Notes: generated from the sequence alone by a model not told the origin. A stretch of DNA of 64,000 nucleotides from Trichodelitschia bisporula (GCA_010356995.1 ML996691.1:192174-256173), one strand, 5' to 3'; positions 1 to 64,000 are shown, numbered from the stretch's first letter. Numbers and translations are program-made.

Positions 1-2323
1 AGTAAGGACATGCTTGGGGATCAAATCGTCATGCCGGTAGGTAATGATGAAGAGAATGGGGATTTTGCCTGTGACAATGTTGTGCACGAGGTCGAGGGAT
101 TCCGTGTCCGCGTACTGGAGGTCGTCTAGTGACAAGATGATGAGCTTACTGGACGCAAGCAAACGCAACACACCGAGAAATATATTCATGAAGCGCGACG
201 TTCTGGAGGCTCCCGAGCGTGACCACTCGCCAGTAGATTGTGTGCTGCTCTGACTGCTACTAGGCGCTTGGGTCAGAGAGGGCGAGGGGCTTCGACGACT
301 CTGCATAGTGATGCGAGCCAGAGATTGGTTCAGGCCGTTCGGCTGGGTGTGCGAAATCACATCCAAAAGTGACTCGGGCAGGTCGAGATATGTGTGCAAA
401 ATGTGCCAAACGGGCTTCACAAAGCCACGGATGTGGTTGTGGAACTCTGTTGAGACATCGCTTTCTGAGAAGATTTGCCGGAAAAGCGATGACATTAAAC
501 GCAGAATCGGCTCAAACGGGGCCCGTCTCGCCTGGTCAAACTTCGCGCTTGCGAAGTAGCCATAGTTGCGGGCACTGACCTGGACGCTTTGAATCAAGCA
601 CGACTTGCCCAGCCCAGCAGCACCCGATATGGCGATCACTTCGCATCTGCCCTTTCGCCTAGTCCGAGTTGCGTCTCGCAGCAACCTTCCGGTTTCCTGT
701 GCGCTGTTGTTGTTCGCGGGTACAGATGCACCGCTGGATCCGAGTTTCGAATCGGCGCTGGTACCGTTGCGCGACTCGCGCAGTTCAAGGAGCTCATCAG
801 AGGACACTTCGGAGACGATGCTTCGTGCCGTCTTGTGGGAGCCGTGCAATACAACGGAATTCGCGCCGTCACCGTTTCTCACGCCGGATGTCTTGGAGCT
901 ACCACTTCCGGACGTGCTCTCGTTGGTCGCCTGCATGTCGGGTTGTGTGTTGGATGTAGAGGAGCCAGTGCTGCGATCCCAGGCAGAGCTACCTAAGGAC
1001 GCCACCTTATCCCGGTGCTGAGCAAAGCCCTGAATAACTGTAATGATGCGCTGGCGCTCCTCTTCGCGGCCGACCTGGTATGTGGGCAGGTTGAAAAAGG
1101 ATGAAATGTCCTTTTGGGCAATCTTGAACGACTGGAGGCTCTCGGAATCGCCTTCTGAAAGCAGTGTACGTATCTGTATCAAGTCGTACTTGAGACCGGA
1201 GGTGGAATTGTAGCGCTCATCGATGTTTTTCTGCGTCATCCTCTGGATGACCTGCGACAGGGCGTCGGGAATCCCCGCGCGCTTGGATGATACAGGCAGG
1301 ATGCGCCGCGAGAGCACATTCTGCATTACCAGCAGAGGCGTGTCGCCCTCAAACGCGGTCTCACCAGTCAGCATCATCCAGAAGAGAATTCCCAGGCTGT
1401 AGATGTCGGTGCGGCTATCCGGTTCCGCGGGTAGACGGCCAGTCTGTTCAGGAGCGATAAACTGGAGTTTATGCTCGACACCCAGCTCCCGGCTGAGCGA
1501 GTACCAACCGGCCGACGTCAGGCCATTCTCGAAGGAGCGCGTGCCGGAGCCGAAGTTCAGCATCTTGACTTCGCCAGACTCCACATTGTAATGGAAGGCT
1601 TCCGCACGGATCTCGCCGTGCACGACCTGATTTCCGTAGTGCAAAATTTCGCAACACTCAGCCGCGCCGATCGCAAAATGAAGGAACTGGTTGAGCGGCA
1701 TTTGGCTGCGTGTCCCAGATACCACCTCTTTGTCCCAAGCACCCGAATTTCCGAGTCCTCTATATGCGTTTGGCCCAAAGTCGACCATACCCCAGAGATA
1801 GTTTTCACCCGGCTCTTCGAATATCGATACTACCAGCAGGTTTCCGCCGTTCCGCGGAGGCAGGCGCACAAACTCGATGGGGCGCACAAAGTGCTCGCAT
1901 TTCTCATCGCTTGTCGCCACGACCAGCTTGACAAGCTGGAACTCGCGCTCGAGGCGCACCACGTGCTGCGAGATGCGGGCCACGACCTTGCGCGTACGGG
2001 GTTCGAGGGATGGGATATCGACCTGGCCATCGCTTTGCGATGACTTGTGCGAGCGAAAAGCCGGGCGTTGAGAGTTTTCGGGCGTTGTAGCTGTGCGCGA
2101 GGGACTTTGGCGAGAAGCGGGTTTATGCGCGGAGGAGCTCTCGGAATTCGTGACGAGCTGGGTGCCGTAGAAGTGCCAACTGTCTGCAGATTATATTGTC
2201 AGTAGAGGCACCCTACTCTCTGTGCTGCTTACCATAGCTGGAGTGGAAAGGCTCCCTCTCGGTATCCCATTCATAGCCGGGGATCTCGAAGAGTCGTTGT
2301 AAGACGTCCCCGGGGCTCTCCAT
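1..2323 (-). CDS. Hybrid histidine kinase of the group X / Chk1-Mak2-like type, N-terminal part (S/T-kinase-like domain + P-loop ATPase); runs off the window edge
   Basis: ATG at 2323 (MESPGDVLQRLFEIPGYEWD..), exon 2323-2233, GTAAG..CAG intron 2232-2184, then an apparently open frame to position 1. Kinase-like segment HGEIRAEAF..KMLNFGSG..FIAPEQTGR..RTDIYSLGILFW; Walker A GAAGLGKS near 600-625 followed by YFASAKFDQ. The HisKA/receiver domains are not in the window, so that part of the call is inferred. Confidence 0.88.
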
Positions 2324-4820
2324 ATTGAACAGCGTCGGAGCGCGCGGGCAGGCGCGGAGGGGTTGGGTGGGGGGGAGGGTTGTGGAGAAGCGCCTTAAGC
2401 TCACGACGCGTCAGACATTGGTCAGGGAAGCAGTGGTGAGCCTAGGGAATGATAGAGGAGAGTATGGCGTGACAAGCAGGGTAGCGGTTGGCGTATACGG
2501 TAGTGTCAAGTACAGGTGTTTAGTTGAAGATGCGGACGGAGTACAGACTTGGAACCCTCACAAGGGAGTCTAGATTGCGAGCGAGCGGGGTGAGGTGATG
2601 ATGGGGAATGGTGTCCAGTTGCAGATGCGGGCGATGGAGAGAAGGAGCTAACGTGTAAGAGAGGGGAAATATGGGAATGTATCGATGCATGCACGCGGAG
2701 TCGCACTTCGATAGGGCGGAGATGTGGTTTTTCCATGCGACGAGAGGTCCAGTCAGATTGCGTAGACGTGGAACCGGAGCAAGCACCGAGGCTTGTAACG
2801 GCAAAGTACAAAGGGCAAAGTGCGAAGTGCGACTCTCTCTCTAGCAAGAACTCCACCCCCCACATGGCAAGGAAATGGTGACGACAGTGGCGGTGCAGCA
2901 ATCATTCCCACACTCGGCTTCCTTGTTCTTTTCGTGTTGCAGCTCCATCTGCAACTCCCTTGGCACCATTGACCGTCGCTGACTGGAGCCGCATATGCAC
3001 AAGTGTTACTACTCACTAATTTATGTAACAGGAACTTCGGAACATTAAGTACACCTTGGCTAAAGAAAACGAGTAGTGGTACATCTTCAATATGGACATC
3101 TTGCAGCAACGAAGAAGAGCACGTTCCCATCCGGTACTATGCAATATGGTCATCTAAGGATGATGTGGCTAGGGCGAACAAGCACATCGATTAACTCAAG
3201 GAACGGACTGAAAGATGAAGTCGATCAGGGAAAACAAGCGTATCGACTAAGTCAAGGTAGACGCCGATCGCATCTCAATTCGCAAGATCGAACAGGCCCG
3301 TAATGCCAGAACTTCCATAGCGCTCCTCCATACACTGTAAAAAGTCGCGAGGGAGGCCACCAGGAATGCTCGCATCTGAAATTCAAAGCTATGTAGACAG
3401 CCTGGCAGTCCCTGAGGGGATATTACAGAATGAGTGCTGGTTCGACGAACCAGCCAGTCACGGAGGGCCATGAAAGACCAACATTTGAAGCTCCACAGCC
3501 TTGGTCAAGAAGACCTAGATACCCGTGCCTCCGACAATCTGGACTGCACAAAGAGCTGACGATTGAGTATTATAACTCATCACGGGGACTTCGGAAGACC
3601 AGAGTGTCAAAGTAGTAGACTAGACCCCATATACTTGAGCATCGTGATGTCGAGAGGCCGCGTATTTTTCTTGCAACCGAAGCTGAAGGCCAGTCTGAGC
3701 CATTCAACCGAGCCGCCATAAGAAGGTACAACTGCGGATATCAATATATGAGAGCAAAATTAGCTCTCCGTTCGCCCCCGAAACCGTCGGCATTCGAGCT
3801 AACGTGGTTGACGTCATATATAACGTGAGGAGAGTTGGCCGTCTTTGAGCCTGACATCCACATGTCCGCTACTCGTAAGGAGGTTGTTTATGTCATCTTC
3901 ATTCCTCCAAAATAGGCTCAAAGGCGAAGACGTCATGAAGATGTGCAGCATATCAGTATCCAAGGAAGACCCATTCGGAGCATTGGCCAGAGACATGGCC
4001 GAAATAAGTGGAAGCCAAAGGATGGCTCGTTGGCCAAAGGGCGGTGTTTCAACCTCTGTCATTCTGTCATCTCCATGCCCTTTGAGGTCGTCGTTAAATA
4101 GCGGGGAACCGGAGCCTTGACCGATGCTAAGCGACAGAGAGCGTCGCTCGTTCGACCGAACTTGGATGTGTTGATTTTGGAACTCCGTAGGATTCGCGGT
4201 TTCATCCTAAATCTCCGAGTTCGTCAGTTGGAGTCTGAATACTTAGATCGCAGACTTCGGCGGAAGCGGTCCCCTTGGCCAACAAAGGACTTTGAAGTCG
4301 ACATGACTGAAGAAGCAATGAAGATGCAAAAGGTCAACAAGCCAAAAGGCACAGGATGGTTCATGTGGGAAGAAGATGGCCCAGTGCTGAGCTGGGTGAG
4401 CTGAGCTGAGTGAGGGGAGCAGATGGGTACATATGCTACGGTGGTACGACGTTATGCAGATGGTGCAGATAATGCAACGGGTAACGGCATTCAGCGGAGT
4501 ACTACGTAGTAGCCGACGAGGGGAAGGTGTTTTGGAGTGGTGAAGGGAAAGTCGGAAGAGAGTCTCGGGACTGCAGTGGTCTCGAAACCTGTCCACTCTC
4601 TTCTCTCGCCAACCTGCAGCACACTGCCCGCAGTCCTTCAACGTGGTTACCCCCAGTTGCCCCACACCACCACACCTTCCAAGCAACGCCGGCCCGCTTC
4701 AGGCAACGTCAACAATAATTCACACCCCAAGCATCGTCACCACCCACTTCGCATTGAGCACTATGGTCCCGTGCTAAGCTGCGCAACCGTTCAATAGTCA
4801 TGCACTAGACATGTCATAAA

Positions 4821-7329
4821 ATGGATTTCCACTCCGATCACTCTCCCGTGGAGCCAACGTCACCGCACAAGCGTGACCTCCCCTCCGACCTCCCGCGCAG
4901 CCTCGACGACCGCCGCAGCACACCCGTCTTCGGCGGCGAGACTGAGATTTACGATGCCTGGCAAGGTAATCCCACCGTAGCTTCCCGTGTGGTGCGAGAC
5001 TGAGAATCATACAGGGCAGTCACAGTTCCTCACGACTCCGATCCCGGCCCGCCCGCTGAACTTCAACCTGTCGCTCGGAGACCATCCCACATATGGCGAC
5101 GATGCAGACACACGTCGCATGTATGACAGCGACGACAAGTTGGTACAGATGCTAGCGTCACAGGCGCGCCTAAAGGAGGGCAATGTCGTCTCGGGCGAGG
5201 ATGCCATCCTAGCCGACCCGAAGCTGTCGGACGCGGAGAAGCGCGCGGCGCTCCAGGGAATGTTCACCATGGCAGCTTCGAACGGCGAGGTGGAGCGCGT
5301 GCGGAGGATGCTGGATGGTGAAGCGAAGGCATTCATCGACGTTAATACTCCGGATGCCGACGGCACGCCGCCCCTCATCTACGCTAGCTGCTTTGGCCAC
5401 CAGGAGGTCGTATCGGCTTTGCTTGATGCTGGCGCCGATGTTAACCGGCAGGACAAGAACCAATGGAGTTCGCTCATGTGGGCCATGACCAACAAGCACA
5501 AGGGCATCGCGAAGCTGTTGCTTGACCACGGCGCGGACCCGGATGTCAAGTCTTCGGCCGGAAGGACGGCGCTTGACTTTCTCGGAGCCAATACTGAGAT
5601 GTCGGAATACCTTCATGAGAGCGGCTACAACATCGGAACCGCCGGCGTTACGGATGATTTCTACAATGCCGGACTCTCCGAAGACCGATTCGAGGAGGAG
5701 ATGGCAGAAAACGAAATGAAGCGACGAATGATGATGGAAAGTGCGATCAACCTGGAGGTTGATCTGGGGAACTTGGGACTCGACGAGCAGCCTGAGGTGA
5801 GTTTTGCTCCAATGTGAATTGCAAAGCTAAGCCCACAGTCACCGGACGGTTTGGAAGAAGAGCAGGAGTTTATGTGGGATCGTTGCCTAAATGATCAAAT
5901 GTTTGTCTTTCAAGAAAGTGAACTCGGTCGGATACTGGACATCATCATCACAAACATGACGCCACAACGATCCCCATCACAGAAGCCCGTACCTGCCAAC
6001 ATTCTCTTCCTCAGTGCCCGATATGCACATTACCACGCCAGTCCAGAGCTCCTTGAGGAGCTTCTGCTCAATGCCATGGACAAGATTAACGATATAGTAG
6101 AGAGGTTCCAATGGGATATGACGATCCTTGCATTCTGGATGTCGAATGCGACTTTGCTATTGCACTACCTCAAGAAAGACCGCGGGCTCTCAAGCGCGAC
6201 CGCGAACTTCCAGTTACACCTTGCCGAGCTCATCAACGAAATCTTCATCTTGATTATACGCGACGCCGAACGGCGAATGGACAAGGTCCTAGACGTAGCA
6301 ATCCTCGACCACGAGACCATCCCCGGATTCGAGGACGTCCACTTCCAGAATGAATGGAAGATCTTCCGGTCAAAGCCCAAGCCAAAGCCGCCAGAGCCGC
6401 TGGAGAAACGGTACCGCCCACCGTCCCCGAAACGGCGCGCTCAAGTCTCTCCCCGCAACATTACCTCTCTACTATCATCCACTCTGTTCGTCCTCGAGCT
6501 ATACGACATCCACTCCGTCATCATCGCCCAAGTGCTCTCCCAGCTCCTCTACTGGCTCGGCGCAGAACTCTTCAACCGCATCCTCGGCAACCGAAAATAC
6601 CTCGCCCGCACCAAAGCCATGCAAATCCGGATGAACATCTCAACCCTCGAAGACTGGGCCCGGACCAACAACCGCCAGCCCGACCACTACGAAAACGGTT
6701 CCATGACCTCCACCGGCGAAAACACAGTCGACGCCGCACGGCGCCACCTCGCCCCCGTAGTCCAGCTCCTGCAGTGGCTGCAGTGCTTCTCCTCCCTCGG
6801 CGAAGACTTCGAAGCCCTCGTCGCCACAATCCAACAGCTCCCCCGCCTGACGCCCCAGCAACTCGTCCACGCGGTCAAGTACTACCGCGCCGAGGTCGGC
6901 GAGAAGGGGCTCCCCAAGCCGGCGACTAAGTATCTGGCCGATTTGGCCCGCGAAACGGCGGAGCGGAGGAAGAAGGCCAAGCGTCTATCGGCCGCCGCCC
7001 CGCCCTCGCCGTTGCCCGGCCAGGAACCGCGCACGCCGACGAGTGAGAACCCGCCGCCGGGCTTCGCGAGCCCGGGCACGCTGTCGCCGGATGCGTTCCC
7101 TGAGGCGGCCGATCCGCCGGATAATTTACTTCTGGACCCGACGCTCATGCTCCCGTTTTCGCTGCCGACGAGCACGGATATGCTCGTGAGTTATGGGGCG
7201 GGGTTTGGGGGGCTTAATCGGGAGAGGGAACGGAAGTATATACCTAGTGTGCCGGCGGAGTTTTTGGCTAAGTTTGATACTGGGGGGCGGAATGGGGAGA
7301 CTGAGACGGGCGGGGGGAAGTGGATGTAG
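4821..7329 (+). CDS. Ankyrin-repeat + DIL (dilute) domain protein (YPR089W-like)
   Basis: Exons 4821-4965, 5015-5796, 5839-7329 joined in frame by GT-AG introns. Ankyrin repeats (GTPPLIYASCFGH, QWSSLMWAMTNKH, GRTALDF) and a DIL signature (AELFNRILGNRKYLARTKAMQIRMNISTLEDW..QLLQWLQC). Confidence 0.9.
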
Positions 7330-7344
7330 CGGGCTTTGTATCTC

Positions 7345-7399
7345 GATATCACGAGTTTTGCATATGGATATCACGAGTTTTGCATATGGATATCACGAG
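7345..7399. repeat. 22-bp tandem repeat (GATATCACGAGTTTTGCATATG, 2.5 copies) just after the ankyrin-DIL stop codon
   Basis: Exact copies at 7345-7366 and 7367-7388, partial copy 7389-7399. Confidence 0.9.
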
Positions 7400-7901
7400 G
7401 GCGGGCTGGGCTGATTATGCGGGGACGGGATGTGCCGTGCGGGGTGGGGGTTCAGCCTCCTCCGTCACTGGGGATGGCGGGGAAATGAGATGAATGCATG
7501 TCCTCGAAACTCCACACCTTTTTGACTTGTCGGTATCGTGATTGCACATAATCAGCAGCAGTGCTTAACAACCTCTTCCGCGACTCGTACCGGTAGTAGC
7601 TATCTCACCGCCATCCTTCCCCCACAAAGGGCAAGTTAGCACGCCGCGCCGCACCCACCAATCAGCGTCGGCATAATCGTAATCTACCTCGGTAGCGCGC
7701 CCTCAACCGACGGCCGAAGAACGCATCTCGATGCCGCGAGCGCTGCGGGCCGACGTTATAAAGCGGAAACAGGCCACACTCCCATATCCCACTTCCCCAC
7801 GCCGACCACACTTCAAATACCCACGCTTCACCCACCTCTACACCCAATAACCCCGAACCCACAACTCCCACCACTCCTCAACAACCCTCACAGCCTTCAC
7901 A

Positions 7902-8223
7902 ATGACGACAACCTACACGAAATCCCAAGTCGCATCGCACACCACCGACGCGGCCGGCATGTGGATCATCATCGACGGGGACGTGTACGACGTCACCAAG
8001 TTCAAGGATGAGCACCCCGGTGGACCCAAGATCCTCAAGCGTGTTGCGGGGAAGGATGCTAGTAAGCAGTTTTGGAAGGTAAGGGCTGCCCCCTACTCTC
8101 ATATCTTTGAACCTCATATTCTTGAATATCCTGCTAATTGGGGAAAAGTATCACAATGACGGCGTGCTCAAGAAGTACAAGCCCAAGCTGCAGGTGGGGA
8201 CGATTAGCGATGCGAAGCTGTAG
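7902..8223 (+). CDS. Small soluble cytochrome b5-like heme-binding protein with C-terminal AKL
   Basis: Exons 7902-8078 and 8149-8223 (GTAAG..AAG intron). WIIIDGDVYDVTKFKDEHPGG heme motif, then GKDASKQFWK|YHNDGVLKKYKPKLQVGTISDAKL*. TATAAA at about 7757. Confidence 0.92.
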
Positions 8224-8973
8224 ACGCCCTCCCGCACCACCCCTCTTCAACCTCCTCGACAACGATTTCCGAGGCCCCCAGCGGTGGCCCCCCTTTTGCA
8301 AGGCGCAGCGCACGGCTATGGATCTATGATAGATTAGACACCTCCGGCCTCACTTCCCTTACTTTCTGAGCAGCTTTGGGTTCGGAAAGCGGGCATTGGG
8401 CTTTGTACACAAAGTGCGGATTAGCAATTGCGGATGATTTAGCAGCTACATTGTACACTTGCTTTCTGCTGCCTAGATACACTTCCCCATCACACGTACT
8501 GTCTCCTGTGCCGATATCTGCACTCCGAATATCTCCCATGCTATGCCCGTCGCTCTGCAGCGCTGCCTCATGCCCGCGCGCTCAATCCCGCATCTCGCCC
8601 ATTCTCAACCCCAAACCCGCCCATGAGGACCCGAGTCCAAATCCAAGGAAACAAAACGACAGTCCCAAGTCCCTCACACGATTTCATCCATCCCAAAGTT
8701 CAACCCATGAACATGCCCCCAACTCCATAAACGGCCCAAAAAAAAACAGATGCGGCGCAACAGTGGCAGGAAATACAAAGTCTGAAGAAAAAGTCCAACC
8801 AAAAAGAGCATATACAGGGATATCACAAATCAGCACCCAGGTTCCAACACGCGCCAATCCAAGCTGTCCTCACAACTCAGCCCTCACAAAAACCGTAGAA
8901 TATACAACCAGATATAAGCGCAAGGAAAGCCCCATAGACAAGACAAAAAGGTGCAAGACATTACCGCAAAACA

Positions 8974-10760
8974 TTACTCCTTCGAACTCGCCTTGTGCAA
9001 CGGGATGCCAAAATCATCCTCCTCATCCCAAGCATCCTCATCCGCACTACTCTCCCACTCACACGGAATACGCCGGCGCCGGTTCGTCCCAGCCGCCCGC
9101 GCAAAGCCATACACATCAGGCACACCCCGCACAATGCGCGCCGCAATCTGCAGCATCATAGCAACGAGGTGCGCAGGCGGCCCAATGAGCAGCGAGTACG
9201 TCTTCTGCACCAGTGCCGCGCCCAGCTGCTTCTGGCGACTAGGCGGGGCCTTGGGCGCGAAGATGGCGAGGCTGTTAGTGGCGGCGGCGCTGCGCTCGAA
9301 GGAGTTCTGGCGGTTGCCGGTGGGGAGGCGACGCAGACGAAGGCTTTCGGAGGGTGGAGGGGTGAAGACGTCGAGCGCGAGGTCTGGCACTGAGTCGCCG
9401 TCTGAATCGCTAATTAGCGTTGGGGTCGAGGGGTCGGAGCCCGAGTGGGTGTCGTCGGGGAGGCGGTGCGGGCGGGGAGAGTGCCCTGGACGAGGGGTGC
9501 GGATGATGGTGGCGTCGGAGCCGTCACGACGGTGGCCGCGGCGGCGCACGGCTGCGAATTGCTCGACGATGTCGTTGCCGGGTGTGTGGACGGCCGAGTG
9601 GAAAGCCTGATCTTCATTATTCGTGGCGTCGTCGAACGAGTGGAACGAGTCGCGGCTGGAGACTAGGCTGAGGGTGTCCGGCTCCTCGCCGGTTTCTTCC
9701 TGGATGGTCGGCGACATGGAGAGCAGGGGCTTGATCGGCTGCCGGACGGGCATTGTGACGGATCGGTTCAACTGTAGTAGTCGAGGTCGGAGTGAAAGCC
9801 GGGCCATCTGCGGAGATCCAGACGGGCTGACTACCACACGCTGCGGTGGATCGCCAGCCTCGGACGCGCTGTTCGTCTCTTCATCGTCTGCGACCGAGCC
9901 TTCGCCGGGAGTCTCGTGGTATGCCGTAGTAGGGGTAGAGTCTTCGTCAGACTCTTCGCGTGCCAGTCGTCGCTGCTCTGCCTCCTCTGGTTCCCAAACT
10001 CTGTTCAACTTCCACCGCTTAGCGCGTTGTTGGGGCTTAGTGCTCTGACGAACGAGGGTCTGTGGTGGAGGTGCGGTTGGCGTGACGAAACCGCGGCGGA
10101 AAGGTGACGGTGTCTTTTCGTACTGTAGAATGATACTCAAGACGTTCTTGAAGTCCTCGACTCTCTCACCATGTTCCGGTCCGCCAACTGGGAGTTCGAT
10201 ACGGTAGAAAGAGCCCTCGCGGACTCGCAACACGAATTTGGCATCTTCGTCGACGCACCAGCATTGCGACCTGGGGAGAATTGGGTGAAGGAGCGGACCG
10301 GAATTAAGAAAGGAGACGCCTGAGCTGGGGACACGGTAGACTCGCAGCGGGCCTAGGACGATGTCAGTCGCTGATCAGTTCCAAATCGGATCGCTCAAAC
10401 AGCAATTGGTGTCGCTCAGTTACAATGAAAATGTAAAAAGTCACAGCGCTGAACGGAAGCAGACTTACCAGAAGCCAGAGTGCGCTCCGTTGGATATGCC
10501 CACGGCAAAGTACCGTCCACGTCACCAGCACCAGCAGAGGCCGGACGACGCGCAGCAGCAGGTACGCTGAACGAAACAACCTTCGCGACGGAAGATGCAA
10601 ACAAAGTTTCGACGCTACCAGCAGCAGACGATGCCTGTTCGCTCGCGGGAGCAATGAGTTTCGTAGGTAGGGTGTGAACGCGACGCGTGCCGGGATGCAG
10701 GAACCTGGAGCCAACGTCGCAAGTAGATTGCTCCGCAGAAGCTTGGTGTTGGTCGGCCAT
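8974..10760 (-). CDS. INP1: Inheritance-of-peroxisomes protein 1 (Inp1)-like protein
   Basis: Exons 10760-10469 and 10352-8974. Conserved block LPWAYPTERTLASGPLRVYRVPSSGVSFLNSGPLLHPILPRSQCWCVDEDAKFVLRVREGSFYRIELP resembles the fungal Inp1 domain; acidic C-terminus WDEEDDFGIPL. Confidence 0.78.
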
Positions 10761-11863
10761 GGTTCCGGGGGCGGGGAGGAAGACGCAATGACGTGCGTCT
10801 CTTAGTTCATGCTTCGACGACGAAAAACAGACGGCGGACTGGACTGGCAGCGAGACACGTCGACAGAGAGACGACGCACCAAAGCTGCCGGTGCAGAAGT
10901 GTCATGCACGAAGAGCGCGCTGGAGTGGGGAACCGGAAGAGTTGAAGAGGAGGGAGTTGAGTTTAGGCGCTGGGGTGAAAGGGGAGCGGGCCACTTGTTG
11001 ACCTGGGCTGGCGGGCGGGGAGAGGGGGTGGGGGTGGTTGGGTTCGGCGAGTGGTTGAGAAACAAAGCGCCGGGTCCCCTGCCTTAGTTTGGGGGGCTAC
11101 TTTTATAGTTGATGATGAGATGAGAGACGAAGTTTGGAGAAAGAGAAGAGTGGAGAGTTGGGAGTTGAAGAGAAGGAGATGAAAGAGGGGAAGACGAGCC
11201 GTAGACGGTTGAAAGCGAGGGATACGGAGACGAATGATTAGGTGAGGCGTGACTGCAGCGCTCAGGTTTCGCCCTTCTGCACTCTCACTCAGCCCATCTG
11301 GCCTTCTTGTGCTCCCCCAGCGCTGTCCAGCCAGGCGTCAAAGGGAAAAGGCAGTGGCGCATGTCACCACCCCCTCACTGTTTGGCATCCTGTCCTCTCA
11401 TGTTCGCCTCTTGCCTTGTCATCTCAGGCACCCAAGGCGCATCTTTCCCCATTGCCCCTGGCGCCAAAACAAGAGGCGAATCACATGTGATCAGTGTTTG
11501 AGCCACAAGGCTCTCAGGCAGACATCTTGGCATCAATGAAATCAAGCAGAATCCCGACATCATCTTCAATTGTTGCTAGGCATCTCCAAAACATCCACAC
11601 CGTTGCGCTTTGCTCAACGTGACGCCTTCTGTGCTCTTCTTGCTGAGTTTAAAAGATCGAAACAGCGGCGGGCACTGTGTCAGAGCTTCCTCTTCCTCAA
11701 TTTGCTGCCTGCTTGATAGCTCGCGTGTCTTGCCACACCTGTCGTCATCGCTTCTGCCCCAACCCCAACCACCACTACCCTTGTCCTTGCCATACTGTAG
11801 TAGCTTGACCTCCAGTCGATCAAGCACCAAGCCGTCGCAGAATGCGAATTCCTACTCTCCACC

Positions 11864-13095
11864 ATGTCCAATTTTGATCCTGATGCCATTCTGCGCGGCG
11901 TGCAGCTGACTGCCGTTGGCGCCAACACTGCCTTGCGCAATCCGCGCCTCTTCACCACCGATCACTATCGCCAAGCTGCCTTAGCAGTCAGTATCGGCAT
12001 AGCCGTCAGCCTTCTCGTCTCCATTCCTGTAGGCTCCATCTGCTCTCTCCTGTACTCGTCTAACCTCGCAGGTTCATCTTGTCAAGGCTCTGATCTGGTG
12101 CTTTGGCTTCTTCGTTGACTTGACCCAATCGACGTGGGATAACGATGTCATCGACACCTTGAAGTTTATCGAGAACTCGGTGCTGCAGGCACCGTTCTTC
12201 TTCATGTCGTTGATGCGCTACATCACGCCCACCCTCGACAATGTGTGAGCAGCTGCACTAGTCCAACTCCATCTTCGTTGCTCACGTATCTAGCTTCATG
12301 GACTCGCTTGCCTGGGTTGACCAAACCTACTACCACAAGCACAAAGCGCAAGACCCGAAGGATCTACGTCAGCCCTTCTACCAAAACCTCAACCAGTACT
12401 CTGTTCACGGACCGACCGGGGAGAAGAAGAAGCCTTCGGTTGCCATCAAGGCTTTTGTCTATCGCTTTGGTCGCAAGGCTGGCATCTCCCTCGCAGTCTA
12501 CGTGCTCTCTTTCCTTCCCTATGTCGGCCAGTTTGTGCTTCCAGCGGCCAGCTTTTACACCTTCCAAAATGCCGTCGGTACGAAGCCAGCCGTGTTCATT
12601 TTTGCCTCGTCCCTAGCGCTCCCCAAGCGATATATTATCGTCTTCCTGCAGACGTACTTTTCGTCGCGGAGTTTGATGAGAGAACTGGTAAGTTAACTCT
12701 GTACTAATTGGCCCTTCTGATTTCCGCAGCTCGAGCCGTACTTTGCCCGCCTTCGGTACACGCCAGAGCAGAAGCGGCGCTGGTTCAAGGACCGCGAGGG
12801 CGTGCTCTTTGGCTTCGCCATGGGCTTCTTCACCCTGTTGAAGATTCCGCTCGTCGGTGTACTCATCTACGGAATCGCCGAAGCCTCAACGGCGTATCTG
12901 ATCACCAAGATTACCGAACCGCCGCCAGCACCCGCACAGTCGAAGGAATGGATGGATGAGCACGTGCGGTGGAAGAACAAGCATGAGTTTATGGCGATAC
13001 CGTTTGCGCTGCTTGATGAGCCGTTCCCGCATGGGCCGAAGCCAGTAGAGTCGATTAGGGTGACGGAGCCGCTGCCCGGTAAGGAGTTCCTTTGA
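11864..13095 (+). CDS. usgS: UsgS-like / EI24-type multi-pass transmembrane protein
   Basis: Exons 11864-12028, 12072-12244, 12294-12687, 12730-13095. MSNFDPDAILRGVQLTAVGA..LRNP N-terminus, FMDSLAWVDQTY, LMRELLEPYF, DREGVLFGF, YGIAEASTAYLITKIT; sits directly upstream of formamidase. Confidence 0.82.
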
Positions 13096-13114
13096 ATAGC
13101 TTCTCGTGGCATCG

Positions 13115-13695
13115 TTATCACGTGCTCGAGGAGACGTCAAGAATCTCGCTTCGGAGCAATGGGTTTTAGGCGGCGCCTTGGTCGGGAATTATCGCTCAAC
13201 CTTCCATCTCGAAGCAATCATTCGCCACCGAAACTGCAGGCGAGACGTAAGAACGAGAAGGTTAGCCAATGGTCTGGTGGCCTTGGTGCTCTATCGCCGA
13301 AGAATGGCGCGATTGGGACACTCCTAGGTAGTACTCCACTGCTAATCAGAGATGCGGATATCATCGTCCCAAATATTACCCTCAGCTCTGCATCTTCTTA
13401 TCGCGAACTTGTCAAAATACTAACAGAAGTACGGCATCATGCGGCACCTGGCAATGCCGCACTTCGTCCCGCACTTTTTCGATGACGATAGCGCGCATGC
13501 TCCCCTGCTACCCCGCTGAGGGGTCCGCATCTGACAGGCTAACGTTACCTAATTCGCGTCGTCTGGCGCCCACCGCGTTCGCCAGCCTTGCGCTCATTGT
13601 CATATCAGCGTCTTATCGGACCCACAAAGCAATCAATGCGATTCCCGTAGTGAGCGGGGTATTCCCGCGCGGGGAGCGCAGACTTGGGATATAAG
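13115..13695 (+). promoter_or_regulatory. fmdS promoter with clustered HGATAR (AreA/Nit2-type) sites and a TATA-like element
   Basis: HGATAR on either strand at 13115, 13189, 13291, 13398, 13486 and 13613; TATAAG at about 13690, roughly 100 bp before the ATG. Confidence 0.6.
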
Positions 13696-13793
13696 AGCGC
13701 GGCGCATGGAATGGGGTTGGGTTTAACTTTCCTATCCTTCCATTTCTTCCCAATTGGGCAATTGAGTTCACAGCACTGCATTTTTCAGACAAG

Positions 13794-15233
13794 ATGTCGA
13801 AAAGCATTCGCACTGCTGCGTCGGTGGACCTGAACACCCCGGCTTGGGAGCAGGAAGTCCTCCACGTACGTCACCTATATCTCCCTTCCCCTCCACTAAC
13901 ACCCACAACAGAACCGCTGGCACCCCGATAGTCCGTCCCCCTTCCCCCCCCCCTCCCAAACACTAACCCCGCAGTCCCCCCCATCGCCTCCATAAAAAAC
14001 AACGAAGTCGTCAAAATCGAATGCCACGACTGGACCGGCGGCCAAATCGGCAACAACGACAGCGCGGACGACGTGCGCGACGTCGACCTCACGCGCGTGC
14101 ACTACCTAACGGGTCCCTTCGACATTGAAACCGCCGAGCCGGGCGATGTCCTCTTAGTGGAAATCCAAGATGTCCAGCCGTTTCAGGACCATTTGTGGGG
14201 GTTTACGGGTGTGTTTGATAGGAAGAATGGAGGGGGGTTTTTGGATGAGATTTACCCGGAGGCGGCGAAGGCGATTTGGGATTTTGAGGGGATTTTTTGT
14301 AGTTCGAGGCAGTGAGTTCCCGGTCCCCCCTCCTGCTCCAGTCTTGAGTTCAGTACTGATGTCATCCCCAGTATTCCCGGCGTCCGTTTTGCGGGCTTGA
14401 TTCATCCCGGTATCCTGGGCTGCGCACCCAGTCCTGAGATTCTGGCGGAGTGGAATAGGCGCGAGGGCGAGTTGATCCAGTCGTGCGCGCACATGGACCG
14501 GGATGTAGCGCTCGCGCCTAATCCGCAGAACGTGCACGTGGGGAAGGGCGACGCTGAAATCAAGGAGAAAGTTGGGAAGGAGGGGGCGAGGACGATCCCG
14601 GGCCGGCCGGAACATGGGGGGAATTGCGATATCAAGAACCTGTCCCGCGGGAGCAAGGTGTACCTCCCCGTGCACGTCAAAGGGGCGAAGTTCAGCGTAG
14701 GAGACCTACACTTCAGCCAAGGCGACGGCGAGATCAGTTTCTGCGGCGCGATTGAGATGCCCGGGGTCATTACGCTTAAGTTTACCGTTATGAAGGGTGG
14801 GATGGAGATGTTGGGGATGAAGAGCCCGATTTATCAGCCGGGACCGGTGGAGCCGAGTTTTGGGCCGGGAAGGCATATTTATTTTGAGGGGTTTAGTGTG
14901 GATGAGAAGGGGAAGCAGCATTATATGGATGCGACGGTGGCGTATCGGCAGACGAGCTTGAGGTGCATTGAGTACCTGCGCCGGTATGGGTACAGCGATT
15001 ATCAGAGTTATCTCCTGCTGAGCTGTGCGCCGGTGCAGGGGCATGTGGCGGGGATTGTTGATGTAGGTTTTTCTCTTTGGGGGTGGGGTGCTAGCTGACG
15101 AGGACAGATTCCGAATGCTTGCACGACTATGGGGTTGCCGATGGATATCTTCGACTTTGATATCTCGCCCAGCGTGCCGGCTGAGAAGCGTGATTTGGGG
15201 ATGTGTGCCTTCTCGAGCGGGCCGCTGAAGTGA
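13794..15233 (+). CDS. fmdS: Formamidase (FmdA/AmdA family)
   Basis: Exons 13794-13865, 13912-13930, 13975-14311, 14372-15062, 15108-15233. LHNRWHPDIP, ECHDWTGGQI, VHYLTGP, HPGILGCAPS, EHGGNCDIKNLSRGS, GDLHFSQGDGEISFCGAIEM, IVDIPNACTTMGLP. Confidence 0.95.
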
Positions 15234-15475
15234 AGGGTTTTGGGCGAGGGAGTGGAATGAAGTGGCAAGCAACAATGTCTTTCCATCGCGGGAATGAAGT
15301 CGAATTCAGGCTGATATGACCACGATGCCATCTTTGTCAAGCACGTGCGTGAGTGCCTCAACCGCCATTCTTTGTCTTCACTGCAAACCCCATGATGTTC
15401 ACACTTTCGCATTATCAACCCGACTACGAGTACACCAGCTACCCGCGCCGTGCCATACCCTATACATAAACGAAC

Positions 15476-16585
15476 TTACAACCCAAATACCTTGTCAAAG
15501 CTAAACTTCGGCCCAACCTCCGGCGCAGGAAGCACCAGCGGAAACCCATTCCCCCTCTCCTCCACACCCACGTCCCGCATGACAACATCCCCCTCCGCAT
15601 CCCTCTTCAGACTCGTCGCCCTCTCCTCCTCCTCGCCTTCGCTCTCATCAACCTCCTCCACAACCCCAAGCCCGGATTCCCCAATATCCCGTCTCTTCCT
15701 CGCCGCCCTCATCAACCCACCCCAGAACACATCCCCCCCACCGCCGCTCTCATCCCTACTCACCAGCCTCTCAGGCCCCTCCCCTACCAACAGCCCCTTC
15801 GAGTCCTTCCCCGCCACCTCCGCCAGCGTAAGCAAACTCATCGTCTTTGTTGGTTCCTCAGTAGCCGGTGCGTTCTCGGTAACCGGCGCACTCTCAGTCG
15901 GCACAACCTCCGCAGCCAGCGCACTCTCCACAACCGGCGTATGAACAAACGCCCCCTGCTCCCCCCCCACACTACTCATCCTTCTTCCCCACCGACACTC
16001 AGAAGGATAATCGCAATTCTGCGCACACCCCTCCCCAGGAATCTTCTGATCCGCCGCCGCCGCAATCCACCTCGGGTCAAGGGACGGGCGGCCCAACGTC
16101 GGCGCCCACGGCTTCTGCCCTTCACTCGCCCTCCTCCCCCCCACAACTCTCCCCGAATCACCCAGCCCCATCGCCCCCGCCCTCCGCCACCTCGCCCACT
16201 GTCCCCAACCGTCATAATCAAACTCGCTCTTGCACGCCTTATGCCTGCGCACCACCTCCTTGCACACCAATCTCCCATTCTCATCCCTCTGCCCCGTCGG
16301 CACCTTCTTCGTGCTCGTACCGGCGCAGAAGTAGTGTCCGTCGTCGAGGCACCGCCGCGTTGTGCCGAGAGGGTAGGTTGTGTGGCAGAGGTGGCATTGC
16401 CAGAGCCAGGGGAGGGGGGAGGCGGGGGGTGGGATGGAAGAGGTGGTGAAGAGAGGAGGTGGGGGGGGTTTGCGGGTGGTGGGGTGCGGTTGCGGGTGCA
16501 GCGGGCTGCGCGGGCTGAAGGGTGAGGGGGGGATGGAGAGGGGGGAGGGGCGGAAGGGGGTGGGGTGGATTTTTAGGGCGGGCAT
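15476..16585 (-). CDS. Uncharacterised fungal protein with Cys/His (putative zinc-binding) motifs
   Basis: Single open frame from ATG 16585 (MPALKIHP..). Motifs WLWQCHLC..YPLGTTRRCLDDGHYFC, CKSEFDYDGW and CAQNCDYPSECRW, flanked by Pro-rich and acidic low-complexity regions. Confidence 0.72.
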   Translation of the reverse strand: MPALKIHPTPFRPSPLSIPPSPFSPRSPLHPQPHPTTRKPPPPPLFTTSSIPPPASPLPWLWQCHLCHTTYPLGTTRRCLDDGHYFCAGTSTKKVPTGQRDENGRLVCKEVVRRHKACKSEFDYDGWGQWARWRRAGAMGLGDSGRVVGGRRASEGQKPWAPTLGRPSLDPRWIAAAADQKIPGEGCAQNCDYPSECRWGRRMSSVGGEQGAFVHTPVVESALAAEVVPTESAPVTENAPATEEPTKTMSLLTLAEVAGKDSKGLLVGEGPERLVSRDESGGGGDVFWGGLMRAARKRRDIGESGLGVVEEVDESEGEEEERATSLKRDAEGDVVMRDVGVEERGNGFPLVLPAPEVGPKFSFDKVFGL

Positions 16586-17217
16586 TGCTGTGGTTGTGGG
16601 TTGGTGTCGCTCGGTTCGATGCGAGATTTGGTGCTGTGGTGATTGCGAAGACCGGCTTCGTCGTCGTCTCGTCGCGCTGATATCGAATCGAAATGCTTGA
16701 AGACTCCCAAAAGTGCAGTACCTCTCCTCTCCCCCCACCGACACGAGGCGGGGGACTTATGTACCGCCCCTCCTTCGCCTGTGCTCGTGCAGCTGTCTGG
16801 CGCGCGTGGGGCGAGGCTGGATCGTGAGCGCGTGTGCGCTTTGTCGTGTCTCGGAGGGCGGGCTTTGAACTCACAAAGAGCGGCGGGGGGATAAAGGGGG
16901 GGGGGGGTGTCGAAGGGATAAAGCGCTGCAACGGCGGAGGTAGGCGAGCGTTTGCTTGAAGCGGTTGCTGTTCTGGAAGATTTCCTGATGCGGTGAGGAG
17001 GAGGAGGTTGTTGGGGATATGGCTGGGGGGGCAGACTTGTTCCAACGTTCAAGCGGCCGTGGCGTGCGAGAGCTGCCGCAAGGCTCAAGCACCACTCTTC
17101 AGTGACAAAGCACCATGTTCGAATCCAACAGGAGCCATTCAAGATCTGGCATGCAGCATATTGTACGGTACCCTTTTGCCCACCCAGATCGATCACGCCC
17201 CCAGCACCCGTCGTCCC

Positions 17218-17257
17218 NNNNNNNNNNNNNNNNNNNNNNNNNNNNNNNNNNNNNNNN
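17218..17257. other. Assembly gap (N run)
   Basis: 40 N bases. Confidence 1.
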
Positions 17258-18319
17258 CACAAGGCTGACACCCGCCAACCCACGGCCTCGCCCGTGCACG
17301 GGAGCACGCATCACCCCCATCCCAGGAGCGATCACCCGTGCTCCATCTATCACGGGTAGCGGGAAGCTTAGCAGTTGTCCTCAAAGCTCCATCCTAGCCC
17401 CAGGAGCCATAAGATCGCCATCTAGTCCATAAGCACACCCATCAGCGCCTCGCCCATGCCCAAACGCGGCCGGACCCAACTCCGCTGCGCACTTCCCTCA
17501 TCCGCGGCCGTTCCTTGCTAAAACCCCCCAACCGTCCAAACATCCCGTACCACCATCACCGCCCCACCCACAACATCTCCGCGGAGTCAACATGCCATCT
17601 CAAACCCACCCAATCCCCCTTCTTGCACCGTCAGCCCTACCCGCCAGCCCCTCCCGCACCCCAGAATTTTCCAAACTAATGCCAAGCACACCCATGCCTA
17701 CCAACGTGCTGGGAATCACAAAGTCTACTCTGACCTCACCTCCATTTCTTCAAACACCAGTTCAGTTGCCCTGTTGCTTCTTCTCGTCGAGTTCACATCG
17801 TTCGATTCAAGTGCCATTGTGAGCAGAACGTCGTTCCAATCTTTCTTCTTGCTCTATGATACAGTCCTCCTCTCCACTCCTCCCAGACCATCGTCCCTCA
17901 TATGCCTGCCCTCCATCAACCAACCTTTTGATCTCCCCCCCTCAAGCGAAAGAAAACCCCGGCGCCGCCGTCCCTAGACAGCAGGCACCGCATTAAAAAG
18001 ACAGTGTACACAAAAATGACTGACAGCGGACAGGGAGGCCTCCCGCTCACCCGCCAAAAACCCCATCCAACCCAGAGCCAGCCGTCCTAACCTCCCAAAA
18101 GTATTCAACCCAAGAAACGCGCTTGCTTCCATATGTTTCAACAAAGCGCCCACGCACATCCGGATCAGGAAAATGGTAAAATATCAAGAAACTCGCAGAC
18201 CTTAAAAAGAGAAAAAATGTGGTATCCCAGAGTCCCATCAAACAGCAACGCTTGCTAAACCAACCCGCCCACTCCAAGCAACGCAACCAGTCTAGTCTAT
18301 TCGACCGACCCAGGCCCGC

Positions 18320-20094
18320 TTACTCCACCTTCCGGCCCTCTAGCTCTGGCTTCTCCACATTCGCCGCATGACGATCGCCCGCCACGCCCGTGTGCGCGTG
18401 TCCACCCTCAGACGCCGCCTCGCTCGGCTCCTTGCCATCGAGCATCTGGCTGTGCTGCAAGATACCATGACGCTCGCCCTGGGGGATGCTCTCCGCGCCC
18501 GGCTGGAGCGGGTCGCTCTTGGCGGGCGTCCAAGCGAGGTAATCGCGGCGCACCTCAACGTAGTCGTAGGCAAATTCGCCGAGCTGGTCATCGTCCATGC
18601 CGAGCAGTTCCGCCTCCTCGCTGGCGCGCAGGTGCAGGCCGGGGATGAAGTTGATGGCGTAGGCGAGGATGGCGGACACGACGAAGGAGTAGGCGATGAC
18701 GGCGATGGTATACGCGAACTGGATGTACAGCTGCTTCCAGTTGTGGTCGATCCAGCCGCCGGTGATGACGCCGGTGTTCACTCCGTCCAGGCCGATGATA
18801 TAGCCCGCGCCGAAGAGAGCGTTGAACATCAGACCAACCATGCCAGCGACGCCGTGCTCAGCGAACACGTCGAGGGCATCGTCAACGCGGATCCAAAATT
18901 TGACTTTTAGGGGTTAGCGCGGATCATACGAAAAGGGGTAAGAATAGCCTACCCTTGGTGGCAAAATTGCACACGACGCCGGACGTAATGCCGAGAACGA
19001 TGCTGCCCCAGGGAGTGATGAAACCAGACGCAGGCGTAGCGGCAACGAGACCGGAAATGGCACCGGAACACCAGCCGACCATGGACCACTTGCGCGCCAG
19101 ACGGAAATCGAGCAACACCCAGGTCGTCGCGGCAAAGACAGCAGTCAGGTTCGAGTTCCAGCAAGCCATGACAGCGCGGAGATTGGCACCGAAAGCGGAA
19201 CCGCCGTTGAAGGCCAACCAGCCGAACCACAGAAGGATGGTGCCGAGCGTGATCAGCGAGACATTGTGCGGGCGGAAGTTCAACATCATCTTCTCCTGGC
19301 GACGGCCGAGAACCATGCTGTACGCGAGCGCCGACATGCCAGACACGACCTCGACGGGACCTCCGCCGGCGTAGTCGAGCACGCCCCACTTGAAAGCCCA
19401 ACCATTGACGTTCCAGACCCAGCACGCCACAGGGCAGTATACGATTGTAGCCCAGAAGAAGATGAAGATCATCATCGGAATGAGACGGCCACGCTCGGCA
19501 ACGGCACCGACGACGATAGCAGCGGTAACGGCGCAGAATTGCATCTACGGAATCCTAATCAGCGCGAGCCCTGTCACTTCTGCAGAATGACGTACCTGGT
19601 AGAAGGCGTACAGCAGATCCGGGATCAGCGGCGAGCCGGGGGATGGCGCACCGAGCGTCTTCCGCAGGCCAAACTTTTTGAGATCACCGATAAAGCCGTT
19701 CGTCGCGTACTGGCTAAAGGCCAGCGAGTATCCCCAGAAGTACCATTGGAAGGTGATGACAGCCAGGGACATCATGCAGGCCCAAATCATGGACAGAGCC
19801 GACTTTCTGCGCGCAAGACCGGAGTAGAGGAAGCCTAGACCCGGCACCATGATCATGACCATGGCGGAGGCGATGATGATGTACGCCTGATCACCGGATT
19901 GGAACCATTGGTTCAAGTTCTCGGTGTCTATCGTCCGTCAGCGGGTGTCGCTCAAACACGAGGAACGCGGCATCGCCAGTAGCAAGATGCAATGTGCCCC
20001 GATAAGCGGAAGGGTTCGACGTACTGGAATCACCGCCCTCGAACTCGTTGGTGCCATTGAATTGCGTCGGTGGCCCGACCCACGAGTAAGACAT
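18320..20094 (-). CDS. meaA: Ammonium transporter (Amt/Mep family), MeaA/Mep1-Mep3-like subtype
   Basis: Exons 20094-20025, 19927-19596, 19544-18953, 18903-18320. PGLGFLYSGLARRKSALS, GAVAERGR, DYAGGGPVE, FRPHN, LWFGWLAFNGGS, DDALDVFAEHG. Glu at the first pore-His position supports the subtype. Confidence 0.93.
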
Positions 20095-20570
20095 GGTGGG
20101 GACAATGAAGACTGCGGGGAGTGGTGGCGAAGCAGTTGTTGTGATGCAGTAATGACGCTACCAAGGCCAGGACTTGCTGGCGGGGTGCGTGTTTGTTAGA
20201 TGATGATGTTGTAAAGAGAATGTATGAAGAAAAGGTGGGGATGGGGAAGAGGAGAAAGGGTCCTGAGGGTAGAAGCCGGGTCGGGTGGTTATATGGGCGG
20301 AAGGCGGAAGGCTGTTTTCTAGCCTATGGAGCTTGGACGCCCTGAGCCGCGAGCTTAAAATTTAAAACGGACAAGGTTAGGGCGGGTTGACGAGGGGGTG
20401 CGAGGGGGGAGGCCCTGGCGAGCGGGGGGGCGGAGGTTTGGTGGAGGGTGGGGCATGCAGATGGTGGAACGGGCAAAAGAGAGGATGGGGGGCGTGGAGG
20501 AAGTGTAGGCAATAATAGAGAGGGTGGGAGGTATGGGGGTTCGTGGTGGTACTGAGTACGGTAGTGATGG

Positions 20571-21428
20571 TGATAGTAAGGATACTGTAGATTGGAAATT
20601 CTCGCAGGGCTGTCCAGCGATCTCGGCTCCTCAATTCACTCGCGTGCAGCCAATAACCATTCAGATGGAGGGGATAAAAAGATGGAGAAGATCATGAGAA
20701 GATGAAAAGATGCAGCGGTTGACGAATGGGAGAGACGAAAGCCATGCCGAGCTGCTTATCTCGTGGGAGGACGTCTGCGAGGCGCGGGGCTGCTATTGTC
20801 TCGTACGTGCAGAAATGCAGAAAAGCAGATGAGAGCAGAAGAGCACTCGACTCGAGCTTCACGTGGTCTTCTCTCTGATATCCCTCATACGGATTGTGTG
20901 GTTGCAGCTTTGGAGTGTCCTCGTGCATAACCTCTCCAGCCGTGGCGTGGGAATCGATCGTGGGCGGTTCCTTGTTACGGGATCGCGCGTTGCAGCTGGC
21001 GTCGCCTTCAAATTAGCCCAGGTTCGACAGGATTAGAGACTTTTTAGTGATGGTGCTGGAGGCGTGAAGTGCCCACAATAGATAAGGGAGTCATGGCACG
21101 ACGTCACGGCTATTGTGAGGCGGGAGAGTGAGAGAGAGAGAATGAACGAGATGTGCAACGGGGACGGGACGGCAGAGGTACGGGGCACTATGCAGAAGGG
21201 TCAAGAAGAGAAAGAGAGTGACAATTGCATCGACAAAAAGACCGGAGAGATGATGAGGTCATACAGAATGTCTTTGATGGTCTCAAGTGAGAACAGACAG
21301 ATGTCCAGCTAATCCCACGCCAAGCCATTCCTTATCTCTGTCCGTTGATCACTGACCTGCGTAAGTGCGCCTCCGCCAAGCAACGCCATCTCTGGGCGCG
21401 GGCGAAAAGCGAGGAGTACCGCTGATAA
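20571..21428 (-). promoter_or_regulatory. HGATAR sites upstream of the ammonium transporter
   Basis: TGATAG 20571, TTATCT 20756, AGATAA 21080, TTATCT 21332, TGATAA 21423. Confidence 0.45.
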
Positions 21429-23241
21429 GGCAAGTGTGGAGAGTGAAGATTGGGTTAGATCGGATATTTTGTGGCGCCTGTAACTGGGGGAATTGTGTCG
21501 TGTGTCTGTTTCCCCATGAAACGAACAGACGAACCACGCGGCTGAGCGCGGAGAAGAGCAAACCAGCCTGGTTTCGAAGAGAAAATTCCCTATCTCTACG
21601 CTTCTTTGCCGAGTCTTGGCAGGCGAGGCACTTGGCCGCAAACTCCCTTCATGCCTGTCTCCTTCCGAAGCATCCTCGTCTTCCCCGGTTCAGCCATTGA
21701 TCAACCACAGTTTGATCGATCCGATCGCCCCCAGCTTCCCCCGTCTAAGCCCATCGTCCGCAAGCTCCGCGATATATCCAGCCCATGCTCTGTAAGCTCT
21801 CCGCATAACTAAGCTATACATCCGTATGCGCTTCCACGCCGGTCGCCGCACCTGTAGCCGGTACGCAGTACACACGGTTCGAACCTACGAAGTTGCCAGG
21901 ACTCTTCGCGTCTGGGGTCGTATGTCCGGCGCGTCGTGGACGGTAGCCGTGCCGTACCGCATCTGCCATTGCGCCGTCGACAGGTGTGGCGCATGGGGGT
22001 CGTGTGCCAGGCAAGCAAGGGGAGATTCGGCGCGCGAAAACGCGAGATCAGGCGGTCCTGAATTTGGCATCAACCTCTCACTGGTTCTCACACCCCGCGT
22101 TACCCGTTTGTGGCACAGAAGCCCGTATTGCTAGCCACCGCTTGCGGTAAACATACCCCCCGTCCATTACCCCTTTCGGCCTCATATCGCCGCGCTAGTG
22201 CCCAGCGGAGCAATGTCCTGGAGCTTGTACCGAACGCCATTATGTCGACTACGTACCTCGAGATTGGGATATCGGTCGATGAAGGGCTTCCATGAGTGCT
22301 TTCGCCGAGCCGCTACGTATGTACGAAGTACTGCTCCAATATGCGGTGCATTCGCGAATTATGCTCGACGTTTGAGCGTGGAGACTGCCGATGTTGATTG
22401 CATACCGGCCAATCAAGCTCCGAGATGCACGGCCTCATCACTGCCTCATCCTATTGCTCGTCGTGGTATCGCTGGTGAAGAGCGGGGCTGAAGTCGCAGT
22501 ACCCACGCCCAGCATCAGATGGGGGCATCGGCAGTGTTCTCCGCTGCTTCCGTTCGCGAAAAAGACACCGCCTCATATCATCAGTACCTTTCCCCGTACT
22601 CATCGACGCTATTGTCTTTAGCCCTGGCTTTACGACCGCCCACGCCACGCTGGCCCCCACCTGCGTCTGCAGCGGCTAGAACCGTGCCTCGCAAACGACC
22701 AGGTTAATCAGTCGCGTAAGTAACCAGTCCCCACTGTCAACCCCCGGACGCAAAATCTGACGTGCAGCGGTTGTACGCAGCGGCCTCCCGGCTCTAACTG
22801 CGGTCCAGGCGAGCGGAGGGCTGGAGGTTGAACCTCACACAGCATCGCCCTGGTGTGATGCAGGGCCGCGTCCGTCCACGGGAGAGGTGTCATGCTGCGG
22901 AGAAGAAACCGGTCAGACCCCCGATATTGAATCGGCAAGTCGAAGTGCGCAGACAGAGCATCCACTGCCCGGCAGTCATGCCATCATCTCAGCTGGTCCC
23001 CTTCAGATCACCCATCCCACTCATATCCCCAGTCCCACGCCTCCCGCGCGCCGACACCACCCAGACACGTTCTCGGGCCGGCTTCTAGAACGTGCACGCA
23101 GCAGCGCGCGCGGTGGCATGCCTGAGGCTGGAGGCCGTGGTACGACATTCCGCCGTTCGTGATCGATATACATAGATATTCATCATCAACCGCCTGTGCC
23201 TGATATGCCGTGCGGGAGTACAGAGTCTGTGCACCAGTAAG

Positions 23242-23941
23242 CTCAACTCAAATCACAACACCAACCAAGCAACCCAAACCTTAACCAATATCGGTACTCC
23301 CAACGTGTGATGTCCGCGTAACCATTCTCCCAATCTACCCCACCACCACCCTCGACGTCGTCCAAACGCACCCACCCGCCAAGCGCCAAGCCGGATAAGC
23401 GCGCGGCCTCTGGTTCGCAGCGGAGCCCTCCGCGCAGAATCGCATGCAGACAGCAAACTCGGCCCCCATCGCAGGTCGTCGTCCATAATCCTTTCGGCAC
23501 GCGCATCGGGCACGCCGGCGCGCATTCCACCCCCGCATCTCGCCCTGCCGGCCCAGTCCCCACCCTGACCCGCGACCCCCGCCCCTGCCCCGCCCACGAG
23601 TCCCGGGCCCCTTCCTGTCTTGCATCCCGCTTGCCCGCTTGTAGGGCCAAGGCCTAGGCCGCCCACGCGTGCGGCTCGACAAAATTCATCGGGTCAGAAA
23701 ATGGCGCGTTTTGGGTGCGGCGCGCGGGCCCGGCGGCGTGGGTGCGTAGGACGCTGGGTGGAAGTCCGGGCTGCGCGGGGGGTGTCATTTGTTCGTCTCA
23801 TTGCGCCGGAGGCGGGTTGTGGTTGCGTGGGCGGATTATGTTTTGTGTGCTGGGATGACGTCGAAGGGGGTTTTTTTTAGACGGGGGATGAGTTTTCTTG
23901 AGGTCGTTGGAGTTTGGGGTTTGGGAGTTGGTTGAGCTGAG
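23242..23941. repeat. Degenerate inverted repeat (fold-back), about 700 bp
   Basis: Reverse complement of 23349-23371 matches 23845-23867 at 18/23; 23426-23437 matches 23771-23782 at 11/12. Further colinear short matches extend out to CTCAACTCA / TGAGCTGAG. Confidence 0.45.
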
Positions 23942-26900
23942 GTTCGTTTCTCGAATTGCGTTGTCGGCGTTGTCTGGTCGTGAGCACTCGTTGTCGAAGA
24001 CGATCTTTCCAGGGCCTTTCCCATCTCCCACCACCGAGGGATCGAACGTTTAGAGATGGCAGATCGTCTTGAACTGAAGAAGAGTCCGTTTCGAGGACAT
24101 CATGGACGGAATCAGGCAAATATTTTCCGAAGGATTATCGCAGCTGAAGCATGGTTAACGAATGATCGGTTTAGTGATCAGAAAAAGCTGCTGTCTCGCA
24201 AGCAAAATTACACGTCAAAAATCGTACCCTGAGTAACGTTGTCGAATACCTGTTGCAAGCACAAAATCGTCCTCTTAAGATTCCATCTCAAGTCATTCCA
24301 TCTCGTCCGTTTCCACCTCGTATAGCGAGATGTCCTCGATGTTGAGCATAGCTCCCGTGTTTAGCTGCCTTTGTGGGGCGTCCGCGACGGCAAGGAGGCA
24401 GAAGGAAGAAAATCTGAAGCAGAACCGAGCAAGATTCGGCCTTACTTGGCTCACAGCTCGAATCCCAGAGATTCGGGAGGCATAGACAATGATGGGATCA
24501 TGGCTCGGGACACGTAAAGGCAATGAGTGCAGAGTGAAAGCATTGTGGAAGACGAAGAAGAGAAGAGAGAGGAGAGTGATGGAGGCGCTCATGTCAAGAT
24601 ATAGTGGTCCACGTCCTCCAATGCTCCTTCCATTATCTCCCCCAGCCGCTTCTCCCGGTTAAGGATCTTCCTCCCAAGAATACGATTGTCCCTTCCCAGG
24701 CACATCTGCTCCTTTCCTGTGTCCATATTAGACAACGGAGCCGTCACCGGAAGCTGGCCATCTTCCCGGATGTTCATGTGACCGTCATTGAAACTCTTGA
24801 ACGAAGACGGACGCAAACGAGGCAAAATGCCGCGGCTCTCTCCTAAATTTCATATCCTCCGCTCTTTAGTGACACCAACGTTACAGTACCAAGTATTGCA
24901 AGACACTTCGATAAATGGGGGAGCGCTGGGAGCTGGTGTCGCGCTTCTACATATCCCTATGAAGGTTTCGGGTGAGGCCTCCCTGCCGACCAGAAGATAC
25001 AGATGCACATGTCCTAGGAGAACCTCAAAAAGCAAGGCCTGTAGGTACAAGCTTCGGCATATACTTGGGGTTTTCATGGAGTTCAACCTACCCTTGGTCC
25101 TTGCAACTTTGGACAAAGGGCTTGTTGGCAAGAGTGAATGTCAAGGTCGAGTTGCAGCAGGAAGTCGTTCAACAGACATGAGAGTCGCCTTACTGGGCTC
25201 AATGAAATGCAGCCGACTAGTATCAGAGTCGAAACCTGCATGTCTATGGCACTATTCACGAACAATCAGAAGCTCGTGGTGGAGTTGATACTTTTGTCAT
25301 CCATTGCCTAAGGGCCCTTGGCTGCGCCTGCGCCACACATAAAATTTAACAAAAATTTAACCAAACGTCAGATGCACCACGGCTCTGATGAGGAAATGAA
25401 TCGTGACCTTTGGTAACTGAGGCGAGCCAGATGCAAACAGAGCTACATGGCCAGCCGAATTAGCATTGTGTACCCACTCCATAAACCATTGAAGACAGCC
25501 GTTAAGCTTCCGGCTTCAGCTGACCGAGCAAGCGTCGGCCCTGGCCGTCGTTCATCCAGCAGGAAACGCAATCGACGGTGGGCGTAGTAGGTTACAAGAA
25601 CCGAAAGCCTAGCACAGCGTACCGCGCGTAGCCCTTCTCGTCCCCGCCAAAGGCCCCTCCGCTCCGCACGCCAAATCGGTCCGCCCCGATGTGAAAGTAT
25701 AAATGGGGTTCCCGAAGGATAGCGGCTCCACCAACGTGGCCGACCCGCTTATGCTCCGTTCAAAACCAGTGTATGTCATTTCTGGTCCGGAGGCCCGTCT
25801 AGATAACCTTATTGTCCGGCGAATCGCGTTCTGATCGCAATCCGGCGCCGCGAGTGGGGACTCTGGTAGAGTGGATTCTCTCGGTTGGGGAACCCGCAGT
25901 TCTGAATCTCTGACGTATTTTAAAAGATTGTATGCCGGTATCTCCCGGAAAAGGGTTTCGGGTGGTTTAGTGATCGTAGGCTGTCCGTTGTTCAGTGGCG
26001 GTTGTGGAGTTGGAGTGCTTCCGAGGCACTTTTGGGACCGGGAAGGGGTGGGAAGGGGCGAGGACGGCGATGAGAGCTTTTCCTAAATTGCACAGTCAAC
26101 TGTGAAGGAGCTTTCCTTAGCACTTGAGGTACGAGCATTGAACACGATACCAGCCTGAATGGGACACCAGGCTCTCACGAGAAGAACGCGTCGCTGCGTT
26201 CACAGGCGTGGCGGGGAGTTGAACGCGAGAAAAAACTTGAACGGCTTAAGAGTGGTATCTGGAGATTGTTTACGCATTGTCTCATTGCCTGCGCACGCTC
26301 ATGGCCGCAAGAACGCGTAGCCGGGCGCTCGAAGAGCCTGCAGCCATCGTGCCTGTATTCAGATTGTGCTCCCCCGCCCGAAGCACCGCCGCGCATCAGC
26401 TGCTGAGCTCGTCTCGAGTTGTAATTCTGATGCCTCCTTCATGGCATTCAGCGTACGGGCCAAGCCATCACAAACGCTGAGGTCTGTTCTGAGCTGGTCT
26501 CGCCCAGCGCCGGCGCCCTCATGGTCGTGTCTTTACAGTTGTACTCCAGTCATGCCTCCGTTGCCGCGTCTATGATCTCGATGTGCGGGACGCGGGCAAT
26601 GGCCGCAATGAGAACGTGAGGCTTTTGAAGGCTCTTGGGAGAAGAATCGTTCGAGAGTGGCAGTCCGCTTATGCTCGCAAGTGGCCGGCAGCGATGGCCG
26701 AGATGGAAGTGTCATCTGAAGGACCAGGCTTCCCAGTGCCGTAGATGCATATGGACGACGATGAGAAGAGGACTGTGAAGTTGGAGTGAAACTTGAGGGT
26801 CTTTGAATGATGTGCGGGCTGTGGGCGACCGGCCAGCTTCAGGGGATAGCTCGGCCCGGCGCGCTTATACGCCCTACCGTGCCTGCTCATCGTGAGACAA

Positions 26901-29242
26901 TTCAACCTCCCACACCCATCTCATTCAACACCACTGTTGCATGTATGCAAGACTTCTTCCCAACACAATACCTTCAGACTGGCTCAGCAATCTCCTGCTT
27001 TTTGCAGTTCATAACGAAAGCCTAAGGCAGATCTCCGCCACGCAACAACCCTGCCCCTTTCCCTGCAGCTCAAAGCCTTCAGCAATCCAGCGGCATACGA
27101 CAGATTCGCAAGGCTGTAAGCCCTTCACAACCGGCTCCGGAGAAGGCTGCAGGGTATGACAGAGTTCATGAAAGGTTGATATCACACTGAGCCAGATATC
27201 CAGAGCATAACGTGTGTGGTTGCCAGCACTCCTGGAAGGCACGGTCGCAGCACCGGATGACACGTCGAGCCAAACATCGCAACTCCATGGTGAACGGATC
27301 CCTGGAAACAGCACTCATACTCTACAACGTCGGGGCGGGCTCAACGGCAATATCAATCAAACTGCATACACGCTGAAGGACTTTTCCGACCGCCTCTCGC
27401 TCCTGGACTTCGCTTCGGCAGCACCCCTGTCGCCCTTCTCGGGAACCATGACTTCGAATCGCGCTTCAGATATGTCGCGGCTATCGTTGAGCGCGGTCGT
27501 TTTATTCCGAGATCATCGTCTCTCAACTGGTTCACGTGGCCTTTTCCTGATTGACTCCGGATGGGCTCGGATGAAAGACTTGGTCCGTATTCGAATGGAG
27601 CAGCTCACGGAATCCCATTTACTGGCAAGGTTGGTGCCCGCTTAGACACCCATGTTCCACATTAACGGTGGACCGCCCCGGCTCGCTGGTTTGCGCATAC
27701 AACGCCCCAAACCAGGTGGGTTAGGAAGGTCGTCGCGGGCGGCTGCGGCCCGCTCCTTATGGCGACTTCCGCAGCCGTCGACGCTAGCCCTGGATGAATT
27801 TAGCCAATGACCAGGAATCTGTAAACGACCGAGATGCAAGCATCAGTTCAAAGCACTGCGGCCCAAAGGGAAGATATTGCTGTCTGGAGCGCGGCAACCG
27901 GCTATATCTTTATGGATGGCCCCTGAACATAAAATATATGCAATCGAGACGGCATATGAGCGGACATACGAACGAAATATAGCTTGCACGTACCTCTCAA
28001 GACTTCGACATCCTTTGCGCATGGGGTCCGGGGAGCTCTTAAAGGCTGCGCAGTGATCCTGCAATTCCTGGCGCAGGGCGGCCTCTCGTTTCGTTAAAAA
28101 ATTTAAGCGCCGTCGACCAGGGGGTGATATTCGTAAGGACATCTCTTAGTCCCCCTGACGCTGTCCTATTCAGGTACCCTCCATGGATTCGATGCCTGTC
28201 GCTCCCACGCATCATGCGAACTGCCAGGCACCGACCCCCACAGCCTCGCATCCCAGTCAGGATTGCAGGTAGTGTCGCTCCCCACGCTGCCGCCGCGCAG
28301 GCAGACCGGTTCGCGTGGTCCTACCTGGAGGTGCTATTCTCCGGGAGAAAGCTGCTGTGCATGCGTCGCGTGACCCGTCGGTGGGTGGATTTCTATCGCT
28401 TGTTTGAAGAACTGGCTGCGCCTCTCATGCACCGAGTTGAAGAGAAAGATGACCATCTCCTCGGTACACCCCCCCGTTCGACGGGGTAGGCGAGTATCCC
28501 GGTCGTGGTCGCGACACGAGCGAGGAAGTGTAGCGCCTGGAGCCCATCCAGTATATACTCTCGTCGGCGCGGGTGTTGCGTTGCGATGTGGACGCCGCCT
28601 TCGTGGGACCCGCACAGCCTTCTGGTATCGTTGGTCGAACCCCGCCGAAGTCTCAGCGTACCGGTCCATCGTCGCGAAGCCGTTGCTGCCTCCGACCTCC
28701 GGCGGCTGGTACCAGCTGTCGCGTCGCTGTTGCCTGGTGTGCGTTGATGGCCGGCACGGCGTAGGGTTTGGCGATGCTCGTTCGGTAAACAGACGAAATA
28801 CAGGCGAAACGCCGTTCGCATCGAGCGCTGGGATGCGATGAGCCACTGGAGCTTATAGCTGTTTTATACTACGCGCTTTCTCATACCTATACTCCGTAGG
28901 TGCTAGTTATAGCTGTGCGCCAACATTCCTCCCTTTCTCCCTTACAGGGTTGTGGCATGGGGCGGGTTCAACCCCCCTTATCTATTATTTGGAGCAAGGC
29001 TTCTTTGACTCACTAAATACGCGAGACCGCGCTCAATTCTCGCATGCTTTTAAGCTGTGAATCGCAACTTTTCAACGACATCTCTTGAAGAACTCATTTG
29101 CTGGTCGGACTGGCGTTGGTGATGATGGGCGAAGGACGCGCGGATGCCGCTCCGAGAACGGCCTCTGCGCTTAAGGCTTGTCGACTTTCACTCATCAACC
29201 ATCCACACTGCATAACCACCCCGTCAAATCACCCGACGCAAT

Positions 29243-29753
29243 ATGGATTCTTTTCAAACTGCTTTCAACCAATTCTACCAAGTCATCTACGAACGCCTCG
29301 CTGGAGGCCATGACGGACCCGAAGCCAGGGCCCACCTAGAGTCAATCAAGCATGCCTTAGACGGGTGCCTTAAATCGCCGCTCTCCAACATCATAATGGT
29401 TCCCATCGGGAATGGATCCATCCAAGCCGCAGAGGTGGCTGTCGGTGCTGGAGCAGCGTATTCGCGTGCTCAAGGAGGCTTACAATGGACTCAAGGAGGT
29501 TTACAAGGGACGCAAGGTGGCACTCAGACTCAACTGGGTATCAGCGGCCCACCTCCGGAAGGTGAGCAAGCTTCATCCAGCTGCCATTTCCATTCGAAGC
29601 TAACTCATGACCATAGCCTCTTCATGGCAGTCGACCAGGAGAAAAAACCGGCCCCGCTCTGAGCTCCATTTGCCTTGTGCAACCTGCTCAAAGGTTTACA
29701 AATACCAAAAGCCCTACACCGAGCACTTAAAGAAGTGCCGCCGTGAGGCTTAG
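29243..29753 (+). CDS. Orphan 151-aa protein with QGG repeats and a C-terminal C2HC zinc finger
   Basis: Exon 29243-29561, intron 29562-29616 (GTGAGC..GCTAAC..TAG), exon 29617-29753. The spliced C-terminus ASSWQSTRRKNRPRSELHLPCATCSKVYKYQKPYTEHLKKCRREA* contains C-x2-C-x12-H-x3-C. Confidence 0.72.
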
Positions 29754-30088
29754 GTCTTCCTCAATAGGAATGCCGGTCTCAGCAGTAATGGAAGGTACGA
29801 AACGGCGAGTTCCCACTCTGGGTGTCGTAGGCTGACAAGTAACGAGGAGCATGATTTGAGGCGTTCGGCGGCGTGCTAGCGCCTTTTCTCTATGAGATAT
29901 TGAACACCGTTGGGGATTTCTTTGCACCTGGCTCAATCTTTGGCAGCCAGGCATGATTGGACTCACTTCATAATTCAAAAATTAGGATGCTCATACGGCG
30001 GCGTTCTCTTTTGCCGCTTTGCTGATGTGCTTTCAGCTCCCACCCGCTAGTCCGCGCCCTTCCTTCGCCTGGCAGCACAGCACCATCC

Positions 30089-30820
30089 TCTTCCATCTAC
30101 CGAGCTCCTCCGCCATACTCTTAGCGTTGTACAATTGCGATTGACACAAGCGAAGGCTCTTGCGGAAGATGGGACGTGTCTATTGCAACTCGACGTGCAG
30201 AAGAATACGCCGCTTCTGCTGGAAAAACGCGTGTTTTTGGCGGGACGGCGCTTGAGGGAGGCTCCCATATCCTCCTGGCGACAGTTACTGCGCCGAAGCA
30301 TACAACGGCTACGTTCCAACAAGGTTCAACGCTAGGCCGGAGGCGTACCAGCGTGTAAATACGGTTGCCGGGTGGCGGCGTTGGCCACGCTGAGGGTTGC
30401 TGGCATGGGGACATCGCGCAAGTTTTGGCCGTTGCAAGGGATGCTCTTCATTACGGACGGATCTGGAGCTCAGAGCACTCTGAGCGCTTCGTCGAGGACA
30501 CAGGGTGGAGGCACATCGTGGACGAGCTCTGGGAGATGGTCCAGAACCTCCGTCGCGCGACGGACAGCTTGCTCTAGTCTCCTTAGGAGCGCAGATGGTT
30601 TGAGGCCATTCTCTGGCACTGGGCAAAGCGCTACTTGGAATACACCTCGTATCTACGGAATCCCTTTCGCGTGCAGCTCATGTGCCTCGATCTACCCCAC
30701 GACTCTACACGAGCCTTCACGGCGCGACACGTCCATCCAGATCGCCGCTCTGCCATCCTTTTCTCACTTTATTGTGCGTCTCCGGACGCTATCGATATTC
30801 GAATACGGCTCTGTGGGTAA
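30089..30820 (+). pseudogene. Possible decayed gene (weak F-box-like start, several in-frame stops)
   Basis: ORF fragments 30176-30358, 30365-30577 and 30635-30820 share one frame, interrupted by TAA/TAG codons. An LPSTELLRHTLS motif lies upstream in another frame. Confidence 0.3.
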
Positions 30821-31734
30821 AAATAACCGAGTCTGCGCTTCTATTGGCGATGTTTCGGGCGGCGGGACGCGTTGTTTTCGAGACCCTTGGACGACCAACC
30901 TCCGGGCCAGCAACAGACGAGCTCACCTCACATCCACTCCAAACACCACGATTCAGCTATCTCCTAAAGCTTGTGTCGCTCATAACGAGTGCTACTTGAG
31001 TTGATTAGCTCTTCGAATAACGTCGGGAGTTGACTCGGCTGCAATCTGGACCCAGTTCTCGCTGCATACAAGTCGGACAAAGGGATGGCGGGAGGGTTAT
31101 CGCGATGGGCTCCAATGAGACGAGAAGAGTTTGGCGAGCACATTTCCGCTGACAGCAAGCAGTCGCAAAGAGTAAACTCTGTTAGATCCGATATCCGCAT
31201 AGAGATGCTATTGGCTTTGCCCTCTCCCCTTTCTGCTAGTCATTACGATGAAGGTCCCGCCTCAATAACATCCAATCTTCGCATCATCCCAGCATCCGGC
31301 GTCTACCCGCACCCTCATACAACCACGAAAGTGGCGCCTTGAGATCGAAATCCCGCAGCAGAAAGCATCGGATCCTAAGCACCGTTTTGAGCCGGACCCA
31401 GCCGGATCACGTCCGTCGGGCAGCTTCATTCCCGCCATCCATTTCATCGGCTAGTAACACACGGTCATCAAGACTTCACTCCCGGCGAACGGTCCGCCAC
31501 TGGAGTTGAAGGACATTCGAAGTCCCAACCCAGCTGTTCGCGCGAGTGTGTATTCAGATATTGTCAGGCATAGTGGTCAACAACAGCAAGAGCATGAAGG
31601 ACTGGTATCGTTGTGATCACGACTGTACTCCGCACCGCCGGTTGTGTTTGAGCCAAAGGTCATCTTGTATCCTCAGCCAACCCAATAATATCAAGATGGT
31701 GTGCGCGCTTTTAGCATCCAAACAAAAGGCCGCA

Positions 31735-33484
31735 TTAGAGCGAGTAGACGAACTCGGGGTTCTCCCGGTCGGTAAGGTCAAGAAACCTGCAGCGTCAGCA
31801 TTATTCAAGCACTCGTCCGATCAAACTCACTCCTGGTTCTCTAACTTGACGTACCCGAGCTCCGCCCGGATCAGCGCCTTCTTCGCGTTTTGCCTCCTGC
31901 AGTACCACCAGATAAACAGTAGGTCGAAGAGGCAGATGCTCCAGCAGACCATGATAGTGATCTCCGCCGGCACATAATTCTTTCCGCGGAAAGTCTGCGG
32001 GCCGATGATGTTACCCGTGCAATATCCTAGCCTCAATTAGCTTCCACAACACCCCGAAGCCGGACCGAGCCCACCGATCAGGAACATCGCCGCCACCGTC
32101 GTCTTCTTCGTGTACCCGGCCACATTCGTCGAAACCAGCGACAGCAGCGCAACAAATGGCGTCGGGCTCGACTGTGTCAAGTAGTACCCAATCAAGCGAC
32201 CTGTGTTCTTGCTCGCCGGCAGTCCGACAATCAGCGCCATGCCGAAAATCGAAATAAGCAGCCCAGAAGTCGAGATTAGCAGGCGATTTCTGTAGCGGTC
32301 GCCGAGCCAGCCGCAGGCGATCAGGGCGACGATTTCGACCGCCCCGCCTGGAGTGCCGTACAGCAGTGACTGCTTGGCCGTGTAGCCGAAGGAGCGGATG
32401 AGGAGCGAGAAGAAGTTGCTCACGCCGCCTGCGCAGTTAGTAGGTGTCGAAGATGGAGCAGCGGAAAGGGCTTACCGTTCGGGATGTCCGCCACCAGGGC
32501 GTAGAAGAAAAAGGCCCAGGTCAGAGGGTCCGTCAAAGCCTCCTTTAGCTGGTACATTTTGAAGTGCTTGTTGCCGACGCCCTGGTTGTTTTCGCGGATG
32601 CGCTCAATCGCCATCAACCGCTCCTCCTTGGTGAGCCACCATGCATTCATCTGGCTGTCTGGCATGACAAAGAGGAATAGCACGCCCATGGTGATGGTGA
32701 GCAGGCCTGTGACCAGGAAGATGATCTTCCACGGCGCAATCGCCGACCCGGATTTCTCGACCCCGACCGCAATGCCATACGCGACCAGTCCGCCGAAGAT
32801 CTGCGCGAATCCGTTGAAGCTAAACCAGATACCCGTGCGCGTGCCCTGCTCTCTCTTGGTGTACCACTGCGACGTGAAAAGCGCAAAGCCAGGCGTGACA
32901 GCCGCCTCGAAGACACCGAGGAAGAAGCGCACCGCGACGGCGCCGGAGAAGCTCTTCACCCCCGCAAAGCAGGACAGCACCGTGCCCCACATGATGATGT
33001 TGAAGGCCGAGTACTTGCCAAGCGGCAACCGCTGCAGCAACCGGTTGGTCGGGTACTCCCACGCCAGGTAACCGAAGTAAAACATGGAGCCGAGCCAGTT
33101 GTACTGGGTGCCGTGCAGGCCGATACCGCCAGCAACCTTGGGCGCCGAGATGCCCATGACGGAGGCGTAACTCAGCGTCGTCTTGTCGAGGTAGTTGAGC
33201 CCGTAGACCAGGCACATCAGCGGCATGATATGTAAGTCGATCTTACGGAGCAGTCGCTTGTTTTCTTCGGGCGTGATCTCGAGCACTGTGCCTTGGTGCG
33301 AGGCGAAGGCTTTGAGGGCTTCGTCGCCATCTTGCGCGTGCTTTACAATTTCGGAGAGCACGCTGTTGTTGCGCGCGGCGTCAGTTGATATGCCCGGGAG
33401 CACTTCGGTCTTTTCGCCGGCATTTTGGGAGGAGTGGGTTGGGGAGGAGGCCGGGAGCGGGGCCTTCTCGCTGTGGGAGGTCAT
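31735..33484 (-). CDS. Allantoate/ureidosuccinate/dipeptide permease (MFS, anion:cation symporter family, DAL5-like)
   Basis: Exons 33484-32476, 32428-32075, 32026-31831, 31786-31735. LLRKIDLHIMP, LNYLDKTTLSYAS, QRLPLGKY, RFFLGVFEA, SQWYTKREQ, TNVAGYTKK, GNIIGPQTF, FLDLTDRENPEFVYSL*. Confidence 0.93.
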
Positions 33485-33613
33485 TGTGACGGTCGATAGA
33501 TGCCGGATTGCAATGCACCCCCCCTAGTTCTTTTATGCTGCGGTTCCAAAAGCCTCAACAATCAATGCCGGGAATTGATTTCCGATCCGTCATACCGCAT
33601 ACTGTAGGATGCA

Positions 33614-34226
33614 AGATAAGTGTGGCCACCGTCGGCACGCTGTCGGTCTGAAGTTCAGATAACGTTTGCACAAGGCGTGCCGCACAGCTGCGGCATGATG
33701 AAAGAGGCTAAGTGTCACAACGGGTCTTATCAACGGGTGGTGAAACCGGGAAATCGGATAGGCTGCGGTCGTCGTTCGAACAAGCGTTCTCCATCAACGT
33801 GGTCGCCTTCGACGTCAATATGCGGGGGATCAGCATGGAGAGCGGGTCATAGCCATCCCAGTTAGGAAGGTGACGATGCCAATCTATTTCTAAGGCACGT
33901 GACCTGGAAATAAAGTGATGTCGTTTGATATCGCAGCCTTGTTCGTGTGGAGATGATTGGCCAAAGCTTCGCTAAAGCTTCGAATTGCTGCATCTGGTAT
34001 CTCGCGTGTCTGACTGCTGAATTAGCGTTGCTCTAGCAAAATGCTTCGGCGGTTAAGCTTCGACCAACCACTTCAACCCATTTCAAAACCCTCAGATAAA
34101 GAATTCCCCGCATCGAAGATCCGTCTCTTTCCCGGGTAATCTTGATGCGTGCATGGACAAACCCCTACGTCAAACCAGCCCTCCGGGACAAAACCAAAAC
34201 GACGCCAGAATCTATGATGGCGATAA
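33614..34226 (-). promoter_or_regulatory. HGATAR sites upstream of the DAL5-like permease
   Basis: AGATAA 33614 and 33657, TTATCA 33727, AGATAA 34094, CGATAA 34221. Confidence 0.5.
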
Positions 34227-35222
34227 AATATCATGACCAGAGCCGACCGGATAGAACATCCGTCTCTGAAACACCACACACGCAGTCACCTCCACTATCT
34301 CGCCCGTCCCTCGTACGTCGTCACGGGAGTCAGCCTCGCTTAGATACGCGAACGAAGCCACGGCCCGGCACGCCTCCGCCGCTAACCCCACAACCGGCCG
34401 CATCAAAACCCGCGAAGCGACTACGGGCCGATGTGTTATTATCTCAGCTGCTCTCAACCCAAATGTCTCGCACATACCGCAGGGCCGCAAGTGGCGGATA
34501 AGCTCACCGCCCAAGCCGCTGCGAGCATTGCACCGAAGCGGCAGCGATCAGCGGCGGCTCGGCACTTCCCGCCACATCCTTCGTGGCGCGCTGGGTTTCA
34601 GCCTTGAGGAATGTTCCGGGCGTGCCGCGGTTGGGGGAGGTCCCGGTTAGGGGGATCGTGCGGAGATTTTTGTGGGATCGGAGGGGATAATCATTATTTC
34701 GGGTAGATTGGGGTTGGTGGGCGATGGGGTTGGGGATCGGCGTGGGCTTGTGGGCGAGATTGGGGAGTGGGCTGGTTGTGGGTTCTAAGTTGGCATACTC
34801 TTTTCGTCGTTAAGCTCGGAGGTCACTGCCTTGCATCGAATGGCCTTTATGCATAACGTGAGCTGGTTCTATTTGAAGATACAACCATTGTATCGGAAGC
34901 TGCAGTGCATTGAAGTTGTACTTGAACAAAGGGATTAGGCTGGGGAAAGGATACATTGCAGTACGCGGACTGGTGAGCAGACGCTCTGGTTATGCAACGA
35001 CATAAGGCAGGATGTTCGTGCTGAGCAAGATAACCGGCTAACGAGGCATGGCGTCACACTTTAACATACGACTAGAACTAGAGCAGAAACTGATGTAGAC
35101 ATGAGGCAGGGGCATTGCAAGCCAGGAAGGAGCACATCAAGCTTGACACTCAGATTATTGTATTTAGTCTCGAGCGGCTCCGGCGCTCACACCGTTTGCC
35201 CTCTCTTTCTCTTCGTGTTATA

Positions 35223-36140
35223 TCAACTTTCACTTTCACTCGTTGCTCCAGACGTGTGAAGGCTGTTCTCCACGAGAGACAAATTCTCCTTAATGGCCTC
35301 CATACCAGCCTTCCACTTGACGGCATTGCGGATAACACAAACAAGCTCAGGCCAAATGAGAGGCTGCTTTGTTGGGTAATTTTCCACAAAGCAGCACTTA
35401 TATTCCACCTCATGATTCTCGTTCAGCCGCGTCCAATGTGCCATAATGTCCACCTGGTCGAACGAAAGGATTATTGTCAGAGCTTTACAATGCATGTCAA
35501 AATTCCATGCGGCGTCTGCAGGACCCTTTGCCTTGACATGGAGTGCACGAAGCCCTTGAAGCATCGCGCCGCCGTTATGCCAATTCCTCTCCATGGCCTC
35601 TTCGTGAGTTTGGCTTAATGTCGTCTCAATAGCGAGAAATGGGAAGATAAGATCACAGCAATCCTGGACCGGCGGTGCGTACGGAGCACATGCAAATATC
35701 GCCCGTTGCAGATGGGGAACTGCTGCTCTGTGCAATCCGACCATTTGCATTGGTTGCCGCGGGGACAGCTCAGAGACGTACGAGCCCTCGATGCCAACTG
35801 TCGACCGTGGCGCAAATGGCGCGAACTTGATGCTGGGCTTATCGAAAATAATCGAAGGGACACCAAGGATAACGTTCAGTTTGAAGCCAAATTCTTGTGC
35901 GCTGCAATCCCTTAAGTACGTTCGGCGCAGGAATTCCACTCCATCTTCCACAGGGGCTCGGAGATGTACTGGCGCCTTGAGTGTAGAGACGACTTCATCC
36001 CGATCCACAGGCTCCCGAGAGTTGTTGAAATAGATCCGGAGCTCACCCAGCGCTTCAATGGTGATGTCGGGGGCGGGGAACCTGTGGGCCGTTAGTTAGG
36101 CTGGGGCAAGAAGACATGTTGCATACTCCATGTCCGGCAT
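35223..36140 (-). CDS. Fungal hypothetical protein resembling PD-(D/E)xK-fold nuclease-like families (DUF7924-like from memory), catalytic residues apparently substituted
   Basis: 14-nt exon 36140-36127, GTATGC..CTAAC..CAG intron, exon 36081-35223 in frame (MPDMEFPAPDITIEAL..). Motifs PRQPMQMVGL, FPFLAIETT, AMERNWHNG, IMAHW, IRNAVKW. TATA-like element near 36275. Confidence 0.7.
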
Positions 36141-36146
36141 CTTGCT

Positions 36147-36250
36147 CTCAGTTCTTTTGAGAAGTGTGGTAGTGACAGGATAGCCCCTCAGTTCTTTTGA
36201 GCATTGTGGTGATGACAGAGGATAGCACAGTTTTCAAGGATTGTCACCAT
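36147..36250. repeat. About 40-bp imperfect tandem duplication in the leader of the nuclease-like gene
   Basis: CTCAGTTCTTTTGAG..TGTGGT..TGACAG..GATAGC at 36147 and 36187, plus a decayed third start. Confidence 0.8.
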
Positions 36251-39200
36251 CACTGGGCAAGAGTCGCCTCTTTATAAAAGAAAACCATAGTCTATGACGC
36301 AGTCTGGGTCCTGGTGGGCTTACGTACAGTATCACATGGCAAGTGAAGAAAACTAGCAAGTCTACAGGGACCGTTAGGACCCGAACCGGACTTTAACAGT
36401 AAGTATACGTACCGCACCTCGAGTGGCCACCTAGCAGAAGACTGGCCCTCATTGTGGTCCGCATGGTGCTTTTGCTCTTCCGGGCCCCAGCGAATCACAT
36501 AGACCAGAGAGTACCAAGCATTTAGCATGGTGTGTTTAAAACAACTCCACAAGGAGTTCGGTTGAGTACTGAAATCGTGGACGCACTCGAGTTGAGTAAT
36601 GAGAGAGTGTTTGAATGATGTTGGATGAGCGAGTTTGTCGAATTAAGTGCCGATGATGGGGGAAGTGGCTTCCCAAACAAAAGCCAGCGTCCCCGTGAGC
36701 GGCGCACATATGACTATCACATGGCGAGACCAGCTCACGCATCCAGAGCTGGCATATAGGCAAAAAACGGATGCTCAAGGTGGTTTCCAGACGAGCCTTG
36801 CCGTCTGACTGGATTGTGCATGGTAGATGTCTCTTAGCGAACATCTGCGCCTCTTGCATAACGGTTCTGCTAGAATGAACTCAACAGCTTCATCTCAGGC
36901 ACGTTCAAGATGCGAACCAGTGTAAACTGAGCCTGAAAATGGCAGACACGGAAGGCATTCCGGGTGATGGCTTCTGTGACGCGTCACCGGGACGGCGCCA
37001 AATAACATGAGGGTTGAATGCTTAGGTGCAAGTCGGTCCCTTTCGAAGCCAATCGCTGTTTGGTCCTTTCGCAAAGGTATCGTACTGATGATACTATCGT
37101 TAGCCATACTGTTCCCGATATCGCTTCGCGTCCATTTCTGGAACCGGAGGGCCATACGGAGCCTTCAAAACCTGCGGAATATGAGGGAGACGCTCTGGTC
37201 GAAGATGACATTTTTGTCCATCCTCTTTACACCATAGCACCAGTGTTGGATCTCACTGCTTGGTACTGCTGTGCATATTTGACTCAAAGCCATCGCATTG
37301 TTGAACGAAGTGGTACCAAGGGCCAATTCGAAAAAGTGATGTCACCCAACTCTCCCCTACCAAATAGTCTCTGCCTCATACTCAGCAGAGAACTTAGCAA
37401 GAGACAGCAACAACCTTTCCGGGTGGCCGAAGCGCCGAGACAGACGAGGATCCATTATTCGAGACGTCATCAATCACCTTACGCCCGTTACCCGGCATCA
37501 AGACGACCTCGGCCCATCACATCGCGCCGTCACCATATCCTTCAAACACACATCTCGCCTCAAGCCACATCATCAACAGCCTCACCCTACCCAAACCCCG
37601 CCCACGAGCCTCCCGCGGGAGTCCATGAGATCTAGACCCGCAGCCCAGGCCCCTCGCAACTCTAGCCCTCCCTCCCACTAACTCAATATCCGCACGCAAG
37701 TACAGAGAGTCGTGCAGATAAGCTTGTGGCGGCGGGGTCGGGGATAAAGTGCTTGCACAAGGCCGGGCCGGCGGTGCAATCAAGCCTTTTTTGGCGGGGG
37801 ATATTGCGCAGGGAGGCGCGGGAATTACTCCTATCTAAACATAGATGTGCCGTGGTGGGGGATGCGCGGGGGGAGATAGGAAGCGATTTTTCCCACCAGC
37901 GGCGGCAATGGAGGCGGCGTGGGTCTGTTGTCGACGCGTATTTACGGTGGATAGCGTCGCCGAGAGGTGTAGAGTGCGTCGACGGGTTGCGCTGGGAAGT
38001 GTATCGTCGCGCGAGGCTCACGCCGTACACGGAGAAATTTGTGCCGTTAGAGATGAATCCCGGCGACTCGCTGCCTGCAACGCAATTAAGCCGATCCAAG
38101 AACGAATAAGCTATCTCAGATCGCCTTCCTTATCTTGACGTTCTGCGAATCCGGGGAAGGCCACGTGCCCCCTGTGCCGCTTCAAGACCGTAAGCACGCG
38201 ACATGCTACGACAACAACGACAGCGGGTGTCTTCATATCAACCCGCCCCAAGGACAACAAAAATACAGGCCGGTACTTACACCACGGCAAACCCGACGCC
38301 GACCCGCCGAATATCGACAGGAGCCAGAATAGCGTACCACCCTCCCGTGAACCTCGGCCACGGCGATCAAACGCTCGCCATGGCCGTGCGGCCTGACGTG
38401 CTCCGGAGCGATTGGCACCGCAGTGACGGAGAAAAGCGTCGCCACCGGGATCCGGGAAATGAAAAAGGCTCGGCCGGCCGTCGCGTCGCGCTGAAGCAGG
38501 TACCGATCGCGTCCATGCGGCAAAGGCTTGGTTCACTCTTTCTGTCCCCGGACCCCTTCTGCAGATCCGCGGGACCCGGTACGCTGGCGGCTAAACACGG
38601 CGTGTGAGTTGAGCAGGTTTGAATGGGAGCCAAGTGGTGTATATTGCGGGTATATTGCGTGTGGCGATGGGGATAGAGTGCCCAGCTTCGTACAGTCGAT
38701 TGCTTGTTTTGGATGAGAGATGGACCTTGTTTGAAACTGGGGGACCGAAACTACTTTGGGCCTTTTTTTGAGCGGTGGAGATGGACGTTGTGAACCCGCG
38801 GGCGATCAGCCGACGGTCGGTGTCCAAGCACAGGCGTTCCGAGGGAGCTTCCAGGGGGAAAAGAGTCGCACTTACGCGGGATTCCGGTGGAATTACATTG
38901 GCAGGCCATATGGGATCCGCACAAGTCGACTCCTCAAGGGAAGGTTGCTTGCAGTGCGGTCATCAAAGCTTGCGGGCGGAAAGACCACGATTCCGTACGG
39001 GTATTGGCGACAAGCTTTAGGAACCTAAATAAAGAGAAGGTTATCAGGTGTGCCGGGTTACAATGAACGGTCCCACTATATGATGATGAGTGGACTTTGA
39101 GCCTGCGAGATGAAGTACAGCATGTAGAAGATGAGCTATGCATATGGAGTATCCCAAAAAAGGTGTTGTTCCAAGGCCAGGTATGCCAAGTCGAGCGGTC

Positions 39201-42200
39201 TAGAATGTGCCTTATTGACTGGCTGTGACTCTGGGATATCCTACTCCGTATTGATAGTACGAAGGAGTGTCTGTGTCTGGCACTTGTGACCAGCTCAGCG
39301 CGTCATTTAAGCTCCTGTAATCCTTCCCATTCATCCTATCGCATCTCATAGCCTATTGGAGGACTCCTTGCCACACTCAAGTTCCGCCTGGAAGCCGCCT
39401 CGCTCAGAACGTTACAGTGTCACGAAGCACGCACCACGCCGCTGCTGCGCGAATCCGAAGCACACCAGGCTCGCCCAAGTCTGGCGGACCACCGGTTCCT
39501 CCATAAGCAACCCCTACTAGCCAGCGTAGCACCAAGCATGTACAAAGTATAGGCGCACACAATTCATTGAAGAGTGACATATCATATCGTTAGCGTGGCT
39601 TCCTTCCAGCCTGGCTCAAAACATCAGTCCACTTTGGCACAATGCCTCAATGCTTGGTACAGTGTCAAGCAAGCGCCGTCCGCTTCAACGTCAAACGCGA
39701 AGAACGACGGCGCGAAGATTAAATAGCCGAGCCGTTGGCCCCCCTCAGTAACGGACAACGTCAGCCGCGCTTGTTTCTCGACGCGAGGAAGGCGGCTTGG
39801 TGTCTCGCGGCGGGCCGTGGTGAGGCGTGCCCAGGGCAGGGCGAGGGCGTCGGGGAACGGCGGGTGCTCCAAACATGAGCGGGGAAGGTGCGAATGACTA
39901 GAATGGGGGATTTATGTGTTGCTCGGCTGCGCGTGTGTGAGGATGGGAGCACAACAAAGATTCCTTGCGTCCTTCGACTTCATTCTCCCTTGCGTTGAGG
40001 CTGTAAAGCAGCACCGGCTTTGTTTGGCCGTCGGCATTGTTTGGGCGATACCCTGGAAAGAGCGGCACAGACAGGCATGCCCGGAATGAACTGCGAAGGA
40101 CGGAAGATGGAGAAAATTAAATACGAGCCCAAGACAACGTTGGGACTTGACGGTTCTCTCGCCTGTTTCATATCCATCGAGCCCATCAGGCATCACCGTC
40201 TCGACATTCCCCCGCCAGATCGACATTGCTCCCCCGCCGAGCACATGGCCGCCCCCAGAAGACAAGGCAAAAGAGGCAAAGGCGCCAATCCTCTCCCCAA
40301 GAGTCATGGCCGCAGCCGGCAAGCGCAGAGCCGAGAGGAAATACGTACCGGAGATACATAACAGCCCGCAGGTCTCCCCCTAACAGCCAAGTATGGCAAC
40401 TGACCACCAGCCTTTTTAACTCAAAGCCCTAGCGGAGCCTTCGTTTTATGCTTATCTCTTAGATCGTACGACAGGCATGGAGCACCCTGCCGCCTGCGCC
40501 CCGCCAATAACTGCCAACCACCACAAGTGGCATCCTGGAATGCCATTGAACCATCGAGCCAAGCAAGCCAAGCCTTGTTGCCGAAATCGATTATGTACGA
40601 GCGACGCGGCAAAGTCCAGCGATGTTTAGAAAGTGGCCATGGAGCGTCTTGGCTTAGGGCGCTCGCCTTGCCCTTCGTCCTGATCCTTCTTCCTGCTGGC
40701 CGGCCGAGAATATGAATCCTAGCTTGGGCTCCGCTGCCCAGTATGTTTTCTCCGCGGGGACCAGAGAAGTCGTAAATGACCTGCGGTTGCTTGCGCCAAC
40801 GCAGCGTCAAGCAAAAGAGAGTCATGCGGCCGCAACGCAGCATCGACTCGCGCATCGTTCTCCGCACTCATCTTTAATGTCTTACATCTGCCAATATCGC
40901 GCCTTCTCACGGCCGGCTCCCCAGTGCGCCCAGAATAAAGTTGTCCCGAGAAGGCAACAATCGCTAGCGGCTGCAGTACGGCGCGCATGGAAGCCGCCGG
41001 AACCGATTTCAGGCCGCTTGCGCGATTTGGCATTACATCTCGCCATAGCCCTTGATCGACCGATGCGGAGCAGCCAGCGGAATGCCTCGCTTGCCTCCGC
41101 ACTCGCCCGGCCAACCGGCGTGACGCGGCCATCCTAGACTTTCTGGGGGCTATTTAGGGTTTTAAACTACTCGGCGCGGAGGAGCTCGGCAGGCGGCGGG
41201 GTTGGGATAAGGGAGGAGGTTAAGGGACGCCGGCGCGCCGTTTGGACCTGAGAAGGGCTTCGTGGCAGGCGCGGTCCGCCGAGACCCGGGCCGAGATGCT
41301 GAGTGTGGTGTTGAAACGCTGGTAGGCGCGCGTGAGGCTTTGCGGTGGCGAGGCGCGCTTGGCTGGGGTTTGTACTGTGCTGAGCGACACGTCGCTGCTT
41401 CTCTCGTCTCTCAGCATCACTCTGAGCTCGCCGACGAGATCACTGCGAACTTGCCGATAATTGAAACCCATTTGGGTGGGCCGGGTAGCGGAGGAAGGGA
41501 AAACGGGGATCGACGGCGCCAACCCCCGTACCGAGCTAACTTTAGCAACAAACTTTGATCGCAAATGTTTCCGGCGGGTGCGCAAGCAGGAACAATAACG
41601 TCATGCGCGTGTCCTATGGGATGTGTCGTTACTAATTTTCCTTCCACCGCAGACGTGTTCTCCACCACGTTTCCACGATGTCCGAACAGGTTCCTGTGTG
41701 CAAGATGGTCGCGAATCTAGACCGCATTCGGCGCACACGCCGTCCCCCGGCCAATCTATCATCATTTTCCCGTGCCCTCCGCACTCAATCCACGAGACGT
41801 CACAAGGGGCCACATGGCTTGCGGAAACCCGCAAATCGACCTTATCATGGTACGTCAATCCAGGCCCTCTTCCCCACCCACCAAGGGCACAATTAAACGT
41901 CGGCTCCCCATCCGGCCACGAGAAACTCAATCAAAACCACAATCATATGTAGCTCAATCATCGCCCCCCCAGCACTTCCGCAGGCGGTTCTGCAAAGCTT
42001 CCGCCAATCCCACCGTACCCGTCGATCCCAGATAACGGCGACAGAGCTCATGCGTCGATCGCGGGTACGTTTATTCTTCTCCCGGCGTCCTTCGCCAAAC
42101 GTGAGCGCCGCGCCCCGCGTGTGGCTCCCGCGCCGTGGCTCGGGGATTTTCTTGGTGCTGCGGGCGCGAGGGACTGGACGAATCGTGGCCACGGGCTCAG

Positions 42201-44094
42201 GGACTTGGCGGGTGGGCTACCCTAACCGGTTAGGGAGGATCGATGGGTGGGTGGCTGAGTAAGAAGCAACATGTTTCTATGGTGAACTGAAGCCTAGAGG
42301 AATTCGCGTGGGATGAAAGAGCGGCTTTGAAGCTGTGCAGGCGGCGCGAGCAAAGCTGGGAATGTGAGAGATTTGGAGTATCATAGTAAGGAGCCTTTGT
42401 CGGGGCGCCGAAGGGATTTTTGGGCTTGTGGGTTTGACGGGTACGGGCGCGGCTTGGCGGCCTTCGCGCTTCTTGTCGTTCTTGTCCGGGTGCAGTGCAA
42501 AGCTGGCATCACTTTTAGGCAAGGGGAACGACTGCGCGTAACCGGCTGCACTGTTTATGATCTTGGTCTTTTCGTGTCGATGCCTTTGATTGCCGGATCG
42601 TCTCAAGTATGATGCGAGGGAACTGGTCTCGTGGTGGTTACCCACGGTCCTTCTCCACGACATTGATTGGCGTGGAATCTGCCGGAAGCGTGGTTCAAGA
42701 AACTCGCACAATGGTCCTCCCTAATCATCCTTCTGCACCCGTCCGCGCGCCAATAAAAGAGATGGAAAATGAGGCCGCTCTGCGGACGGCGGGCGGGCGA
42801 CAAATTTGTACGCCAATCCATAGGATATGGCATCGCGCAGGTGATGATTACCCTGCTGTCAGGTCAAGGAGATGGCGCTCTTGATCTTGAGAATGACTGG
42901 GGGGGAGGGGGCTAATGACAGGGTCCTAAGAGCCAAGCCGTGGCATGGCGTTTCTTGAGTGTTCTTGGAATGCGCACCTGCGGGCTTGGTATAGCCGACA
43001 GCCTGGGCTCTGGCGACAATGCCACTTGTTACTTGCTCGTGAGGGGCATGTCGGTTGCAGTGGGGGGGAGGGGGGAGAAAGGGAAGCGCCGAGATAGTCG
43101 GCTGGAAAAGCATAGGCGAGGCGGCGAGAATAATTGCAACTTGGGAAGATGAACATGACATGTCGGTACATTGATTGGTATCTTGACTCTTGCTCAGAAG
43201 CCGGTGGCATGGCGAATGCAGCCGTGGCGGTTGGGGCTGACAGGCTTGTTCTTATACGGAAGACTACTCGGAAGTTGCTCCGTGTGCATCAGCAGCGGGG
43301 TGATAGTTGATGTCTGAGTTCGATTATGGTTGAAGGTCTCGAATCATGTCTCTTTTCAAAGGACGCACCGCGCAATATCTAGGCAACAAAATGAGAGGGA
43401 GGGGTGGCTGCAGCAGCTGCAAACGCTCACTTTACTCCCAACACGAGGCACAACACCAACCAAAGTGCGGACCAAGTGATGGAAGCAAGCTTGGTCGAGC
43501 CTACCATCTATTTTGCTTGTCCCGTATCGTTTAGTGGCCTAATAGCACGTTGACGGATATTGATAGAGAGATAGCAGAGAGACAGTGCAGGGGTTTCAGG
43601 ACTGGATCAGTTCGTTGGGGTGGGTTGGTGGGATGTCGAGATAGGCTGCTGGACCCGGGGTCCGTTTAAAAAGGCTTGTCTGCCTTCAAGCGGCGCCACC
43701 GGGCGGACAGCCCTTGCGATGCTTGGCCTCAGTGGGGGACTGGGGAGCAGCATATGAGAAACGGGCGGTTATGGTTACGAGATGCTTCTTCTCGTCTGCC
43801 TTCCTCTCCCCCTCGTTTCTGCTGCTTCTTGTAAGGAACTGCTCTTTACTGGCCCATAAACTCCTCTGCCAATCCTCCTAGTCATTACGGGGCTATCTTG
43901 TTCCCAAGTATGCGGAGCCTGCAACCCAAGGAAAAAAGCCTTACAATGACGCTTGGATTCTTGTGAAGGTCCTGGGAATGTATCCTTCTCTTTCCCCCCC
44001 CCCTCCCTCCCCCACTGCTATTCCTTACTAAACTACCACCCGTCGCATCTGAAAGCAGATCCCACTCCATTTTTCCGCACTGCCACTTCTTCTG

Positions 44095-44170
44095 CCACCA
44101 CCACCACCACCACCACCACCACCACCACCGCCATACCACCATACCACCATACCACCATACCACCATACCA
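44095..44170. repeat. Compound microsatellite (CCA)11 + (CCATACCA)5 upstream of pac2
   Basis: Read directly from the sequence. Confidence 0.9.
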
Positions 44171-44699
44171 CAGCACCCAAAACTCTCGAGGGCTCCACTA
44201 CGCCGTCTCTTCACTATCTCCTCCGTCTCCTTTGAAGACTTCTCCTCCTTCCTCTTCTCTCTCTCCGCTCTGAACAGCTTTCCCTTCTCTTCCCTACCCT
44301 CCGCGATCTCGCCCTCCATCATCCCACGTGCCGGGTTCCACACCGGAGAGCAACTGCACGCATCGTCACTGCCGCCGAGCCCTTTCCCACCCGCAGCCTA
44401 TGACGCAGCAAAACCGCAGCCATCCCCCGCACTACACCGATCGATATTCATTTTCCTTAACACGCGCGCGCTCTGAAGGTCCAGACCGCGCATGATAAAC
44501 AGTATGTCTGCTCAGCTGAATTTGCTTTTAACTGTGAGCCGTCGCCCATTTGCTGATGCTCTGGTGCAGCCTCGCGTAACCACGGGTAAATCTAGCTCGT
44601 AGCTTAACCGGAGCCTCCGCAAGCGCGACTCGAGGTCCCGAACCTTGCCTTTATCTTTTTTTCTTCTCTCCTTTCGCTCTCTCCGCAATTTCCAGCCAC

Positions 44700-46283
44700 A
44701 TGAACTCGAAAATGGAAACCTATCACGGCCACGTTCGCACTCCCCAGGATGCCATCATTCTCTTTGAGGCCTGCCGCATCGGCCTCCTCCCGCGCGTGCA
44801 GCGTCGCTTATCCGAGAAGGAGCGCCAGCAGATCAAGTCCGGTTCTGTGTTCGTGTGGGACGAGCGTGAGGCCGGGATGCGCCGCTGGACTGACGGCAAG
44901 TCGTGGAGTGCGAGCAGGGTGTCTGGCAGCTTTCTTACCTACCGCGAGATGGAAGGTAAACGTGGAGGGAATGGGTTCGCAGCGCAGGCCAGCACGCCTG
45001 TAGCCCGGAAGCCAGCAAATGGTAATGCCAACGGGAATGGCAACAAGAGCACGGATGGCAACAAGACCGGAGACTCGGACAGTGGAGGTGACGATGGTCC
45101 AGATGGTTACCGCTACAAGCTGGACGGCCTCATGAAGCAGTCCTTCAGCATCACCACCCAGGACGGCCGCCACCTGCACCTCATCAGCTACTTCGGCCGC
45201 CATCCGAGCGGTCCGATGCTCAAGCAACCCTCCAGCGACCCAGCCCTGCGGCATATCATCCCGCAAAAGGGCCTCTATCCAGATGCCACGATCAACGAGT
45301 CCGCCCACACCCCTCCCGTAACCCGCGGACCCATGACCAGCGCACCTTACCACCCAGCACCACCCCAAATGGTCGTCTCCGCCTACCCGTATCACCAAGG
45401 TCCTCCTCCAGGCTACGCCTTCGCCCCAGGTCCTCACCCCCAAATGTGGCCCGCCAGCCCCATGGCCACTCCTCCAGGCCACTACTACTACGCGCCGCAC
45501 CTGCAGCAGCCGCCACACGGCCAGCCCTACCCTCCACCGCACTACGTGCAAGCCCATCCTCACCCACACCCGGGCTATCCGCCGCCAGGACCAGGTGCAT
45601 ATGATCGCCCGCCTCCCCCGCCTCATGGACCGCCACCACAGCAGCACAGCCTGCCCCCGCTGGCACTGCCGCCCAACGGCGCCCCGCCGCCCCCGCAGCA
45701 CTCGCAGTACCCACAGCACCCGCAACACTACCCCCCGCACTCGTCACCAGCACGGCTTCCCTACCACCAACCCCCGACCTCCGGCCCGCCGACCTACTCC
45801 CGCCCGTCGACTTCCGATCACCATCCGCACCCGCCCAAGCCAGGTCACTATCAGCCCACTCCGCCTGCACCGCCGCAGAACGGTCACCACCGCCCCCCAA
45901 CCCCGCCTCAATCCGCGCCTTCCGCGCCACAGTCTGCGCCTCTGGCGCCGACCTCCACGCCCACTACTGGGCCGGCGCTGTCGGCTTCTATCTCTGCGCC
46001 CGCACAGCTATCTACTACCCGGCCGTCCTTCCCGAGCACCGATAGCTCCGGGACGCCGACTGCGGCGGCGAGCAGTAGTCGTATTCCGAGCATCAACGCA
46101 CTGATCAACGGCGACGGGCCGGATGGCGAGAAGGGCGGGAGTAGGTCTGGGAGTCGGAGTCCCGGGGGTGGTGGCGTGGGGGGGAGTCATATCCGGGAGA
46201 TTCCGGATGCGATGGCTGCCGGGGGTTTGCAGCGGGATAAGAGCGATTTGAAGAGGTTGGATTCGCAGTTGTTGAAGAGTTAG
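44700..46283 (+). CDS. pac2: Gti1/Pac2 (WOPR) family regulator, Pac2 subgroup
   Basis: Intronless 527-aa ORF. METYHGHVRTPQDAIILFEACRIGLLPRVQRRLSEKER..FVWDEREAGMRRWTDGKSWSASRVSGSFLTYREMEGKR (WOPRa), GLMKQSFSIT..HLHLISY (WOPRb), Pro/His-rich tail. Confidence 0.95.
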   Translation: MNSKMETYHGHVRTPQDAIILFEACRIGLLPRVQRRLSEKERQQIKSGSVFVWDEREAGMRRWTDGKSWSASRVSGSFLTYREMEGKRGGNGFAAQASTPVARKPANGNANGNGNKSTDGNKTGDSDSGGDDGPDGYRYKLDGLMKQSFSITTQDGRHLHLISYFGRHPSGPMLKQPSSDPALRHIIPQKGLYPDATINESAHTPPVTRGPMTSAPYHPAPPQMVVSAYPYHQGPPPGYAFAPGPHPQMWPASPMATPPGHYYYAPHLQQPPHGQPYPPPHYVQAHPHPHPGYPPPGPGAYDRPPPPPHGPPPQQHSLPPLALPPNGAPPPPQHSQYPQHPQHYPPHSSPARLPYHQPPTSGPPTYSRPSTSDHHPHPPKPGHYQPTPPAPPQNGHHRPPTPPQSAPSAPQSAPLAPTSTPTTGPALSASISAPAQLSTTRPSFPSTDSSGTPTAAASSSRIPSINALINGDGPDGEKGGSRSGSRSPGGGGVGGSHIREIPDAMAAGGLQRDKSDLKRLDSQLLKS

Positions 46284-47315
46284 GCAAGGGGGTTTATGTA
46301 TCATGGGGGGGTTGAGGCGCCTGGCTAGGCGGCTGTGGGGATGAGGAACTCAAGGTTACGGCTGAACTGGGCGGCACGGCTGGGCAAAGGACGGACGCAT
46401 GTGCGACGGTGGGGGATAAACTGCATCATGGGTGGAGTTTGATGTTTACATGTACGATAGCCTTTCCCCTCGCATCTTCGGTTTCGGAGGGATCGGATCG
46501 GACCGCATACCCGGAAGATATATACCGTACAGGACTATCCTGCGGGGGCGCTATTATTGATAAGCTGTCGATTGAGGCTTTCTTCTATCTGGTACTCGCG
46601 TCGTGTGTGTGGTGTGTTGATTGTGTGACTGGCAGTGGCTGGCGATATCGGGGAAGGCGCCGGGTGTGGCGTGGGCTCATTACCCCGCGCTTTCCGCTTT
46701 GGGGTATGGGCGGGGAGGGGTGGGGAGCTTATGTTGACGGCGGATGAGGGGTTCGACCGGGGGTACCTTTGAGGTTAGGGCCATTGGCATGGTGAGGGAG
46801 GTACGTGTTCATGACCTGACGTCTCGGAGACCAAGGTTACCGCTCCGATCTTCGGCTGATGTGGACGCGAGGCAGGAGCATTGTCATGTCAGAAAGGAAG
46901 CATCTATCCGAGGAAGGAACATGATGTAATGTGCACATGATGGGAGGAATGAGCAATAGGGGAATACTGGTATTATTGGGTATTTAGTCTTGAGCTTCAT
47001 TTTTGCTCTCTCTTCTCTTCTCTTCTCTTCTTTGTCTTTGTCTTTTTCTCAAATTCTTCACTTTACACCATAGCCCTTGCACGTATCAGCTTGCAATTTC
47101 AATTAGCATGCCGTGGCAGTGGTACGAACCGGCGCTGGCAAGGGGATCAGGACGAGAATATGGCTATGCCACTTAGGTGAGATTCTTCCTACATTATGCC
47201 CCATTTCAATCCAAAACATATCCATCCTACAGTAGTAAACACTCACAGTGCCGAGGAACATCCAATGCATCCGTCCAAAACCTCCCCCACATCCCTCCCC
47301 CCCGCCCAAACCCCA

Positions 47316-49217
47316 TCAAAGCACACACCCCCTCTCCCGCAAACACCAAACCATCTGCACCGGCTCCGCCCTCACCCCGCCAGCCACAAGCCTCTCTCTA
47401 ACCTCCGCCAACCGCGGTGCCGCCTCCACCTGACTCCTATTCTGCCCCAACTCATCCTTCGCTCCGGCCCACAATACTTCGGCAGCAGCCGCCGCTCGGG
47501 GCCAAAGCATGGTATCCAGATTCTGCCGATCCGTCTGCTCGGCCCAGAGATGCACTTCCCCGCCCTGGACGAGATGGTGCTGGTCCGCCGGGATGTGCGC
47601 GAGGGGATCGTGCGCGTAGATCACTTTCCAGTTATGGCGGGGGGAGCAGTAGTCGGCGTAGGGGTAGAATTGCGCGCTGGTTTGGGGCGTGAAGGAGAGC
47701 CATTGGCCGTGGCCGCAGTCGAGGTACTGGGGGGGGTTAGCGGGGTTGTCATGGAAGGGGTGGGATGGGATGGGATGGGATGGGATGGGATGGGGGGGAG
47801 GGGACGAACCCAGACGGTTGAGGAGCCGACGAGGGCTTTGTGCCCGGCGGCGGTTATGGCGGCGACGGCGGTCTCGCCTTGCCATGCTTGGACGATGACG
47901 TCGGGGCCGAGGGTGAGGTTCCAGACTAGCAGCATTTCTTCCCATACTACGGGGGTCAGGCCCGCGCCGCGCACGCGCTTGTGCAAGCCATCTACGAACT
48001 TTTGCATCAGAGGCTGAAGGACGCTCTTGTCGCTGCTCTTGACACTATCATCCAGCCCATACGCCTTCTCGTTCACCTCGTCCCCGCCGGTGTGGTAGAT
48101 ACTCGTCCACGGCTTGACGCGCGGGAGCAGGTCCGCGAAGAGCGTGTCGAGGAATGCTTCCACTTTGCTGGAGTTTAACTTGAGTGTACCCGAGGGCGGC
48201 TCCGCGGCGTACGTATCCCAGTTCGGCCGAACATCATACGCAGCGACGAGCTCGGGATACGCCTGATAAATGCTCGCCGTGTGCCCCGGCATGTCCGTCT
48301 CCAAATACACCATCACCCCCCGCCGCGCACCATAATCCTGCACAGCAGCCAGGTCTTCAGGGGTGTACACCCAGTCCGGGCGCGTCGCGCCCTTGGCCGC
48401 CAGGTCCGGCAGGGACGGGATTACAAGAGGCCAGGATTGCGAGTCGGTGATGTGCAAGTGGAAGCGGTTCATTTTCACCAGCGATAGGGCGTCGAGGACG
48501 CGGTATAGATCTTCTTTGGGGAAATAAGACCGGCTGAGATCGAGGTTTAGGCCCCGGTGGGGGAAGACGGGGCCATCCACTATTGTGACCGGGGCGAGGG
48601 GCGTGTATACCCCCCCGGAGCTGCTGTGGGAGTAGAAGAGTTGGGTGAGGGAGGAGAGGCCGTGGCTAAGCCCCAGCGCCGTCTGCGCGGCGATCGTGAC
48701 GGTCCCGTCGACGGTGAGGGTGAGGTTGTAGGACTCGTCTGCGTCGGGGGGGGGAGGGGTTGAGAGGGCCGCGGCGGTGTCGCCGGGGAGTTGCAGGCAG
48801 AGCTCTGTGACTTGCGGCCCGCTGCCGTCGTCGGCCCCGGGTTCGAAGACGCTGCCGCGGGGGTGGAGCATCCACGGTACGAAGTTGGTTTTGAACAAGG
48901 CATTGTTCGCGCGTAGCAGTGCGGTATGCACTATATCGGCGCCGGTTGGGGGTCCGGCTTGGGAGGAGATATTGGGTGAGGCGGGGAAGCTGGAGGACTG
49001 AGTGTGAGATGGAGGGGTTAGTTTGGGGGATCGGGGGGACGGACGTGGGTGGGTTGAAGGCGGATTGGGGACTTACGATGCTGGCGCCGGCGGACCCGTA
49101 CTTTACTGCTACGTTGCGGCTGATCCACAGTGTGCTTGTGCCGGTGGTGAGGGTGCGGGGAAGGGGCCAGATGGCGGATACAAGGGGGGTGAAGAGGAGG
49201 AAGTGGGAGAGATGCAT
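47316..49217 (-). CDS. Secreted beta-N-acetylhexosaminidase (GH20)
   Basis: Exons 49217-49077, 48997-47810, 47726-47316. Signal peptide + IWPLP, DESYNL, FPHRGLNLDLSR, HLHITDSQSWP, catalytic HTGGDEV, W|YLDCG, GGEVHLWAEQ, WPRAAAAAEVLW. Confidence 0.95.
47762..47794. repeat. (GGGAT)n pentanucleotide microsatellite in hexosaminidase intron 2
   Basis: Six GGGAT units followed by a G run. Confidence 0.9.
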
Positions 49218-49252
49218 TTTGACACTTCTTCTTTTGGGGATTCTGCTTCTTT

Positions 49253-49262
49253 NNNNNNNNNN
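49253..49262. other. Assembly gap (N run) next to a poly-G tract
   Basis: 10 N bases followed by about 20 G. Confidence 1.
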
Positions 49263-49898
49263 GGGGGGGGGGGGGGGGGGGGAAGAGGTGTGGAGAGCGG
49301 AGGTGGAAAGTATGGGAGAGAGGGGGGATATATGATCAGGCTGTAGTGGGGCGGGTCCTGCACAGCCGCGCGGACGGGGGACGTGGACAAGAGTCGCAGG
49401 TCGGCGAGAATTCGATCCTCCAATTCAACCAAAATCAAAGAAACCAGAGAAGTGAGAAAGCTTAACGCGTTCCGAGAAAGAAAAGGTGACGACAAAGAAC
49501 GAGGGTACACGCTGCGTGACCCAAGGTTCGACACGAGGGTGTGGTTGGGCTAACGTAGTCTCGCCCAGGCTGTTAACGACAAACAGTAGGAAACGAGCGA
49601 TGATGGGGGAGGGTAGGTGAGGAGGGGGGATATGTTTCGTAGCAGGTAAGTTGTGAGGGCGGAGTCAGGCACAGGCACAGGCACACAGCACACAGCGGAA
49701 TGTTCGACGACGCAATGCGATGCAGTGAAGCACGGGGCGGCCGTCGCGGCGGCAACGTAAGGTCGATCGGGATGCGATGTTGCGGAAGGCTGGGACCGGG
49801 GATGTGGTGTCACCCAAGGGAGGGTGATGGCGATGACGAGGGGGGGGTTAGATCCTGGTGGATAGGGAAGAATGCAACAATGATGCAAGAAAGAAGGA

Positions 49899-49946
49899 GG
49901 GGAGCTGATGGGGGAGCTGATGGGGGAGCTGATGGGGGAGCTGAGG
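49899..49946. repeat. 12-bp tandem repeat (GGGGAGCTGATG), about 4 copies
   Basis: Read directly from the sequence. Confidence 0.85.
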
Positions 49947-50761
49947 AGGGAATAGCAATGATGGGTCGTCGTCGTTGGTGCTTGCATCACCGCCCGCGTT
50001 TACTTTGATCATCTGCATTAATGACATGGAGCCTCCTCCAACCACCCCGTTCACACTCTCCCCCATCACTCTCAGCCCAACGCACGCAAAAATAAATTGC
50101 CCCCAACATCTACGGAGTAGGTACCGCGAGCTAGAACACTGTGTACTCAAAACTGCAATCCCTAACATCTCACCATTTCCCCAGGTAGCATGAAATCAAC
50201 ACACGCAACCTACATGAACACCGCCACGTCTCGAAAATGCGCGCACGCCCCCCCCCCTCCCCATATGCATATATCCGCATCCACCACGCCACGCCTTCAG
50301 CTCCCGCAGCCCGTAGCTCCCGCCCCCGCCTCAGCCTCCTCCGATCCACATATTCCACAGAGCGTACAACATGTGCTAGTAGCGTGTCAAAACGCGGAGA
50401 CCTCAGTTGACGGGTGACTACACCCGTGTTCCACATTCGTACTTCGTACTTGTACAGTCGCTGTAATCTGCTGTAATCTCCTACGCAGATGCATGTCTCT
50501 GCGTGCACCCCGCGCTTGTTCCGCTTCTCAGGACGGGACGCAGTAGTAATGCACACCGCTTACTTCCGCTCCACGTCCCCAGCCTCCACCTTCATCTATG
50601 CTCGAACACCAAACCCGCGGACCTAACGCCATACACCAGCCATGCAGCAAAATCCCCTCACCAGCCACGAGGTCGCTCGCAGCTTCATCCGCCCCGACCC
50701 CGCGCACCAGCTCAAGACACACAGAGTTGAGATTCCCCCCTCCAAAAACCCTTCCACACAC

Positions 50762-51519
50762 TCACATCCCCACCTTCATCTCCGGCGGCGCCGGCGGCGC
50801 CTCCAGTTTCGTACTATCCGCCATATACCTCTGGAACCCAATCCCCACACCCTCAATCACAGCCAGCAGTATCGCACACCCGATGGCGCCGTTGCGCATC
50901 GCCCGCGCGCCGCCGCGCACCGCGAGGGAGCCGCCGGTGAAGAAGCCCGCTATGATGGCGTTCCAGGGGTCTTCTTTTTTGCGGACGCTGGGGGGGGGGG
51001 GGAGGTTAGCTTGGTGTTCAGGTCTGTAGGTGGGGTTGGGGAGGGGAAGGGGAAGACGCACCCTTTGACGGCGCAGTCAAACGTCGAGAACAGCCCGCCC
51101 CACACGCCGAAGTTACCGCCTAGCACTGGGGCACGCGCTTTCATGGCGGTTATGGCGCCGATGCGGCGCTCGCCGTAGGGGCTGCGTGCGTGTTAGCTTT
51201 GATCCCATATATCGCAGATACCGCAGATATCGCCGCAGCTCAACAAGATCGACTGCAATCGACGAGTCCCGCGGGGACCGGACGGGGCGGTGCGTGTATA
51301 TACCTATTCCTGCAAACTGTTAGCCTGGGTTTCTACATTGGAGGAGGAGCCACGAACCGAAAGCCCTTGATGCCGTGCCAGACTGATCCACCGATTGCCT
51401 GTGAGTGTTGATTAGACCTGGGCCGAGAGGAAGGTGAGGGCTACACGTACGCCCATGCAGAATGCGCCGCCGAAGTCATTGAGGATGACCCATGGGCAGG
51501 GATCGCGAGTGTGATCCAT
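50762..51519 (-). CDS. TIM17: Mitochondrial inner-membrane import translocase subunit Tim17
   Basis: Exons 51519-51451, 51398-51358, 51309-51304, 51181-51062, 50987-50762 give [98 protein letters not shown]. Confidence 0.96.
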
Positions 51520-52277
51520 CGTGTGTGTCGTGGAATTCGTACGCCCAAGTGTTCGTCAGTTGGCCGGAGCCGGGTGGTGTCGCTCAGGGAATGCGGGGTT
51601 GAGGAAGAAGCAGGACGATGGCGTGGTGTTTAATTCCGGGTTGTGGTGGATGGAGGTGCTTTGGCTTGGAGGAGAGGAAGTAGGTGTAGCTCCTCGGATG
51701 TTGTTGTTCTGTTTTCTTGCTGTTGCTCGGTGCGGGATTGTTGCGCATTCATCGGTCGGCGAAAAACTTGTGCTTGGCGGCTTGGCGCGTGCGGCTAAGG
51801 CGCTTAGCGGGTGGGTGTATCACGTGGACGAGGCTGAACATGGAAAGGGTTACGGAGGCATGTGGGACATCATGATGGGGGCAGGGCCCGTACACAGGTG
51901 ATAACATCTCAGGAAACTGAAGATTGAGGTAGAAGCCAACGAGAGGAAGAGAGTCGGAGACTCTCGAGACTTTAAATACCCGACGCCAAGTATTCTCCTT
52001 TGCTCCTTCTATCATACTCGCATTACATCATACGCTCCTTTCATACCCACATCACATCACACTCAGCATCATGAAGCTCTTTAAATCTCGATTCGTGCGT
52101 GTCTTGCGACACTGTTCGTCTGCCCATTATCTACCGTACCATATCGTCGCTCAATATGCTTTTCAGCTCTATCCGTCCCATCCATCCCGTAAACCATAGG
52201 CAGAGCCGTAGCCCGCCCTCAAAACGCCCATGATGCAATGCTCAAATGCAACCAGATCAAACCCGCCATGCAACAAA

Positions 52278-53576
52278 TCAAACAATAATATACACCACCA
52301 GCCCACCCACCGCCGCCAGCACCCCCATCCGCAGACAAGAACGCATTTCCCCCGCTGCCGACACCGGCACCTTCGTAGTACTCGCCACCTGCGGCGCAGC
52401 CGTAATAACACTAGACGCGAAAGCCGACGAGTCCCGCTCCCAAACCAGCAGCGAGGAAGAGGGCGACGCGGACGGGAATGTCATCTATACCGGTCAGTAT
52501 TAGTACGCGAAAGCGCGGGGATGAGTCTTCTTACGCACACTGGCCGAGCTGGGCGGCACCACCTTTCCGGACGAGGATACGGTCCATCCGCTCGGGAGCC
52601 CGGGGTAATTGGCGTATGTCGCCGTGGACAGCGTGGTTGCCTGCGGCACCCAGGGGTACACCGAGGGGGTGGTGTAGCTGGTGGTGTCGCGGTGCGTGCC
52701 CTGGAACACGATTGGCTGGCCTGAGGACACGCTCGTCACGGCCGGCGCGTTGTCGACTACTTTGCTCCCGCCGGAGTTGACGCTCCCGCCCGCTGCGCTG
52801 ATGTCCTGCCACGTTCCGCTCGTGCCCTTGTAGCTGTACTGCGTGCCCGTGGAGTAGTCCTGCACGCTCACGCTCTTAACGTACATGGAATACGGGCCCG
52901 CGGCGTAATTCGTCGCGCCGCCGGCCCAGGTAATCGTGCCTGCGGAGTTGGAGGCGTCGCCACCGCTCCACGCGCCGATCTTGACTTGCATCGGCGTTTG
53001 AGGGTACTGGCCTGCCTCGGCGGTGGAGGGCGTGAGCGAGCGCACCGTCACGCCGTCGATCTGCCACAGAATCTGGTTCGCGGTCCAGTCGATCGTGTAC
53101 CGCTTGTAGCCAGATTGAGACCCGGAATCAGCGTGGAAGGCACCGCGGTTGTACGTCGTAGTCTGGCCCTTGCCGAAGTAATTGCTCTGCACCTTGTCCG
53201 CGTCGGCGCCGAGCCATTCCCAGTCTATTTCGTCGAGGGAGTCGGATTGGAGCACCACGCTGCTGACGATGCCGACGCCGGGCGCGGCTTTGAGGAGGAC
53301 TTCGACACGCCCGAACATGATGTACCACTTTGAGGTGATTTGCGGCGAGTCGCCGGATTTGGCGACGGTGAAGGCTACACCGTCGCCGTTGTAGGTTGGG
53401 TTGCCGGAGGGGGTGAAGCTGTCTGACGCGCCCTTTGTGAAGTCGATGGAGACGGAGCGGCCGAGGGCGGAGTCGGCGGGGCAGCCGGTTGTGTAAAGGG
53501 GGTTGCAGTTGCTGTACGTTTGCGCGGCAGAGAGGGAGGTGAGGGCGGCGAGGGTCGTGAGGGAGAATAACCGCAT
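52278..53576 (-). CDS. GH16 Crh-family cell-wall chitin transglycosylase, probably GPI-anchored; two possible 3' isoforms (stop at 52411 or 52278)
   Basis: Signal peptide, QTYSNCNPL, WYIMFGRVEV, catalytic DEIDWEWLG, YTIDWT, YPQTPM, Ser/Thr-rich linker. The last intron ends at an acceptor at 52485. Confidence 0.93.
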
Positions 53577-56001
53577 GGTGAGTAGAGGATGTGTGATGCG
53601 TGGTAAGTGGCAAGTGGTAAGTGTGCGGACGGGGTAGTTGTCGAGTACGACCGGGTTGGGCGACTAAGTTACTGGAATGGGTGGTGGTGGTGGTGGAGGG
53701 GGGTGTTGATGCTTGTGTTGATGTTAGATTCCGGTGAAGTGGATGGGAAACGGAAGGCAAGCTGCAGGAGGGCTAGGTTTAAGAGCAAGCTGTCCAGCCA
53801 TCGAATATTCACATAATTAATTCTCCCCTTTCCTGCCCTGCTATAGAATTCTTTTGCCAGCGTGTCGCGCAATGAGCGCATCTGTTTGGTGTTGAAAACG
53901 ACGTGGCTGGGCGGGGGCATGGGGGAGGTGGTTGGCGTGTGGCTGGGGGGGATCTCGGCGATGAAGCTCGCGCCACTCCGCAGCACCTCCATTCACCCAG
54001 TCGCCCCAGTGACCATTCAGGCGCTCGAGTGACAGTCAGCCTCAATTCATGCCTTGTGTTTTTCAGCCGGTCGCTAAATGCCCGCGACGCCCGGAGCAAA
54101 AGGTGGCGCCAAGGGCTGGGAGAAATGGCCGATCTGTTTGACGCCTTGCCCAGAGCTGCGTCATCGCCAACGAAACAATTGCACCGCAGGAGCCGGCATA
54201 CGAGGAAGAAGCGGGATGCAGACTGGAAACAAACAGCGCAGAACAGCTAGAGTACCCACTTCCCTTCGTTATGGTCCTTCGCCAATGCCTCGCCCACGAG
54301 GCGATGCGGAGTGCATCTCGACCAACGACGAGAAGCTGCGCGAGCTGCAAGAGCTCCGACGGGATGCAAAATCCATGGACACCCGCAGCTGGACTCGGCG
54401 CCTGGACTCGACTTCCTGAAAAGAAGGTGAAGAAAGGGATTAACTTGCTGTTGATAGACTTTTCGGTTGACGCGATTACCCCATCGAATTCGCGATGCTG
54501 CGCGGCTAGGCCCAAATGGAAGTGCGGAGAGAATGCGCTGAACAAAATGTCGGTGGCACAGAAAAGTCGGCGGACGAACGTGATGTGACGGAATACGTGT
54601 ACGTACGCGCGCTGCACGGCACGAACGGGAAGAGAGGACAGAAAAACGTAATTTGACGTGAGAGAGCGAAGCAGAGTTGCAGGCTGGATTGTTGGATGGT
54701 TGGATAATGGGAAAGACGAGGAAGCCGAATTGTCAGCTCGGGACTCGGGACTCGGGGATCGTGAAATCTGGAGCGCTGACGAACGAGAACAGAAGGCTTG
54801 TATGACTGAATGACTGAGCGGCTAGGTTAGTGACAAGTCGCTTGTTGTTGAGTCGAGAGGGGCCATCACGAGACGGCAAGTGGAGGCAAGGGGCGGTGCC
54901 GTTTCTGGTGGGCGGGTGACCCTCTGCGTTCCTGAAAAAGAGGAGCCTTGAGCTTTTGGCGGCATCGTGAACTCGTGAAGTGAGCTGCATGGGACCAGCA
55001 CCCCTAAGGCGCCTCACTAACCAAAGGCCCGGGGGCAGCTTTTGGCTGACTGGCGCTTCGCTCAGGAACACGACTTTCTCATGCTTGAGAGGTGCAGCGA
55101 ATGCACCGGAATGCCGGAGTCGTGGCGCAGCTCGTCCCTTTTGAAGCTGTCGAGTGACCTGGGATCAGTGCTAGGTCGTAACAGAGCATCCAGTGACTGG
55201 GGACAATGCGCTACTTCGGGGCGAGGCAGAGTTGATATAAAAGGCTGACCTTCACGATGCTTCTTGTTTATTTTTCCCTTGAGCTTCAATCGTGCCCTTA
55301 CTGTCAGACTTGCTTACATCATTGGCCCTTCTCACCATCAATTGCCGAAGGAAGGAACGTTCCACCGTCCACAAGCTCTCTCCATACCCCTCATCATCCC
55401 TCTTCTACCCCTCCATATCTCCACATCTCCACAATCTCAATTCATACCCGCCTACCTCTCCACATAATCCCCTCCGGCCGGCAATTATCGGCCTTCCTTA
55501 CGCCCACGTACCTTACCGCCACCCGGTCCCTTCCCGAGAAAAGCAGCGTCATACGTGCCCCAGGCCTGCAGTAGCGCGGCCTGATTCGACCCAGGGATTG
55601 CTTCCCTCCAGACCGCAACATCGTCCTCTCACCCAAAGAAAAACACTCTCCGCGAGAAAAAGGTTAGCAATGCCCTATTCGCAGAACCCAATGTCGCACC
55701 GGAACCCTACCCTATCTCCCCGGGCATCTGTAACAGTCAGCTCTGAGCCTGACTGTTATCAGCCCCGCGGCCAGTGCCCCGCCCTTACTGTACAAATATT
55801 CCGCGGCAACCGCTTTGTCCATTCTCCCTTGCGCCTTACTTCTTCTTTTATTCCGAGATTAGAGTTCTGTGTCAATTGGACTGCTGTGGTTGTTTTCTGT
55901 CTTCTGAGCTGCTGCTGACACTGTCAAAGTCCGCACTGCAGCCTTACTCTCAGCCTCTTTCAGCCTCGAAACACTCCCCCACCTAGAGAGCTTTGCCCGT
56001 C

Positions 56002-59000
56002 ATGTCGGACACCCCGCAAATCGATGGGGCAGCCGCTGGCAATGTCAACCCCCCAATTCTCCATAACAAGCTCCTCGAGCAAGTCATCCGTACACCGGAC
56101 CGCATGCCGTCCCCACAACCCACACACCTGTCGGTTCCTGGCACCGCCACGCCCACACGCGTGCTGTCAGAGTCGGGTTCCGGATATGTAGCGCCCAAGT
56201 TCGAGGGCAAGGAAAGACAAATGGAACAGTACGCTGGATTGTGGAGGGGGGGAGTCTTGCCGGAGCTAATAATTGCAGAGTGATGGACGCACTGGAAGAA
56301 AAACAGTTCATCCCGGACTACTTCGTTGAGTCGGAGACCAAGTGGTTCTACCACGAACTCGGCATTGACGATATGTACTTTCAAACGGAGACTGTCGATG
56401 CGTAAGTGCCGTTCGGTGTGAGCGATTTCCTCGACTCACCTTTCGTAGCATTGTTTCACACATCCATTCGCTCTATGCGGCAAAGATTGCTGCTTGGGCG
56501 CGAGACGACAAGCGCCTCGAGATACGGCTCGACAAGGAGGCTCCGGATCATGCCGTGTACATTGACACGAGCAAGCCGGGCGTCAGTGTCGTCAACGGCC
56601 CGCGCTACGAGCAGCGCATTGACGAAAAATACCTCAACATCTCGACGCCCAAGTTGAGCTACCGCGTCGAGACTTTCCGCTCTGAGAGTCTGCTTCCCGG
56701 TGGCCAGGACCAACAGCTGCGCTGCTACTTTGTGTACCAATGCCAATTCGAGGATCCCAACCCAGAGCCAGGAGAGACGGCCATCGACAAGCTAGGCGAG
56801 AAGCGCTTCCTGCAAAAGGTCACCAACAACACCAAGGAGATCTATCAGCTGCTCCTCCAGAAAGCAGTTGGCCGGACTGGGCCGGTGATTGAATACTACG
56901 ACATTGAGAACTCGGTCGAGAAGCGCTTGGTCATTGCCTACAAGCAGGGTTCGGCCATGGGGCTGTTCAGCGCGCTGAGCGACCTGGTATGTCAAATCCC
57001 CGTTTCTGAGACATGCCTAACGCTTGCAGTACCACTACTATGGCCTCACATCTTCTCGGAAATATGTCGGTAAGTGTAATGCATACAACGATTAACGGGA
57101 AGCTTACGAGAACAGAGCAATTTGCGAACGGCTACACGGTCATGAGCGTCTACCTCAAGCCGGCTCCCGGAATCAAGACATCACCACGCTTCCCGTCCAT
57201 TGAGTCTTCCATTCACCAAATCGTCAAGGAGATCTCGCTCCTGTACTGCATTCCGCAGAACAAGCTCCAGGCTCACTTTGCAACCGGCCGGCTGAGTTTG
57301 CAGGAGACGATTTACGCCCACTGCGTGTGGGTATTCGTCAGCCACTTCCTTAACCGCCTCGGCAACGAGTATAACGCCCTGACGTCCATCCTGGAATCTG
57401 GAAACAGCGTCCATGCCGAGCTGCTGAGCAAGCTCAAGCGCAGGCTGCGCAACGAAACCTTCACCTCGGATTACATCCTGGAAATCATCAACCAGTACCC
57501 GGACCTTATCCACTCCCTCTACTTGACATTTGCAAATGCGCACTATGTCCAGACGCGGGGTGAGATGGATGACTTTCTGCCGACCCTCAGCTATCTCCGC
57601 ATCCAGGTTGACCGCATTCTAGATGACACGGAAATCCAGGCGCTCATCTCGAAGACGGCCATCAACGAACACCACGAACTGGTCATGAATTCATTCTACC
57701 TTTTCAACAAGAGCGTGCTCAAGACCAATTTCTACACGCCCACCAAGGTTGCGCTGAGCTTCCGTCTGAACCCCAGTTTCCTTCCTATCGAAGAGTACCC
57801 CCAGCCTCTCTACGGCATGTTCCTCGTCATCAGCTCCGAGTTCCGTGGCTTCCACCTCCGCTTCCGCGACATTGCGCGGGGAGGCATCCGCATCGTCAAG
57901 TCCCGAAGCCAGGAGGCCTACGCCATCAACGCGCGGTCACTGTTTGACGAAAATTACAACCTCGCCAACACCCAGCAGCGCAAGAACAAGGACATCCCCG
58001 AAGGCGGGTCCAAGGGCGTGATTCTGCTCGATGTCAAACACCAGGACAAGGCGCGGGTAGCCTTTGAAAAGTACATTGACAGCATCCTGGATCTGCTGCT
58101 CCCGCCGACGAGCCCTGGCATCAAGGACCCGATTGTCGATTTGTACGGCAAACCCGAGATCCTGTTCATGGGCCCGGACGAGAACACGGCCGATCTTGTC
58201 GACTGGGCGACGGACCATGCACGAGCACGCGGCGCCCCCTGGTGGAAGTCGTTCTTCACGGGCAAGAGCCCGCGTCTGGGCGGCATCCCGCATGACCGGT
58301 ACGGCATGACGACGCTGTCGGTGCGCGAGTACGTACTGGGCATCTACCGCAAGCTCGGGCTCGACGAGTCCAAGGTGCGCAAGCTGCAGACAGGTGGGCC
58401 AGACGGCGATCTCGGGTCCAACGAGATTCTGCTCGGCAAGGAGCAGTACATTGCCATTGTGGACGGGTCTGGCGTGCTCGTTGATCCCAACGGTATCGAT
58501 CACGAGGAGTTGGTCAGCCTTGCTCGTGGCCGCAAAATGATCTCGCACTTTGATATTTCAAAGTTGTCGCCCCAGGGCTACCGCGTACTGGTCGAGGAGA
58601 CGGACGTCACGCTGCCGTCGGGTGAGCTCGTGAACAACGGCACCAGCTTCCGGAACACCTTCCATCTGCGGCCGGAGTCGTACGACATGTTTGTGCCGTG
58701 CGGCGGGCGGCCCGAGTCGATTGACATCAGCAGCGCGAACAAGCTGATCCGGGACGACAAGTCGCTGATTCCGTACATCGTCGAGGGCGCGAACCTGTTC
58801 ATCACGCAGGACGCAAAGCTGCGCCTCGAGCACGCAGGCTGCATCCTGTTCAAGGACGCGTCGGCCAACAAGGGTGGCGTAACGTCATCATCGCTCGAGG
58901 TGCTGGCGTCGCTGTCTTTTGACGATGAGGGCTTCATTGAGAACATGTGCATCCGCGAGGACGGCACGGCGCCCGCGTTTTACGACAACTACGTCAAGGA

Positions 59001-59510
59001 AGTGCAGAGCGTGATCCAGCGCAATGCGCGCCTCGAGTTCGAGGCCATTTGGCGCGAGCACGAGCAGACGGGTGAGCTTCGCAGCTTGCTGAGCGACAAG
59101 CTCAGCCTGGCGATCACGAAGATGGACGAGGAACTGCAGAGCTCGGATCTGTGGGATAATGAGGGGTTCCGGCGCGCCGTGCTGAGCGATGCGCTCCCCA
59201 AGCTGCTGCTGGACACGATTGGGTTGGACACGATCCTGAAGCGGGTGAGTTTCGACTCTGGCTTGTTTGGGTTGCGCGTTTTCTGACGGGCGGCTAGGTG
59301 CCTGATAATTACCTGCGGGCCATCTTTGGCAGTTATCTCGCCAGTCGGTTCATTTATGAATGCGGCATCAGTGCGAGCCAGTTTGCCTTCTTCAGCTTGT
59401 AGGTTTTTGCCTTTCCCCTGCCCGTTTTTGGGTGTTTGGATTGTTTCGCAGGCTAACTCGTACCCAGCATGAACAAGCGCATGGCGGCGCTGCGGGCGCA
59501 CAGTGGATAA
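56002..59510 (+). CDS. GDH2: NAD-specific glutamate dehydrogenase (large fungal type)
   Basis: Exons 56002-56228, 56279-56401, 56449-56986, 57030-57069, 57116-59244, 59298-59398, 59468-59510. GFHLRFRDIARGGIRIV, KNKDIPEGGSKG, FMGPDENTA, QTGGPDGDLGSNE, VEGANLF, DASANKGGVTSSSLEV. Confidence 0.97.
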
Positions 59511-60645
59511 GGTGAATTCTTGGGAGTACTGGGTTATGAAAGGACCTTAGGTCTCTGTTCATGGAGATTAAGGAGAGTAATATCTTGTATGAAAGTGCGG
59601 CCCTAATTGGAAACGGGTTCGCGCGGTTGCGGCTTTGGTTTCTGTCTCTTCTACTTCATAGACTTGCTCTTCAAAAAGGCCAGGAAGCGGGGGAAACTGG
59701 GGAAGGACTGGCATGGAGGGAGGGCTTCCAAAATAAAATGGCAGTGCATCCTCTGTCTCTACATGTTGATAAGAAGACTTAACTTGGTCATGCCTCTCGT
59801 ACTCTTTGTCTAGGGAATGATAGGAGTTTAGGCAGTGTTTACGTCGCAGAGCGCGAGGGAAAAGCGGTGGGATGGAAGAGGGGGGGGGACGTGGAGGAGA
59901 AGTGGGAGGAGAGTGGGAGAGTGGGCGACACGCGCAGAGCGCAGCGCTGGGGAGGGCAGCACTCCCCCCCCCGCCCTCCCTCCCTCCGCTCTCTCGAACT
60001 CACTCTCTCCTCTCTCTCCCTCTTCCCACACACAACCCACAACAAACCAAGTCCAAGTCCATTTCATCTCGCACGAAAACCAAATCTTCCCATCCCGCTA
60101 CCACTATCTTCAGAAATCAGGTATGTCGCCTTCACGCTCTCTCCCCCTCTATCAAAACAATCGTCGTGGCCCATCCCAACACTCCGCGCGCGTCGTCCCC
60201 GCTCGCTCGAACGAGCTGCGCAGCGCAGCGCATCGCTCACGAAGCCATCACGAGCCTCGTCGCAGCGCGCTGCCTGCGCGTTCATCGCTAGCGGTTTTGG
60301 TATTTTGACTCTTTGTGTGTCCCTCGCGCGCGCGTTACGCGCAAGCGGGCGGGCACCCGCCGTGGATGAGGGCGAGGCGAGGCAGATGCGTGGCTCAGCG
60401 CAGCCCGCATGCGCCCGAGCCCACAACAACACCGCGACACCCACCCCCACCGCACTACCACCTTGACATCTCTCACCATACTCGGCATATCACTAATAGC
60501 GATAGCAGACGCGTCGCGCCCTGCCCCGCTGCCAAAACAAGCTTCGAGCATCCCGCCCGGCCTACCGACTTAAGCTTAACAGCACCCCGCCTACCCGTCC
60601 ACCCCACCGCCTCCCCAGCAACCTACCCACCCACGCACCTCCGCA

Positions 60646-61103
60646 ATGTCGACCGCCACCGCCCCCCCCCCCACCGCGCCAACCAGCACTCGCGAAACGC
60701 GCTCCAAGACCGGGCACTCCAAGCCGCGCGTCCTCGCCGACGAACTGCCCGCAGCGCCGGCACCCAAGAAGCCAGCTGCAAAGCCCAAGAAGGCCCCCGC
60801 AGCCAACACCTCCAAGCCGCGCGCGAAGAAGGTGGCGACCGGCAGGGTGGAGAAGAAGACGGCGGAGAAGGCGGAGAAGGTGAAGAAGACGGTGGAGAAG
60901 GGGGTGGAGAAGGTGGAGAAGAAGGGGAAGGGGATTAATGGGGTGGAGAAGAAGACTAAGGTATGTTTTATATGGGGGGGGGGGACTCCGAAAGGGGGTG
61001 TGGGGATGATGGGCTAATGTGTATACAGGCTGCTGCTGCTCCGAAGGAGAAGAAGCCCAAGGCTGCACCGAAGCCGAAGGCGACGAAGGCTACTAAGGCG
61101 TAG
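60646..61103 (+). CDS. 129-aa Lys/Ala/Pro-rich basic protein (histone H1 tail-like composition, no globular domain)
   Basis: Exons 60646-60960 and 61029-61103 (GTATGT..GCTAAT..CAG intron). TRETRSKTGHSKPRV, PKKPAAKPKK, VEKK repeats, KPKAAPKPKATKATKA*. Confidence 0.8.
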
Positions 61104-63172
61104 TTTTGCGATCTTTCGTGTGCATGACGATGATAGGGCCGCGACTGGGTTCGTTTCACGGGTCTAACAGGGTAACGGATGGGCTCTGAACGGGAGGAGG
61201 CACGGAGTGTGGTGGTCATGACCTGCTATTGTCCTTTGTTTCTGAGGGTTTTCGCGTAGGTGGGATAACGGATGGGTTTGTGAGGATCGGGCTTGCGTTT
61301 ATCTCCTTGTTTTTATCGTGCTTCTTTGCGCCCCTGTCTCTGTTTTGATGTTTCCCACTCCTTTTCGCCTTTTGCTTGCTCCCCCTACCCCCCTCTCCCT
61401 TGCTCTTTATGTTGTTTGCCCCCCCCCTCCCGGTGTGGCCCCTGGTGTAGTGATGATTCGTCTTTGTCGCGCGCGCACGCATACGCTCCTTACCGCCTCT
61501 TTTCTTTAGTTTGCGTGTTTCAGTGGATATGGCTCGGCGCGGAGTGGAACGGTCTACGGGAATGGGATGGGACTGGAAACGAGATGTAAGATACCCGGGA
61601 TTGGTTAGTGTCTGATTGTACGGCGGGGAGGGTGGGGAAATGGGGGGCGAAGTGGGGAGAGGGGAAGAGTGGAGAGGGGGAGGGGGGATGGGGATGATGA
61701 GGGACGGGTGAACTGGCGACGGATATCTCTATCATGACTTTTCTGATCTCTTGTTGCTTTTTTTGGCTTTGCGTGTGCGCGTTGGCTTAGCTGTTTTGCG
61801 TAATTCAGGGGCCTCTTTTTTCTCTCAGTGGTGGCAATAGTGGAGTGTGGAGTGTGGAGTGAGGTTTGTGAATGAGGGGTGGTGAGGCGGGTGTGGGTGA
61901 GGGGTATGTTCCCGTCTTCTGGTGCGGATGCCGGCTTACGGTGATAGTCCGCTTGTCTACTCGGATTGTGCGTGAGATCCCGTCGGACGGTCAAGCGCGT
62001 CGGCGAGCTGCTGGCTTGATGTCGGGACAAACTCACGCTCCTATCCGAACTCATCCCGTTCTGGGGATATATACCCCGTCTCTCCTCCGCGCATTCAGCA
62101 AAATATATACACCTCTCCTTCTCAGTATATACGCTCTTTGCTCGTTGATTAGCCCTCACGGCGTCCATCTCATCCTGATCCACCTATTATATCTTACATA
62201 TCCTTCCCAAAGCATGGCAGCTTGCCGCCCCGGGTCGCAGTGTCTGGTCTCTACTATCACCACCAACCCTTTGCGCACCTTCCATTCCGCTCTCCTTCCT
62301 ACATTTTCGATTCCTCTTCTCCCGGCCTGGGCATTTGATCCGGGACGTAGTTCGCAGTTCGCGTCCGCCGCGGAGAACTCCTCAGTTTGCAGCGATGGGC
62401 GCTTCAGTCATACCGGAGGCACATCTCTCGTGCCGGGGTGAAGAGCCTCTGGAATCTTCCCCTTCGTCTTTCGTTGCCATGTGCCCTTGCATCGATACCT
62501 CCAAGTTACGGGGTGTGAGCTATCTCATCGTTGATGAGAGGAGATGATTGGGAAACGACAGCTGGCGTGGATTGACCAGCGCCTTCGGCAAGTGTATCCT
62601 CCCTCCTCCTCGCTCTTGGTGTAAAAAGCCGGAATGAACCCTTGGGTGGTGTGAATGTCATTCTGTGAGGTGATTTCTACCAACTACCTTCGGGGGCGGA
62701 GAAGGGCTGGCACAATACTGCCGAAGCAACTCTTGGAACAGATCACAGGGTTTCCGGTCCGTGGACGTGGGTATGTCACCCTCCTCCCCCTCAAGTGCGC
62801 TGGACTAACACGGGCAGGAACCGAAGTCACTTGCCACACCCCTGGTTCATTCCCGTGGTTCTTCTCCGGCTGAACGCTGCATCTGGCGCGAAGCCATTCG
62901 TCCAGCCACGTTGGGGGGGGGCATCGTGCCCGGGGCATCTCTGTCGTTCGGGCTCAGCCTGGCGGGACGGACCGATTGAGCGCAGGTCCTTGGTGTTGCT
63001 GTCAACTCGGACGTCAACATGCAAGTCAAGATGAATGAGCTAGCTCCTGTCGCTGCGCCCATCTCACCAACACTCTTGCTCTCCACTCTCGTGCTCCACT
63101 CTCGGACTCGACTCTAGTGCCACGCCGCGGCCGCTCCCAAGGCAGATGGGCAGTTAGCTTTCTCTCCATCCC

Positions 63173-63902
63173 TTGAATTCAACACCTTCTCAGAACCCGC
63201 TCGTAGTACGGCACCTCCCTTGCCTCACTGCAACCAGCAACAGACGGCTCATTTTGCTTCGGTACGAATGTGACTTTCTCTTTTGCTCGAAATTGACGCT
63301 CGCCCTCAATTCTCCAGCAAAATACTTCCAGGACTCCATCTCACGCCTCTATATCAAGGTGAAGGGCAGAATCTTCCTTGTTGAAGGTTTTGGGGATATG
63401 AGCAGCGTCCAAAAGCTATGCCACGAGGTGCTGCGCTGGATGAGGAACACTGGCGGGCCGTGGCGGCTATAGACTGCGATGACGGTGGTAAGATCCTAAA
63501 GGCAAAGATTCAACGCGAGGCTCGGCACCACATCGGCGAGTACGATGAGGAGCATCGTTTGTTTCCCGCGGTTGCCCCCCCGGAGGTCTTATGCATGCTA
63601 TCCTGCAAACGACCGTACGAAGATCTGGCCGGCCTCTGTTCGCGACTGCGCTGGACTCGGGGAGGGTAAGTCGCATAAGGCACGTTTTAATTCTGGTGGG
63701 AGCTAAGCGTTTACAGGCAACCTTCCACAATCTGTTGAACGTAACGAAAGAATGCGACGAAGGACCCTCAGCGCTTCGCCCGAGCTGCATCCGTCAGTAT
63801 CCTGCCTGGGGGACGTACCCCGCCCCCGGAATTGGGGGTTGGGTTTTGGTGACGGTCGACATGAAGAGGACGCCGGGTGAGGCGTCTGCTCAGCAGCCAT
63901 GA
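63173..63902 (+). pseudogene. Possible frameshifted gene relic with intron signals
   Basis: Overlapping protein-like ORF pieces in three frames (63173-63472, 63418-63669, 63591-63902), with intron-like GTACGA..CAG (about 63262-63317) and GTAAGT..CTAAG..CAG (about 63666-63716). No single intact frame found. Confidence 0.3.
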
Positions 63903-64000
63903 TGATGTCGGAGCCATTGTGGCCGCGGACTCCTGCGGGTGAGCCCCTATGGCCCCAGCCGAGCTGGTGAAGTTCGGATGAGCCCCGGTATGCGGTTTGC

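What the first reader, a model, noticed from the sequence alone, without database searches (positions are those of the whole stretch)
52278..52539. Tandem splice donors in the Crh gene read the last exon in two frames, each ending in a GPI-signal-like tail
Seen: on the minus strand the exon end reads GCC AGT|GTGC|GTAAGA, giving two plausible donors (GTGCGT at 52538, GTAAGA at 52534) and one acceptor (TAG ending at 52485, after CTAAT/CTGAC branch motifs). Donor 2 gives ..SSASVHDIPVRVALFLAAGLGAGLVGFRV* (371 aa, stop 52411). Donor 1 gives ..SSASMTFPSASPSSSLLVWERDSSAFASSVITAAPQVASTTKVPVSAAGEMRSCLRMGVLAAVGGLVVYIIV* (414 aa, stop 52278). Both end in small residues, a spacer and a hydrophobic tail, and the longer one adds a Ser/Thr-rich stalk. 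Known: Crh proteins are usually GPI-anchored, and stalk length and omega-region sequence affect membrane versus wall localisation. Inference: this is a dual-coding exon that switches the enzyme's anchor or stalk through a 4-nt splice shift.
Basis: partly seen in the sequence, partly recalled or inferred. Interest (0 to 1): 0.82.

Follow-up and report, generated by a model that had tools for sequence, protein, structure and literature searches.

The report
Two-frame last exon in Crh gene
A fungal cell-wall enzyme gene has two overlapping splice donors four bases apart, so its last exon can be read in two frames that each end in an anchor-like tail, and relatives across whole classes of fungi keep the same arrangement.

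Summary
On the minus strand a GH16 Crh-type gene (ATG 53576) has one intron with two donors 4 nt apart (GTGCGT, GTAAGA) and one acceptor (exon 2 starts at 52484). They give products of 414 and 371 aa, each with a hydrophobic C-terminus.

Assembled contigs of two runs from one sample of the same organism join 52539^52484. Donor 1, the long form, is therefore used. Donor 2 was not seen, but contigs drop minor forms.

Comparison supports the dual-frame reading. 25 distinct orthologous loci carry the same donor pair, a short frame (23-27 aa, hydrophobic, then a stop) and a long frame (88-147 aa where complete). Of the 22 complete relatives' long tails, 20 end hydrophobic.

Both junctions occur in relatives. 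Spliced contigs show donor 1 (L008, L062) and a donor-2-type junction (L017). GenBank lists both isoforms under one locus tag in Alternaria. Cenococcum- and Alternaria-identical ORFs from transcript-type assemblies carry either tail.

Codon statistics indicate constraint in both frames.

This is a new, deeply conserved member of a known kind (GYNNGY tandem donors, spliced dual-coding exon). I found no paper describing it. GPI anchoring and any localisation switch remain inferred.

The parts
52539..53576 (-). Exon 1 of the Crh-type GH16 gene (346 codons, ATG at 53576-53574), as ended by donor 1
   Evidence: Translation P0003. Pfam PF00722 Glyco_hydro_16, E 1.3e-44, residues 61-219. 64-75% identical to the first 120 listed homologues, which are named Crh-like, chitinase or transglycosylase.
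52535..52538 (-). Four bases (GTGC) that are intron with donor 1 and exon with donor 2. They set the frame of the last exon.
   Evidence: Sequence. The equivalent GTNA is present in 25 of 25 distinct orthologous loci.
52533..52538 (-). Donor 1, GTGCGT (phase 0), which gives the long frame
   Evidence: Contigs of X1 and X2 join 52539^52484 with 0 other letters. Relatives have GTNAGT here in 25 of 25 loci.
52529..52534 (-). Donor 2, GTAAGA (phase 1), which gives the short frame
   Evidence: Sequence. Relatives have GT[AG]AG in 23 of 25 loci and GTACG in 2. Its use is shown only in relatives.
52485..52538 (-). Intron: 54 nt with donor 1, 50 nt (52485-52534) with donor 2. Branch-like CTAAT at 52499-52503 and CTGAC at 52493-52497. 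Acceptor TAG at 52485-52487.
52411..52484 (-). Dual-coded stretch of exon 2 (74 nt). The short frame reads (H)DIPVR, then a 16-residue hydrophobic run, then RV and stop TAG at 52411-52413. The long frame reads the start of the Ser/Thr-rich stalk.
   Evidence: P0002, ORF list. The short tail aligns with relatives' [DNT][IVL]P[ST]R plus hydrophobic tails. Reverse resampling gave 1.1%.
52278..52410 (-). Long-frame-only part of exon 2. It ends in small residues (SAAG), an 8-residue spacer, 15 hydrophobic residues (nt 52281-52325) and stop TGA at 52278-52280.
   Evidence: P0001. Covered without differences by the spliced contigs of X1 and X2.

Best explanation
The gene encodes a Crh/Crf1-type GH16 cell-wall transglycosylase. 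Its single intron, near the 3' end, begins with two overlapping 5' splice sites 4 nt apart. Splicing at the first site (phase 0) reads the last exon in a long frame: a Ser/Thr-rich stalk followed by an anchor-like tail (small residues, spacer, hydrophobic end). Splicing at the second site (phase 1) reads the first 74 nt of the same exon in another frame: a 7-residue spacer, a 16-residue hydrophobic run and a stop. That places an anchor-like signal directly after the enzyme's PPSSAS linker. The arrangement is old and maintained, and both frames are under constraint in the family. The wobble position of the short frame is the middle position of the long-frame codons. It is enriched in C, so the long frame reads xCx codons (Ser, Thr, Pro, Ala). 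In this organism the long form is the assembled, presumably major, transcript. The short form is predicted to be a minor or conditional isoform.

Shown: the anatomy; the donor-1 junction in this organism; conservation of the donors and both frames; both junctions in relatives. Inferred: use of donor 2 in this organism; that both tails are GPI-attachment signals; that the switch changes stalk length and so membrane-proximal versus wall-embedded placement.
For: 1. Anatomy and products.

2. Own RNA-type contigs: X1 and X2 (one sample, one study) each have one contig that skips 52485-52538, bounded by GT..AG on the minus strand. There are 0 other letters across 52100/52146-53700. Depths are 985 and 240.5.

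3. Conservation of the donors: of 80 loci fetched, 49 carry the PGLPSGW-type motif. 39 of those 49 have a phase-0 GTNNGT and a resolved acceptor. These collapse to 25 distinct loci, grouped by eye.

4. Conservation of the frames: short tails of 23-27 aa with H 1.40-3.23 in 26 of 26 (the 25 plus the window). Long tails are complete in 23 of 26, and 21 of those 23 end hydrophobic (H at least 2.13). In the third-frame control, 0 of 25 reach H 2.0.

5. Both junctions in relatives. L008 and L062 contain the exact 80-nt donor-1 junction of genomic L005 and L014/L015. L017 carries the donor-2-type junction of its relatives L011/L016, and its 3' part still encodes GYDERGFTT in the long frame.

6. Both isoforms in public records. 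GenBank holds both under one locus tag (Alternaria arborescens AA0111_g5589, A. tenuissima AA0114_g3228) or under neighbouring accessions (Exserohilum turcicum). They share an identical 348-aa prefix and diverge at the junction.

7. Both isoforms in assembly-derived ORFs. Logan ORFs identical to Cenococcum geophilum before the junction (336 of 336) carry the long tail (P0198, 57 contigs) or the short tail (P0204, 1 contig). JGI ORFs identical to Alternaria (257 of 257) carry the long tail (P0133, 2 contigs) or the short tail (P0128, 4 contigs).

8. Constraint in both frames. C at the short-frame wobble position in the overlap is 406 of 595, against 2846 of 7061 in exon 1. Synonymous resampling expected 274, with a maximum of 305 in 2000 trials. 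Mean pairwise differences by codon position are 0.52/0.31/0.45 in the overlap (short frame), 0.56/0.50/0.69 in the long-only part (long frame) and 0.39/0.30/0.64 in exon 1. In the reverse resampling, the share of trials reaching the observed short tail ranged from 0 to 5.6% per locus.
Against: The donor-2 junction was not seen in this organism. The only data were contigs from one sample, and their kind is recorded as a guess ('RNA?').

The window is atypical. Donor 1 is GTGCGT, not GTNAGT. Its long tail is 68 aa and lacks the YDxxGF module of most relatives. Its own C3 excess is not significant: 14 of 23 against 12.5 expected, P 0.33.

The 26 loci are related, so the pooled statistics are not independent trials.

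Two complete long tails (L016, L045) lack a hydrophobic end.

No GPI predictor was run. The short tail could be a short membrane anchor or could have no function.

Reading Logan and JGI ORFs as spliced mRNA assumes those sources call ORFs without modelling introns, which is my inference. Isoforms in GenBank are models, not measurements.

Seven motif-bearing loci (L004, L009, L053, L035, L038, L044; L030) are short-only, so the long frame is dispensable in some lineages.
Confidence: 0.72

Rival explanations
1. In this organism only donor 1 is functional. The GTAAGA four bases downstream is an unused or noise-level cryptic site, and the short frame is a relic inherited from ancestors that used it.
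For: Only the donor-1 junction is present in the contigs. The window's wobble-C excess is not significant. The locus has already diverged from relatives in donor 1 and in the long tail. GYNNGY splicing is mostly noise in mammals (abstract of PMC4267661).
Against: The short frame keeps the family's DIPxR motif, a 16-residue hydrophobic run and a stop at the family's usual length. Only 1.1% of synonymous resamplings of the long frame preserve such a tail. The long-frame peptide over the overlap (LLVWERD...) is unlike a stalk, as expected if the short frame dictates those bases (inference). GTAAG remains a good donor core.
Confidence: 0.2
2. Use of the second donor is regulatory rather than protein-coding. 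The frameshift brings an early stop and a long 3' UTR, so it lowers output through mRNA decay, as proposed for most regulated GYNNGY sites.
For: The abstract of PMC4267661 says regulated GYNNGYs mostly tune expression through nonsense-mediated decay. With donor 2 the stop lies 133 nt upstream of the long-frame stop.
Against: The stop is in the last exon, with no downstream junction. A decay-only role would not conserve a hydrophobic 23-27 aa peptide with a [DNT][IVL]P[ST]R motif in 26 of 26 loci. Lineages that lost the intron or the first donor keep exactly the short form as their only C-terminus.
Confidence: 0.05
3. The two tails are different kinds of anchor. The long tail is a GPI signal. 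The short tail is a short C-terminal membrane anchor or retention peptide, so the switch changes anchor chemistry and not only stalk length.
For: Short tails often end in basic or aromatic residues after the hydrophobic run (WRF, RQWA, FRFWL; FRV in the window). They also carry a conserved motif in the spacer, which is unusual for GPI signals (the comparison with typical GPI signals is recalled knowledge).
Against: The hydrophobic run is only 14-17 residues. It is preceded by small residues (SSA/SAS) and a 7-8 residue spacer, which is the classical GPI-signal layout (layout recalled). The motif could be imposed by the overlapping frame or by splicing signals.
Confidence: 0.15

Closest known systems
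GYNNGY tandem alternative 5' splice sites (Wang et al. 2014, PMC4267661; abstract and outline read)
   Same: Two GT dinucleotides 4 nt apart can both act as the cleavage site, and the choice shifts the downstream frame. As the abstract says of regulated cases, the two sites here resemble each other (GTNAGT and GTRAG).
   Different: That paper treats mammals and concludes mostly noise or decay-coupled regulation rather than two proteins. Here both downstream frames are conserved as peptides across fungal classes, and both stops lie in the last exon.
Alternatively spliced dual-coding regions in human genes (PMC13160074 and bioRxiv 10.64898/2026.05.28.727796; only the search-listing abstracts seen)
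   Same: One exon is read in two frames by different isoforms, with evidence of constraint in both frames.
   Different: This is a fungal case in a cell-wall enzyme. Both frames end in anchor-like hydrophobic tails, and wobble C of one frame supplies the Ser/Thr/Pro/Ala codons of the other.
Aspergillus fumigatus Crf1 / Crf2 / Asp f 9 / Asp f 16 'splice variants' (Schuette et al. 2009, PMC2721682; passages read)
   Same: Same enzyme family (Crh/Crf GH16, stated to be GPI-anchored), with variant C-terminal parts attributed to splicing.
   Different: Crf2 is an in-frame loss of Crf1 residues 328-389 for which the authors found no splice sites. Asp f 16 differs by frameshifts and its existence is called doubtful. 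Neither is described there as a 4-nt donor shift with two conserved frames.
Conserved protein-diversifying alternative splicing in fungi, e.g. SKI7/HBS1 (PMC3597508; listing abstract only). Cryptic peroxisomal targeting by alternative splicing is known to me by title only (recalled; the phrase occurs in papers listed).
   Same: Rare, ancient fungal splicing events that make two proteins, or two targeting fates, from one gene.
   Different: Different genes and signals. Here the alternative part is a C-terminal surface anchor and stalk, made by frame shift within one exon.
Animal genes that switch between GPI and other C-termini by alternative splicing (NCAM, acetylcholinesterase; recalled, no call)
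   Same: Splicing chooses the C-terminal anchoring signal of a surface protein.
   Different: Those use alternative exons, not two frames of one exon.

Membership tests
GH16 Crh/Crf1-type chitin-glucan transglycosylase | GH16 catalytic domain | tested here: met
   Pfam PF00722, E 1.3e-44, 152 bits against a cut-off of 22, residues 61-219.
GH16 Crh/Crf1-type chitin-glucan transglycosylase | Catalytic E-x-D-x-E motif (the motif's role is recalled) | tested here: met
   DEIDWEW is present. E116, D118 and E120 are invariant in 19 of 19 aligned sequences.
GH16 Crh/Crf1-type chitin-glucan transglycosylase | Close similarity to proteins named Crh-like, Crf1 or transglycosylase | tested here: met
   64-75% identity over 93-100% of the query to the best 120 hits. 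The names are those given by the sources.
GH16 Crh/Crf1-type chitin-glucan transglycosylase | N-terminal signal peptide and C-terminal GPI-attachment signal | tested here: inconclusive
   A hydrophobic N-terminus ending ...SLSAAQT, and small residues + spacer + hydrophobic end in both tails. All read by eye; no predictor was available.
GH16 Crh/Crf1-type chitin-glucan transglycosylase | Chitin-to-glucan transglycosylase activity | not testable with these tools
   Needs an enzyme assay.
GYNNGY tandem alternative 5' splice site | Two GY dinucleotides 4 nt apart at an exon-intron border | tested here: met
   GTGC|GTAAGA at 52538-52529. The same layout occurs in 25 of 25 distinct relatives.
GYNNGY tandem alternative 5' splice site | Both sites used in vivo in this organism | tested here: inconclusive
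   The donor-1 junction is in the contigs of X1 and X2. Donor 2 was not seen, but contigs drop minor variants.
GYNNGY tandem alternative 5' splice site | Both sites used in vivo in relatives | tested here: met
   Spliced contigs L008 and L062 (donor 1) and L017 (donor-2 type). Cenococcum- and Alternaria-identical ORFs carry either tail. Two isoforms sit under one locus tag in GenBank.
Alternatively spliced dual-coding region | Both frames open and conserved as peptides across species | tested here: met
   26 of 26 short tails. 21 of 23 complete long tails end hydrophobic. The YDxxGF block is present in 24 of 26 rows by eye.
Alternatively spliced dual-coding region | Signature of selection in both frames | tested here: met
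   Wobble-C excess of 406 against 274 expected. Codon-position profile. Reverse resampling 0-5.6% per locus. Caveat: the loci are related and no tree-aware model was run.
Alternatively spliced dual-coding region | Both proteins detected | not testable with these tools
   Needs proteomics or tagging.
A. fumigatus Crf2-type variant | In-frame loss of an internal C-terminal segment (Crf1 residues 328-389) without recognisable splice sites | tested here: not met
   Here the difference is a 4-nt shift at canonical GT donors, which changes the frame.

The most novel reading that the evidence does not exclude
The 4-nt donor pair is a regulated switch, kept since before Dothideomycetes and Lecanoromycetes split. 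It decides whether the Crh cross-linking enzyme sits directly on its anchor (short form) or on a glycosylated stalk (long form). In most lineages the stalk carries an undescribed YD-hairpin-like module. The switch would thus partition one enzyme between the membrane face and the body of the wall. The 74 dual-coded bases have co-evolved so that the wobble C of the anchor frame writes the Ser/Thr/Pro/Ala stalk of the other frame.
Probability: 0.35. Interest if true: 0.8.

Novelty: new member of a known kind. Interest (0 to 1): 0.6.

Why it matters
[quoted passage not shown] Here is a case conserved across classes of Pezizomycotina in an enzyme family that cross-links chitin to glucan.

If both isoforms are made, one gene supplies two differently tethered versions of a wall-building enzyme. 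How GPI proteins are divided between plasma membrane and wall then becomes testable by locking one splice site.

There is also a practical point. Genome annotations of these fungi pick one form or the other seemingly at random: 372 versus 442 aa in Alternaria, 376 versus 495 aa in Cenococcum and Glonium. This distorts orthologue tables and GPI-protein inventories.

Tried and rejected
- **RNA runs:** no RNA holder is listed on record. The two holders (X1, X2; one sample) are of guessed kind. The absence of the 52535^52484 junction in their contigs is not evidence, because contigs drop minor variants. Only one read-laying run was allowed, so no silent control stretch and no raw reads were examined.
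- **Own genome:** none is held, so there is no genome-wide donor statistic and no paralogue check.
- **Earlier findings of this scan:** nothing by place, words or sequence.
- **A. fumigatus Crf2 as the same phenomenon:** rejected. It is an in-frame deletion without splice sites.
- **Pfam on tails:** no family for the window's long tail or for 8 relatives' long tails at E up to 1, apart from sub-threshold hits (best RHS_repeat, 17.9 bits against a cut-off of 22).
- **Profile search of the long-tail module:** 113 representatives of 1.84 billion. Of 15 scanned against Pfam, 3 have GH16, 2 with several matched stretches look spurious (bacterial cadherin-like; mixed weak hits), and 10 have no family. 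The module was not found in any other domain context.
- **AlphaFold2 of the L001 long tail:** mean pLDDT 59.4, pTM 0.23. Only a hairpin at residues 27-45 and the terminal helix are predicted. This is too weak for a fold search, so none was run.
- **Literature:** searches found no paper describing a tandem-donor or dual-frame last exon in Crh/GH16 genes. Subscription journals are largely outside that library. PMC11694984 (Cladosporium fulvum splicing) has no mention of GH16, Crh or GPI in its main text; its supplements were not opened.
- **Splice-site calling:** my first script chose a wrong upstream GTNNGT in L032, L034 and L036. This was corrected.

Full report
**What is there**

On the minus strand an uninterrupted ORF starts at ATG 53576 and reads through ...PPSSAS. 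Its 346-residue product (P0003) has a GH16 domain (PF00722, E 1.3e-44). It is 64-75% identical to the best 120 of 2847 homologues, which their sources name Crh-like protein, chitinase, transglycosylase or Crf1/Asp f 9. The nearest named one is from Tothia fuscella, a Dothideomycete, at 75%.

The exon ends GCC AGT|GTGC|GTAAGA. Donor 1 (GTGCGT) starts at 52538 and donor 2 (GTAAGA) at 52534. CTAAT and CTGAC follow, then the acceptor TAG, so exon 2 starts at 52484.

- Donor 1 adds 68 residues (P0001, stop at 52278-52280), giving 414 aa.
- Donor 2 adds V, a split codon and 23 residues (P0002, stop at 52411-52413), giving 371 aa.

Every coordinate and length in the finding is right.

**The tails**

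The short tail has small residues (S-A-S), a 7-residue spacer, a 16-residue hydrophobic run, then RV. The long tail adds about 42 residues. Fifteen of them are Ser or Thr, by my count on P0001. It then has S-A-A-G, an 8-residue spacer and 15 hydrophobic residues.

The best 12-residue Kyte-Doolittle means near the ends are 2.20 and 2.59. This is the classical layout of a GPI-attachment signal. The layout is recalled, and no predictor was available. The third frame stops after one codon.

**RNA in the same organism**

One search found two runs of one sample (X1, X2). Their kind is on record only as a guess. Each has one contig that matches the window with no other letters. Each skips exactly 52485-52538, bounded by CT..AC on the + strand, which is GT..AG on the gene's strand. 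Depths are 985 and 240.5.

A GT..AG-bounded 54-nt skip in otherwise identical sequence is the mark of spliced RNA. Donor 1, the long form, is therefore used. The donor-2 junction is absent from these contigs, but contigs keep only the major path, so this says nothing about a minor form.

**Relatives: the donors**

A scan of metagenome contigs gave 80 loci. 49 of them carry the PGLPSGW-type motif that precedes the junction. Of these 49:

- 39 have a phase-0 GTNNGT and a resolvable acceptor. By their tails they fall into 25 distinct loci. The grouping was done by eye.
- 10 do not. Three are spliced contigs (L008, L017, L062). Three are intron-less (L004, L009, L053). Three have a single donor in the short-frame phase (L035, L038, L044). 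One is unresolved (L012).

In all 25 distinct loci the first donor is GTNAGT. The second is GT[AG]AG in 23 and GTACG in 2. A GT at +5/+6 is normal for fungal donors (recalled). That it is itself followed by a donor-like RAG in nearly every locus is not.

A tblastn look at the 31 loci without the motif found more tandem pairs (L026, L027, L052, L055/L056) and one more intron-less short-only locus (L030).

**Relatives: the two frames**

The short frame gives 23-27 residues with a [DNT][IVL]P[ST]R-like start, a hydrophobic run (H 1.40-3.23) and a stop in 26 of 26 (25 relatives plus the window).

The long frame gives 88-147 residues in the 22 relatives whose tail reaches a stop; three others (L011, L013, L028) run off their contigs. 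Counting the window, 21 of the 23 complete tails end hydrophobic (H at least 2.13). L016 and L045 do not.

The hypothetical third frame never reaches H 2.0 in 25 of 25.

Downstream of the short-frame stop, the long frame carries a conserved block: [VI]xT.[YFW][DN]xxGF..., then often KS[YF]DxxGF[LP][IV]T. By eye it is present in 24 of 26 rows. It is absent in the window and in L050.

**Are both donors used?**

Yes, in relatives.

- L008 contains the exact 80-nt donor-1 junction of genomic L005, and L062 that of L014/L015. Neither holds the unspliced form.
- L017 reads ...CCTGTCA|CAATCCCC.... This is the donor-2 junction of its relatives L011 and L016. After its short-frame stop it still encodes GYDERGFTT in the long frame. 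No genomic contig of the same species was in hand, so an intron-less gene is not excluded for L017.
- GenBank lists both products for one locus. Examples are Alternaria arborescens AA0111_g5589 and AA0113_g2455 (442 and 372 aa), A. tenuissima AA0114_g3228, and Exserohilum turcicum under neighbouring accessions (443 and 372 aa). Pyrenophora teres and P. tritici-repentis also have both. Each pair is identical for 348 residues and diverges at the junction.
- ORFs from assemblies of public runs are identical to Cenococcum geophilum before the junction (336 of 336). They carry the long tail (P0198, 57 contigs) or the short tail (P0204, 1 contig).
- JGI ORFs identical to Alternaria (257 of 257) carry the long tail (P0133, 2 contigs) or the short tail (P0128, 4 contigs).

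That these sources call ORFs without modelling introns, so that a spliced tail implies a spliced contig, is my inference.

**Constraint in both frames**

The wobble position of the short frame is the second position of the long-frame codons. In the overlap it is C in 406 of 595 codons, against 2846 of 7061 in exon 1. It is higher in 26 of 26 loci. Resampling synonymous codons for the same short peptides expects 274, and the maximum of 2000 trials was 305. C in that position makes xCx codons, so the long frame reads Ser, Thr, Pro or Ala: 50-91% of its residues over the overlap.

Mean pairwise differences by codon position:

| Region (frame) | Position 1 | Position 2 | Position 3 |
|---|---|---|---|
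| Exon 1 | 0.39 | 0.30 | 0.64 |
| Overlap (short frame) | 0.52 | 0.31 | 0.45 |
| Long-only part (long frame) | 0.56 | 0.50 | 0.69 |

In the overlap the usual wobble freedom is damped. The long-only part shows coding periodicity.

Conversely, I kept the long peptide and resampled its codons. This rebuilt a short ORF of 18-35 aa as hydrophobic as the real one in 1.1% of 3000 trials for the window. The share ranged from 0 to 5.6% across the loci.

The loci are related, so these are descriptive statistics, not independent tests. For the window alone the C excess is not significant: 14 of 23 against 12.5 expected, P 0.33.

**How widespread**

Named proteins with the short tail come from:
- Venturiales, Patellariales, Pleosporales and Mycosphaerellales-type rock fungi;
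- Lasallia (Lecanoromycetes).

Named proteins with the long tail come from:
- many Dothideomycetes;
- several Lecanoromycetes;
- Xylona (Xylonomycetes);
- Chaenotheca.

Loci that lost the intron or the first donor keep only the short form and have no YDxxGF frame downstream.

**Mechanism proposed**

U1/U6 choice between two overlapping donors sets the frame of the last exon. One product is the enzyme on a minimal tether. The other is the enzyme on a Ser/Thr-rich stalk, which is probably O-glycosylated (inference). In most lineages the stalk carries a small beta-hairpin module. Each product has its own anchor-like signal.

In yeast, stalk length and the residues before the omega site influence whether GPI proteins stay at the membrane or are passed to the wall. 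The switch could therefore place the cross-linking enzyme at two depths. That step is inferred.

In this organism the long form is the assembled one. Its stalk is short and lacks the module. The overlap reads LLVWERD... in the long frame, where the short frame needs Gly/Leu codons. This looks as if the short frame still dictates those bases (inference).

**Compared with what is known**

- Tandem GYNNGY donors are the commonest alternative 5' sites in mammals. They are mostly noise or decay-coupled (abstract of PMC4267661).
- Spliced dual-coding regions are catalogued in humans (listing abstracts only).
- For A. fumigatus crf1, 'splice variants' are reported. Crf2 is an in-frame loss of residues 328-389 without splice sites, and Asp f 16 is doubted (passages of PMC2721682).
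- Seven literature searches found no description of this donor pair or of a two-frame last exon in Crh genes. The library lacks most subscription journals.
- The two isoforms are already present as models in GenBank for some relatives.

**Verdict**

For this organism it is probable but half-shown, because only the long junction was seen. It is a new, deeply conserved member of a known kind. GPI anchoring and the localisation effect remain to be tested.

Noticed in passing
L001:2252-2380 and the equivalent stretch of 13 other loci (alignment A3). Absent from window 52278-52410.: The long isoform of most relatives carries a module of about 41 residues with two YDxxGF-type motifs. It has no Pfam family; the best hit is RHS_repeat at 17.9 bits against a cut-off of 22. 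AlphaFold2 predicts a beta-hairpin there (block pLDDT 82, whole model 59.4). A profile finds only 113 representatives among 1.84 billion proteins. Of 15 scanned against Pfam, 3 had GH16, 2 had only spurious-looking bacterial or weak hits, and 10 had none.
   Followed up: partly
L012, L037, L039, L057, L076 (junction regions as printed): Both exon-2 frames are intact: a short hydrophobic tail, and a long tail of 119-175 aa with a hydrophobic end. There is no GT four bases upstream of the phase-1 donor, so how the long frame is reached is open. Annotated models P0344 and P0345 end exon 1 right after GK, which suggests an upstream phase-0 donor at the GK|V codon.
   Followed up: partly
L004, L009, L030, L053 (no intron); L035, L038, L044 (single donor): Lineages without the intron or without the donor pair encode only the short tail, and no YDxxGF frame lies downstream. 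The short form therefore looks like the indispensable one.
   Followed up: partly
window 52539-53552 (protein P0004): The only protein on record for this locus in the collection is 338 aa. It starts 9 residues after the ATG and ends at ...SSASV. It therefore lacks any last exon and any anchor signal.
   Followed up: no
window above 53700 (record positions 1-4524 of the X1 contig): The spliced X1 contig is 6025 nt long and runs about 4.5 kb beyond the gene's 5' end. The X2 contig runs about 1.3 kb beyond. Either neighbouring transcripts were merged by the assembler or there is read-through.
   Followed up: no
Proteins P0127, P0143, P0146, P0150, P0157, P0170, P0367: In several relatives the intron is open and a multiple of three, so ORFs that read through it continue in the long frame. 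In the window the retained intron ends in a stop after 12 codons (...VRKKTHPRAFAY*).
   Followed up: no
Cluster of P0098 (Parastagonospora nodorum); P0183, P0041: Small ORFs of 56-67 aa are annotated next to the gene (...WWTQYPAYKVAFSWKTEKPASKKEKR). Longer models (579 aa; 524 aa in Paraphoma) fuse that stretch to the long form.
   Followed up: no
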